Part shown: piece by piece, positions 1 through 64,000 of the stretch
How positions within the stretch are numbered: the stretch's first letter is position 1
Layout: the number at the start of each line of letters is the position of its first letter
Source of the DNA: Eledone cirrhosa
Lineage: Eukaryota
NCBI GenBank assembly: GCA_964016885.1
Contig: OZ024741.1
Span: forward strand, 381,610,001 to 381,674,000
Length of the DNA stretch: 64,000 nucleotides
Direction of reading: 5' to 3'
Program-made: the position numbers and the translations under genes
The notes under the pieces: generated by a model
What the model saw: the letters and a program-made list of their open reading frames with translations, nothing else
Database searches by the model: none
What the model was told of the DNA's origin: nothing

Positions 1-134
1 CTGTGTCGGGATCGAGCGCCATCTAGGTAGCGTTCACGAAGTTGGTCTCCTTCTTGTCATCGTCATGCCAACTTCCCCGCCAACAACTCGTCTTTGTGTT
101 GGTATCACGTGCGTTTTCGTGAAAAGGCGAAACA

Positions 135-952
135 TTGTATTCAGCCCTGCTCTTTCGGGGCCTCGGAAAATTAAAATTGGAGAGTCTGGGCACGGCAGAG
201 CTCTCCCTAAATAATTCACCTTATCGGGCTTTCTTCATCAGAGATCGAGTCTCAAATAGGTCATTTATGGTGGACACAGGGTCTAGTTGCAGTATTGGGT
301 CTTTACGGTTCAGCTCTACTAAGCCAATTTTTTCCGGCATTTCTTTATATGCAGTGAACCAGGCTCGGATCAAAACCTATGGTCAAATGTCTTTATTGTT
401 GGACATAGTTTTGCGTCGAGATTTTAAATGGATTTTCGTCATTGCGGACCTACCTGTTCCTATTCTCGGTGCCGATTTTTTACACCTTTATTCAATTTTG
501 GTAGATGTCAGGAGACAGAAATTTGTGCATGGTACCACATCTTTATCTACGCCTGCTCGTAGGTCTACTGCCAGTCCCTCATTTTTTATAGCTGCCTCTG
601 GAAACCAATTTCATTCACTTTTTGCCTCGTTTCCCGAGTTAACGGACATCTCATTTAAACCTAATCAGGTAGTCCACTCGACTCGACACTTTATTATTTT
701 CGTGTGCTTTCGCACACACCAAAACATTTCACAGTGGCTGTCAATGGTCGAAAAGAGACAATATACATTGACAGAGGAAAGAGAGTCTTCTGTGAAAGTC
801 TCATTACAATACCTGATACACATCCTACATTCACTCCCACACCAACACCTTCACCTCAACCGCAAACACCACATACCACACAACCTTATGTCACACGAGG
901 TTGCAGTACAGTAAAATGGCCACGTAAATTGTCAAAAACTATATACATTTAA
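135..952 (+). pseudogene. Ty3/Gypsy pol remnant: aspartic protease joined directly to the integrase C-terminus (RT, RNase H and IN core deleted)
   Basis: ORF 135..914 has FMVDTGSSCS and ILGADFL retropepsin motifs. ORF 704..952 has KHFTVAVNGRKETIYIDR, typical of the Gypsy integrase C-terminal tail. Confidence 0.85.
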
Positions 953-1319
953 CCCCTAGTGGCATTAACAAAACTCTTTTCAGTTTCAGATAGAATTAGT
1001 GACAGAACACTATTTGATTCTGAATAAAATTTGAACTTACCAATGAGCATTAATTTTCCTCTGCTCCCTTATGTTAACTTTCAGTTATCAGTTTTGTTAC
1101 ATTTACATTTTTTCCTGTATCATCCTCGTGCAGCAAACACATTTTTTCTTTGTAAAATGCATTCACTTGTTTTGTGCTTTTTTGCTATTTGCTTCGGTTG
1201 CGAGCTTATTTTTTATTCATGCACTTTCTTGTACCTTTGCTTTGCTCCTCTTTCTTGCAGGTTCTCTCTACAATGATCTTAGGTTGGTTATCTCGACTTC
1301 TCGTCTGAGAGTGGAGTCT

Positions 1320-1574
1320 TGTAGCGTTCTCTAGACAAAGGGAAGTAGTTAGAGTTACTTCCCGTAGAATTTCTAGAATATTCCTTGAATTTCCGTTTCG
1401 GGTATTATAAAAGAAAGAGCAAAGGGCAATCTCCCTCTTTTGCCAGCAGGCTCACGAACTGACTAAACCAAGCACAGCTGTGTTAAGTTTTTCTAATCCT
1501 ATCTTGTATTTCAGGATTACACCATATCATGTCACGAGGTACGTTTTGTTACCAAATTGTATACAGGCACTACA
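1320..1574 (+). mobile_element. 3' LTR of the Gypsy element
   Basis: Termini TGTAG...CTACA, purine-rich GAGAGTGGAG immediately upstream (PPT-like), TATTATAAAA near 1403. Confidence 0.7.
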
Positions 1575-1913
1575 ATAAATACAAGTTGTTATTGATATTC
1601 GTTTTGAGATATTTGTCATGCTTCAATTATTACTTCGAATATAGAGAGATCATTCTAACCAAATTAAATTAGTGGTTGGCATGCAGTAGTACTTACTGGA
1701 GTAAATAACCCTATGACCAATTCACTAAAACTTGAAGAGATGCGAAAGTAGGCATTGAGTACTTCCGTTTTGACTTCTCTTTTAATAATATCTAAGTTTA
1801 TATCTTCATAATTTGTATGACAGTCGAGAAATCTAGATTCAACTTACAAACAATTTTTATTGTATATGTATATTATTTGACTCGGGTGATAATGTCTTAT
1901 TATTTCCCTTGAT

Positions 1914-2420
1914 CAAGGGTGTTGGATTGAGAGTACAGGTAGAGTATCGGACAGAATGCTTTGTGGAACGTATTTATGGCTCTTTACGATCTAAGTTAAT
2001 GGAGGCCTCTGGCCTTGCGGTAAGTGTGTTGGACCTATGATCATAATGACGTGATATCGATACTTGGCATGGGTTTGTGTGTCTTGTTCTTGTGCAAAAC
2101 ACGTCATTTCAGACTGATCCAACATACTCAGCTGAAAATGAATACCATAAATAATTGGGGGTTTAACCCTGCGAATGACAGACGTCGAAGCGAAAGACTC
2201 ATACTTTGAGTCACTTCACGCTGCGGAAACTAGAATAAGCACCGGCCTGAGGAGCCTACTGGCTCGAGACAGACTTTAGAGTTCAGATGCTCAAACTCTG
2301 CCGAGGATAGCTTTCATTTCCATCCTTACGTGGTCATTAAAAGGGTCCTTAATATTCATTTAATTGGCATCCCCCTTCTCTTTCTAATTGCTGGCCTTGT
2401 GCCAGAAGTAGAAGTAATTA
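1914..2420 (+). mobile_element. Old tRNA-derived SINE (family A) split by a second SINE at about 2000-2275
   Basis: Head GGGTGTTGGATTGAGAGTACAGGTAGAG, middle GCCGAGG...CATCCTTACG and tail GCTGGCCTTGTGCCAGAAGTAGAA all resemble the family A copies elsewhere in the window; an unrelated tRNA-like sequence lies between them. Confidence 0.55.
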
Positions 2421-2461
2421 TCTCTTTTAACAATTATATATATATATATATATATATATAT

Positions 2462-3398
2462 CACACCTACCCATCCTCGCCACTTTACCATTCCACCGAC
2501 TGCTGCTATGCCCTCTGACCACCTCCCAGTACAAACAGACACACAGCACTCCCACTGCTTGACCACTTGCTGTTGCGCGCGCACCCCACATCTCTCCTCT
2601 TCCGACCATCGCTTCATGGAATACTCGCACGTAGAAATTGACCACCACAGAATCCACTAAACACCATTGGATTTTACCAACTTTTCAACCATCCTCTTAC
2701 GTAATCACCAATATAACTCACCTACACACACACCCCAAAAATATTTTTTTCTCCACACGCCACCTACACCCAAAAAACGCTTAAACACGTGCTTTCCACC
2801 ACATATTTACACCCTCAGCCTCCTGATTCCTCTCCCCCCACCCCTCTATCCACACACGCACAGACACTCCGACCCACAAACCCTCCCCACACACACCTCT
2901 TCCTGAACATGCAACCCCGTTCTTCCCCCAACCCTTACTTTCACATACACACACACACACACACACACACGTACACCTACACACACACAACACTTTCAGC
3001 CCTCCCCGCTCGGACAACCCGTCTCCCTCTCCCCACTCCACCCGCCACCACCCCTACACACCCCACACTCTTCCACCACCTGTTTTACCCCCCTTTTAAT
3101 TTCAGTTTATTTTGATCATGCTTTTATATTTAAATTTATTTCATTCCTTGTATTTTGATCATGCTTTATTTTTATTTTTATTTTTTATTTTTTTCATTCG
3201 CACCGTTTCCTTTCGCTATATGTCTCTCCACCACTCCCCTACACACCCTTTGAACTCTGTTCCCACACACTTCTCACCTGAGGAAGGGCTTGTGCCCGAA
3301 ACGTCGTCCCCCACCAACACCCCACTCTCCAGAGCGTGAAATTAATAAACATTCGTTGTACTGCCTCTCTGTTTTGTTCCTGTTCAAATTTTTCCATT
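2462..3398 (+). mobile_element. Penelope-like element 3' UTR/pLTR remnant
   Basis: Pyrimidine-rich tract, HHR motif at 3278, AATAAA and then (TA)n. The pLTR matches 49600-49790. Confidence 0.55.
3271..3310 (+). ncRNA. Minimal type I hammerhead ribozyme motif
   Basis: CTGAGGA-A-GGGC TTGT GCCC-GAAAC-GTC with palindromic ACGT stem III; helix I is weak. Confidence 0.65.
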
Positions 3399-3494
3399 AT
3401 ATATATATATATATATATATTTCGTTTCTTATTGGCAACATGACCCTCCCAAAGTATAACAATATATATATATATACTTTTACAGATATTCAGC

Positions 3495-3530
<36 letters not shown>

Positions 3531-3547
3531 TATATCATATATATGTG

Positions 3548-3607
<60 letters not shown>

Positions 3608-3721
3608 CGTAGTGTGTGTGTGTGTGCGCGCGCGTGTGTGCGCGCGTGTGTGTGTGTATGTGTGCGTGCGAGTGTGTGTGTGTGTGTGTGTATCTGTGCG
3701 TGCGAGTGTGTGTGTGTGTGT
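3398..3721. repeat. Compound (TA)n/(TG)n/(CG)n microsatellite
   Basis: Visible directly in the sequence. Confidence 0.95.
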
Positions 3722-5409
3722 AAAAGCAATTATTACTGTGAATTTATTAATCGATTCAAACCATAATGACATTGGCAATGCCTGTAATGAATCCCATTAT
3801 ATGGAAGTGATGGAAATAATAATTCCTTGATCAACTTTATAATAACAGAGAATGACAAACGATCATCTGCTGCCTGATCCATTTCCTCTTGCTGGGGAAA
3901 TTAGTAGTTTCGCATAATGGACGTTAACGATTCGGCTAAAAGCTAGAATTAAACTAAATTTTAATTGCCTGAGAACAATATCGTACCAATTTAACTTCCA
4001 CAATTTCATCTCATTGAACATTTTAACGATAATTCCTTGTTCTATTATAAAAAAAATATGATTAAACCAGTCTTTGTGATTAGCACTAGAATAATAACAA
4101 TCGTGGTAATTTAAATAATAACATATAATACCACCATGTTCATGACATGTCGCTAATAAACCCGTTGAAAGAGATATCGATTTTAAAAGTGCTATAGGTT
4201 ACTATTCACTATTTGCCATTGAAGGGTCGTGCCATATAGCCTCATTCAGTTTGATGTTAAACTAATAGGAAGGATAACTATGTTTTCATAACACAATCAA
4301 TGATAAGATATATAGCTTTCTCTTTGATCCAAGCGTCAAGCTGACTAAGATTAAAGCGTTTATAATTATTATGTTGACAAGAAATTCATCCTGGGAATTA
4401 TTGACACACCCACCTAGTTGAATGCTAATAAAATATCCCGTATAGAAATACGTGCTAAAACTAAGTACACCGGCTCAACACTATACTAATAAGAACATGC
4501 AATTCTACGTAGTTTTTTCAGTCCATATCATTCCTCTCTTTGAACAAAGCTGTACTATAAAAGTATATTCAGACATAAAGCATAAACCACTACACAACTT
4601 CACAAACTAACACATCGTATTCTTTCATCACCATTAAAATCAAATAGTTACCGATTATGTAATATATTATACACATACAAATGCTGTGTGGTTCAAAGAA
4701 AGATAATGTAATCATGCAACACATGATTGATTATTCATAATTATCAATAATTATGAGACCTATTGATATTGTAATTAGGCTAATATTTTGTTTTCCTGGA
4801 GACAATTGCGCATGAATATGTCACAACTTGTTTGCATCATAGTACTTCCATTTTATTCCGCTTTCTCATTTGTACATAATATTCTCTTTATTTCTCACAC
4901 AAGCACTAACATACTAACCAATTGTTATCGTATACAATATTTGACCCTATAACTGTTATACTCTTTATAGAAAATACGGATCTGCATCACAGTAGGGTGC
5001 GTACTTTTCATGTGCAAGGGACAGAACAGTTTTTAGACATTAACACATGCTGAATTACATGCAACAAAACATTACCGTACAGTTGATTGGTAAAACTTCC
5101 AGCTTTTAAACATAACAACATGTCGTACGATGTGCATCGTTTCCCTGTTTTATATTTCTGTTCCTGATCCCTCTCCTGTGTACCAAAATATTATGTAAAC
5201 AGATGAGGTTATTACGGCTGATACACATCCTGAAATATTTACATGGCTTGGCGTGGAGGGAACTGGAGGATTATCAAGTAACAATAATTGCAGAAAGGTG
5301 ATGTCTACTTAAGATATATAAAATCAAATTGGCTAACTTCAGTCAGGTGGATATTAGGAATACAAACAACATTTTAAACCGATTACAAAAAGTTACGATT
5401 TCGATACTA

Positions 5410-5647
5410 GTACCAGGAAGTTTCTACAATTCTAATCTTCTCTATGTTCACTCTACAGAGAGCATTTAAGCTAACATAACACACAACAATCTCAACTTGT
5501 ATGAAAATATATTCAAATCCATTTGCATTTTCGCTCGAGTTCTGTGCTAAATAGAATATCTCCGAAATAAAATCCTCATTATATATTTGGAAGTAATATA
5601 GTGACAATGTTTCATGCGTAACTCCCAGATAACCTCATGCGAGATCT
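5410..5647 (-). pseudogene. RNF213: RNF213-like exon remnant (post-RING E3 module)
   Basis: LA*GYLGVTHETLSLYYFQIYNEDFISEIF...ANGFEYIFIQVEIVVCY resembles the recalled RNF213 segments ELYMLFINCLEDSI and IGYLQEVARIRLCL; in-frame TGA; collinear with the other fragments. Confidence 0.4.
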
Positions 5648-6854
5648 ATTTATACAGAGATAGAGAGAATAGATTTTACGTCGACAGTTAAAGTTTCTCA
5701 CTGAAAGAGATGTCGCACGGATATGTATGAGTTAAATTGTTCAGTTTGCTTCAGATATTTTGTGTTGTACAATGTGTTTTTTTTTTATTGGGATTGATTT
5801 TAAGGAAATAAATATATTTTACATGCAGTTTCTAAAGTGTAACTAGATAGCAAACAAAGGGTTAGTGATGACTACATAAAAGAACTCTCGCCCGACAGCA
5901 ACGAAATCAGCCTGAGGTAACGATCGCATGTAACCGGCTAATAATACCTGCTAAATCTCACGACTCTAATCTTCTCTTTAAAAAAGACACACGGTAATGT
6001 ATTTGTGCATTAATCTATGAATAAATGTTAGTCTGGCACTAAACAGCTGTAACAACTCGGCTTAAAAAATAAAATAAACTTCGAGGAATATTTAAAGCAG
6101 CAACTGAAATATATTAAAATGAACCATTAAACAAAAACTGTACACAATGGACACACGAAATGTTTATGAAATATCAAATTTAATGAAGCAAGATATTGAT
6201 TTTCCTATGTTGTTAACATCAAGAAATATTTGATAGAGGAAACAGAGGATCAACTGTTTTCCAACTGTAACCATCCAGTATTTTGTAATTCAACAGTGAT
6301 ATTGTCCAATCTCCACATTCAATTTAGTTACATATGATTTGAGGCAGATTTGACCACTTCATCTAGCTTTACTGTATATATTATATCTCCATTGTTCCAG
6401 AATCCCGAAACATTCCCGTTTGCTTGGTGTCACCTTATTCTTATGGTAAAATGTTAAATAGAATATTTAGTAAGTATTAAGGTGTAAAGATTTTGTGTTA
6501 CCGCTTATACTCACATGTTACCTAGAGTGATAATCCTGTTAAACGCAAAGACAGAAATTAAGTAACTGCTAACATCCAAATTGGATAAAAAAATACGACA
6601 AATAGTTAAGTATAATTAGCAGCAGCAGTTCAATCTTAGCAAAATATATTTGTTGCGTGTTATTTCATTCTTCCGACATAAATAACGATAGTATAAAAGT
6701 ATCTTTAGTTGAGATTCTGTAACTTGTCTGATCTTCCTAAACAGATAACTGATATAAGCTAGAATCATTAGAAAAATATTTTTTTTTTACACGATGAAGT
6801 GGCATTATTGATTTAAGATTCAAATGCATAGCAGCACATCTATTTAAAAATAAT

Positions 6855-7040
6855 TGTTTCTACTTTAGGCACAAGGCCAGCAATTACCCAGTGCATTACT
6901 GGTACTTTATTTTATCGACCCCGTAAGGATGAAAGGCAAAGTCAACCTCGGCGGGATTTGAACTCAGATCGTAAAGGGACGTAACTATGCTGGAAAGCAT
7001 GGCGTCCGACCCTCTACCGATACTGCCAATCTACCGCCCT
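6855..7040 (-). mobile_element. tRNA-derived SINE family A, full length, with 19-bp TSD
   Basis: A box TGGCAGTATCGG and B box GAGTTCAAATCC on the minus strand; ACATCTATTTAAAAATAAT duplicated at 6836-6854 and 7041-7059. Confidence 0.9.
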
Positions 7041-8229
7041 ACATCTATTTAAAAATAATGACATAATTTATCAAATATAGTATGATAAGAGAGTTTGGCT
7101 ATAAAGATATAAAATGAACAGTTCATGGTGTTACGTAGTAGCATGGATTAAATCACAGTCTGTCTATTAGATAATGTTCCTCAAAGATAGGCTACCTCGC
7201 AACAAACAGACTGCGTGTATTCAAAAATGGTTACCGTTTCTAGTCATATATTTGTAAATAGCGATTTCAACTTTAACATCATTAAATGTTGAACATTTTT
7301 CAACGTTAACGACCTATCTAACGTTGGTTCTCGCGAACTTCTTTACCTATATCATACACGTTTCAACAATGCTTCAGTATAACTTAACATTCCAAAAATT
7401 ATTAAGAAAATAGTTTGACCATCAGTAAATATTGAGAAATTTGTCATCGGTAGTAGAATCTGCAGGGTTTTATGATTGAATCTTAGGGGATGGTTCGTCA
7501 CGTACTAATTAAGAACACGCTGCGCGTCAAATTAACGAGTAACTGCTTGGCATTCTATGGACTCGTGACAACTACAATTAATTTTCGACTTGATAAAGCG
7601 TGTGAAAGGATGGAGCATTTGATTCACTGACAGAATTCATTTTGTCCATCTGAGTAAACTGGAAAAAACGGGAAAAGAAGTGTCTTGCTCAAGGAAACGA
7701 ACTCACGAACGAACGTGCATGGCAAGAAAACTCTAACCAGTAAGTCACACTCCTTCACATAAACATACACCTGCATACACTTATAATGAACATTTCTTAA
7801 TAGGATAGACAACCACATACAGGCGAATCAAGAACATGAAAAATCCTGAGCCAGCCGACTTTGAGAGAGCGCCAAATAAGGGCAAGCACCTGTTGTTGAC
7901 GACCTATAAACTACCTATAAACTACTATAAATCATAGTTTAATTAAATCATTGACCCGGTCCCTGTAAGCGCTGCGCACCGGAAACGACATGTTCAGCTT
8001 CCAGAAACTAAGTCCTAAGCTATGTGTCGTATTTAGGTGGACTATGCAGATCACAGTTAAAAGACCTCGCTACTAGAATACGAAGTGTTTGTGTCAGTAA
8101 GTGTTTCTGTGTGTATCTGTGTGTGTGCGCGCGCATGTGTGTGTGTGTGCTTGTTTGTGTCAATGAGTGTCATTTTGGGGGAAGGGTTAATGGGAGAGCT
8201 TTCCTCATTTTCTCCCTGGGTTGGTTTTA

Positions 8230-9050
8230 CTGCAGGTGTTTGTGGGGTGGTGTTCGACAATGTGTCACTGTTGTTGGTAGTGTTGCTAGTGCCGGTGGAG
8301 CTTTCCGTCCTTCATACTCTCGGTATCATCTGCGACCACGCACCCCAGGAGCAGCAATCATAGGTTCTGTCCTGGTGGGATCCTGGAAATACGGAACTTT
8401 GCAGTCCTTCCGCCCAGGTGGGAAGTGTACATCACAATGCGGTCCGTTGTACACCGATTGTTCAATATCAAGCGCCTCAGCCTTGAACACCACTGAGTTG
8501 GTGCTGAACTGCCTAGCCCTTCCATTGCAATCTGTCACCTTTGATGCCTTTCCGGGCAGCTTCGACCTCAATCTGAGTGGCAACTTCTGCTTTGTAGGAC
8601 TGCACTGAAATACATCGATATTGCAAAGTCCTTCTTTGCGTAGCTGCTATTGCTTCGTCTGGGATGTTTAGGTTGGCCCCAAATTTATCTCACTTAATCA
8701 GCCAACACGGCTTGGCCAGTTGCTGCTTCTGGTCCGAAATGTTACTGTATACATATGTTGTTGTCGTTGCTGTTGCAGATATTCACATTCCTCCTATCGT
8801 CCTCATATTTTATTTACGTTGTTGTTGGCATTTTCTGTTGTCGTTGTTGCTGTTGTAGGTGGTGTTTTGTCATTATTGCAGTTGTTGTTGTTTTGTTGTT
8901 GTTGCTGCTGCTATTGTGGTGTCAAGGTTGTTGGTATTGTCATTCTTGGTGCTGTTGTTTACGATACTAATAAATGTGGTGTTAGAGTTCACAATTTTTT
9001 GTGGGAGGGGCAGCGTTATTCATCTCAACGTTCAAGGTATTCTCACGTGA
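8230..9050 (-). mobile_element. Degraded L1/Tx1-type LINE 5' end/ORF1
   Basis: (AAC)n-rich N-terminal tract followed by ORF1-like coding, the same layout as 11930-12930 and 62880-64000. Confidence 0.45.
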
Positions 9051-9263
9051 CAGCTGACTGTACGTTTAGGGGCACGCTCTGTCCTTGCTTTCTCTTTTAG
9101 AAAAATATATTTTCAGGAAAATAATGTTTAAATATTTGGGCCCAAACACAACTATTACAGGGCCACATATGGATGAATAGAATGTAAACACTTGAAAATT
9201 AATAAAGCTTACGGAGCAATACTCACATACGTATTGACAGGCAGAAAAAAACAGAGATAATAG

Positions 9264-9460
9264 TGGTTTCTACGTTTGGCACAAGGCCAGTAATTATCCC
9301 AGTGTATTACTGGTACTTCATTTTATCGACCCCGTAAGGATGAAAGGCGTAGTTAACCTCGGCGGGCTTTGAACTCAGAATGGCAAGGGCCGTAATTCTA
9401 CGCGTCAAAGCAGTGCGTCCGACCCTCTACTGATACTGCCAATCCACCGCCAATCCACCG
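9264..9460 (-). mobile_element. tRNA-derived SINE family A
   Basis: Highly similar to 6855-7040; imperfect TSD GAAAAA(A)CA(G/A)AGATAATA. Confidence 0.9.
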
Positions 9461-9479
9461 AAAAACAAAGATAATAATG

Positions 9480-11050
9480 ATAATAATAAAGATTTGTTTT
9501 ATTGGCAACAAGGACCGACATTTAGGGGACAATACAAGGACACAGAGAGTGTGGGTTTACAACAAGCTCGACGATAAATGCACAATAGCAAAACCTATTT
9601 AACAATGAATAATATAATGTTAACTATGTATAAACATAACAAAATATATTCGCCAATAGCGGGGCGAACCATCTAGTGGGGATTCAGGTACCCCACCAAT
9701 CTTGAACCACCCGACGCTTCTAGGGCCCCCGGGGAGGGCACACCTCTCCTCCTAAAATTAACCAGCTTAGAGGCGTATGGTCCGTGAAGAACTACTAACA
9801 CGGGCCATTCTCGCCGCATGCATCCACATGTTAGCAAATGTACAGGAGGTCAGAACTTCTCTCCCCGCTTCCCCTTCCTTTCCAAGTGAAACTTTAAAAA
9901 GTTGATGAGGGATTGGCCGAATAGAGACGGGTGTGTATTCAGTCCTTTCACCCTGGTGCACCATACAACCTATTTTGCTACCGCCACCAGGCAGAGGAAT
10001 ACTGCCTGCCCTTCCTTGCTAAAAGAAGGCGGTTGGTCGATCTTCACTATGGACTTGGCCGATAGCCGGATCTGTTCTACACGCAACAACAGCTGTTCGA
10101 CATAACCCCACATGTCAGAAATGCACAGACATTGGACGAGTATATGCAGAACCGTTTACACGCTCTGCGTCCATCACGGGCAGGTCCGTCTGACAGCACT
10201 TGACTCACTGTAGAGTTTATACCGAACCGGCGTTCCCTCCGTAGCACTGCCAAGCTAAGGATTTCTGGAAGTTATCCATCGTCCCTAACTTGAAAGTCCT
10301 CCGGAACAGACTGGTCATTTCGAATCCGTGAGTGCTTCACCACTACACCTCTATAGAACTCGGTAGTAAAAGTTCCACTGATGCATTGCCCACCTGATTA
10401 ACGGGCAGCGAGCACCACGTAATATTCCAGATATCAGGCGTCTAGTCTCGGTCTCTTCATAACGGAGGATTGCAGCTCAGTCAAAGAGACGAGCTTCAGA
10501 AAGTCTCGTCACACAAACAGTGACCACTTCTGTTCCACGTTTAGGCACACTATCTGGAGATGCTGCAACCTCAGAGCAGGTTTGCGCATATTAGCCAGCG
10601 CATACCCATCCTTCCACTTAGAGGGTGTTGGCAGCAGTTAGACCACCTCACCAACGGTCACTGTCGCCTCCACAAGATTTTGGCGAGGCACGAAAGGGGT
10701 CAAAGAACGACGTCAGGCAGTTGTAAATGACAGAGTCGATGTACGCGTTCACCTCCCCAATCCGATCTCTTGGACCATTTCTGGGTGAGAATGACTAAAA
10801 TGATCGTGATCTAGTCCCAATTCCTATAGACATCGAGGTCTGGTCCGAACAAAACCCCGAGTAACTTTACCGATATTGGACAGCATGGATTTGGCTCTCC
10901 AGATGCCGTGCTGCAAGCCCACTGAATCTTACAGGTCAAGTTTTGCTGTCGTAAACTTTTACTTTTCCCCCAGGAAGGTGCCTTCCACCTTGATTTCCAA
11001 GGTTTAAATACAGAGAAGGCCCATTCACTCGGGCCAGTTTCACCACATTC
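9480..11050 (-). mobile_element. L1/Tx1-type LINE ORF2 3' part and 3' UTR, degraded
   Basis: KLLGVLFGPDLDVYRNW (RT thumb region), C-terminal zinc-finger remnants, AATAAA and a (TTA)n tail. Confidence 0.75.
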
Positions 11051-11052
11051 AC

Positions 11053-11715
11053 TCACCTTTCAGCGAATTTACTGGGTTGTATCACCTCTCTCTCCACTCT
11101 CACCTTCCTTCTGAAGTGATACTTAAAGAAGGGGATAAGATGTTGTCCGGAGAGAAAGGTATTTGCCCTCAGTCCTTTTAACCTCGTCCACCATATTACC
11201 TTTTTCGCCATAGCCACCAGACAGAGGAAAACCGCCTCTACTTCGTTCTTAAATGAAGGCGGCGGGGTTTTCCACACGATGGACTCGGCCTACAACTGGA
11301 TGCGTCCCACACGTGACTGCAGCTGTTCGACATAATTCCACAGGTTGGTCACCCCCTGGGCACTGAACAATTGCATGCAGAACGGTTTCGATGTCCTGCT
11401 CGCATCTTGGACAGGTCCTTTCGGCAGGATCTCTGACGGCGTCCGTGCCTCTAGATTTTGTCTCGAACTGGTAGAGATCCTCGGCAGCACTGCCAGGCCA
11501 GAGACCTCTGGAAGTTATCCATAGGCCCTGGACGGAAAGTCCTCCCGAACAGTTGGTCAGTTCGACCTCCTCGATGCCTAGAGTTTCCGCGAGAACGTCG
11601 TCGCACTTATCCTCCATTAATCCCCTATAGCATGTCGAAGTGGAGTCTCCGCTGATTGCCGTTTCCGCTTGGCAGATACTGTGAGCGCTTGTAGGCATTC
11701 GAGGTGCCAGGCGTG
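11053..11715 (-). mobile_element. Second L1/Tx1-type LINE ORF2 C-terminal fragment
   Basis: CPRCEQDIETVLHAIVQCP (zf-RVT CCHC) and AMAKKVIWWTR; paralogous to 9760-10500. Confidence 0.8.
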
Positions 11716-11875
<160 letters not shown>

Positions 11876-11929
11876 GGATAGAGGGAGGGGGGGAAGAGAT
11901 ATCTCCTTTGGGAAATCCCCTGGGTGGTT

Positions 11930-12930
11930 TTGAAGATGTCTGATTTTGCTCTTGTTCCTGTTGTTGGTGGTACTTCTGCTACTTGTTTTGCTGATGTTGG
12001 TGTTGCTGTTGGTGTTGCTGTTGCTGGTGCAGTTGCTGCTGACGTTAATGTTGATGCCGCTGTTGTTGCTCACTAATGGTGTTGTTGTTTTTGACGTTGG
12101 GGCTCTAGAGTTGGCAGGAAGATGTTTCTGTTGTTCCCTGCCACCTGTTAAATGCAGAAATCTCTAAAGTGTTTACTCTCCCTACACGGATGTGAACAAG
12201 GTATATTTCCCTCAAATAAGTCATGTAAATCCACTCATCTCAGAAGGCAGATGATGTGTGGGAGGGATGTTATCCATTTTGTCTCTGTTAATCTGGAGGA
12301 GTCTCTCCAAACAGTTTCCGACAATTGTCCTATGTGTGTTCGATTTATCACTAGCGGGATACCATTACCGTCTAGGACGACGCAGATATTCACTTCTGCT
12401 GAAATCTCGGAAATTCTGACCCTTACTAGTTTACTCACAAAATATGTAAAGACAAAAGTATATTGTAATTTCGACATGATACGATAGAGCCTGGTTCTAG
12501 CTTTGTGCTCTATGTCGGGCATTATCTCTTTCGGTGCTCTTTCTGCTTCGCCTTGAGACACTGGCTCTCGCCGCCTCGTCTTTAGAGACAGGCATTTACC
12601 TCCCAAACCTTTTTCTTTCGATGAGCGAAATAGTTTCGTGTAGGTCGCTACGTTAGCCCATACGTTTTCTAATTTGATTAATGTGGTCGCTTGGTCCAAA
12701 TACGAACCCTTATCTAAATTGTTTGTATTGAAATTTTCCGTTGGTTTGACAGCCATAGGTGCAAATGTAATATTGTTATTGTTGCTAGTGTTATTGTTGC
12801 TGCTCATATTGCCATTGGTGTTGTCTTTGATGTTTATGGTATCATTGTTAGCGTCATTGCTTTGTGATGGTGCAGTTGCTTTTGTTGTTTTTACTGCTGC
12901 TGTTTTTCTTACCGCAGACGACTGAGGATT
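11930..12930 (-). mobile_element. L1/Tx1-type LINE ORF1 remnant
   Basis: ORF 12235..12807 is ORF1-like (LVRVRISEISAEV); degenerate Cys/His knuckle near 12150-12200; Asn/Thr-rich (AAC)n tracts. Confidence 0.6.
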
Positions 12931-14010
12931 ACCCTCAGTAGCGCTAGACTGGCGTGTTAGAGACGCACGAGTTCAGCCATGCTGGGGCCGAGTTGGTGGT
13001 GATAACAATCTACCATCAAGGCCGGACATCTCATCCAAAGATGTTCAGAGGATTCTTCTTCCTTTCCACACAGACGGCATTTGTTTATTTCCGCTTGGCC
13101 GATCATATGGAGCCATCTCCTTAATGACGTGTGATGTCCACTGCGGAAGCGGACGAGATGGTTCCTATCTGCTTTGGAGAGAGTTTTCTCACTCTCTTTA
13201 TTTGGGTGGGGGCTAAAGACAGACTGTAGGCGTTGATGCTGAATCGGTGGTGGGCGAAATTTCCGGCGAAGGACGGCGCGTCGGGTGGCGGCATCGATTG
13301 AACTTTCCAGTTGAGTAGATGCTGAGCCTTGTTTCGCCTGGGCGTCCCCCAGTTCATTCCCTTTGATGTTGCAGTGTCCAGGGACCCAGACAGCTTCTAA
13401 GGTTCTCCCTTTTGTGATTTTGTTAGCGATCCCTTGCAGCTCGGTAATGAAAGGGTCATGGAGGAAGGGGTTGTTGACTGCTTGAACCAGCGTCTTGCAG
13501 TCAAAGATGACATTGGAGGACTCCCAGCTGGTGTCTGCCTGTAACCATAGGAGGGCTTGTTTGAATGTAATTCTTTCGGAATGAAAGGAACTGCTACGAG
13601 CGCCCGTTGCAGCGTGCCACTCGTGAACTACTTCTTCATTTTGTATGATTACAAGACCGGCACCGCATTTGGTTGTACCGGCGCAAGTTGATCCATTGCC
13701 GCTTTAAGTTGTAGTGCTAGTGGCATAGATTTGCACACCGGGTAAAGGTAGCAGGGATTGGTGGTGGTAATTCCCACGGCGGATTCTTATGTGGTAATTG
13801 GGTGTCTATTGTCGATGGTATGCCAAGACGATCAAGGGCTGGCAGCTGTCTACATCGCCAATCAAGACGGCCGAGTTGGCGTCTTACGTTAGCATTGAGT
13901 AATTGGTTTCAATGATCGGAGGTGGGGAGGTGTGCCCATTCATCCGCTTTCAAGAGGAAGAGAGCATGAAAGCGGCATTCCAACGGTGGAAGGTGTGCTT
14001 CAATTAGGAC
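12930..14010 (-). mobile_element. RNase H-containing LINE 3' fragment (I/Ingi-like)
   Basis: Minus-strand translation GSTCAGTTKCGAGLVI...SSSFHSE...VIFDCKTLVQAV matches RNase H motifs (DGS...GAG...AE...DC). Confidence 0.75.
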
Positions 14011-15318
14011 AGCCTCATTTAGTGTTGTGCGTACATGTCCAGTGATCGCTCGAGCTGCTTCTAGTTGTGCTCTTTCAAGCTGTTGCCCTTTCTTTCAGAC
14101 CTAATTGAATTCTGGCTCTACCATTTTCTAGACAACTTTTTGCTCTTTTCTGCGGACGAATATTTCCAGTCTCTCGTGGCTTTTATAAATTGAGGGGCAT
14201 TTTTTTGAAAACAAAACACAGATGATGCTTTAAAACCAAACGGACGAACACAACTAATATATCTATTTAACTTTCTGTATCATTGGTGAGGTATATTTAC
14301 CTTCAGTAGAAACGATGAGTATATACAGAAATATCGTGTACCTACTCTGAATATAAATTATATAGCTGCAGGATAGTAACCCAAGAGCTGTACTTCTTAC
14401 TAAATAAACAAATGTAATATGGGAAGGTGAAAAACTTGGATGGTGTGGAATTCTACGTTTAGTATGTTCATGCATATCTGCATAGTATTTATTGACATTA
14501 ATTATTTATTGGTTCAGATTTTAAACACGTCCAGAGATAAATGTTGTCACTGACTGAAGTCAATAAATAGTTTTCAACTTTCTATATAATATATGGGAGA
14601 ATCTTCTCTATTCATATTCACAATATTATAGCCTAGACCTGACTATTGAAGGATAATTAAATACAGCTAATATTCACTGCTAGTATTGAAGCAACCTAGA
14701 TTCTCTAACAGACGCCTGTGTGATATATTACCTATTAAATTTGAGACTCGGGTAAGAAATTCAATTTAAAGTAGCCTTTCTATTCAGACATTTTTATTTC
14801 GTACGGACATCTGTTTTCCAACTGAAAAACTAAGAGAAACTTAGCAGCATAACAAAAACATGGAGATGCAGCAACTGTCCAGGGATAAGCGACACATTTT
14901 ATCTCCATGAACATCACCAAACTTAAATAGAATAATCGGAGCCTGGAATTCATGATTTGAATACGGATGGCTTTTAATCTGAACTACTTCCAAATCAACT
15001 TAGTTTGATGTATTCTGGAGACAACCTACGGAGAAGAGAACACACCATTTGTAATATTTCATTGCATATTTAGATATCTATTGCAGCCAGACTGCAGTTT
15101 TATGTAACATTTCACACATAAACCATCAGATATCTAGAAAGTTCACCGAAATTGAGTTATTGCAATAGCAGAGAAGAAGGATCAATAAAATATGTAATAT
15201 GTCCGACCTGGATTTACCTTTTATATAGAAGCCTTCGGTTTAAAATATTTTTTTCTAATCTAGTGAAAATAAAAACTCTTTTATAAAATATGATAATATA
15301 ATCAAGACGGTAGTTATG

Positions 15319-15320
<2 letters not shown>

Positions 15321-15390
<70 letters not shown>

Positions 15391-15442
15391 GTATATATAT
15401 ATATATAAATATATATATATACATACATACACACACAGAAAC

Positions 15443-15483
<41 letters not shown>

Positions 15484-15498
15484 CACACACACACAGAG

Positions 15499-15539
<41 letters not shown>

Positions 15540-15570
15540 AATACATATATATATATATATATACATATAT
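15321..15570. repeat. (TA)n(CA)n compound microsatellite
   Basis: Visible directly in the sequence. Confidence 0.95.
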
Positions 15571-16632
15571 TTATCCAATATATGCAATATAAATGTAAGT
15601 AATAACAGACGCAGCAAAAGAGTTGGTAACGTATATAACAATAAAATTGATATAACAACATCACTAGTAACAGCATACAGGCATGGCTCCTAAACTTCAA
15701 TATACAATATATCTGTGTTTGCAACAATATATGAAATGTACTTTACATTTTAAATTGAATTGCTTGTCTATCTACATTTATCTAATCAACTCTCTCTGTA
15801 AATTTAATTCCAGAAATAAATCAATCTTACACTTCTATAATGATTGAAAAACGGAAGCCAATGGCATAGAATTGGATTTACTGAATCAATAAATTGCTTT
15901 CACGCTAAGTCAGTAAACGGACGAAGCAAGTTAAAATTAATAACGAAATACGTATCGTTCAGATAATTTCATATTTTAAGAAAGTGAGAGAGACTATTAT
16001 GTAAATATATCTTTAAATATGCAGACAATTTCATAAAAATACACATGACAAGAATCTAAGTAAATGTTATATATAATCATAAAAGATATACTATGTGGAA
16101 AGGTATGCAAAAGAAAAATATTGAAAATGAACTACGAATATCCGCCAAAGATTAGACATATTGATTTAGAGCTGAAGCTTTTTAATGCAATTTACTAACA
16201 TGGCGTATTGTAAGAATAAGAATTTCAGGAAGCGCGAGTTAAAATAATTATAAATGTAGCAAACAATGTTCTGTGATTTCGTGCCCCAAACCACTGTATC
16301 ATATTTACCCATAATTCAGTGCGAAATAATTATAGACACTGATATATAGCACAGTATTAAATACTCCTCTGAAAATATTTGCAATGTTGTTTCAATATAC
16401 TCTTATTTAATATTGATTATGATATAAAACAATAAGTTTTACATATTTTCTGGAAAAATACTCTCGTTGCTTATCTATCTCACTATCTCATAACTAAACC
16501 TACGTTTTAAAATATACTATATCACAATAGTAACTCTCCGAAGTGTATAGAAATGATTTTACAAGAATAGAAATTAACATTTGTTTCCCTGGGAAGACAA
16601 GGGTAAGGAGTCTGCCGAAATGAGTCTCTCAG

Positions 16633-16710
16633 GAAGAAGAAGAAGAAGAAGAAGAAGAAGAAGAAGAAGAAGAAGAAGAAGAAGAAGAAGAAAAAACAAC
16701 AACAACAACA
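16633..16710. repeat. (GAA)n followed by (CAA)n trinucleotide repeats
   Basis: Visible directly in the sequence. Confidence 0.95.
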
Positions 16711-18289
16711 AATATTTAAAATGATGTTAACGGTCAATCATTTATAAGAAATTGAGTATATCATGGTAAGACTTCAAAAGCGTAGGCGTTGAGAATGGCA
16801 GGTTGGCAATCATGTCAAAATAGTGCCACATTTTAGAGTATCTAGCTGGTAGAACTAACATGATACATTGGACATGATGGGAGAAAAGGTAAAAATCAAT
16901 CTTTGTCGTGGAATACTGTCATTACGAATGTTTTCAGTCATATGTGTGTCAATTATAACTTTGCACAATTTGTTAAACATAACCTTTATCAAGGAAAGAG
17001 GTTTGTGCTCAATATTCTCGCCAGTGTAAGAACACGATAGTTTGAATTATTCTTGCCCTAAAAGCTGCAATATCCATTGAAATGTTTTACTATTTATAAA
17101 TCCTATGTCATATTCCTAATGTTTCAAAACAAGTCATGTTCTTTCAGATCTAACGTAATATAACATCAACAGAGCAATTCAAATAGAAATACAATTATTC
17201 TGTTTGTCTTATATTCTTATAAAGACTAAGGAAAATCAATATAATCAACATTAATGAAATTTCAATTAGAATCTTTACTTCACTATATATAAATACAAAT
17301 TTGAGCGTAGTTTTACATGTAATTTGTCAGGATGATGACATCAAATCGACTCAGATGTGTGATAGTATGTTGATATTAATACTGGCAGCAATGACCAACA
17401 TCACAAAACTTAATTTAAAATATAGTTTTATTTTCAGACAGAAACAAAGTTGGTGACAATTGATCGTATACATGCCAAATTATTATGACAGCTAATCATT
17501 TTAAATTGTAAATCAATATATCATCGGTTGGTGTTACTTTTATACTGTTTGAATATTTGGCATGGCACTGAAAACATGAATGTTTTCGGAGCCAGGTCTC
17601 CATTTGCATGGTATATAGGGTTGCTATCTCTACGTGTATGTGTTCTATACTTAAATAAGTTTATGCACACAAAAAACCCCCGCAAGCTCTCTAGGCTTGC
17701 CTGGGCAGAAGAGGGAATTTTGGACAGACTGCGGGATGAGAAATTACACGTTTCAAATGGATGAGGAACTCACATTAGGCAACGGCCTTCCAATTGTGTG
17801 TACAAATGTATATCTTTTCATATAACTTAATATAAGTTTATATATACGATTAAAATTTAATATCTTGTTAATTTTAACTTTCTCATCTTTTAACTTTTTC
17901 TTCCTATAAATATTTCTATGCCTTAATGTATATATATTAAGATTAGATTGATGGATGCATAGATGGTGTGTGTGTGTATATATATATGTGTACGTAGAAT
18001 TAATACAGCAGGTTACTTTCTCGCTTGCAATAGCTCACCTCATAAGATGGAAATATTTGAAAAGAAAACTTGTTAATTGGTCTCGTGGTATGGGTGCATC
18101 AATTGATGCTATAAGCACTAACACAACCATTGAAATGTTCCCCTTGAGGTTACTAGTCTCTCAAAGCGCATGTATTAATATTGGTTAAATTGACATAATA
18201 TAGAAATACAATCACTGGTCGATACATGCTCTTCTCTCGTGAAGTAAGCATGTCGACAAAAAGTGTTTAGCGAAACAGAAATTATACTT

Positions 18290-19090
18290 GGAGTATAACC
18301 AAACTGATCAACATAATATGAGGAATTTTAAAGACAAGTGATGGATATCAAAACCAACCGCGCTTCAAACATCTTCGCATAATGGTCAGATACCACAAGA
18401 ATTTAACAATTCATATATTACCCATCTATTTATATACAGAAAGGAATAGCGAATATTGTGAGAACCATTAGAGTGTAACACCGCTTTCTTGGGCGGACAA
18501 AATCCTGGCGCGATTTTTTCTCAACAAAATAATAACTCACGTGGAAGATCATGCTTATCCTGAATCCCAATGTGCCTTTAGAGCTGAGAAAGAAGAACGA
18601 CAGACTTGATATATTCCTTGCAAAAGGAGGAAGAGAATGTACGGGAAAAAAATAACGAATGATTTATACTCTTTGGTGATTTACCAAAGCTTTTGACGCT
18701 GTTAATCCCCGGACGTAGTTGTCACTGCAAAAGAAGATTGAGGTTGCTTATAAAATGCTATGCATTATAACATCCTACGACGAAACTAAGAAAGCTTCTC
18801 GTAAGTCACATGGAGCTACATCAGATTCTCTTCTTGCAAAAGAAATATGACACGTAATGTCCCCTGTTTTGACTGCTATTTATTTTCTCTAATGATGCCT
18901 TGAAAAACTATAATAATGGTCTTTTGTTTGAATGTAGCACACCAGTAGAGCTCTTTGAGCAGCAATCTTATTAGATAAACAATACAGATGATGCAGAGCT
19001 AGTAGCTAATTCTTTCCGGGAAGCAAAATACTTTGCAAGCCGATTTTCCTCTGTGGTAAAAGCGGTTGGAATATGGATACCATTCCGAGA
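18290..19090 (+). mobile_element. Highly degraded RTE-type LINE reverse transcriptase fragment
   Basis: Remnants of FxDLTKAFDxVN (about 18670-18706) and QY(A)DDAxLVA (about 18980-19008). Confidence 0.6.
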
Positions 19091-19321
19091 ATATCGAGCG
19101 ACCGCATGGAATTTCTCTCACTGTCTCGTAAACATATAAAGAGACAAGTTAAACGATACGTTTTGTATTCGATTTTCCTCTGTTTGACAGAAACTTGCCA
19201 TTTGTATTTTGCGAAATAATGAGAACAAAAATATTCTATGAACCTATAACCTATATATATATCATCTTATAAATAGTCAGGATAATTGACTCAGTCAGAT
19301 GATAGTTCACAATGTATTTTT

Positions 19322-19618
19322 ACCACCCGTGCTCTATTTCAACCTGAAACATCATCTGCTTCAATCTAGAAGAAATTATGGTCATGGCCTTTTCAGCTTC
19401 CTCAGACGGAATCGTTGATATTAGAGTAGTTAATATTAGAGTAAAATGTGTTGATTTACAGAGATGTACCAAGAAAGGACAACAACATATGTCTAGACTT
19501 ACATTACGGGTTGCATTTATCTGTACGTAACGAGGTAGCTTCATTAGATTTAACAAATCTATCCCGATTTTTCGAAATGAAGCAGAAAAGTTTGAAATAG
19601 TAATTGGGTGGAGAATGT
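19322..19618 (-). pseudogene. RNF213: RNF213-like exon remnant (open frame, AG...GT bounded)
   Basis: Open frame of about 99 codons; LDICCCPFLVHLC...IPSEEAEKAMTII resembles recalled RNF213 MCNSFFVDLVSTICF...PPEKEVIESLL; acceptor ttttgcaaaaag and donor gtaaaa. Confidence 0.45.
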
Positions 19619-20959
19619 CTTTTTGCAAAAGACAACATGTTTAGCAGAATAGTGTAGTAGATTTGCAAAATGAATTTCGATAAATTCATGAAATCTATAT
19701 TTCGAGTTAAGAAACGAAATACTTTTTTAATAAAGTAAATATAGCTATTGCAATCATACAAATTGTAAATACCATTGATGGAACAGCGATAGAATGACAA
19801 TTTATATCAACTAGAACAATAAATATATTTTAAAAAACTAGATTCTGTAATTTTGAAAATGTATTTAGACATAATGGATTTAAGTTACACAGCTGTGTTG
19901 ACAATTCAAATATTGTAATAGCAACAAAAATACCAATTATAATGTTCCACACTTAACATTTTCGATATTGAAAATGATATAAAAAGACGAATGTAATATT
20001 TATTTGATATTATAAAGGAACATAAAGAGATGGATTAAATTGAAACATATTTTATCTCCATTTAGAATCGATAACAGCATTATTTACCATGCTTGTTGTG
20101 TATTTATATTTTGTAGTTTTGTGAATTACAATTCAGATAAAAAATCTTCTTATATAACACTGACTTGAAATATTGAATCATACATTCAAGATTATAGCCT
20201 TTCAAATAATGTTAAAATAGATAAATTGTAAGCGAACACTAAAAAACTAAAACAAAAATAAAAACAAAAACAACATAAAGCAAACAAACATGAAAACGAA
20301 TAAATCGTTATTTTAACATTTCTGGAGGTTCAGAAGAAATTCCGAAAACTTACTTGAAGCCCAATTTGTAAATGAATGTACACACCAGATGTGTGTACAC
20401 TTTTCAGGGGGAAAATAAACACAATTCTTGTTGTAATTTAACACATAATCAGACTGGTTGATCTAGAAGGCAAGTCAGTCGGTAAAACTGAAAAATCATT
20501 CAACAGACCATTACATTTTATCAGTACGAACACAATTGGACTTTTCATATTTCCCCTGAGTGAAATTGGTAATTTACGATTTCAGTTCTGGATATGCCAA
20601 TGATCATCGCATGTTGCTTGGTGGTTTATCATGTTTGCTGAACGTATTGTTATCAACTGACAGTATATTCATTACAAATATCATCATCATCATCATCATC
20701 TTCATCTTCATCAACAACATGTTCACCATGACCGTCATCATTATCATATGAATCTGTATATAATTATGGGAATAAAATGTTCTCTGCGTTGTCGCATGGA
20801 AAAATAGAATATTCTTAGATTTTTGTTCAGGGGCTAAAAGGAAGAGTTTTCCTTTGTAAAATCAATGTTCACTTGAGTAAGGCACCATACTGTGTGACTC
20901 TAGCAACACGGAGAGATATTGCTTATAGCTTGTCGATGGTTATTGTAAATGAAAGACAT

Positions 20960-22252
20960 AAAAAAAATCGAAAGTCCTCAACAGCGAATGACCTGCATTT
21001 CTGGAACAGAACGTTATTTGGAGTTAAAACATTTGCATGCTTGGACGATCTTGTGAAGGTCGTTGCACCAAAGAAATGTCGATGCATGTTCTTTCCCACT
21101 CAGAGAGTTCAATTGCAGAGTCGAAACGCATTGAAATTTCTAAAAAGAATAATGAACAAACCTGGACCACCTTCAGCCAATATCTTATGATTTTAGGTTT
21201 TAGGAAGTAAAAGGAAATCTATTTAACAATTCCTCGAGCTATGTGCAAGTATTTATATGTATTTGGACGCATGTAACAAGATCCAAACACTAAAACATCC
21301 TATTATTAAGAGCTTCATATATCGGGAGTGATATGCCTCATTCCTGTGTCTATATTCGATCATTGATGTAAATATGGAGATTTGGGTATAATTTTGCTAA
21401 GAGATAAATCAAATCTTCTCCTGCGTTTACAAGCTGAGGTGATATTTCTCTTAGTTTACATTGTTACTTTCAATGGATATTTCACCATTGCCAACGTAAA
21501 GTGATAAATTGGTATATTCGCCACCTGTTCTATGTTTTATTTATTGCAAGCATAGCTTTCGTGATCTCTGTCATGTTATAATTATTGACATTCATCCAGA
21601 GAGGAGCTGTTGCGAAGCAGTCATTAAGTTTCAAGTGTTGCAGTTCTGTCATAGTCGACTGCTGAAAAGACTCTTTTCTATTGATTTCTGACTTTAGCTA
21701 AGATTAAATTCTTAATAATTATTTTCACAGTTTCCTCGGGCTTAACGAATGAAAGAATTTTGTTTTCTTGCAGAAATTAATGTGTTCTATTCGTAAAATC
21801 ACATTCATTCATCTGGCATCATTTACACCCCCATTTCTTTAATGTATTCAACTATTTGAACAATGTTTGCTTCAGTGCACCTTACCACTCATTAACATTC
21901 GTCGTCATTTAAGTGACTCCTTCAAAAATCTGGATGTCCAGGTAGGAATTGACTGCGTCATTCGAAGAAATTTCTTTGAACTGGACCACAGTAGAGTTAG
22001 ATAAATTCATCAAATTGACATATCTGAATGCTGTGGGCATGGACATAGGATTCCGTAAGATGGATGTGGGAGTACTTTGTCTCAATAGAATGGCCTCTTT
22101 CACTATTTTCTAAAGGGACATCTCAATTCATCAAGGAAGGCGTGAAATTTCAGAGATTAGAGATTTCATTATTTATCAAACTCATTTATCAGATTTGAAT
22201 CATCTGCTAGACTGGAAAGTGGTAATCTCCTCATGACTGCTTGAGATTGTAT
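20960..22252 (-). pseudogene. RNF213: RNF213-like exon remnant with stops and frameshifts
   Basis: Acceptor ttttttttccatccaag. LLAKLYPNL, RYWLKVVQVCSLF and AKVRNQ*KRVFS resemble recalled RNF213 ILTIYPQV, AWLQLVKNLS and EVRAQWSRIFS. Confidence 0.5.
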
Positions 22253-22464
22253 CTTGGATGGAAAAAAAACTGCTTAAACATCTCCGCATTTTATGTAATT
22301 ACATAATGTAATATAAGAATATACTTGAAAGCAGTGGTGTATACGTGACTATCCATCGATTGCCTATATTAATAATGATGTTTCTTCTACGGAATTTCAC
22401 TGTAAGTCCTCTCACTATAGGAAAAGGAAAGGAAAATGTCTATTTCACAAACAATCTCACTTAC
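22253..22464 (-). other. Putative GT-AG intron of the RNF213-like gene
   Basis: GTAAGT donor at 22464 and poly-T plus AG acceptor at 22253; a phase-0 join reads NLSDNDAM|IQSQAVMRRLPLSSL. Confidence 0.5.
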
Positions 22465-22700
22465 CATCGCATCGTTGTCAGATAAATTTCTTGGAGTTTA
22501 GTATAAATGTTTCCAGACGGCAAAATGTGATTTAAAGCATTATAACAGGATTTTATATATACGTAGAGTTTTGTAGTCTGTGTATATGTTTGTATATATG
22601 TATTATGTATGTGTATCTATATGTGTGTGATTGTTTGTATGTACGTAAGTGTGTATGTATATATGTATATCTATATGTATGTACCTATATCTTGGTATGA

Positions 22701-22998
22701 ATGCGTGTGGCATTGTGGTGAGAGTATTGAGCTCACAATCCTAACGTCGTGAGTTCGATTTCCAGTGACGGAAAGACAATTTATTTCAAATTGCTCCAGT
22801 CCACTCAGCAGTTAAAACTGAGTTGTACCTGTAGTTCGAACGACCAGCCTTGTCACACATTATGTCAAACTGAATCTCGCTGAGAACTACGCATAGTGTA
22901 CGCGTGTCGGTGGAATGTTCGACCACATGTACGTTATGTCATGAGCAGGCTGTTGATCGAATCAACTGGAACAAACGTCTTCATAAGCGATGGAGTGC
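22701..22998 (+). mobile_element. tRNA-derived SINE family B
   Basis: A box TGGCATTGTGG, B box GAGTTCGATTTCC, conserved core TGCTCCAGTCCACTCAGC also seen near 34930. Confidence 0.75.
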
Positions 22999-23923
22999 CT
23001 CCTATGTGTGTATATATGCTTGTACATAGGTATATATTTTAGTTTCTCCCTCTATTAAATTTAACTAAATTCTATGTTCAAAATTTCTACATAGCCGTAG
23101 TTTTCTACTCAGGTTGCAGTAATTTAATTATGAAAATCAATAGAAAATATACATTTATCAAAACAAAGAAATTTCCTACCTTTATCTATAAACATACGCA
23201 CAAACGTAAATGAAGTGTGAGTAAATACCCTTAAAATATGCAATTATTCCTAATTGATTTTATTTTCAACCTCACAACGAAAGTGTATAAACTTTTCTTA
23301 TTAAGTAATATTTTAAAATATCAGGAAAAGGCACATAGCTCATTACTTATTTCTTCAAACGACGTCCCATTATTCAAAGTTTTAGCTAACTAGGGGCATA
23401 TTTGTGTGTCACAACTTTACACTCACGCCCCCCCCCCCCAACACACAGCCACGCACACCCACACACACCTATATATGTGTATGTATGTATGTATATATGG
23501 TCATCCATTCTGTTCATCAAACTGGGATCACAAGTGCAGTACCAGTACAATGCATGAGATCTAACTGCCAAACGCGGTTGACAATGTAAAGATGCGTCTA
23601 TACGTTTGACGTATGTAACTGCGCGCATTCTCTGCTAATACTATATTTATTTATATCCACGCTAGCATGCACCTGTTCTGATAACCCAATATGTATGTTT
23701 TTATTTACGGGATCGTTTCTTACTCTACATCTCTTTCGTTTTTTCTCTGTGTTCTACTATTCCACTTCATCATTGATTCTCCCATTATCTTTCGTTTGTG
23801 TACAACCTTCCCGATCAAACAGTAGACCATTCTCCCGTAACCCAGCCATATCTGGCCAACGAAAGTCAATACATTCCCCCTTAGCAATAAAATATTGCAC
23901 ATTCTACATATAAAATCCGTAGT

Positions 23924-23996
<73 letters not shown>

Positions 23997-24000
<4 letters not shown>

Positions 24001-24081
24001 GACATGGTAGCGATAATGAGGGACAGAGACCGCCGCTGGAGAGAACTCGTCCATGGATCTCGGGAATTTTACCCGCCTTAG

Positions 24082-24082
<1 letters not shown>
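23997..24082 (+). mobile_element. Short 3' end of an RTE-type LINE within a microsatellite
   Basis: QDMVAIMRDRDRRWRELV, the typical C-terminal M.DR..W motif. Confidence 0.5.
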
Positions 24083-24153
<71 letters not shown>

Positions 24154-24229
24154 TTAGGGTAAACATTGATGCAATTCAATTCAAGCACTCAACGTACTTT
24201 TTCCACATAGGACTGACGGAGTAAATATC

Positions 24230-24440
24230 GAATAAGGAAAAGCGAAGTAGTTTCAGATGTTCAAGTCTTTTAATAATAATGCTGTGATATATATTTCAAT
24301 GACGACACTGGCCACACTGTCTGGCGATGTAGCGACACTGGACAACAGAACAGTGTGGCCAGTGTCGTCATTGAAATATATATCACAGCATTATTATTAA
24401 AAGACATGAACATCTGAAACTACTTCGCTTTTCCTTATTC
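24230..24440. repeat. Near-perfect inverted repeat, arms about 90 bp
   Basis: GAATAAGGAAAAGCGAAG...GGCCACACTGT and its reverse complement, with a ~30-bp spacer. Confidence 0.9.
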
Positions 24441-24451
24441 TCTCTCTCTCT

Positions 24452-24483
<32 letters not shown>

Positions 24484-24487
<4 letters not shown>

Positions 24488-24674
24488 CGAAGGAAATGTG
24501 GTAAGGAACCAGATGGACCATAACGCACCAAAGTACTCAATACTTAGGGTAGTAGAGTGGGTAATAGGAACGAGCAGGGCCCCGACGGCTGAGCTCAAGC
24601 CATTTCGACGGCTAATTCTGGACTAGAATTAGCCGGCGAAACGGCTTGAGCTCATCCGTCGGGGTCCTACTCGT

Positions 24675-24719
<45 letters not shown>

Positions 24720-24927
24720 AAAAAGTAAGACCCCGACGGCAGAGCTCAAGCCGTTTCGACGGCTATTTTTGGACGCCATAAATAACCGTCCAGAAATACC
24801 CGTCGCAACAGCTTGAGCTCTGCCGTCGAGGTCTTACTTTTGTCTATTTCCCACTCTACTACCCTAAGTATTGAGTACTCTGGTGCATTATGGTCCATCT
24901 GGTTCCTTACCACAATTCCTTTGTTAT
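24484..24927. repeat. Nested inverted repeat A-B-B'-(TA)n-B-B'-A'
   Basis: Outer arms 24484-24570 and 24843-24927 are reverse complements; two internal GACGG...GAGCTCAAGCC hairpins flank the central (TA)n. Confidence 0.9.
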
Positions 24928-24954
24928 ATATATATATATATATATATATATTGC

Positions 24955-25915
24955 AGCTTCAGCTATGTCATCAAAGACTGTACACCATTTGAAGAGCTTA
25001 GTGCATGTATTCAAGCTGCCTCTTGTACTGTAAGTAAACTAAGAGTGAGTCTTTTAATCAATGGAACTGACCTCTAAGACTAGACTTAACATTTATAACC
25101 GCTGTCTGACTTTTGTCTTTTGTTGAAGTAAGAGGTGGACTCTCCATAGTTACCTTATAAGACAGTTATTGACAATTCAGTAATGGCACCTTAGATTCAT
25201 ACTCAACATCAAATGATACCACTTTGTCACAAACGTATATATGTACTATGTTGGTACGCTGCTATGCACGTTAGTGGGATCGGGATGTACATGTTTATAG
25301 TATGTCTGGAGTACATGGAGAAGAGAACTGTTTAAATAATGTTAATTTATACCTGTGTTTGAGATTGTTTAACACAAAACTGCCCCGATCTGAAAAACAT
25401 TATTCAGTGACACCCTACTATATAGTAAACTGCTAATATGAAGATGTAAGAATTAAGGAGTTACTAGATTTGCGTAAGACAGAAATTCGTCAACGCATCT
25501 GTGGTAGAGAGTTGACACTGAGATTCTGATAGAATTCACGAGAGGCATTTGTAGTTTAACATAGCTAAGACGTTAATTGCCAAGATCTGATAGATAACTC
25601 AGTCAGATCTGGATGTGTATATATCGGGCTTCTGGCCAATTAGGAAGAGAGATATTTACAGCTGTTACTATCACTCTCGAAATGTTGAGAGTAAAATTAA
25701 CATGCAGTAGCAATAAGTGTGGATTTCTTAGCGAATGTGTCATATCTTTATATAAATTTAGGCATATCTTAGGCATATCTAAATTGCCTTATTTCACATT
25801 AGAGAAATAGGTGATGTCAGCTCTTATGTTATATAATATAATGATTCTAAAGATATCGTTGAACATGCAATCATGTCACAGATACCGGAGCTTTGTGAGC
25901 AGACTAAAAAATATA
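24955..25915 (-). pseudogene. RNF213: RNF213-like exon remnant (post-AAA region)
   Basis: LLLLHV...NWPEARYIHI, PLVNSIRISVSTL, RGSFVLNNLK...LFKTVLFSM and QFH*LKDSL parallel recalled RNF213 motifs (WQSVHIDDL, RSCVQSAVGML, GTFRHTLW...LLASMISF, PFSWKIKDYL) in the same order. Confidence 0.55.
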
Positions 25916-26979
25916 TCTATATATTAATAAAAGGCTGTGATTGCTTGCTTGCGTGTCTGTAATGTAATACAGCCAAAAGGGTGCATAATGGGAAAATACC
26001 TTATAAGGAGGTTGCCCCGGAAATGGAAGAACAAATGGAATAAAACAAGCTTCGCGTAAATTGAACCATGGCTTCCCGAGATATGGGTTTTTTCAGGGTA
26101 CTTTCAAAAACAAAGAGAGAAAAGATAAAGAAGAAGCTATAGTGGTAGTAAAAGAGTAGAGTCAAAGAGAAATATAGAGAGAGGCAGGGGAGACAGGGAA
26201 GGAAAATGGAAGAGAGGTAGTGATGTTGTAAATATATATATGTGTGTGTGTGTGTGTCTATGCCCAGTGTATATAGATCACAGACACACACATTTATATA
26301 TGTATACACACATACATACATATATATATATATATGTATATGTGTGTATATATATATATAAATATATATATGTCAGGTCACCAGTTGGTGCTACTGGTAA
26401 CATGTATCCCAGTACAACCTGTCCCATGGTCGGGTCGTTGGCGACTAAACTGGCAACCCCACCAACGTTTCTTGGTGAGGGGGGTGACTTTGGACATCCT
26501 GCAGGACTAAAAACAAAACTTGTCAAAGGGCAAAGGAGCTCTTAAGAGTCAATAGCCATCCAAAATCACCGGGAGAGATGACCCCTTAGCCTTTGTCAAG
26601 GCAGAATTCTAGGAGAAGGAAAACTCTGATATAACACCTGCAACCCTGATGGTGTCCAATGATGTTGAGTTGTTCTTCTTTTTGGTAAATATCATCTTGG
26701 TTAAGAGAGTGGGACTGGCTTTGTGCAGTGTCTTTCCTCACTATAAAAGCTTCACGGCACAGGCATTGCTTTATATCTGGAGATCTCTCTGCACTTGTCG
26801 TCACATGGTAGCATGGGCCCAGCACTATGTGTCAATAATTGTCACAAGTGTAGTGTTTGTACCAGAGTTTTCAAGTCGCTGGCTGGACTAAAAAGTCACA
26901 CTTGTTCAGCGCATCGGTAGGGGTTCTCCTACATGGATATAAAGTAGTGGCCGTCCTCGAAAACGAGTTGGCAGCCACC

Positions 26980-27030
<51 letters not shown>

Positions 27031-27188
27031 CATGCATGCATATATATATATATATGTCTTTCCAGTTACATTTCACACTATATACACGCCTGTGCATATT
27101 TTAATTATTTAAAAACTATTTCTAAGTAAACATGATTTTTAAATTTATTTTGAAGTGAACGTGACCCGACGGGTCACCGGTGGTCTGG
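25916..27188 (+). mobile_element. Non-autonomous Helitron
   Basis: 5' A|TCTATATATTAATAAAAG; subterminal hairpin GTGACCC-GAC-GGGTCAC at 27161-27177; 3' CTGG|T (CTRR); no TSD; removing it restores the host reading frame. Confidence 0.8.
26371..26980 (+). mobile_element. ~600-bp dispersed repeat with RTE-like 5' UTR, nested in the Helitron
   Basis: Highly similar inverted copy at 43022-43609 with the same ends; GGCGACTAAACTGGCAACCCC and CTAGGAGAAGGAAAACTCTGA resemble RTE 5' UTR motifs. Confidence 0.8.
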
Positions 27189-27557
27189 TACACAATAAAT
27201 GTTAGCTCTCCTCTTCGCACTGCTAATAGTAGTTGATATGCGTGTGTGTGATTGTATGCGTGTGTGTGTGTGAGTGAGTGTGTGTGTGTGTGCGTGTGCG
27301 TGCGTGTGTGTGTGTGTTTGTAGATATCTAATAATAGTGTATACCATATTCTTCCATAAATTTAGTCAACCCCAATCAACTACAAACGAAAATATGTATG
27401 TTGCTGAAATTATTTGAAATAACTGTCATATCGTTAGATACATATGTTCGATAGAATTTCAGAGAAATGTAAGAGTTGGTTTCAATTTTTCCATAGAAAA
27501 TTAGATCAGGGTTCGTGGCAAAAGGTACACTGAGTAAGCATTTGTTAGCATAGCTCC
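27189..27557 (-). pseudogene. RNF213: RNF213-like exon remnant interrupted by (TG)n
   Basis: NPDLIFYG, LGLTKFMEEYGIHYY and LTFIVYIFFSLLTK (across the Helitron site) resemble recalled RNF213 SPSDVFIG, LGGFAAEWLSQEYF and FTEITTFSRLLTS. Confidence 0.55.
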
Positions 27558-27634
27558 CTGCGTGAATATGCATATACATACATGCATACATATATATACT
27601 ACCATAAGTATTGAGTACTATATATATATACTAC

Positions 27635-28410
27635 CCTGTAGTATGTATAAATAGTCTCGTTTTTACCGAACATTTATTATAATGCTCGGCTTGTTTGTAA
27701 ACAAACAAACAGCCCGAATTAAGCCGTACAGTCTTTAGCAACCATCGTTGCCCCCCTGCCCAACACTGACAAAGGAACGATGTACTAGTTTCAAGCTTAT
27801 TATCTATTGTCAGCATCGTATACCTTCATGCCAGATGATTTCTGGCTTAATTGGGGCTGTTTGTTTGTTTACAAACAAACCGAGCATTATAATAAATGTT
27901 CTTTAAAAACGATACGTACATATATATGTGTGCATGTATGTATATATATACATACTACTGTACGTCTGTATACATATATGTATGTACGTATACATACTTA
28001 TATTTAAGTAACAGCCGGACTAAGAGTGAGAAATGAAATTTCGTTTCATTTTTTCCATTTATCGTTTTCGGTGCGCCCAGCCGTCTAACTCACTCGATAT
28101 ACAAATTAGGCTACTCAGCCGTTAATATGCATAAGGAATGTACATACTTTCAGACGTTCAATCATCTGGCAGGAAGGTATACGATGCTGACGATAGCTAA
28201 TAAGCTTGAAACTAGTATATCGTTCCTTTGTCAGTGTTGGGCAGGGTGGCAACGATGATTGCTAAACTCTGTACGACTTAATTCGGGCTGTTTGTTTGTT
28301 TACAAACAAACCGAGCATTATAATAAATGTTCGGTAAAAACGATACTATGTATACATACTACTGTACGTCTGTATACATATATGTATGTACGTATACATA
28401 CTTATATATC
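27635..28410 (+). mobile_element. HHR-containing tandem repeat (retrozyme-like), locus 1: inverted 5' fragment plus about 1.3 monomers of 431 bp
   Basis: Period 27846 to 28277; inverted copy at 27635-27835; same family as 46120-47330. Confidence 0.85.
28181..28223 (+). ncRNA. Type I minimal hammerhead ribozyme, intact core
   Basis: Helix I ACGATG/TATCGT, CTGACGA, stem II AGCT-AATA-AGCT, GAAA, palindromic ACTAGT, GUA cleavage triplet. Confidence 0.9.
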
Positions 28411-28857
28411 TCTATATATATATGTAGTTTTTGGCCACCTCCGAAATACGATCTCGCTGAAATTATATTTGTATTAATCTCCCGGGCCTAGCAATTAATT
28501 AGTTAATTCTATTAGACAATTGCTTAAGTTTCTTTAAAAACATCCCGGTCGATAGCTTACTTCGATTTGTGCAGTTTTTTGCAATTCTTGCAATGATTTT
28601 ACACGTTTTGAATGCATCCGTCAAAAACCGGGGTTACCTCCCTCGCAGGGTAAACACCAGTTTACTACTGGTCGTCTGAGAACCAAATGGCAGCCTTGTT
28701 CGATTGTTATGCGAAAAGCTTACGAGAAATGCAAGCAGTATAATTGATTTTGATGTCACAGAAACCTCCCACTGGATTCTACCATCAATTTCCAGGAGTT
28801 CCAGGTAAATTCTTTTGTTAACCTGTTTAGCTTGCTTCGTTTTGGGGGCGAAATACA

Positions 28858-29131
<274 letters not shown>

Positions 29132-29132
29132 C

Positions 29133-30635
29133 ACGGATCAGCTATGCAGTAGGGTTTATTCCAAGTATCAACAAATATTTCATTTATCCGGTGTGTCTAA
29201 TAATTGCTATCTGTAGTGTGTACCACGACAATCGATTTTAAGCACAGTTACAACCAGCATCGCAACGTAACTCGAGCCACACATCGGACTATAACGAGGA
29301 GCCAACACATAAGAACGCTTCCAAGTGTAACTGGCACCTACCTGATAAATGGCCACTACAAAATAGATGCCTAGAGTCCAATATTGTATATCTGTGCACT
29401 AAAAGGTGTGGTATTACATAGGTTCCACGGCTAAGGAATTCGAAAAACGATGGTATGTGCATCAGTACTCCATTAAGAACCGTAGGCTCAGTAACACAAT
29501 GACGCTGGCCAATAAAATATGTCTGCTTGCGGATAGCAAACAAAAGTATGAAATGAGGCTGGTCGAAATTATCGAATGCCAAAGCTTACACGAACATAAT
29601 GTCCGAACCGGATCACTCCATATTTTGCAATATATTGAGAAACTATTAAACAACGACATCTAAATAACAATCTACTACAGGCAAAAACCGGAAGCAAGTT
29701 CTCAAATTATAAACCAAAATAATCAGGATTCGATCCAGCAATGTTACTATCTGTATAAACAACATAATTCCCATCTGCAAACTTGGCACCACTGAACTTC
29801 TCTAATATCCCCTTTTCACCATTAAAGGGAAACGCACCCGTAAATCACCTTACGAACACGGACACTTTACCACCAACAATAATAATAAAAAACATATAAT
29901 CCCAGGAATTAAAAGTTTATGCCATTAACTAAAAGAATGCAAAGAACGGACTCCTAACCAATCGGATGCAAGAGTAGCTGATACTCTAAAACACTCCCTC
30001 GGTGATTAAGTATTTATGCTTTATAGAAACATCCCCTTCAACTCCCTTTCCCTTACATATAATATCAACCATCTATTATTACCATTGTCACCCTCAATCT
30101 ACACCCCTACTACATCATCACCCATTAAGACTTTATCTCTCGAAATATCATTCAATCCACTTGGCCGTCTGTTATATTTTTTTACTACATTGTCCACAAT
30201 TCTTTCATCTTAACGCCTCTATACCTATATATATACCCTTTTTTTAATGTTATTTTGTATCCTCACTATCTATTTTCTGATGTTTTACTTGTTTATTCGC
30301 TTATTATTTTACTTTCAGGTCATACTTTATCTGATTTTTACTTTTTTTATTTTTATCTTATTGTCTTTTCATATCACTTTTTTTTCAGGTTATTTTTTCA
30401 TACCATTATCTTACTATCCCTCATCTCGCTATGATTTTATTCTTCATATTGTTCACGTTATTTTTCATGTTATTATCGGTATAAATGCGTTTTACCAACA
30501 ATACCGAACTAGTATTATGACAATTTAGCTGGTGGGAACTGTACTTAAAATCGATTGTCATGGTAGGACCGGACTAATGAAACATGTGTTAATACTTGTA
30601 ATAAACCCTACTGTATAGCTGATCGGTGTTATTCT
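29133..30635 (+). mobile_element. 5'-truncated Naiad-type PLE (GIY-YIG remnant) with inverted pLTR at its 5' end
   Basis: KCNWHLPDKWPLQNRCLESNIVY...YIGSTAKEFEKRWYVH; 29133-29260 is an inverted copy of 30528-30632. Confidence 0.8.
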
Positions 30636-30816
30636 TCACTATTTAATTATTAATACTCCATAAACCACTTACCTAGGAACTGTCTGGAATCGGCCATCTG
30701 AATACCACTACTAAATAAACATCTTGTCGAGTCAAACAACGCCGAACGTTAGAATCGTCCACAGTACGGATTACTCATAGGCTCTACTTGGATTACCTTA
30801 AACGATATCTCGTTTA

Positions 30817-30886
<70 letters not shown>

Positions 30887-31905
30887 CACCACATTTATAT
30901 ATATATATATATATATGCACATTTATATACATGCACATTTATATACATACTGAACCAGTCAGTGAAATGTTCATGGTATAATATACCTTTAAGGAATTAC
31001 ACCAGTCCAGCCTCCTGTTATTTTATAATAATTAACTCCGTACTCGCACCACCAACAAGACAAACGAAGACGGGTGAGTTTCATTACTTCGAGTGCTCTC
31101 CCTAATATTACATCACGGTTTACTATACGGAATGACCAGTTATATCCAGTGGTGAACCAACAAACCTAAATGAATAAAGCTCCAGGAAAAGTCACGTGCT
31201 TCCAGATGTAGTAAATACCAGGGGCCCTACATGGGTCTAACTGTACACCATTCGCATTTTGGCTGCATTTAGCTATGTTTACCGCCCACTCGAAACATGC
31301 ATTGCTGCTTCCTTGTCAGGAACACTCAAACTCCGTCAGACCTCATAGATTCTTCAAAAAATCATCATATTCTATTATACCCTGTATTGTATTGACGGAA
31401 TTCTCTATCCTATATTTCAAGATTTTGGGATTCACATTGAAAATTAAAACTCAAACCTACGTATCACCTGATACCACTCCAAATCTTCCATCCTATATAT
31501 CTATATTTATAACCATGTATTCTCCAACCGTGTTATCTATTGTTTATTTGCTACACCTTGATCTGTATTTTATTTCTTCTGTATTTTGATTTCTTCGATA
31601 TGTTTTTTATTTATTTCCATTTCTACTCACACAATTACCACCCTGGGTATGACTGCATTTATGTATTTATTCACTTTATCTCCCTATATACTTATGCTTG
31701 TACTCATCTGTTACCCAAAATTAGCACACGACCCTAGCATATTACTCTCTGTACCCTTTATATCTGTTTATCTCTAATCACCCCCCCTACCCACTCAGGA
31801 TTCACACTACATATAACCCGGGCTAACATGGAACTAAATATAGTCTCCTTACCTATTCCATCAGATTTTGCCACTTTTAAACTTCACACCACGTGTGTGA
31901 ATATC

Positions 31906-32430
31906 TAATAATCGTTTGGTACACGTGTCATCCGACGGATGTGGCGACTTTCCCTCTTGCACGCCAGGCGCTAGAGTTGATCAGCCTTCCTAGAGTGATT
32001 GGAAAAATAAATTTCCCCTTCTTTCGTAAACAAAAATAGTCGGAACGGTTGTTACGCCCTTGGGCCCTGGGTGGGCTTGGAATCCGCCGCGCCACCGGTT
32101 ATTGACCGCCAAACTGTACTCCTAAATTCTAAGCTTAATCATAACTTTAAAATTGATCATGCCTCCTTCTACTAGCTCTTTAACTAAATCCCAGACCAGT
32201 GTGAATAACTAATAATCGTTTGGTATACGCGATGATCAGCCGACGGTGGCGGGCCCCCGCCAGCACCCCCGGAGCTTGAGATAGTTAACGTTCCTGGAGT
32301 GCTCGGAAAAATAAATTTCCCTTTCGTTCGGTTGACGAAAATACTCGGAACTGTTGACACGCCTTTCGGCCCTGGGTGGGCTGTGAGTCCGCTACGTCGC
32401 TGGTTATTGACCGCCAAACGATACTCTTAA
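31906..32430. ncRNA. Two diverged tandem copies of a ~220-nt structured sequence
   Basis: Copies at 31906-32115 and 32209-32422 share a terminal GTTTGG/CCAAAC helix and several hairpins whose loops differ. Confidence 0.55.
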
Positions 32431-32997
32431 ACACTGGATTAATCTCACTTTTTAATCTTAATCTTAACTTTATATTCTACCCTGAAACATTATTGTGACT
32501 ATCAATAATACACTTAACCTTTTCATAAACGCCTCCATCTGTAAATTCTTTAACTAAATCTCGCAACCTTAAACCTAAATCTTACTCATCTAATCTTATC
32601 TTAAATGACATATTTTAATTCTAAACATAAATTTTACATTTCTAATCTTTAATTGTAATTTCTGACCCTACAAAAAAAATATTCTGTACAGGCGCCCAAT
32701 ATATATAGTTTTGTTAAAGATATATGTTTTTTGGAAAAATATTTTTCTTAACACTTTTTAGCACTTCTGACCAACTTCAATGTAACCTGATCCCGCCGCT
32801 AGCCTGTGTCCATGACGGGGTGGTAGTAGTACACTATAGGTTTGCGCCCCTTCAGCAGAAATACATAAGAGGACTTAGTAGTCCACACTTGAAGGCGGCC
32901 AACCGGACTGGAAACTGCTAAATGTTGGCCGCCTTCTCGTCTCTGTGCCTTTTGAGCTCCATGGATTGTGTCTATTATATTTCTTTGTTAAATTTCG

Positions 32998-33057
32998 AAT
33001 ACCTGAGGATGTCACCAGATTCATACTGAACCAGGTCATTGAAATGTTCATAGTATT
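32998..33057 (+). ncRNA. Type I hammerhead ribozyme
   Basis: Helix I AATAC/GTATT, CTGAGGA at 33003, GAAA at 33041, stem III ATG-TT-CAT, AUA cleavage triplet. Confidence 0.7.
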
Positions 33058-33408
33058 AATAAACCTTTAAGGAACTACTCCAGTCGAGCCTCCTGTTATT
33101 TTATAATTATATATATATATATTAGGATTGGTGCTCTAAAATAGCGATGTATACATGAATGTGTGTATAGTATATTTGGCAATATACCGTGTGTTTAATT
33201 AAAAGCATTTAGAAAACCATACGCTATCGGTTCCATATAGTCAGCTCCTGATTATTACTGGAATTCTATAAGAATCCAGCTTCTACAGTTTTCGGTGGAA
33301 GGATGGGAGTGTGTGGTTCCGATGAACATGAAACAGACTGTCAGCTTCTTTCCTTTCTTGAGCCGAAAAGAAATAAGTGACACAGTCGCTATTTTAAAAC
33401 TCATAAAG

Positions 33409-33485
33409 TATGGTCTTCTGAATGTTTTTAATTAAACATACGGTATATCGCCATATCTACTACAGACACACACACACACACACAT

Positions 33486-33563
<78 letters not shown>

Positions 33564-33630
33564 ATGTGTGTGTCTGTAGTAGATATGGCGATATACCGTA
33601 TGTTTAATTAAAAACATTCAGAAGACCATA
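33409..33630. repeat. Palindrome centred on (CA)n(TA)n(TG)n
   Basis: Unique arms of about 57 bp are exact reverse complements. Confidence 0.9.
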
Positions 33631-34589
33631 AAATACAGACGAAACCATGGTAGAGGTAAGTAAATATGTACACATTTCTTCTTAGTTTATTTTACACCTA
33701 ATTGTGTTTAGTTGACTGTATATCTGGTCGATGTATACATGCTGTCGAAATGTTCAATAAATACTCCGTCGTAACCGCCGCGAAGGGGCTGCTTTCGGTT
33801 ATTTGTCGGAAATTTCTTCATAGGAGCCTTTATTCTTATAGCTTGGTCTAATTGATTTTTATATGGTTAATTATGCTAATTGGGAGAAGAAAGGGTATAT
33901 ATTTTATCTAGTGATTCTATAGACATGTTTTATGATATACAGCTCTGATTATTTAATTTATTAATTCTTCATTGAGCCACAACGTGACCCGTTGCAAAAC
34001 AGATATATATCTATGATTTTTATATATATGTAAACCTTTATATGTAATACTCTCCGGTTAGGTTGAGATACAATTTAGCTGTATTTGGCTGCGCTTTCTA
34101 GCAATAAGCCTACCAGCCGTAAGCAACTAATCACATCCTTTCTAACTTGACCGCTGCCACGTCACGATTCTTAGTCATTTGTGAATGTATTTGTGGCGCG
34201 ATCACTTTGGAAAATTAATTGTCTAAATTTGAGCTAACTCCTGATGAATCCGAAGCTCTAGATGTCCCCTGTTATCGGATATCTTAAAATACGAACGAAA
34301 CCATGGTAGAGGTAATTAAATATGTACACATTTCTTCTTAGTTTATTTTACACCTAATTGTGTTTAGTTGACTGTATATCTGGTCGATTTACACATGCTG
34401 TCGAAATGTTCGATAAATACGCCGTCGTAACCGCCGCGAAGGGGCTGCTTTCGGTTATTTGTCGGAGATTTCTTCATAGGAGCCTTTATTCTTATAGCAT
34501 GGTCTAATTGATTTTTTATATGGTTAATTATGCTAATTGGGAGAAGAAACAGTATATATTTTATCTAGTGATTCTATAGACATGTTTTA

Positions 34590-34596
<7 letters not shown>
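33631..34596 (+). mobile_element. Partial tandem pLTR/retrozyme-like element, period about 657 bp
   Basis: A ~305-bp direct repeat at 33631-33937 and 34288-34596, ending at (TA)n; contains an HHR. Confidence 0.8.
34236..34313 (+). ncRNA. Type I hammerhead ribozyme with extended stem II
   Basis: CTC-CTGATGA, ATCCGA/TCGGAT helix, GAAA, palindromic ACCATGGT, GUA cleavage triplet, then GAG. Confidence 0.75.
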
Positions 34597-34641
<45 letters not shown>

Positions 34642-34859
34642 GAACGGGCGAAGGTTTCACGAGCATATCCTATATCTGTTTCCTTGTCGTATCAATATGG
34701 ATTGCCTCAGGAACGTACCCTTATTATGTAAGAACTGTCTGATGCTGGCATGGTACCGGGTACGCTGAATCAAGTGGCCGCTGTTGTAATGGAAATATGT
34801 ATCACAACCTTATCAGTAAATGACCTTAATATCTGAAACTACTTCGCATTTTCTTATTC

Positions 34860-35122
34860 TGTAGGTTGTGACTTCAATTCTCGGACCGGTTGATCCGTTG
34901 TGTCCTTCAGCAAGATGCTTTATTTCCCGTTGCTCCAGTTTACTCAGCTGTAGAAATGAGATGCGACCTGACAGGTGCCAAGTTTTATCAGCCTTTGCCT
35001 TTCCTTTGGACATCATCGGTGGCGTGGAAAGGGGAGGCTGATATGCATGAGCTGCTGGTCTTTAACAAATAGTCTCGCCCGGACTTGTACTTCGGAGGGA
35101 AATGTTCTAGGTGCAAATTCTA
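34860..35122 (+). mobile_element. 5'-truncated SINE related to family B
   Basis: TGCTCCAGTTTACTCAGCTGTAGAAATGAG core shared with 22792-22822. Confidence 0.6.
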
Positions 35123-35289
35123 TAAGTATGTGTGTGTGTAGGATAAATAAGTTAAGTTGATGCAATTGTGGTCTTCAATATGTTTTATGTACAATAATGT
35201 ATATTTTACAATTTTCACAAGTTTCATGATTTTAAAAATTTAACGTAGACTAATAACTCGTATCTAACAGACATTCGGTTCTTCTTTTA

Positions 35290-37320
35290 ACTTCATCCAA
35301 AGATTATGGCTCATATAGCTACATGTTTGATGAACTAATTGATAAGTAAAGAAAGATCATGTGATTAGGCATCCAATTGTTTGGTAATTTCGGTGGTGAA
35401 TTTCCATCTTGTTTCTGAGGGAGAGTTTCATTTGCCGTATGTACTCTATGTTACACCCTTTACATTTAATGACAGATATCATACTGTTTTGAACAGGTGA
35501 AATTATCTTTTTACAAAATATGTTTTTCCTGTTTTAAATTTATAAATTGTGTCTTTAATTAGAGTAATGGAAATTCCACAATTAGTATGATCACACATTT
35601 TGACTGGTGGTGTTGCGATTGTGGTGGGTAGTTGGCACTGGTGATGAGATTTGTACCGATTTGGGTTGTCTTGCTTTTGTATATTTAAGGTGTTTCGAGT
35701 ACAATTTCAATTCCTTGGTTTTGACTTATTCTTGTGGATAATGTTGTATGACTCGGTATTTATCGGATTGTGTGTTGATATATAGGGAAGAGAATTAGAT
35801 GTATCTGGAATTGTTTTTGCTATATCGTTATGCTTGTATGATTATTGCTTTGTATGATTATTACGTTGTCTATTTATAAAGATGGATACTCTCTGTTTAG
35901 TGGAATTTGTTTTAGTTCTTTAATTATGTTTATTCCGAGATTTATAACGTGAGACAATTGTTCAGTTTCTTCTTGGAAGATTAAATCGAATATTTGTCTT
36001 CCTGTCTTTTGGATGGCTTGAGCTAAATAGTAATTATTGTTGAGAATATGTTGCTTTGTGGTGATTGGCAGGTATGAAATTTGGTTTTGACTGTAATCCA
36101 TTATGTATTGGATATCATTATTGATGATGTTAATTAGGGTTTTACATTCATTGAGCTGGTCGTGTGCCTGCGACCATAGAATGAGGCAAGTAACGTTACT
36201 AGTTGGCTAGGAAGTTTTAATGTGGATTATTCATATATCTGTACTTGCAGGTATGCCATGTCTAAACTAGCTTGGGTCGGGGCTACGTCTGTGTCCACTG
36301 CAGTACAAAATATTGGCATCGAAACAAAAAAAATGTTTTGTAGCATGAAACTTAATCATTCAGTGATGAAACCTTTTCTATTCATTCCGGGATTGTATTG
36401 TGTAATTATTCAAGCAACAATCATATTGCTTCAAGTATGTATTTGTGTATGATCTTAGTCTAGAATTTACTACATCAAAAGATACAATAGTGGTGTTGCT
36501 GTTGACGTGTTTAGGCAGATGATTAAAGAGGTGCGAATGATCTCTCATAATGTTTGGTAGATTTTCAGAATTGGTTTCAATATTATGTCTATAAAGTTAC
36601 TGTTTGTGTGTTTCACAATTTGGGCTCGCTACAATTGGTCTTAATTTAAGGTCATTGGGGTGTTGTAAGTTTATACAGGTTCTAGTGGTATCCTCAGACG
36701 TTTCAATCAAAACGTGTTAAAAAATGGCAATCTATTATTTTTTTTTTTTTTAAAGCTAATTAGAATGTTGGCAGACGATCCTGTTCAGTCTAGTCATCGT
36801 GTTTGACTGCTGGTAAATGTAAAAATGTTCATCATATGTAGTGAATTGTTATATTTTTTAACACCCATAATGAAGATAGTACTTCCCTTAATCACATCAT
36901 GATTATTCTTTAATTTATGGATATTTCCAATTAGATTCAGCTCGTGTTGGATTAAGGTTTAGGCTGTGGTAGTTCAAATATGGTATGTTGTCATAAAAAT
37001 TGTCAAAATCGTTATTCCCACCATTCATAGGTTTGTAGTTATTTTTATTCCGAACAATTTACTAACCATTGTTTACCTTGTTAAAACATTATTCAGATAC
37101 GTGTATTTTTTTTTTTTTACCGAAGTGTGCAGTAACGTCCTGTATCTCATTGAAGTTGGGTTACTGTGGTGTTGGAGTGAATATTAATCCCTTAGAGAGT
37201 ATTTCGATTCGTTGGTGTGATAGATTTACATTCGATAGATTGATTAATTACGGTTTTTCATAATTCGGTTGTAGCACCGAATGTTATGGATTTTGTCGTC
37301 TTCGAATAAACAATTAAACT
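35290..37320 (-). mobile_element. Degraded Neptune-type PLE (RT plus GIY-YIG)
   Basis: LKLRPIVASPNCETH, VSFDV, TAVDTDVAPTQASLDMAYL and IKCKGCNIEYI on the minus strand. Confidence 0.8.
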
Positions 37321-37507
37321 TTCGACATATTATTTCCTGGGTATTTATGAAACAATAGCCTTTTCTGTTTTATTCTGTGGTTTTTATAGGAATTTCTGAT
37401 ATTCTTGGTTGCCGACTGTTGTTGTTCTTCTTGTTTCTGATTTTCCTGCGGACTGTGGTCTTTGTTCCCTCGTGTATGTTGAAATATACAATTTCAGAAA
37501 ATAAATA

Positions 37508-37640
<133 letters not shown>

Positions 37641-37696
37641 ATATATATTTATATATATGTGTGTGGGTGTATGTATATATATATATATATATGTGT

Positions 37697-38970
37697 TAAA
37701 TTTCTTTAAGTCGTTTGGAAGCCTCGACAATGCAGATGGGTAAATCTCCGGGTAACAAGATCCGGTGGTGGAGAGAGAGATGTAAGTGGGTGTACGTTGA
37801 GATGCGTGGCGTGTATAAGACTGTAACGTTTAGAGGAATGAAGGAAAGAACGTAAAGCATGAAAATAAAAATAACAACACGAGAAAGAGTTACCTTGGGA
37901 GAGATTTAATTGTCCCTATATATTTCGGATACACATCCATCAACTGGATTTTTCCCGGGGGTGGGGGTGGGGAAGGTTGTTTGTCGGAAAGGTGCGAAAC
38001 GTGTCCGCCGCTGTTCGCTGTTTTGAATATCTGAGGTATTCAGCAGAGCGCGCGTGCGCGTGAAATGGGGTCGGTCAAACAGAGGTCAGCGATCGAAGTA
38101 GTTCTTTCAATTGTGGGAATGGGGTGGCGCTAGCTGTCACGCCATTATCTGCCTGTTTTCCAACCTTGTCTAAAATCTGTGGCAAACTCCCTCGAGCCTC
38201 TGCCCTTCTAAAATCCCGGAGAGCTCAATTTGCTGGCCACTGTCACCGTGCCAGCAATGAAATCATATCCGCTCTCTTGCTCTGGAACCCTGACTCCAGC
38301 CTGACCAGGAGTAGGAAGCTGTCATTCCCTGACGTTATGTCTAGGGATACGGGAATCAGTAGACAGGACCTGGGGGCAGCGATGGGGGACGGGGAATTCT
38401 GGGGCATAAGAGTGAGATCCATCATCTCGACAGTAGTCGACGAATGATGATGATGATGTTCGTATGGTGGAATGCTACTGTGTGTGTGTGTGCGCGCGTG
38501 TGTTGCTATATCGCTTGTGTGTGTGTACATGTGTTGCTGCATCGCTTCTGTGTGTGTGTGCGCGTGTTGCTGCATCGTTGGTTAACTTAAACCAACCACC
38601 TCATTTCGCTTCTCTGGGATCGGTTGTTTAGTTGTCGCCCTAGGCGTTTGATCCAAAGTGCTTCCGTGATAAGTAACGTGTCGACGTTTCTTTCTGTCGC
38701 TAGAATTGTGACAATGGGCCTTCGGGCTTTGTTTCCGCATTTGGCTACGTGTTTCCGGAAAGACGAGACCCTGGTTTTAGTGTGTTCCTTGATCCGGATG
38801 TGCAACGGCCGGATTGTGCTACTTATATAGTATTGGTTGCACTTGTTACATTCTATCTTTTACATGACATATGTGCGTAGGCAACAGTTCGCATGACGCA
38901 TCGGACAGTCTCTGATGGAGCACGCGTCAGTTGATTTACCGGGTTTCCTGGAGAGGCATCTTCGCAGGGA
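37697..38970 (-). mobile_element. Inverted copy of the PLE EN domain and 3' UTR
   Basis: Diverged reverse complement of 39979-41006. Confidence 0.9.
38160..38458 (+). mobile_element. RTE-type LINE 3' fragment with (TGA)n tail, inserted in the inverted PLE arm
   Basis: RRAQFAGHCHR...LLWNP...GAAMGDGEFW; absent from the right arm. Confidence 0.8.
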
Positions 38971-41006
38971 TTGAGGCCCATTGTATCGAGCGTGGAAGGA
39001 CCACTCTACAAAATTTCATAGCTCCTAGCCCGAATACTCCAACCCATCTTAGACACCTTGCCGGGACACGTTAACAGCTGCGAGGAGGTGTTGAAGCGCC
39101 TGCATCAAATGGATCCCGACACCAGAAAGAATCACAGATATGCCTTCAACCTTGATGTAGTCGCTCTCTACACCTCGGTCCCGGCACTCCCGGCCGTCAA
39201 TATACTGATGAAACGCGTCCAATCCATCGACCTACACTGCTTCGGGCTCACCACCACTGACATCCACCAACTCCTATCCATCGTCGTCAACAACCCTTGC
39301 TTCGGATTCCTTGACCAAACATACCAACAAACCTCGGGACTGCCCATGGGATCAAGACTGTCGGGTGTAATAGCGATCTCTTACATGGACAGCCTCGAGC
39401 ACAAGGCACTCAACGCCTGCCACCCCAACGCCGCCGCCTTTTTCTCAAGGTACGTGGACGATATCCTAATCCTCACATCATCCCAAGACATTGCGAACAG
39501 AATCTATGAGACGTTCAACGACACGGACGAAAACATTGAATTCAGTGTTGAACACCCCAACGACGACGGGTTACTTGCCCTCCTCGACTTCCGAATCAAC
39601 ATCACGGAACAGGGAGGGAACCACTGAAACTACTACCGAGAGGCAGCCTGCAGGGACCTGTTCCTCCACTACAAGTACGCCCTTCCTAACAGTGCCAAAC
39701 GAGGATACATCACGAACAAGATCGCGCGAATCAAAAACAGATGCAGCGATCCCGCGAGTTGTGTCACACATACCAAGCGATTCCTCGAGGTGCTGCAGAC
39801 GAACAGGTACCCTACCTCGCTCACAGACAGAGTAGGAGCCACCAGACACAAGAGACAGAGAGGCAGCCAAGGCAAGTGATTCCTTAAAATGCCACACCTG
39901 GTCGAGAATACCACCAACGCTATCCGCAAGGCTATACGGTGGGAGGGCCTCGACATCCACCTGGCCCACTCGGGCCCCTCCCTGCGAAGATGCATCTCCA
40001 GGAAACCCGGGAAATCAACTGACGCGTGCTCTTTCAGAGACTGCCCGATGCGCCATGCGAACTGTTGCCTACGCACATACGTCTTTTATAAGATAGAATG
40101 TAACAAGTGCAACCAATACTATATAGGTAACACAACCCGGGCGTTGCATATTCGGATCAAGGAACACTAAAACCAAGGGTCGTATTTCCGGTAACACATA
40201 GCCAAATGCCGAAAGACGGAAGGCCCATTGTCACAATTCTTGCGACAGAAAGGAACGTCGACACGTTACGTATCAAGGAAGCACTTTGGATCAAACGCCT
40301 AGGGCCACAACTAAACAACCGATTCGAGAGAAGCGAAATGAGGTGGTTGGTTTAAGTTAACCAACGATGCAGCAATACACGCACACACACACACACAAGC
40401 GATGCAGCAACACACACACACACACCCACACACAGTATTATTCCACCATACGAACATACTACACTGCCAATACAGAGGAACAAGGCAATAACACACGAAC
40501 ACACACACACACTCAAGCGAGACAACAACACACGTACACACACAGTAACATTCACCAAACAGGCAGATAATGGACTGACAGCTAGCGCCACCCCACTCCC
40601 AGAATTGAAAGAACTACTTCGGCCGCTGACCTCTGCCTGACCGACCCCATTTCACGCGCACGCGCGCTCTGCTGAATACCTCAGATATTCAAAACAACGA
40701 ACAGCGGAGGACACGTTTCGCCCCTTTCCGACAGACAACCTTCCCCCCACCCCTGCCCGGGAAAAAGCCCCCAGTTGATGGATGTGAATCAGAAATATAT
40801 AAGGACAAGGTTACTCTTTCTCGTGTTGGTATTTTTATTTTTATCCTTTACGTTCTTTCCTTTATTCCTCTACACGTTACAGTATTATACACGCCACGCA
40901 TCTCAACGTACACCCACTTACATCTCTCTCTCCACCACCGGATCTTGTTACCCGGGGATTTACCCCTCTGCATTGTCGAGGCTTCCAAACGACTTAAAGA
41001 AATTTA
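38971..41006 (+). mobile_element. 5'-truncated Penelope/Poseidon-type PLE (RT plus GIY-YIG), with stops and frameshifts
   Basis: LRPIVSS, NLDVVALYTSVP, QTSGLPMGSRLS, RYVDD, LLDF; YKIECNKCNQYYIGNTTRALHIRIKEH. Confidence 0.92.
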
Positions 41007-41056
41007 CCTTATTATTCCACAATGCTTTAAGCAAACTTCAATACTCTCTTATATAC

Positions 41057-41126
<70 letters not shown>

Positions 41127-41455
41127 CTCTGTGTGTATCTGTATGTCACTGTATATATATACATATATATTACCTATACTATTATTCTAAGTACACATCT
41201 TTCTTTGGCTCCTTTTCGCTGATATTTTTGAATCCGACTCCAAAAATTAGTTTTTATAGACGTTAATTTGTAAAGGTTGTGTTTATACGTGAAAGAGTTC
41301 TAAAAAGCAAAGTGGAAAGAGTAATATATGGAATGAGAGAAATGGTTAGATATATCGTGAGGCAAATAAAATGGTTTCTTATATTCTATAAGAAACTAAA
41401 TGAAATTAACTTTTGTAGGTTAAAAATAGAGTAACATGTAAAATAATAATGCCTT

Positions 41456-41520
<65 letters not shown>

Positions 41521-43021
41521 TAAAGGTAAGAGAAAAAGGAAAAAAGAATAAAAATTAAATTAAATTGTAGTGAAAGGGGCAGATGAGGACGTGGGGGAGA
41601 AGGAAAAGTTGGGAAGGGCAGTTGTGTAGATTGTTTACAAGTAACTTGCAGGTATTTATAAGATGATGATTACAGGAGATGAAGGGAAGCAAATGAAATG
41701 ATTCAGTGGTTATCTGCTTTTGAGAGAATTGTGTTGCTTATGATTCTGGGAGTGGTGACCAGCAATTGTGTTTAACACGACGGTGATGATAGATAGGAGA
41801 TTATCATAAACAAAATAATTTAGGTAGGCAGGTAAGTGTGTATCAATTATTGGGTGCAAATACCATATTTAGTGGATAGATGACAGATAATGGAATTACA
41901 TTAGGAAACAGTGGAGATGACATTTTCGACGATCATCATCATAATGATAAAGTTAAAAGCAGGAATTAATGAAACAGCAAAACTAGAAAAATAATGAAAT
42001 GGTATTATCTCATGACAACAATTTGTAAAGTAGTAGAAAATGAAAAATAACAATGACCTTTATACTGAGAGACTGTAATAACAATGTTGATTACAGTGAT
42101 AACAATGTAGAAGTAATTGTAATAGAGACATGATGTATTACTGATGGCGATGGCAGTTGCTGTGTCAAGGAAATATTAATATCGAACGATCGAGAAGTTC
42201 CCCGGCCTCATTCAGTGACCGAGTGAGATGGATCAGGGGAAAGCGGTCCAGGGTAGCAATGTTTCCATTGGTTTTTCCATTGTTGCAACTAACTACCGCT
42301 CGCAACTCCTGACAGAAGGAGCAACGTGAAATAACATCGCATCACACAGTTAGGTAATCGATATCACAAACTCATCATTGATAATCCAATTCTTTAACCT
42401 CTAAACCATGCACGTCGTGATAAACTATATGTTAATATATATTAGGATTACTGAAGCTATTTTTGAGGAGCAAATAATCACGTTGTGATGCGCTAGAAAA
42501 TTTGAAAAAAAGATTTGAAACAAGAAATTAAAAATATATTGTTGGGTTACGCACACCCTATAAAGCTCAGGTGATGATTATAATTAAATTGTTCATGAGA
42601 TATAGAATCTAGAAGGGTTAACAATAAGGGAATGTTTCTACAATTCGAAGATATGTAAACTAATAGTGCGTTTTGCTTTTATTAGATACTTCTCAAATAT
42701 TTTTATCTAATGTAAATGGCTTTTCATGACATTTACAGATTTCATTTTCTTCAAATCAAAACAAATAATATCTCAAAATAAATATTTCTATATTTGGTAT
42801 ATGAAGGACACTTAGGATTTAACAAATAAGTTTTAACTTTTTCGATTAATTAATAATTAATTTAATTTAACAAATTGAGTTGTCATATTTTCTTAAACAA
42901 TTGGCTATTTCTAACTGAAGAACAACTTATATATGTATATGAATGCATACACACACACATATGCATGCATACATACATACATACATACATACATACATAC
43001 ATACATACATACATACATACA

Positions 43022-43609
43022 TGGTGGCTGCCAACTCGTTTTCGAGTACGGCCACTACTTTATATCCATGTAGGAGAACCCCTACCGATGCGCTGAACGA
43101 GTGTGACTTTTTAGTCTAGCCAGCGACTTGAAAACTCTGGTACAAACACTACACTTGTGACAATTATTGACACAGAGTGGTGGGCCCATGGTACCATGTG
43201 ACGACAAGTGCAGAAAGATCTCCAGATATAAAGCAATGCCTGTGCCGTGAAGCTTTTATAGTGAGCAAAGGCACTGCACCAAGCCAGTCCCACTCTCTTA
43301 ACCAAGATGATATTTACCAAAAAGAAGAACAAGTCAACATCATTGGATACATCAGAGTTTTCCTTCTCCTAGAATTCTGCCTTGACAAAGGCTAAGGCGT
43401 CATCTCTCCCGGTGATTTTGGATGGCCATTGACTCTTAAGAGCTCCTTTGCCCTTTGACAGGTTTTGTTTTTAGTCCTGCAGGATGTCTAAAGTCACCCT
43501 CCTCACCAAGAAACGTTGGTGGGGTTGCCAGTTTAGTCGCCAACGACCCGACCATGAGAAAGGTTGTACTGGGATACATGTTACCAGTAGCACCAACTGG
43601 TGCCTGACA
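43022..43609 (-). mobile_element. Second copy of the ~600-bp RTE-UTR-like repeat
   Basis: Reverse complement of 26371-26980 with a short internal deletion. Confidence 0.85.
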
Positions 43610-43626
43610 TACATACATACATACAA

Positions 43627-43659
<33 letters not shown>

Positions 43660-44156
43660 TGCACATATATATACAACAATCATTTTGTGCGATGTTTATT
43701 ACTACAGTGTAAGCAATGCATATTCATAAGTTGGTGTTCATAATATACAAGCATATCATATGCACCGGTTGCTAAAATACATATGCATAAGTATATATGT
43801 ATATTTATTTTGCAATAACAGAATGGGGCAGCTTTTGGTATGTTATTGTTGTTTTCATAATTATTTTTCAGGCTAAACCGAGTAAACTGTTGCACTGGAA
43901 TATCACAGAATATATTTTGTTCATTTTGCAAGAAAAGACCTATCCAGCTTTATTGTTTCTACTTCACAGAACAACATCCCAATAATATGAAATAGCTTCT
44001 GACTATATTAGCAAATATTGTAAACTATTAGCATGTACCATACATTCATTTCAACCAATCAATATAGACGAATACATAAATATACAGAAACAGACAGGGG
44101 TGCATATTTACACACACATGCACACAAACATATATATGTATTCATATCATATAGTC

Positions 44157-44212
<56 letters not shown>

Positions 44213-44320
44213 TACAGGAATACAATACTATATAGAGGAGAATTGAAAGAGTTATTTTAATTACGTTGTTGCTTCAAATGAAGGCGCATGCATCCTTTTG
44301 TCATCAATTATATATATATA

Positions 44321-44940
44321 TAAAAGAGAAAACACAGGTAAGCATTAAGAGAAGGATTTTATCCAGGTATTTACTATAATTACATTATTATCGTTATCTT
44401 TATTTTTTATATATATATTTATATATTTATCTCTTTATATCTCCCCACCCCTCTCTCTCTCTCCCTCTCTATCCATCCCTCCCACTATGATCAATTTAAT
44501 TCTCTTTAACTTAATACACTCCATGACATGAAGTCTGCTATCAAAACTGACCAAGGAATCCTTCCACCTCTACCCCTCCCTCCATCTCAGTTTGTCACTC
44601 TACTTCCTACCTCTTCCCCCTTCCTCTCTCTCTATACTATTCCGTCTGTCCGCTCACCTTCTGATTCCTCTCTCTCTATACTATTCCGTCTGTCCGCTCA
44701 CCTTCTGATTCCTCTCTCTCTATACTAGTAAATACAATTCCAAATAAATGTTTTTCTCTATATATTAAGAATTATTTCAAGAGTAACTTACTATTTTGAA
44801 AATTTGGACTGTGAACAACAATTATTATTGAGTGGCTGCTATTTGCAGTATAGCAATATAGGTTGCACTTACCAATGAAACGGTCGTAAATACCTGGATA
44901 AAATCCTTCTCTTAATGCTTACCTGTGTTTTCTCTTTTAT
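44321..44940. mobile_element. PLE-type 3' fragment with ~53-bp inverted pLTR piece
   Basis: 44321-44373 is the reverse complement of 44886-44939; pyrimidine-rich interior; (TA)n flank. Confidence 0.55.
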
Positions 44941-45188
44941 ACTTTATACTCCAAGATTGAACGGAATTCTTACAAACTTGTGGAGTTACCCCTAACCGTA
45001 CGTTGAAACCATCCATGAAACTGGCTTTCTTAACTAAAAACTGGATCACAATAAGTAATGTGTTGCTTCTCTAACTATATATATATATATATATATATGG
45101 AGAGTTATATTAAAAATTGTTGGGTTACAACTAGTAAATATTTATAACTGATATAAAAGCACTCAACAAGTATTTGGAGTATATTTAC

Positions 45189-45550
45189 GATATTAAATAA
45201 ATGGAAACTATATTTATAAAACCATATTTATTTCATTATATATATTTCAGGGATATCATATTAACAATATGTTATGCCTTCCTCAGACAAAATACAATAT
45301 AGACAGTTTTATAGATAAATAGATTTGACATACCGTTCAACATCGACTTGCATTTGAAAAAGTTGATTTGGCAAATGAACCTTTTCAAATACAAGTCGAT
45401 GTTGAACGGTATGTCAAATCTATTTATCTATAAAACTGTCTATATTGTATTTTGTCTGAGGAAGGCATAACATATTGTTAATATGATATCCCTGAAATAT
45501 ATATAATGAAATAAATATGGTTTTATAAATATAGTTTCCATTTATTTAAT

Positions 45551-45553
<3 letters not shown>
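45189..45553. repeat. 365-bp near-perfect palindrome with an HHR on each strand
   Basis: Arms of about 180 bp; CTGAGGA at 45456 and GAAA-TATATA at 45494 on plus, with the mirror image on minus. Confidence 0.9.
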
Positions 45554-45616
<63 letters not shown>

Positions 45617-46119
45617 GACAAACAGAAAGAGAGACCAAGAGATAAGGATAAGGAAAATTGATAAAGAGAGAGGTGGAAAGAGTAAATAGAGTTAGTGAAG
45701 GGGAGCTCAATCTGAAAAATGGTTCATTTGATTTTGTTTATTATTTTGGTGTATATTTTTACGCATTTCTCATCGTATGACAAAAAAGCTGATTAAACTG
45801 GTCTGAAGTGATATATAAAACTATACATTGAAATAATATTTGTAAGACGAAATTGAGTTTATTAGAATCAAAGTGAAATACCATGTGTAAACCTTGTCTT
45901 TCTGAGACTTTTAAATCAATCACCGTCCATTACAATAGAGATTATTATTCAGCAAGGTACAATATCTGGATATTAATTATATAGTTAGAGTCACTATAAA
46001 GTACAGTTCCCTCTCAAACTATAGGATGCTGTTAGCATAAGAATATATTTGCATTATTGTTTGCATACACACACACGTATATATATATATATATATAAAT
46101 GTATTACATATATATATAT

Positions 46120-47321
46120 TAATGGAAAAAATGAAATTTCATTTCTCACTCTTAGTACGGCTGATACTTAAATATAAGTATGTATACGTACATACATATA
46201 TGTATACAGACGTACAGTAGTATGTATATACATACATACATGCACACACATATATATATATATATGTACGTATGGGTTTATCGAACATTTATTATACAAA
46301 CAACCCGAATTAAGCCGTACAGTGTTCAGCAACCTTCATTGCACTTTTGTTCAACACTGACAAACCGTTAATATGCATAAGGAAAGTATATACATTCAAA
46401 CGTTCAATTGATTGAAAGGAAGGTTTACGGTGCTGATGACAGCTAATAAGCTAGAAACTAGTACACACATATACGTCTGTATACATGTATGTGTATGTAC
46501 GTATACATACTTATATTTAAGTATCAGTCGTACTAAGAGTGAGAAATTAAATTTCATTTTTTCCCTTTATCGTTTTCGGTACGCCCGGCCGACTAACTCA
46601 CTCAATATGCAAACGTTCAATCTATTGAAAGGAAGGTATACGGTGCTGATGGCAGCTAATAAACTAGAAACTAGTTCATCGTTCCTTTGTCAGTGTTGAA
46701 CAAAAAGGGCAACGATGGTTGCCAAACATTCTACGGCTTAATTCAGGCTGTTTGTTTACAAACAAACCGAACATTAAAATAAAAGTTCGATGAACACATA
46801 CGTATATATATATATATATATGTATATGTGTGTATGTATGTATTTACATACAACTGTACGTCTGTATACATGTATGTGTGTACGTATACATACTTATATT
46901 TAAGTATCAGCCGTACTAAGAGTGAGAAATTAAATTTCAGTTTTTCCGTTTATCGTTTTCGGTACGCCCGGCCGACTAACTCATCCGACGTGCAAATTAG
47001 GCTGCTCAGCCGTTAATATGCATAAGGAAAGTATATACTTTCAAACATTCAATCGATTGACAGGAAGGTATACGGTGCTGACGACAGCTAATAAGCTAGA
47101 AACTATTTCATCGTTCCTTTGCTAGTGTTGAACAAAACAGCAACGTTGTTTGCCGAACACTGTACTGCTTAATTCGGGCTGTTTGTTTACAAACAAACCG
47201 AACATTATAATAAATGTTCGGTAAACCCATACGTACGTATATATATGTATATGTGTGCATGTATGTATGTATACAAATACTACTGTACGTCTGCATACAT
47301 GTATGTATGTACGTATACATA

Positions 47322-47330
<9 letters not shown>
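46120..47330 (+). mobile_element. HHR-containing tandem repeat (retrozyme-like), locus 2: inverted fragment plus three HHR units
   Basis: Cores at 46433 (CTGATGA), 46646 (CTGATGG) and 47078 (CTGACGA); full period 432 bp; inverted fragment at 46120-46363. Confidence 0.85.
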
Positions 47331-47380
<50 letters not shown>

Positions 47381-47384
<4 letters not shown>

Positions 47385-47935
47385 GCTCCACATGGCTGAA
47401 TACAATAAATGTAATCTGAGTTTTTCGAATATTAATTATAATATTCGATTTGTTTGCAATTATGCATACAAGCCTCATCTTTAAAGCCATGTCAGCAGAA
47501 TGAACCCCTCATTCTTGCTCTTGTGTTGGCATGTAAACTGAACTGAAGACACTAATGTTTCTGGGTGTGATCCTTCATCAGTACAGTTCACTTTTCACCT
47601 GCCAACTGTTAAAGCTAGTAAAAATATATATTCTCTAAAATATAGAGTGACATATCGGCCTGATTTGCATATTAGCACACAGGCTAATCAGTCAGATCTG
47701 CATATTATCAGATCCACTGATCACCCAGATTTGCATATCAGCCGACTGGCCATTCAGTTTCCTGTATACGAGCGATCAATGTCGGGCTTGGTCATGAACA
47801 AGAATTAGGAGGTCATTCTACTGACATGGCTTTAAAAATGAGCCTTGTTTGCATAATTGCAAACGGAACGAATATTATTATTAATATTCGAAAATCTCAG
47901 ATTACATTTATTGTATTCAGCCATGTAGAGTGAAT
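47381..47935 (-). mobile_element. Small element with ~125-bp inverted ends, an internal HHR and an octamer cluster
   Basis: 47381-47508 is the inverse of 47808-47935; ATTTGCAT at 47663 and 47729; ATCTGCAT at 47696. Confidence 0.75.
47540..47589 (-). ncRNA. Type I hammerhead ribozyme
   Basis: GAACTGTA-CTGATGA-AGGATCACACCCA-GAAACA-TTAG-TGTC-TTCAGTTC; helix I 7 of 8 bp, GUC triplet, short stem II. Confidence 0.7.
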
Positions 47936-48603
47936 TTTTTTTTTAATATATCAACAAGGGTTAGGACATTCATGCACTAGATATTATGAGAGCATTATGA
48001 AAGACAAACAGAAAAATGATGGTACAAACGCACACCTGAAAAAGTGCCATAAAATGCCAAAGCAACGATTCTTTGGCATATGCCAATACATATAAACAGA
48101 AATATGAAGGCAAAACGACCAGATATTATAGTCAAAGATCACAAAAATAAAATGCCTTCTAATTGGTCTATGAATCAACACAGACAACAATATATCTCCC
48201 AAGCGAATGGAGGAAGTCTTTAATTATGAAGATTTAGGGATAGAAATAACCTGAATCTTAAAATGAAAAGAGAGACAATACCTATAATAATAGGTGATCT
48301 AGCAATGATAAAAACACATAAAAATACATAGCCCAAACCCCCAAAAATGCAAATATTTACACCATGCAGGGATAAGTTGTATAACGTCAAGTGCTTTTCT
48401 CATATTACGTCATAGTTAACATTGCATAATGACCAATTCTACCCAGAGATAATCCACCAAATTTAAACATATATATATATATATATATGTGTATGTGTGT
48501 GTGTGTGTGTGAAGTATTTCCGGTGGAAAGGTAAAGGAAAAGAGAGTGCTCTATGTAGGCTACAGAGCTTTTAATTTATGTAATAAACAACGTAAGATAA
48601 TTA

Positions 48604-48665
48604 ATTCATTTACCAGTGGTTTCTTGGAGACATATTTATATCTGTCTTCAGTCGTCAGAACGAAT
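48604..48665 (-). ncRNA. Type I hammerhead ribozyme
   Basis: ATTCGTT-CTGACGA-stem II (AGACA/TGTCT)-GAAACCA-C-TGGTA-AATGAAT; 7-bp helix I. Confidence 0.85.
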
Positions 48666-49014
48666 AAAATGGAATGTTTATTAAATATGGATTTGAAAAC
48701 AAAATATAGGAAATATGAAAGTGAGGCTTAAATCAAATAACGGGCAAAAAATGAAAGGGAAAAATATATAAACAAATTCCAGAACATACACACACTCAAA
48801 TATCCAGAACATACACACACTAAAACATCTGCTTATATGTAATAGTACGTAATCGTATACATTCTCACATAAGTGTATGTGCGTCTACGTGGAAATAAGA
48901 ACACACATATAAACGTGTAATATTTTGCTCACATATGCGCACACACAAGCGCACACATGTACTCAATAATAACGTAAAATCTATATATACACACATGCAT
49001 ATCTCTCCACACTC

Positions 49015-49532
<518 letters not shown>

Positions 49533-49667
49533 ACCCTTCCACCACTTGTCATCTTATTGTTAATTATTATGTTTATTTTTACATTTATTTTTATATTTAT
49601 TTGTTCTCCTTCCCCCTTTTTTCTAAATGTATTTCCACACCCCCCCGGAATTCTCTTCCTAACCTAT

Positions 49668-49703
49668 TTATCCTGAGGAAGGGCTTATGCCCGAAACGTT
49701 GCC
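49668..49703 (+). ncRNA. Minimal hammerhead motif in a PLE pLTR (same family as 3278)
   Basis: CTGAGGA-A-GGGC TTAT GCCC-GAAACGTT. Confidence 0.6.
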
Positions 49704-49786
49704 CCCCCCCCCACACTCTCAAGAGCGTGAGCCTAATAAACCTTTATTTGTCTGCCACTCTGTTTTGTTCCCGTCTATATTTGCAC

Positions 49787-49861
<75 letters not shown>

Positions 49862-50084
49862 GCACATACATATATTAATATGCACAAACCATTGGGAAGT
49901 AGTTCAGGGACAGATATGAATAAATAAAATCAAAAAAATTCAAAAAATATATAAGAAAATAAAAATAAAAGTAAAATACCTCCCACCGAGAATGATCGAA
50001 ACATATTCTATATTACATATATGATTAGCACTTTCCAGCCCGATAAGTTGAGCACTCTACAGTTTCAGGAAATTAACCGATATA

Positions 50085-52540
50085 TGCCATAGACGTTTAT
50101 CAATTGAATTATTCTATCAAAATATTCCTACTCCTCCCAACACCACTTATACCAAATATTTTATTGACAAAATTGAACAAGTCATAAAAAGAATGAGATG
50201 TAAGGTGATGATTTTCGATGGACAATTCTATGCTGATTCTAATGACTACTTTGAAATTAAATATCGCAAATACCCACCTAGAATTAAGGACATGGCCAAC
50301 TTCGAAATATACCTAGTTAACATGATAAATGAATTAAAATACCGTAAGTACAACAATTTTCCATCTAAACTCATTAACGACATATCTACTTTTAAACACT
50401 CTAAAAATACTTCCGTTTTTTCTGACAAAACCAAAATTCTTTATGTAGTAAATAACAATTCGTAGAACCAACTACTAACAGATAGCATCACTGATAAATA
50501 TCAAAAAGCTAACATTAATACTTATAATACCATTAATAATGAAGCTAAAGCCCTAGCTTGTACTTTAAAAGTTGATAACTGAATTGAAAGCCTATCCAAA
50601 CGTAAAGAACATATTACCATTAAAGACCATAACTTAGACTTTACTAATCAACCCAGTTGTAGACTAATAAACGCTGTTAAATCTGAATCTGGTCTTCCGA
50701 GTAAAAAAATCCTAAGATATGTAATACTTCAAATACGAACTATGGTTAAATACATCCTCTGTTATTTCTTGCTTTAATAATATACAGGGAAGAAATAAGT
50801 GTAGATTTACCCAATTTGATATTGTTCATTTTTACCCTTCTATCACATAATCCTTATTAACTAGATTTTGCTAGACTTTACATTAATATTTCTAAATTAG
50901 AAGATGTTATTTTACATGCTTGGAAAACACTACTTTTTGCTAATGAGGGTACTTCGGTTAAAACATCAAGCCCCGAAAACACTTTTGATGTCGCGATGGG
51001 CTCCTATGATAGCGCCGATGTGTGCGACTTTGTAGGATTATTCCTCCTCTACACCCTTAAAGAGAAATGTCATGCCATAATATCGGCTTATACCAAGACG
51101 ATGGTTTGGCAGTTTCTCATACCACCAACGACCATAACCTTGATGAATTACGTAAAGACTTAATCAATACCTTTGCTAACTTAAACCTAAACATTACTAT
51201 AGATACGAATCTCACAAATAATAACTTCCTTGATATCAATATTGACCTACTTACAGCCTCTTTTAAACCATATCATAAACCCAATGAAAATTTAAGATAT
51301 ACACACAAAAGTCTTGCCACCCCACTATAGTCTTTAAAAATCTTATTCCTAAAATTAATCGTAGGATCTCTACCTTATCTCCGTCTATAGATATTTTTAA
51401 CAAAGCTGCCCCTTATAAGGCCCTCAATAACAGCGGATTAACCGAACAAATTAAATATTTACCTACTCCTCTTTCTAACACTAAACACAATAACAGGAAA
51501 AGAATAATTATTTGGTTTACGCCTCCCTTCTCTCTAACTGTTAAAACAAACGTAGGAAGAAAATTCCTCGAGCTTCTAGGCAAACATTTACCCCCAAATC
51601 ATAGATATAATAAGATATTTAATAGAAATTTAGTTAAAATCAGTTACTTTTGCTGTCCATCAATGAAAAATTAAATTTACCAACTCAAATGGTACTAGAG
51701 GAAATCCAGGATGCACCTGCAGGAAACCGGAAGAATGTCCATTAAAGGGCAAATGTAATACCAAATGCATTGTGTATGAGGCCAAGTTGACACCGATGAT
51801 TAATAACCAGCTAGCCAGAAATGAGCGATATGTTGGCATGCCTCGGGACAGATTTAAAACCTGGTATTATGCACACGTCGCTTCTTACAAACACCCTGAA
51901 AAAAGAACAGCAACGACACTGGCAGATAAAGTGTGGGAGTTTAAATACAACAACATTCCATACTCTATCGATTGATATATTTTAGACAACTCAAGAGAAT
52001 ACCGAAGGGCAGAAAGAAATGTTCGTTGGGTAGTACGGAAAAATTTTGAATTCCCCAAAACTTGAAAACATCTCCCACTTGCCTGAACTCTAAGACCGAG
52101 ATCTTTAGATGTTGTCCCCATCTGAAATCGCATCTACGTTTAAGCTGGATTAACACACCAAGGATTACACAACCACCCTGAGCTTCCTCTTTACATGTTA
52201 CGCCTTCCACTCACTACCAATATCATCACCTTATGAACACTACTTCTTGACCAGTGTTCATATAAACACATACGTTCTACATATATATACATTTTTCTCC
52301 CTCATGTTTATCTATTTTTTTCCACCTCCCCCCTATTTTCTACAATACCTTTAACAAATACCCACCCACAACCTTCATCCTGTACTCTACCTTTACCCAG
52401 ATCACTTTTTAACTATATACCCTTATTCAGATCACTTCACAAACATTTACTTTCTACCACAACTTATACACACCTCTTCTCCCTTTTCTCCATCACCTGT
52501 TCATCTAAATCTTTTTATATTATTTGATTTAAGTTATACT
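50085..52540 (+). mobile_element. Near full-length decayed Naiad-type PLE
   Basis: NIPTP...KIEQVIKRMR, ITIKDH...CRLIN, FDIVHFYPSI, FDVAMGSYDSADVCDFVG, GLYQDDGL, WFTPPFS, CTCRKPEECPLKGKC, IVYEA...YVG. Confidence 0.9.
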
Positions 52541-52702
52541 CCTCCTTTGCCCTTACATACCCATAATGTATGTATGTGTACTCACAATGGTTGCATGTGG
52601 GCGCATATGCAGACAGGCATATATGTACATACACATATATGTGTATTTATTCATAAATACATGTATATGTGTGTGTGTGTGTATGCGTGTATATCTTATG
52701 TA

Positions 52703-52786
<84 letters not shown>

Positions 52787-52848
52787 GAGAGAGAGATAGA
52801 GATAGAGCGAGAGAGAGATATGTATGTATGTGCATTTATATATTATAA

Positions 52849-53037
52849 TTGTTTCTACTTTTGGCACAAGGCCAGCAAATACCCAGTGTATTACTGATAC
52901 TTTATTTTATCAACCCCGTAAGGATGAAAGGCAAAGTTAACCTCGGCGGGATTTAAACTCAGAATGGCAAGGGCCGTAACTCTCTACGTCAAAGCATGGC
53001 GCCCGAGCCTCTACCGATACTTCCAATCCACCGCCCT
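52849..53037 (-). mobile_element. tRNA-derived SINE family A
   Basis: Highly similar to the other family A copies. Confidence 0.9.
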
Positions 53038-53574
53038 TATATATTTATATATTATAATATTATTTGTTTATCTAATTGTAAACATATTTTTGCGCACGGA
53101 TTTGTGAGTATATCTTTTCATTTTTTGGTACCCCCTTTTTATACTCCTACCTGCTTTGTGCCAACAATTCCATATAATATCAAATCATACTTTATTATGT
53201 ATAACATATATTCTTAAGTCTCCCACTTTAATTTCCATTTCAGCATTGTGCAGAAACAATTTGCATAGGAATAATAAATAACTCCTGTAATTAATGTATT
53301 GGTTTCATTCCTACTTGTGATTTTAACCAACTGAATATTTCCTAGAATATTCTGAATGTCTCAAACGGACGTTACGGGGTTTTCCTCCCTGTTGTCTTTG
53401 ATACGTTACACCATTTAATTGATATCACCGAAGCCGGATGTTAAGAAATTCACATGCACTGGAACGATTAACAGGTTTTCAGAATTACATACACATATAA
53501 ACATGACAACACCCACACATAACAACCCACAAACACTCAAACACACGCGGATACATGTACGCACACCCGTACAT

Positions 53575-53629
<55 letters not shown>

Positions 53630-53658
53630 TTTTCGCTACAATGTTTTCTATACCTTTC

Positions 53659-53694
<36 letters not shown>

Positions 53695-53894
53695 GGATTC
53701 TCGATAGTCTACTTTCATGAGATCTTAATCGATACTAGTACCATAACTTCTAAAAACATGTTCTCAGCGATTGCGATACACACATACGCAGGCACACACA
53801 CAAAGGCACAGGCACATACACACACTCACACACCACAAACAGACACACACATATATATATATTTAGAGCTATCAATTTCGCTAAAACACTCACA

Positions 53895-55121
53895 GTGGTT
53901 AAGGATTTTGAAGTTGATGTCATCCTTAATGCCCGAAAGTCGGTCATTAATTTCGACGACTCTATTTGGATTAAAAAATCCAATAGTACCCCATTCGACG
54001 TGAGTATGGGCGCCAGTGACTCTGCGGAGGTTACTGATCTTATTGGCCTTTTCCTTCTTTTCTCTATCAAGGACGAATTCCCCAACGCGGGCGGTTGTTT
54101 GTACCGTGACGATGGTCTTTTGACCAGGACTATGTGCAGACCTCGTGCTTGCGACAGGTTCAGAAAAGAACTCACAGCCTTCTTTAAAGGCTTCAACCTC
54201 TCTATACAGGTTGAGGCCAATCTCTCGGTCGTTAATTACCTCGACGTTACCCTCAATTTATTGAATGGGTTGTATTACCCGTATAGAAAGCCGAATGATA
54301 CGCTTAATTACATAAGTAAGCATTCCAACCATCCTGCCAGCATAACCAAGAACCTGGTAAGAAACGTTTCGTTGAGGCTTTCCCGTCTTTCCACCAACGA
54401 GCGCATTTTCAACGACCATTCCACTTATTACAATGAAGCTCTTGCTCGAAGTGGATTCGTCGATAAGGTAGTATATACTGAGTACGAAAATAGACCTAGA
54501 AGAAATAGATCCCGACGCATTTGTTGGTTTAACCCACCATATAATATGGAGGTCGCCACACCATTAGCTAAGATCTTTCTTTCCCTTATTACGAAGCATG
54601 TTCCCCCTACACATAAATATAGTAAAATCTTTAATAGAAATACTATTAAAATTTCTTACTCTACGACTGCTAACCTTGCACATAACATCACTGCTTCAAA
54701 TTTAGCTAAACTACCTAGCCGTAGGAACCAGTGCAACCCTGTAGTTAGTAATAACTGTAATTGTAGGAATCGGGCTGATTGCCCCCTATCCGGGAAATGC
54801 CTCTCTAGTAACATTGTCTACAAATGTAAGGTTGTAACACCCACGTCCCGTAGGGCCTACATAGGGTTAACCGCCAATAGTTTCAAGCAGCGTCTTTACA
54901 TGCATACCCATTCTGTTCGTTACCCTCTAAGAAGGAATATGACGTCACTTTCAGCTTATATCTGGAGTCTAAAAGACAACCACACCCAATATAAGTTACT
55001 CTGGGAGATCCTAGCTAGGGCTAGATCGTATAACGGAAATAAAAGACCATGTGACCTCTGCGCCGCTGAGGCCCTGGAAATACTCTACGCCACAGACCAC
55101 ATCTTAAAAAAAAAAATCTGA
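53895..55121 (+). CDS. Naiad-type PLE RT/GIY-YIG ORF, 5'-truncated, with terminal frameshift in an A run; element extends to about 56280
   Basis: 408 open codons: FDVSMGASDSAEVTDLIGLFLL, LYRDDGL, NYLDVTL, WFNPPY, CNCRNRADCPLSGKC, IVYKC...YIGLT...FKQR. Confidence 0.92.
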   Translation: MVKDFEVDVILNARKSVINFDDSIWIKKSNSTPFDVSMGASDSAEVTDLIGLFLLFSIKDEFPNAGGCLYRDDGLLTRTMCRPRACDRFRKELTAFFKGFNLSIQVEANLSVVNYLDVTLNLLNGLYYPYRKPNDTLNYISKHSNHPASITKNLVRNVSLRLSRLSTNERIFNDHSTYYNEALARSGFVDKVVYTEYENRPRRNRSRRICWFNPPYNMEVATPLAKIFLSLITKHVPPTHKYSKIFNRNTIKISYSTTANLAHNITASNLAKLPSRRNQCNPVVSNNCNCRNRADCPLSGKCLSSNIVYKCKVVTPTSRRAYIGLTANSFKQRLYMHTHSVRYPLRRNMTSLSAYIWSLKDNHTQYKLLWEILARARSYNGNKRPCDLCAAEALEILYATDHILKKKI

Positions 55122-56121
55122 GGCAATTTCGGCTTGTAAACATAAATTGCACAAAACTTTCCTGTATTACAGCCCCACGTTATACCCTAACGGATAGCAC
55201 GATCTAAACGTGGATATTTTACGTCTTGATGTGGGAGCTAAGTATATGTTTGTTTATTCCTTTACTTATTTGCATAGGTAAGTATATATTACCCGTATGT
55301 TTTGTGAAGGTATGTATACCTTCTCGTACGTATATTTGACTGTTATGGCGTATAAGTTTTACATATTCTGGTATTTAGGGTTTGGCTATGTGAATACGGG
55401 AGTTTTGCGTCTGCGTGAGTATGCAGGTTCGTACGTATGGTGGGTGTGTGTATATGTGTACTTCTTGTTTTAGTTGACTTACGTCTCCGAACATTTCTGT
55501 ATTTATATGTAGGTATGCGTGTGCGCTTGTTATATACGTATTTATTTATTTATATACGTTTATATAATTATTTATTTATTTGTACACAAACATACACACA
55601 CACACATATTTATATGTGCGTGGTTTTGTATACCCATGGTAAGGTTATGCGTATGTTTGTGTATGTACGTATCTGTTTGCGTGTATGTATTTATTTGTTT
55701 CTATTACTTCTGTATTGTATTTATTTACTTTGTTCTTAACTCTGTAGCGGAGATTCATTTGGTCTCCTAGTTAGAATTTTAGTCTACGACTTCTGCTTAC
55801 CATTTACGTGATTTTGTCTTTGCGTGCTATTGTTCTCCACGCTCCACATATGACTTATTATCTTCGTTTTTTCGTTCATTGCCAGAGAACGTCTCTATGC
55901 ACCACCTTAGAACATTAGCCTACGACCTCTTTTATACCATAAACGTGGTTCTGTCTTTGCGCGTAATTGTTTTTCACCGCTCCTATTAATGACGTATTAT
56001 TCGTTTTTTCCCGTTCTTTGCCAGCGAACGTTGCCACGAACCAAAGTATCGTCTTCCTGTCTTCCTCCGGTTGCAACGTTTTTTGAAATATCCAGTTCTG
56101 CGTTTACAGATTGACTTTGTT

Positions 56122-56160
56122 AGTTTCAGAAGATCCCGTTAAGGGTGAAAGCAGCGATTC
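56122..56160 (+). ncRNA. Degenerate hammerhead in the Naiad pLTR
   Basis: CAGAAGA (core mutated)-T-CCC GTTAA GGG-T-GAAAGC. Confidence 0.45.
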
Positions 56161-56375
56161 TTTGCTTAAACTTGAATCTGTTATTTTAATAAATATTTGC
56201 TCTACGGTTCTTATATATTTGATATATATTTTCCTTATCGAGCCCTCTTTGGATTTTAGTCATCAATTTTATTATTATTACTATATTTATATATATATAT
56301 ATATAAAGATAGTTTCAAAACAATATAGCAAACCATCCTCGAGGACGCGGGTTTTACCCAATGGATTCTCAAATC

Positions 56376-56637
56376 GAACCCGTCCTATATGACTGTGTGC
56401 TCTACTTACTACAAATATAACCCCGGTGTTTTACTACTATATATATATTTAATCTTTAAATGGGTCTTTCGTAAGGCTTTTCTACATTGGTTAGCTAATT
56501 TCCCTCCAGGGAAATTAGCTAACCAATGTAGAAAAGCCCTACGAAAGACCCATTTAAAGATTAAATATATATATAGTAGTAAAACACCGGGGTTATATTT
56601 GTAGTAAGTAGAGCACACAGTCATATAGGACGGGTTC
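56376..56637. repeat. 262-bp near-perfect palindrome, with its centre repeated at 56635-56664
   Basis: Arms mirror around CCCT-CC-AGGG at 56506. Confidence 0.9.
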
Positions 56638-56739
56638 CCTCCAGGGAAATTAGCTAACCAATGTGTGCAAACAAATATGTGTGTGTGTGTATGCTTGTGT
56701 ACAAGCATACACCCACGAACATGACACTCTGGCATCTCT

Positions 56740-57620
56740 GGTTGTCGTACCACGAAGTGGCTTTCCCTATCTTATGTTTATTCCTATCTAAGCTAATTCA
56801 TGATTTGCTCCTGTATAATGGGCAACTTGCTTTCATGTGCATTTCTATGAGGGTCTTATATTTCTCCGTGGCTCCTTTGTATTAAAGTGGTAGAAATGCT
56901 AGGAACTGCCTTAAAATCCCTGATCAGCAAAACATACCCCTTTAAGAAAACCCACTGTACTAATAACAAATGTGCTATATGTAAAATGTACCCACAGCTA
57001 AACTGTAAACCTAGAAATGTTGTCTATAGCATAAAATGTTGCAGAAACATGACAATGACATACATAGGTGAGACAGCTCGAAGCATAGGGGAAAGAATAG
57101 ATCAACACTGTGGGAACTAAAAGAACAACAATACTTTTCAGTACTAATTGAGCACACCAGACAATGATATCACGGTAATATAGACAACTTAGAAATTAGA
57201 ATAATATCTATGCATAGAAATGACTCAGCAGGTAGGCAAATCAGAGAATCAACTGAAATAGATCTAAGGAGAACAAAGCTAAACAGAAAAAAATGAATGG
57301 AATAACAACAACAACCATACCCAAATAAACAATACTGACTTAAGGGAAACATAAATAAATAAACAAATAAATATATACGCAGGTACAATAACAACAAACA
57401 CATATAAACAAAGATAGAGTACAAAGACAAAAACACATACACTCAAACGCGGACACGGACACCAAACATTATACACACACGCAAACCCACACGCAGAGAC
57501 GGAGACCAGAATAAATAAATAAAATAAAAATGGGTAGACATACAATACAACAGGAGGAAACATAATAGCACCACTGATGATGTTGCAGATGTGCAACGAA
57601 AGAACTTTGATAGATTATAT
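56740..57620 (+). mobile_element. 5'-truncated Neptune-type PLE with 5' inversion
   Basis: Plus strand KVVEMLG...PF...CAIC...VVYSIKC...YIGETARS; minus strand 56740-56885 gives CPLYRSK...K..SWY, the segment normally just upstream. Confidence 0.8.
57569..57612 (+). ncRNA. Type I hammerhead ribozyme motif
   Basis: CTGATGA-T-GTTGCA GATG TGCAAC-GAAAG-AA-CTT. Confidence 0.7.
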
Positions 57621-57663
57621 ATATATATTTATATCTGTATTTTCAACCGTTGGTCAATCAATG

Positions 57664-57851
57664 ATTGTTTCTACTTTAGGCACAAGGCCAGCAATTACCC
57701 AGTGCATTACTGGTACTTTACTTTATCGACCCCGTAAGGATGAAAGGCAAAGTCAACCTCGGCGGGATTTGAACTCAGATCGTAAAGGGACGTAACTATG
57801 CTGGAAAGCATGGCGTCCTACCCTCTACCGATACTGCCAATCCACCACCCT
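57664..57851 (-). mobile_element. tRNA-derived SINE family A
   Basis: Nearly identical to 6855-7040. Confidence 0.9.
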
Positions 57852-57918
57852 TTGTATATAACATTATTCTTTCTGCACCTTCTGTTTAACATGTGCGACA
57901 CCACATTAATACATTTCA

Positions 57919-57960
57919 CTATCATTTGATAATGCATATAAATGCTGAAACCGGTAATAG
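57919..57960 (+). ncRNA. Degenerate hammerhead motif
   Basis: TTGATAA (core mutated)-T-GCAT ATAA ATGC-T-GAAA-CCGG-TA with palindromic stem III. Confidence 0.45.
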
Positions 57961-58151
57961 ACAATAATTACATATATAAATAGATAAATAAATGACATTG
58001 TTAAATAATAAATAAATCAACTAATACCTTAACACTTCACACAAAGTAAAACATGTCGTTTTAATCATTTTCTAACCCAGAAAAGAGGGAGAGAGAAACG
58101 AAAAAGGAAAAAAAAAATATTTTTCTTCCTCATAATCGACTCTCTACATTT

Positions 58152-58197
<46 letters not shown>

Positions 58198-58291
58198 TCT
58201 GTTATGGATGTGAGTTTGGTTGTTTGAGGATGTTAATAGTTTTTGGTTATTTGGTTGTTTGAAGAGATCCAAGGAAAAACGGGTATATATA

Positions 58292-59158
58292 CGAGGTTTG
58301 TCAGAACAGTTCCGGGACTGATGTCACAAAATATTTATTTCAAACCCAAACTTCACATTAAGAGTTGTCTCCTTCAAAGTAATCCCCCTGGAGTCTAATG
58401 CACTTTTCCATCCTTTTCTGCCACGCTTGCATACACTCCTGGAAGGATTCTTCCGGGATCCTCCGCAGTTCCGTCAGCACGGCCTTTTGATGACGTCGCC
58501 GTCTTCAAAACGGGTCCCCTCCGGGTCGTACTCGAAGATTCATGACTCATCACCGATGATGACTGTCCGTAGCAAGTCTGGTTCGGTTTCAAGACGCTCG
58601 AGCATGTCCTGGCACCCTTCTGGTTTTCGTTCAGCAGTTTTGGCACCATATTCGCGCAAACTTTCAGCATGTCCAAATCTTCAGCGAGAATCTTCCAGAC
58701 GCTGTCCCGATACATGCCCAGCTCATTTGCAATCAGTCGAACAGTGAGCCGACGATCGCTAAGCAACATCTCCCTGACGCGCTCAACGCTGACCTCAGCC
58801 TGGTTGTTGAGGGCATTCCGCTCATGGGTCATCTTGCATCACTCAAAAAACACGTGAGCGTGACATTGTCTCATCTCTATACACTTGCTGCAGCAATCCC
58901 AGTGCTTCTGACGGGATTTTCCCCAACCGTACCAGAAAATTCTAGTTTGTTCGTTGCTCTGTGCTCATTGCTTGACGACCTGAAACAGAGGACATGTATA
59001 TAAAATTATGAAGAAAAATTTGTGATCGCTGCAGAGATCTAATATTACAGTTACATACTCCAGTGGGATTATTTGAAGGAGAAAACTATTAGTGTGAAGT
59101 TTGGGTTTGAAATAAATCTTTTGTGACATCAGTCTTGGAACTTTTCTGACACACCTCG
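58292..59158 (-). mobile_element. Internally deleted mariner DNA transposon
   Basis: TA TSD; ~100-bp TIRs starting CGAGGT(T/G)TGTCAGAA; transposase remnants EQRTN...FLVRLGK, SDRRLTVRLIANEL, WQKRMEKCIRLQGDYFEG. Confidence 0.92.
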
Positions 59159-59386
59159 TATATAAACATATACATTGTAAGTCTGCGGTGCTTAGGCCTG
59201 GGAGAGCACTTATCAAGTTAGTACACTGTGCATGAGAAGGAGCAGGAGGGGCATAACATTGGTATAAACCCAGCTCCGACACCTTGCACTTTCAGCATTT
59301 AAATAGCAGTACATCCTTCGAAGGCATGCTACATGCAAACCGGAACCACCAGGCATCGATGTCGGGTTTATATCTACCTTTATATT

Positions 59387-59435
<49 letters not shown>

Positions 59436-59517
59436 GTATTTATATATCTGCGTGTATTCGTTTACGTACGCGCGTTTGTGTATGTATGTATGTTCATACG
59501 TACACACCCACACTCAC

Positions 59518-59975
59518 GAAAACGTATGTCAAAATGAAAATGAACATTTTGAGAAAGTCATGAAATAAAAGGTGTAACATAATGCTTTCTCTTCACAGGA
59601 TAGTATTAATTTTGCTTATTTAAATTAAAGACATTGGACTCATTGCATTAATTAAACATTACAATCTTTTCATAATTAGTTAAATCTAGATTACATAGAT
59701 GGGAATACTGTAGAAGGGCCTGATACAGAAACAGATTTCATGAAATATTAATGAGGAACATGAAAACATGTGCGGCGGTATAGGATTTTACAACCATTCT
59801 AAACACATTCTGATTGTAGGATTTTACTTGATTTTTCTAATGGGTGAAAAGGCTACTTACAATGTTTAACATGTGTATGTGTGATGGAGCCTACATCGTA
59901 GTGAGATGCAGAAAAATGCCAAAAGGTGACGATGAGCATACGAGGAAATTATAAGTAACGTTGGGCCCTTTCTAC
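59518..59975 (-). pseudogene. RNF213: RNF213-like AAA-region remnant
   Basis: QRYL, NIVSSLF, IRMCLE/GCKIL and RKHYV resemble recalled RNF213 SRYLL, IIFGSGF, VKICMETGKMVL and LEKHYL; GTGAGT donor at 59517. Confidence 0.5.
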
Positions 59976-60038
59976 TTATGCTGTGCTAACACAGACATAC
60001 ATATATATAGGCACACAAACACACATACACACATACAG

Positions 60039-60127
<89 letters not shown>

Positions 60128-60309
60128 TAAGACATGCAGACAGAGAGGGAGAAAGAGATAGAGACAGAAAGACAGAGAGGGAGAGAGAGATGGATACATA
60201 TATACTCACACATATTTCTGTATATATACATAAACACATACACACATATGTACACACACGTATGTGTGTATGAGGTTGGTACTGTATAAGTAAAGTAAGT
60301 AGTGATATT

Positions 60310-60575
60310 GAAGTCAACACAAAGGACCTGGGTAATTTTCCCGAGGCAATAGTAGCTTTCTTTTAAAAAGACATAATGCCTGATAATGAACTTCTTTTAG
60401 CTTGATAGCTGCCTCATAGGACAGAGTTTATGTCACACGACACACAGCTGTCTCCTGCGTTCAACACTAACATGACAACAAATCATTCGGTATTGACTTT
60501 TTGTACAATGCGCTGGCTAAAGGGCACAACTATGCATACGATTTTGGATTGATCCATGAATAATTTCTCTTTCTG
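60310..60575 (-). pseudogene. RNF213: RNF213-like AAA-region remnant
   Basis: MDQSKI and HYQALCLFKRKLLLPRENY resemble recalled LDPAKM and AYETVCKRQDKEFFGLRDYY. Confidence 0.5.
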
Positions 60576-60600
60576 GTGCTCTCTCTCTCTCACACACTCT

Positions 60601-60638
<38 letters not shown>

Positions 60639-60875
60639 CTCCGTCTTCTCTCTATCTGTCTATCTATCTATCTCCCTCTATCTCTCTTTCTCCATTTCTC
60701 TCTCTCCCTTTCTCTCTCTCATTTTATCTCCCTCGTTCTTCCTCTTTATTTCACGAAAATACACTCAGAGGTTAGGGAATCAGATATAGATTCACAAGAA
60801 CATATAAATTTGAATACATACATACAAACATGTATACTTACACACACATACACACACACGCACACACACAAACAT

Positions 60876-60953
<78 letters not shown>

Positions 60954-60965
60954 ACACACACACAT

Positions 60966-61037
<72 letters not shown>

Positions 61038-61054
61038 AATTAGGTTTATCACGA

Positions 61055-61261
61055 GCAAATACTTCTTCTGTGACGGTTAATTCTTTGCATTTATATGTCG
61101 ATTACACAAACATGACAGGGCGACAAAAATTGTAACCTTTCAGATACGAAGTGATTCAAAGAGATAGTCTTGTTTATGTTCAAGTTGTAATGTTAAATCG
61201 TCATTTAAAGATTATGGTAAGATAACATAACACATATTTTAGGAGGCGGTGACATTTTAGG

Positions 61262-61295
<34 letters not shown>

Positions 61296-62300
61296 CATTT
61301 GGTGTCGCCCCAAAATGTATACGCAATCCGATTACCTGTACAGGCAATATTTATTAGAATGCAGTTGAAGCTTGTATACATCTTTTTGGGATACCCTTTA
61401 TATATATATATGTACATTAGTTTCCACTTGTTTAATTTTGTTAGACCTCAATGTGGCCTTGAAGAGATGTTTTCAGGGACATTAGGTGGTGACTGCTATA
61501 AAGTTTGCTCATCGTGAATGGTTGCCTCGAAGATTCTGGTCAAGTTAAAGATTAATTTATATATATGTGAGTGTGTGAGCATTGAACAAGATAATAATGC
61601 TAAATTTAGAGGTTGGTTTTTAATTAGTTCATTGCGCTTGTTTTAAAAGGTTGATTGAACAAGTTAGATCGATATATCCCCTAGAAGACATTGGCTATTT
61701 CACTACCTATTTCTAGTTTCATATTCCTTGGTGTATCACACCGTGTTTCTCAGAAACAATGTTTAATCAACTCTCTTAAACGATCATAACACAATAAACT
61801 AATTAACAAGCAGCCTCCGACATTTGCTCGATTGTTTTTATTACTAGGTTTTATTATGTTTGGGATTCAGCCTTTAGACTGATACTTTTGAGATATCCAC
61901 TTGTTATATGTACACACATATATAGACAGGAAAATACGCACACACATATCCTTATATACATGTATATATATGTGGGTATGTGTGTGTGTATTTCCCACCT
62001 CTCGTAATGAAGATCTAACACTTCGTAAATATTAATTGAGAATCTATTAGTATTTTGTACATTTATACATAATAATTAATGTATAAGTACTGTATACTTA
62101 CATCAAGCTGGTAACATAACTAAAGTGCCTTAGATGTGCTTCTGGAAATCAAATCGATGACGCAAATCATCGATTATAGTGAGTACTATTAATCACTAAT
62201 TAACTGATGACCAAATTGCACAAAATTACCAGTCACTTACACGGAAGAACTTTGTAATATTCTCCACATGGTGATGAACAAAATCCTTTAAAACAACATT
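61055..62300 (-). pseudogene. RNF213: RNF213-like AAA-region remnants interrupted by microsatellites and a MITE
   Basis: DYLFESLR...SCLCNRH resembles DLFRSLKQVHLVSFQCSPH; FVQFGHQL resembles VWDFGQL. Confidence 0.45.
61293..61400. mobile_element. Tc1/mariner-type MITE remnant
   Basis: Imperfect TIRs GGTGTC..CCCAAAATGTATAC / GTATACATCTTTTTGGGATACC within (TA)n. Confidence 0.55.
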
Positions 62301-62682
62301 TAATATAGATGAATACATATATTTATGTACACATACGCATATATATGTGTGTGTATATATACACACACCCCGATTGATCACAGAAATATTCCATTATACA
62401 ATATAAATTGGAGTCATTATTCAATAAAAATTGAAAAGTAACAAAGTAGGCGATTAATTTCATAAAATGAAGAGGCAGCTAATTAATGTCTCTAATCATT
62501 TTTTATTGAACCATATGGCTATTTTGTTTTTGCATGAATGAATAATTATCTGCTCCACTAAATAACATTTATTCACCTGTATATTTTAACTATATGTCCA
62601 CGAAAGATCATTATTATGTCACTTGTCCAAACGATATTGCAATTATTTAAAAACATTTTATAATTATTATTATTGTTATTAT

Positions 62683-62860
62683 TTGACAGTATCGGTAGAG
62701 GGTCGGACGCCATGATTTGATGCATAGAGTTACGGCCCTTCCCAATCTGAGTTTAAATCCCGCCGAGGTTAACTTTGCCGTTCATCCTTACGGGGTCGAT
62801 AAAATAAAGTACCAGTAATGCACTGGATAATTGCTTGCCTTGTGCCAAAAGTAGCAACAA
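62683..62860 (+). mobile_element. tRNA-derived SINE family A (sense orientation)
   Basis: CAGTATCGGTAGAGGGTCGGACGCC...GAGTTTAAATCC...TGTGCCAAAAGTAG followed by (TTA)n. Confidence 0.9.
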
Positions 62861-62879
62861 GTATTATTATTATTATTGG

Positions 62880-64000
62880 CGACCTACGTAGGAAATCGTA
62901 TTATCGTGAGCTCCGCAAAGGTTTGTTGTTTTCAGTTGCTTCAAATTGCCAGTTATGAACAATGTTTGTTGTTAAGTGTTTATAAGTGCACATATATTGC
63001 TTTCTGAAAAGGACACTCAAAAAGATTGAGGCTTGAGCCCCAAATTTAAAATTTTATAATTATCAAACAAAAACTTTCTTTGAAAAAATCATGGACGGCT
63101 CTCAACCACACAAAGCTGCAAGCCTTCCTAACAAACCAACACCTCCCACCCCACCATTGTAGACATTACTACGCTAGCCAACACTAAACATATAAGCAGT
63201 GGCAATAATTTAAATTTGTCACATACAGACATTCATTTCCCGCCATTACCAATAATTGCAAATCTTAAAGCTGCCATCCTCACCACCACGATGTCAAACA
63301 GAACAACCAAAAACACTGATACCATCACCACCACCAGTACAGCGACAAAAGAAAAAAAATTATCTCGTAACATCGAAATGGATTTACCCAGAATCGACTC
63401 TTCCATGCCGAACACCACTGGCACCACAACCACCTCCACCACAACTGAAACTAAAAATAACAATAACAACAACAGCAACAACAACAACAACAACAACAGC
63501 AATGAGAATAACAACAACAACATCAACACCAGCGCAAAACAAAGTGTGTCATTTGCCAAAGCAGCCAAGAAAAACGAAACAATCGAGGTAGGCCAGGAGG
63601 AATTAAATGAAGCCAAGAGAATGGTAAAAGAAGATGGGTAAAGGGTCAGCCTCACCCCCCACCCTCTTCTAATAAAATGGAACATCGACGCCTATGCACC
63701 GTGTCATATCGGACGGACGTTAAACACAATATGACGCCGAGTGGAACGGGCATCTGAGTCCCAGATACAAAAAGCTTTGGGACATGTGTGGGCGAAAAAA
63801 ACAGAGATCAGACGTGTGCAGAAATAGGGAACTGTGGACTTGTTATTTGGAATCCCACAGGAAGCCAGAGAGCACTCCATGGCCCCATTAAGAAGTGACG
63901 AGTTCACGCTCGTCTCAAGCTATTTTGGTCAGAGACTCGTTAAGATCAGGGAGACCCACGTTCCACCGGCCATCGAAATTCCCAGGCTAATGTCTGCCGT
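62880..64000 (+). mobile_element. L1/Tx1-type LINE 5' UTR and ORF1 start (decayed, runs out of the window)
   Basis: Thr/Asn-rich N-terminus, SFAKAAK motif, then GTVDLLF...SYFGQRLVKIRETHVP; in-frame stops. Confidence 0.65.

Follow-up and report, generated by a model that had tools for sequence, protein, structure and literature searches.

Two hammerhead repeat loci in the window

The 64-kb stretch of DNA analysed here, to which we refer as the window, carries two related loci of a non-coding hammerhead repeat, locus A at positions 46118-47331 and locus B at about 27635-28407. Locus A opens with an inverted arm (46118..46364, minus strand) that corresponds to unit positions of about 10-276 and whose outer end at 46118, the 'tail' terminus, abuts a (TA)n tract at 46078-46119. 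On the plus strand there follow a 5'-truncated fragment with hammerhead 1 (46365..46463; unit 332-430), a rearranged unit with hammerhead 2 (46464..46676; unit about 172-318, then 367-430; core at 46646), a full unit of 432 bp between cleavage positions that ends in hammerhead 3 (46677..47108; core at 47078), and a terminal partial unit (47109..47331) that ends at the 'short' terminus, near unit position 220, and after which a further (TA)n tract (47324-47382) comes. In locus B, an inverted arm (27635..27840, minus strand; boundary approximate), whose outer end does not lie at a standard terminus, carries a broken hammerhead (core starting at 27813), and about 1.3 direct units make up the rest on the plus strand. 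These are a direct arm (27844..28217; unit 56-430) and a terminal partial unit (28218..28407), which ends at the 'short' terminus and whose TA-rich hairpin has lost about 30 bp.

A first-pass annotation of this DNA had described a period of 431-432 bp, and this is borne out by the distances between markers (46758 to 47189 and 27871 to 28302, 431 bp each) and between cores (46646 to 47078, 432 bp). The hammerhead elements and the cleavage position after 28217 that it had read are likewise present; each locus does begin with an inverted piece (46118-46364 in locus A, about 27635-27840 in locus B), and locus A does lie in (TA)n. Its statement that each unit carries the motif went too far: only one of the five cores in the window is complete (+28187). 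This sole complete hammerhead (28181..28223, plus strand; predicted cleavage after 28217) comprises a 6-bp helix I, CUGACGA, a U·U juxtaposition followed by a 4-bp helix II, an AAUA loop, GAAA and the palindromic ACUAGU. The other four are damaged. Hammerhead 1 has an intact core (46433), and a discontinuity at the cleavage nucleotide 46463 deprives its helix I of the 3' strand; the core at +46646 reads CUGAUGG (A9 changed to G) and has one broken helix II pair; that at +47078 has lost G16.2; and that at -27813 reads CUGACAA (G8 changed to A), again with one helix II pair broken. The jump at 46463 might be taken for the record of a cleaved RNA end; we rejected this idea, as the cleavage site has no surplus of breaks (2 real ones in 199 versus 0-2 per 85-161 at four control positions).

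As neither locus contains two intact ribozymes in tandem, neither could itself give rise to the RNA circle proposed in the first-pass annotation, and both are probably dead, decayed copies. Two consecutive complete hammerheads, the feature by which 'active' retrozymes are recognised (10.64898/2026.07.22.740005), are absent from the window loci and present elsewhere in the family.

A separate peculiarity of locus B is that the hairpin deletion of about 30 bp is common to its inverted arm (27635-27782) and its terminal direct unit (28273-28407), and that the internal unit does not have it. Reverse transcriptase (RT) skipping the folded hairpin on its first pass, a mixed template or conversion could each be responsible.

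The ribozyme and the size of its family

In the 3.0-Gb genome G000, the exact 31-letter core pattern has 12,043 matches and its reversed control has none; the copy-number check suggested in the first-pass annotation consequently shows that the motif is not a product of chance. A 16-mer outside the core has 14,636 matches. The unit is about 430 bp long and non-coding, with a GC content of about 36%; ATG frames in the three units scanned reach 52 aa at most, and no RT/GIY-YIG open reading frame lies within the unit. A tRNA-derived SINE was considered and dropped, no tRNA being found in any of four loci. Consecutive intact motifs occur in arrays at L031, L140 and L212, and seven motifs lie together at C4:287.98 Mb, three near C1:11,021,400. 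The repeat is also present in four sequence runs of unknown kind, which has no bearing on expression.

A pattern that requires the core together with a different helix II returned 5,774 matches (control 9), and 96 of the first 100 listed represent the motif of a sister family. This family has a 468-bp unit, about 5,500 or more cores and a canonical G10.1-C11.1 pair, and its unit is collinear along the whole length with that of the window's family (alignment score 326 versus 130 +/- 11 for shuffles). Its two termini are the same ones, it has arrays of very recent origin such as L212 (G000:C1:30831300-30841290), and it is better suited to assays than the window's family. Its ribozyme matches the Rfam model Hammerhead_HH9 (RF02275) over the whole model (E=2.2e-8), with 37.7 bits and hence below the gathering score of 52. 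The ribozyme of the window's family has no hammerhead match in Rfam, and no hammerhead is found among the 150 of 165 Rfam matches listed for the whole window, in which microsatellite matches dominate.

The type I core (CUGANGA, GAAA, UH and an open-ended helix I) is found in the family, and in full in one of the five window cores. Its geometry, a 6-bp helix I with an extension, a helix II of 4-5 bp and a 2-bp helix III with the palindromic loop, is that of canonical metazoan type I hammerheads as presented in PMC4209133, from which dimer-dependent cleavage is predicted. The term 'minimal' used in the first-pass annotation therefore does not apply, as the minimal hammerheads of Penelope-like elements (PLEs) in Schistosoma have a helix II of 7-8 bp and a helix I of 4-5 bp (PMC4209133). 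The palindromic ACUAGU is predicted to form a 6-bp intermolecular duplex of -6.8 kcal/mol; since it is common to both families, dimers across families are conceivable.

Overlooked in the first reading was the pair that closes helix II. G10.1-C11.1, called highly conserved in PMC4209133, is replaced in the window's family by U·U or C·A, and is G-C in the sister family. Positions 10.1 and 11.1 are unpaired in 7 of 12 aligned natural copies. A mismatch at this place may slow cleavage, and a hammerhead lineage of 12,000 copies that lacks G10.1-C11.1 is a natural variant worth assaying. Further subfamily states are C or U at N7 and A or U at position 17, with C17 in a sister variant. G17, with which a hammerhead is inactive, is rare (97 matches to a slightly wider pattern).

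The helices vary in a compensatory manner. In 12 natural copies, which come from few and related lineages, both sides change in three of the six helix I pairs and in four of the five helix II pairs, and 94% of all cells still pair. The covariation of these 12 copies is 0.424, versus 0.188 for shuffled and at most 0.122 for slid alignments, and two of the four shuffle-tested measures are no better than shuffles (150 and 431 of 500). Selective conservation of the core across copies, the absence of which the first-pass annotation had named as contrary to its proposal, is not significant within the window's family (0 of 15 core versus 28 of 254 other columns polymorphic, P=0.38); such a result would be expected if most differences arose after insertion. 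Identity of all 15 core positions between the two families is imposed by the search pattern and is not evidence. Judged by its sequence, the source lineage likely encodes an active, dimer-dependent ribozyme. The loss of G10.1-C11.1 speaks against this, as does the report that eight of nine retrozyme dimers from Xenopus did not cleave (10.64898/2026.07.22.740005).

With the non-LTR retrozymes described from metazoans (coral, mussel, axolotl; PMC7229834; 10.64898/2026.07.22.740005), the family has in common a non-coding tandem monomer with one type I hammerhead per unit, a GC content below 50%, thousands of copies, PLEs in the same genome and a strongly self-paired predicted circle in which helices I and II are formed. 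The predicted circular folds of two natural full units have z scores of -9.2 and -6.6 versus 40 shuffles each, and this low folding energy is partly due to the TA-rich hairpin. The family differs from these retrozymes in that its monomer of 420-470 bp lies at or above their 150-450 bp, in the U·U or C·A at 10.1-11.1, and, as far as the published descriptions go, in its fixed PLE-type double termini and inverted arms. No title or abstract that we found describes this family or a rule of end pairing in retrozymes; published supplements could contain motifs from cephalopods or the variant at 10.1-11.1.

Insertion anatomy and the template of copying

For an assessment of how the repeat is inserted, contig C1 was sampled at the first 100 occurrences of the 16-mer; 56 loci were read, with flanks of about 1.5 kb for 16 and about 3.5 kb for 40 of them, and the last 6 clusters listed were left out. 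Once alignments confined to the TA-rich part had been dropped, 64 clusters were counted. They reveal two fixed 3' termini, 'short' at unit position 220 or so and 'tail' at about 276, which lie about 56 nt apart. One of these fixed 3' ends is present in 27 of 31 one-armed clusters, with scattered 5' ends. Two-armed clusters number 33 of the 64, and in 24 both outer ends lie at fixed termini; all 24 (up to two of which are duplicates within L157) combine one short with one tail end, and none has the same terminus twice. A second set, made up of 30 loci and the two window loci, contains 7 short-plus-tail cases among 18 two-armed clusters, and the sister family (28 loci) contains 14 among 16, again with no same-same pair in either. 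Locus A, with its tail end at 46118 and its short end at 47331, obeys the rule, and the same short and tail arms in (TA)n are found in the coding PLE insertions L101 and L103. The inverted fragment that the first-pass annotation had noted is accordingly the regular second arm of a PLE-type insertion and not a chance product.

Insertions thus start at two internal sites and not at the cleavage site, a correction to the first reading. Of 105 unit starts, 98 run on across the cleavage junction, and 5' stops at unit positions 1-8 amount to 6 of 105 (one of them a duplicate) versus about 2 expected under uniformity, a weak excess at most. Of 83 fixed ends, 73 have a (TA)4 no more than 25 nt away; for truncated ends the count is 9 of 31, and for bins of the background the share is 9.9%. 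Target-site duplications are hidden because the ends lie in (TA)n.

The hallmarks of a PLE passenger, 5' truncation, a partial tandem, an inverted 5' copy and a tail at one end, are all present. EN+ PLEs (PMC8557442, PMC11167929, PMC4209133) are similar in these four respects, and also in the hammerhead upstream of the 3' termini and in targets that are (TA)n or rich in AT; PMC8557442 describes both the one-sided tail and the inverted 5' copy for PLEs. The repeat is unlike EN+ PLEs in that it contains no open reading frame, and in that its tail measures about 56 nt (70 in the sister family) versus the 30-40 given for PLEs. Chlamys MRC1-type elements (PMC8557442) provide another parallel, as they are PLE passengers that code for nothing, possess pLTRs and insert as several copies head to tail; those elements, however, resemble autonomous partners at their 3' end, and their clade is described as being without canonical hammerheads (PMC8557442). 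Taken together, this anatomy makes it highly probable, as far as sequence can tell, that the family is mobilised by PLEs, and supports the class assignment of the first-pass annotation, a non-LTR retrozyme moved by PLEs. We deal with a novel non-LTR retrozyme family that has a variant helix II closure and very likely is mobilised by EN+ PLEs. Our overall reading, to which we assign a probability of roughly three in four, is that this high-copy non-coding hammerhead repeat represents a retrozyme whose copies are made in trans by a Penelope RT/GIY-YIG protein with (TA)n targets. The link between retrozyme and PLE chemistry comes here from the anatomy of the insertions, not from co-occurrence.

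These findings lend themselves to the following model for the trans-copied retrozyme. A tandem locus would be transcribed, and two hammerheads would pair via their palindromic ACUAGU and then cleave. The resulting unit-length RNA would be ligated into a structured circle, possibly by an RtcB-type activity as put forward in PMC7229834. A PLE protein would cut both strands of a (TA)n tract, and cDNA would be primed from each cut on the same RNA, once at unit position 276 or so and once at about 220. Each RT would run past the cleavage junction for a variable distance, and the two opposed 5'-truncated multi-unit arms would then be joined. That a PLE protein cuts and extends both DNA strands from two internal RNA sites bounding the tail has been reported in PMC11167929; a difference in start site between the strands was not seen in the in vitro work described there. 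The strict pairing of short with tail, which that work did not show, is a constraint on the PLE mechanism.

The movement of animal retrozymes, and whether circles serve as their template, are stated to be open questions (PMC7229834, 10.64898/2026.07.22.740005). In diagnostic columns, the median mismatch is 0.06 between opposite arms (41 clusters) and 0.08 between tandem units (51), versus 0.33 between loci (8,998 pairs). The 6 inverted and 12 direct complete units of L212 are all one sequence, and in six other sister arrays units within an arm differ by means of 0-3.2, versus 3-30 (median 15) between loci. Copying from a heterogeneous linear multimer should leave variants in common between units of equal rank in the two arms; in the pooled data, position-matched variants are not in excess (123 of 331, P=0.15; 7 of 28, P=0.43). 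These results fit a single monomer per insertion, likely a circular one, and a circular monomer is in our view somewhat favoured as the usual template. The rolling-circle copying proposed in the first-pass annotation agrees with the homogeneity of the units, which does not prove it; a homogeneous linear multimer, gene conversion or smoothing during assembly could also be the source of unit identity, and some arrays have been enlarged at the DNA level, as in the higher-order repeat L249 and the GUG array L260. The template switching also proposed there suits locus A alone, an outlier with mismatches of 0.29 within the arm and 0.45 between arms, which makes mixed templates plausible at this place; both L016, with an excess of position-matched variants (40 versus 19 and 14), and locus A look like mixed templates. 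Two RNA molecules held together by a ribozyme dimer, one for each arm, were considered and rejected as a rule, since the arms have haplotypes in common; 4 of 41 clusters, with arm mismatches of 0.27-0.45, may be exceptions to the use of one template.

A more far-reaching reading of the circular RNA, which we consider less likely than not, is a double rolling-circle retrotransposition, in which a dimeric Penelope protein would work on one circular ribozyme RNA with one start site for each cut strand. Both RTs would circle on the same template and thereby produce opposed arms of up to 13 identical units, and the passenger would lack homology to the pLTR of its host element and owe its recognition solely to the shape of the RNA. 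If true, this would explain the one-sided tail of PLEs and provide direct support for circles as templates of retrotransposition.

The most serious competitor retains the PLE-driven insertion and replaces the template by an uncleaved linear multimer transcribed from young homogeneous arrays, so that circles, if any, would be by-products and the hammerhead would trim transcripts or act as a protein-assisted switch. Its appeal derives from PLE insertion assays in which ribozyme mutants still insert, no reads ended at the cleavage site, hammerhead cleavage is dispensable and unprocessed RNA is the main substrate (PMC11167929). The lack of enriched breaks at the cleavage site and the position-matched variants of L016 point in the same direction, as would slow cleavage caused by the 10.1-11.1 mismatch. 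The pooled three-way test, however, uncovers no positional inheritance, and units are far more alike within an insertion than between loci, with up to 18 identical ones; moreover, without a circle or a later expansion, daughters should never be longer than their parent. We hence regard the linear multimer as rather unlikely to be the template. The family-wide anatomy makes the question of a circular template testable, and the presence of young identical arrays and recent long-frame PLE families in one genome renders an in vitro test practical.

Coding PLEs, satellite arrays and neighbours in (TA)n tracts

The genome contains 10,595 GIY-YIG candidates, of which 150 were scored and 50 loci read. 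These 50 loci fall by protein identity into at least six families, the larger ones mostly being 90-98% identical within. Frames with RT and GIY-YIG have lengths of 477-938 aa, and three of the four frames scanned carry both domains.

A second alternative sees in the monomer simply the pLTR of a coding PLE, and in its copies the 5'-truncated ends of that element. Such an origin is not without precedent, as 24 of 57 retrozyme families in Xenopus are reported to be homologous to known repeats, nearly all of them PLE termini (10.64898/2026.07.22.740005); the architecture of our insertions is fully PLE-like, and the GIY-YIG loci scored and read are a sample of the candidates. Against it stand the head-to-tail arrays free of any open reading frame beyond the short ATG frames noted above, and the distribution of coding sequences. 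No pLTR homologous to the monomer was found in the 50 PLE loci read; the monomer occurs in three of them as a separate insertion, outside the PLE's own pLTRs. Conversely, PLE coding sequence is present in 3 of 56 repeat loci and never upstream in register, and among 35 loci with a variant core a single one has a PLE open reading frame, which lies beyond the 3' end of the repeat and is not joined to it. The case named in the first-pass annotation as contrary to its proposal, in which the monomer would be no more than the pLTR of a coding PLE to which it is attached, was encountered in none of our samples, and we judge this alternative to be quite improbable. Strongly disfavoured is a spread at the DNA level, as a satellite or foldback element whose hammerhead would be a fossil or a product of chance: two-armed insertions do resemble terminal inverted repeats and the arrays at L249 and L260 are long and expanded as DNA, but the two inverted ends differ from each other in a constant manner, a fixed 3' end goes with scattered 5' ends in 27 of 31 one-armed copies, and the helices covary.

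These two arrays merit a description of their own. L249 (G000:C1:95645500-95655400) is a satellite of a sister variant with other helix II pairs, a GUC triplet, at least 20 units and a higher-order periodicity of two and nine units; two variant cores 4.2 kb apart had at first suggested a pLTR-ORF-pLTR arrangement there, which proved to be this array. L260 (G000:C3:12270000-12287500) is a long array of units of about 510 bp that all have a GUG triplet, and is likely a dead retrozyme expanded as satellite DNA. Ten further loci (L250-L259) have single hammerhead-like motifs with ACUAGU and a varied helix II, are similar to neither family, and contain no PLE open reading frame within about 4 kb.

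Some coding PLEs carry hammerheads themselves. L092 (G000:C1:145868000-145877500) is a pLTR-ORF-pLTR element with an open frame of 938 aa, and both of its pLTRs have a hammerhead with a U3-A8 core variant and the palindromic ACCGGU. In another coding family (L095, L096, L099, L103 and L106), the hammerhead also has U·U at 10.1-11.1, and the short and tail ends lie about 50 nt apart in (TA)n. Decayed relatives are found in the window. Positions 38620-40251 hold a 5'-truncated RT/GIY-YIG copy (plus strand, 38956-40251) that shares about 52% identity with the L102 family and whose own 3' part is repeated in inverted orientation just upstream; a second decayed coding fragment, at 35396-37313 on the minus strand, is 33-39% identical to the L092 family. 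The broken frames at 11252-13703 (minus strand), one of which matches RNase H and zf-RVT, likely are the remnant of a non-LTR retrotransposon.

Directly past the (TA)n tract of locus A lies an inverted-ended element (47365-47951) with ends of about 83 bp (47365-47447 and 47869-47951), and the same end also flanks L008. Several further sequences that recur border on the (TA)n tracts used by the repeat, in the flanks of L005, L027, L031, L032, L045, L055-L057 and L101, in those of L010, L022, L040 and L059, and in those of L016, L021 and L039, which suggests that more (TA)n-targeting families stack at common sites.

Follow-up and report, generated by a model that had tools for sequence, protein, structure and literature searches.

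Newt satellite 2, in the 1994 work of Coats, Zhang and Epstein, reportedly combines an octamer with a PSE and starts its transcripts at the base of the hammerhead. Newt satellite II is described, in the accessible part of the published account, as having an snRNA promoter that is used by Pol II (PMC2220036). Animal non-LTR retrozymes are short tandem repeats with type I hammerheads whose helix III is short or palindromic; they number tens of thousands of copies, are found alongside Penelope-like elements, and are heavily transcribed in most tissues, with the driver of this transcription left unstated in the accessible sections of the paper (Cervera and de la Pena, 2020, PMC7229834). Penelope-like insertions, so far as the accessible text of their description goes, show partial tandems and inverted, 5'-truncated copies (Craig et al., 2021, PMC8557442). 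A search of the open literature, with subscription papers falling outside its coverage, found no report of octamer/PSE promoters in invertebrate retrozymes.

The window, by which we mean the whole 64,000-nt stretch of DNA analysed here, holds repeats in which an octamer stands upstream of a hammerhead. These repeats are likely to be non-autonomous non-LTR retrozymes and, as reported for newt satellite 2, are likely to carry a promoter of their own.

Hammerhead repeats in the window and their genomic copies

An earlier note on this DNA had placed an octamer 88–89 nt upstream of the hammerhead core in two repeat families, here called A and B, and all of the motifs that it cited were found at their coordinates. 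In the element at 47381-47935, ATGCAAATCAGGC starts at 47670 on the minus strand and CTGATGA at 47581, 89 nt apart, and two extra octamer-like sites lie farther upstream on the same strand, at 47703 (ATGCAGAT) and 47736 (ATGCAAAT). In family B, ATACAAATTAGGC at 28099 precedes a core at 28187 and GTGCAAATTAGGC at 46990 a core at 47078, by 88 nt in both cases. What had been counted as a third variant, ATGCAAAC at 46607, is the junction of an internal deletion of about 49 nt, lying 39 nt before a degenerate core, and thus no independent variant. The features of the two families are as follows.

47381..47795, minus strand: family A unit, a likely retrozyme, whose 3' end enters a (TA)n tract
47793..47935, plus strand: 3' part of family A as an inverted truncated copy, of the kind found in Penelope-like insertions
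47729..47736, minus strand: distal octamer, in one of three repeated modules of about 33 nt made of octamer and GATCAG
47696..47703, minus strand: middle octamer-like site ATGCAGAT
47663..47670, minus strand: proximal octamer ATGCAAAT in the context TATGCAAATNAG, as at host U6 genes; predicted position -70
47650..47654, minus strand: PSE-like box at octamer+16, predicted position -54; family state TCAGT, decayed to TATGT in this copy
47625..47630, minus strand: TATA box within a small palindrome; predicted position -30
47600, minus strand: predicted transcription start, the A of TGGC^AGG, placed by host spacing
47526..47605, minus strand: type I hammerhead fold, partly decayed, with long stem I, core at 47581-47575, A.A at the base of stem II, 3-bp stem III and GUC triplet; predicted cut after 47548
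27638..27840, minus strand: inverted truncated family B copy, upstream of the 28099 unit
27844..28426, plus strand: family B copy with octamer 28099, TCAGC 28115, decayed TATA 28141, predicted start 28171, core 28187, palindromic stem III ACUAGU and predicted cut after 28217
46118..46364, minus strand: inverted truncated family B copy heading the tandem at 46.4-47.3 kb
46365..46899, plus strand: two more head-to-tail family B units, partly deleted, with cores 46433 and 46646 and the deletion junction 46607
46900..47331, plus strand: family B unit with octamer 46990, TCAGC 47006, TATA 47032, predicted start 47062 and core 47078; stem III mutated

The tandem period of family A is 434 nt (locus L002), and the apparent terminal inverted repeats of the 47381-47935 element arise because an inverted truncated family A copy adjoins the unit. 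A reading of the repeats as MITEs was rejected: the arms differ in length from copy to copy, some copies have none, and the units are tandem, so that there are no fixed terminal inverted repeats.

Genome copies came from an animal assembly of 3.0 Gb, where a first look yielded over 2,000 candidates per family; for families A and B, 30 loci each were collected by DNA similarity, window copies included. Four of the family B loci, near-identical and 9–12 kb apart within G000:C3:34887499-34920133 (L034-L036, L040), probably stem from one local tandem duplication. The hammerhead core is intact, with CUGANGA, GAAA and NUH in three-stem topology, at 26/30 family A and 27/30 family B loci. Among these copies, stem I keeps at least five of six pairs in 23/26 A and 27/27 B, the cleavage triplet is GUC in 23/26 A and GUA in 26/27 B, and the base of stem II is A.A in 26/26 A and U.U in 27/27 B. 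Further families were labelled F1–F4, B2 and G, B2 being a young subfamily of family B. The folds of the representatives are type I hammerheads, most of them with a stem III that is short and palindromic, and cleavage would be expected. There was no Rfam hammerhead match for A or B in the window, nor for the B2, F1, F2 and F4 loci; family G has a match to HH9, whose 37.7 bits fall short of the gathering score (52).

At the DNA level the repeats show the anatomy of non-LTR retrozymes, namely short head-to-tail units (327–502 nt where natural), a hammerhead and no protein. An inverted truncated copy lies upstream at 14/29 A and 16/27 B loci. Copies end 3' at several internal sites rich in A and T, which fits internal initiation of reverse transcription, and the ends meet (TA)4+ in 22/29 A and 25/27 B cases, against 8.6% of random sites. 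Autonomous elements with RT plus GIY-YIG coexist in the genome, one of them within the window, and mobilisation of the retrozymes by Penelope-like elements is likely; among the 63 of 274 long ORFs scanned, none belonged to an autonomous partner sharing the repeats' 3' end.

The Penelope-like element in the window occupies 37697-41006, with its RT at about 39025-39832 and a GIY-YIG part reaching to about 40352; on its left is an inverted truncated copy, and minimal hammerhead motifs, both degenerate, stand at 40775 (plus) and 37943 (minus). At another locus (L269, minus strand, about 1830-3280) an F1-type promoter-hammerhead module, as we read it, is fused directly to a 5'-truncated RT-GIY-YIG element and ends about 15 nt past its predicted cleavage site; this one case may reflect a template switch by a Penelope-like RT, or a chance insertion. 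The window also contains a SINE-like repeat of about 200 nt in five copies, 85–97% alike, at 6849-7069, 9257-9451, 52842-53065, 57660-57867 and 62683-62869.

Octamer-core pairing and the kinship of the families

The octamer is the family-typical state: a perfect ATGCAAAT lies upstream of the core in 25/26 A and 25/27 B intact-core copies, and the three remaining copies have an octamer with one mismatch. Genome-wide, ATGCAAATNAG-N65..95-CTGAHGA occurs 2,151 + 28,138 times (30,289, a count inflated by tandem arrays, from a pattern that does not require GAAA), against 16 + 6 (22) for the reversed control, so the positional enrichment that the earlier note had anticipated is present, and the pairing of octamer and core is far beyond chance. 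Thirty loci from the ATGCAAATNAG-core search were viewed, L218 being put aside as a chance match. An octamer-independent search of a 600-kb random sample gave 12 fragments, and all six that reach the octamer position have a perfect octamer. Octamer followed by core occurs in at least seven families across the genome.

The distance of 88–89 nt is less general than it appeared from the window. Family B keeps it (88 in 27/27), whereas family A ranges from 88 to 95 with a mode of 92 (14/26) and just 6/26 copies at 88–89, and the other families span 86–100; since the core lies nearer or farther according to how long stem I is, 88–89 is no constant. Nor is the module general to all hammerheads, as just 3/15 hammerhead-like clusters in 664 kb carry it, in a scan whose descriptor missed the window families at 3278, 49673 and 57574 and in which some singletons are probably chance. 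The octamer register is absent from the other hammerhead-like families of the window and from all 17 matches of a metagenome scan, one of which has a hammerhead-like fold.

At least four other hammerhead-like families without the register are seen in the window, at 3278, 49673, 57574, 45286/45456 and 48658, and 45180-45562 is a near-perfect 383-nt palindrome made of two opposed copies. A metagenome contig (L253) has a minimal hammerhead-like fold 94 nt after an octamer, with no TCAG register and possibly by chance.

Families A and B had been taken as unrelated. They align, however, outside the promoter-like region and the ribozyme, downstream of the latter (z 5.7, 0/300 shuffles), and F2 bridges them, with z 9.5 to A and 20.5 to B and a stem II in common with A. 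The downstream parts of F1, F3 and F4 are more distant (z -1.1 to 3.7 against A, B and F2). Given the A–B alignment and the F2 bridge, the octamer module is best read as inherited once; with A, B and F2 kin, independent convergence on the octamer is unsupported, and families of shared ancestry are not independent observations. Family G forms an array of 30 units of 466 bp that ends in (TA)n (G000:C1:5738350-5751968); seven measured units are 98.7–99.6% alike, which points to a young array, and this array is the best candidate for an active copy.

The octamer register and host snRNA promoters

Downstream of the octamer, other boxes keep their place while the spacers between them diverge among families. 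Among 14 representatives of seven families, YCA(G/C)Y stands at octamer+16 in 12, a TATA-like box at octamer+40–43 in all 14, and RGY^R at TATA+30/31, within hammerhead stem I, in 12. None of these three motifs belonged to the search pattern; representatives of the F families were chosen by their octamer, so that just the other three motifs are unbiased there. The predicted start lies 16–19 nt before the core in A and B, and stem I reaches 4–15 nt upstream of it. The octamer sequence stays constant while its predicted RNA pairing partners differ among families. The register region folds into hairpins (z -6.2 to +0.5), and both octamer and TATA lie in predicted hairpins; because the same bases form hairpins, RNA structure constrains the register too. 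Runs of at least five T separate the ribozyme from the next putative promoter in 5/7 natural units and are missing in 2/7.

Host matrices were built from 13 non-redundant U1/U2/U4/U5 promoters, near-duplicate copies having been dropped. In each of the 13, a TCAGT-type box lies between -55 and -58 and a TATA-like box between -29 and -34; in having TATA, these Pol II snRNA genes differ from those of vertebrates. An exact octamer within 320 nt was found in 0/23 U1/U2/U4/U5 flanks examined. Three U6 gene types have an extended octamer at -76 to -78 and TATA near -30 without a TCAG box, and U6atac has an octamer with one mismatch at the same place as U6 (13 U6 and 5 U6atac loci were viewed, of which 10 and 4 were set aside because they looked like pseudogenes or were interrupted). 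At two of the U6 loci viewed, an octamer, exact or with one mismatch, lies at -270 or -275. The octamer being found at U6 and U6atac and in none of the 23 U1–U5 flanks, a proximal octamer is a U6-class feature here. The RNase P gene has a TCAGT box.

The host loci (L061-L063, L076-L135, L226, L231) fall into two snRNA promoter classes, U1/U2/U4/U5 also having AATTAA near -88. A distal ATTACCTCCCTTG element is common to host U1, U2, U6 and RNase P.

The host-only PSE+TATA matrix peaks at octamer+16 in 22/26 A, 26/27 B and 16/23 F1 copies. Median scores exceed the 99th percentile of the null (10.7) in A (13.5), F2 (13.3, n=3), F4 (13.1, n=1) and F3 (12.3, n=1), and lie between its 90th and 95th percentiles in B (5.6) and F1 (5.1); the youngest family, G, scores -13.6 at octamer+16. 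None of 32 octamer-less hammerhead matches scored above 10.7, the best reaching 10.4 and 10.0. In line with the scores, a TCAG-type box 24–28 nt before TATA is present in A, F2, F3 and F4, weak in B and F1 and absent from G. The octamer stands upstream of TATA as in the host U6 class, at 40–43 nt in 14/14 representatives against 46–48 nt in U6, that is 5–6 nt shorter.

Two further host elements were sought in the repeats. The distal element (near -260) rose above the null range in 0/7 repeat units; among host promoters it occurs in 11/18, and is missing too from the U4 and U5 promoters scored. Scores for the 3' box had medians of 2.4 in A and -1.0 in B, against a null 95th percentile of 7.8 and 10–26 for host genes. 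Inspection by eye had suggested a 3' box in A and a distal element in F1; neither passed its matrix test.

Set beside the host snRNA genes, the octamer context has a PSE-like box and TATA at host spacing but not the distal element. The common Oct/SNAPc module that had been proposed stands as far as octamer, host-like PSE box and TATA in fixed register are concerned, and falls short in the PSE, weak in B and F1 and absent from G, so that "Oct/SNAPc" is less certain than "octamer plus TATA." Judged by their boxes, the repeats read as a compact hybrid of both host promoter classes and as copies of neither.

A putative internal promoter and its counterparts

We lean, by a little over even chances, toward the octamer-TCAG-TATA register being an internal snRNA-type Pol II promoter of the retrozymes. 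A POU factor would bind the octamer, SNAPc the TCAG box and TBP the TATA box, and Pol II would start at the A of RGY^A, just inside stem I, at 47600 (minus), 28171 (plus) and 47062 (plus). With no 3' box, transcription would continue into the next unit, and a pair of hammerheads, acting as a dimer where stem III is palindromic, would release an RNA of unit length containing the promoter of the next unit, which would mean that every new copy brings a promoter. The excised monomer would circularise, a Penelope-like RT/GIY-YIG protein would insert copies of the circle or multimer at (TA)n tracts, and arrays would arise where the template was copied round more than once. The T runs between ribozyme and next promoter would hinder copying of the promoter through Pol III and so favour Pol II. 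Against this reading stand the weak PSE in B and F1 and its absence from G, the missing distal element, an octamer that none of the U1/U2/U4/U5 flanks shares and that lies nearer to TATA than in U6, the hairpins of the region with a stem I reaching upstream of the predicted start, the two units without T runs, the common ancestry of the families and the Rfam match confined to G and below threshold.

A rival reading is a U6-like (type 3) Pol III promoter, with the T run as a terminator and leaky read-through yielding the multimers that are copied. Among the host genes, U6 and U6atac alone were seen to have a proximal octamer, family G combines octamer and TATA-like box with no PSE match, and in most units T runs of at least five lie at the unit end, 40–150 nt before the next octamer, as would fit a leaky terminator. 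We nevertheless consider Pol III unlikely: the octamer-to-TATA distance is shorter than in U6, U6 has no TCAG box while four families match one well, the predicted +1 is an A in RGY^A context, as in U1, and a terminated RNA would omit the promoter, yet copies and arrays have it. The TCAG box by itself does not fix the polymerase, as RNase P also has a TCAGT box. If SNAPc is left out altogether, an octamer near -70 plus TATA at -30 is enough for promoters of the histone H2B/immunoglobulin type, and the repeats could have such an ordinary Pol II promoter, with YCA at +16 an inherited hairpin-loop motif. The poor PSE scores in B, F1 and G, young arrays included, agree with this, as does the lack of distal element and 3' box. 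It becomes improbable in view of YCA(G/C)Y standing exactly at +16 in 12/14 representatives despite diverging neighbours, and 24–27 nt before TATA, as in U1–U5.

A further account dispenses with a promoter, taking the motifs as inherited RNA-structure or RT-binding signals of one superfamily whose RNA comes from host read-through only. The families are indeed homologous, predicted hairpins hold both octamer and TATA, and host read-through could supply RNA for tens of thousands of dispersed copies. However, the host snRNA flanks have counterparts of four motifs, alike in sequence, order and spacing, pairing does not need an invariant octamer whose partners vary, and the octamer-less Penelope-type hammerheads of the same genome are without the register; we judge this account very improbable.

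RNA run X6 is spliced RNA (a 750-nt contig joins two ribosomal-protein S6 exons, the intron skipped, with no mismatch to the genome) and has 98 contigs on family B, contigs that give no ends, strand or level; one of 122 nt covers octamer to hammerhead and agrees in its letters with the young subfamily B2. The S6 locus also has unrelated repeats with RNA contigs on them, at an RNA-to-DNA depth ratio of about 0.02–0.14 against 0.0003–0.003 for B, figures obtained under different likeness limits and from contig depth, which cannot rank expression. The X6 contigs speak neither for nor against the predicted start site. Runs X1 and X2 have no contigs on family B, which, for contigs only, is no proof of absence.

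If the repeats are driven by an internal snRNA-type promoter, the ribozyme and a tandem or circular template would let them pass on a promoter lying outside the primary transcript, which ordinary SINEs cannot do. They would also provide a large share of the genome's extended POU-binding sites (at least 30,000 against some 45,000, the latter a rough estimate from 9 sites in 600 kb). The radiation of kin families with diverged spacers exposes the conserved boxes, with host snRNA genes at hand for comparison, and allows promoter, start site and cut site to be predicted to the base. An outline of two host snRNA promoter classes, including the U6 promoter, is a by-product.

Among the host genes themselves, U6 and U6atac have the extended octamer in common with the repeats, U1/U2/U4/U5 the TCAG box at about -56, and both groups TATA near -30. 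No host gene examined combines octamer and TCAG box, and the repeats are without the distal ATTACCTCCCTTG element and the 3' box. The repeats resemble Penelope-like elements in partial tandems, inverted 5'-truncated copies, (TA)n bias and a type I hammerhead, as far as these are set out in the accessible parts of the descriptions (PMC8557442; Frangieh et al., 2024, PMC11167929). Unlike those elements, they have no RT/GIY-YIG ORF, and the autonomous elements here have minimal hammerheads without the octamer register.

With the retrozymes of Cervera and de la Pena, on the accessible portion of that paper, the repeats share type I hammerheads, helix III, copy number and coexistence with Penelope-like elements, and the U.U mismatch at the base of helix II in family B is like that of axolotl HHR_Amex2 (PMC7229834). 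In the same portion no internal promoter is described for those retrozymes, and the word 'octopus' is absent from the main text; the present units, of 327–502 nt, are known from DNA. Tentatively, and with more doubt than for the promoter itself, animal non-LTR retrozymes might form a class of mobile RNAs whose transcription depends on snRNA-type upstream promoters that have become internal, with the newt and this invertebrate as two distant examples, the promoter here being a U6/U1–U5 hybrid. The closest counterpart is newt satellite 2, likewise a hammerhead repeat with an internal snRNA-type promoter, described there (PMC2220036, accessible part) and predicted here, and our analysis suggests that the repeats are likely to work as it does. 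They differ from it in having a TATA box too, as in the host snRNA genes, and in having radiated into at least seven families in an invertebrate.
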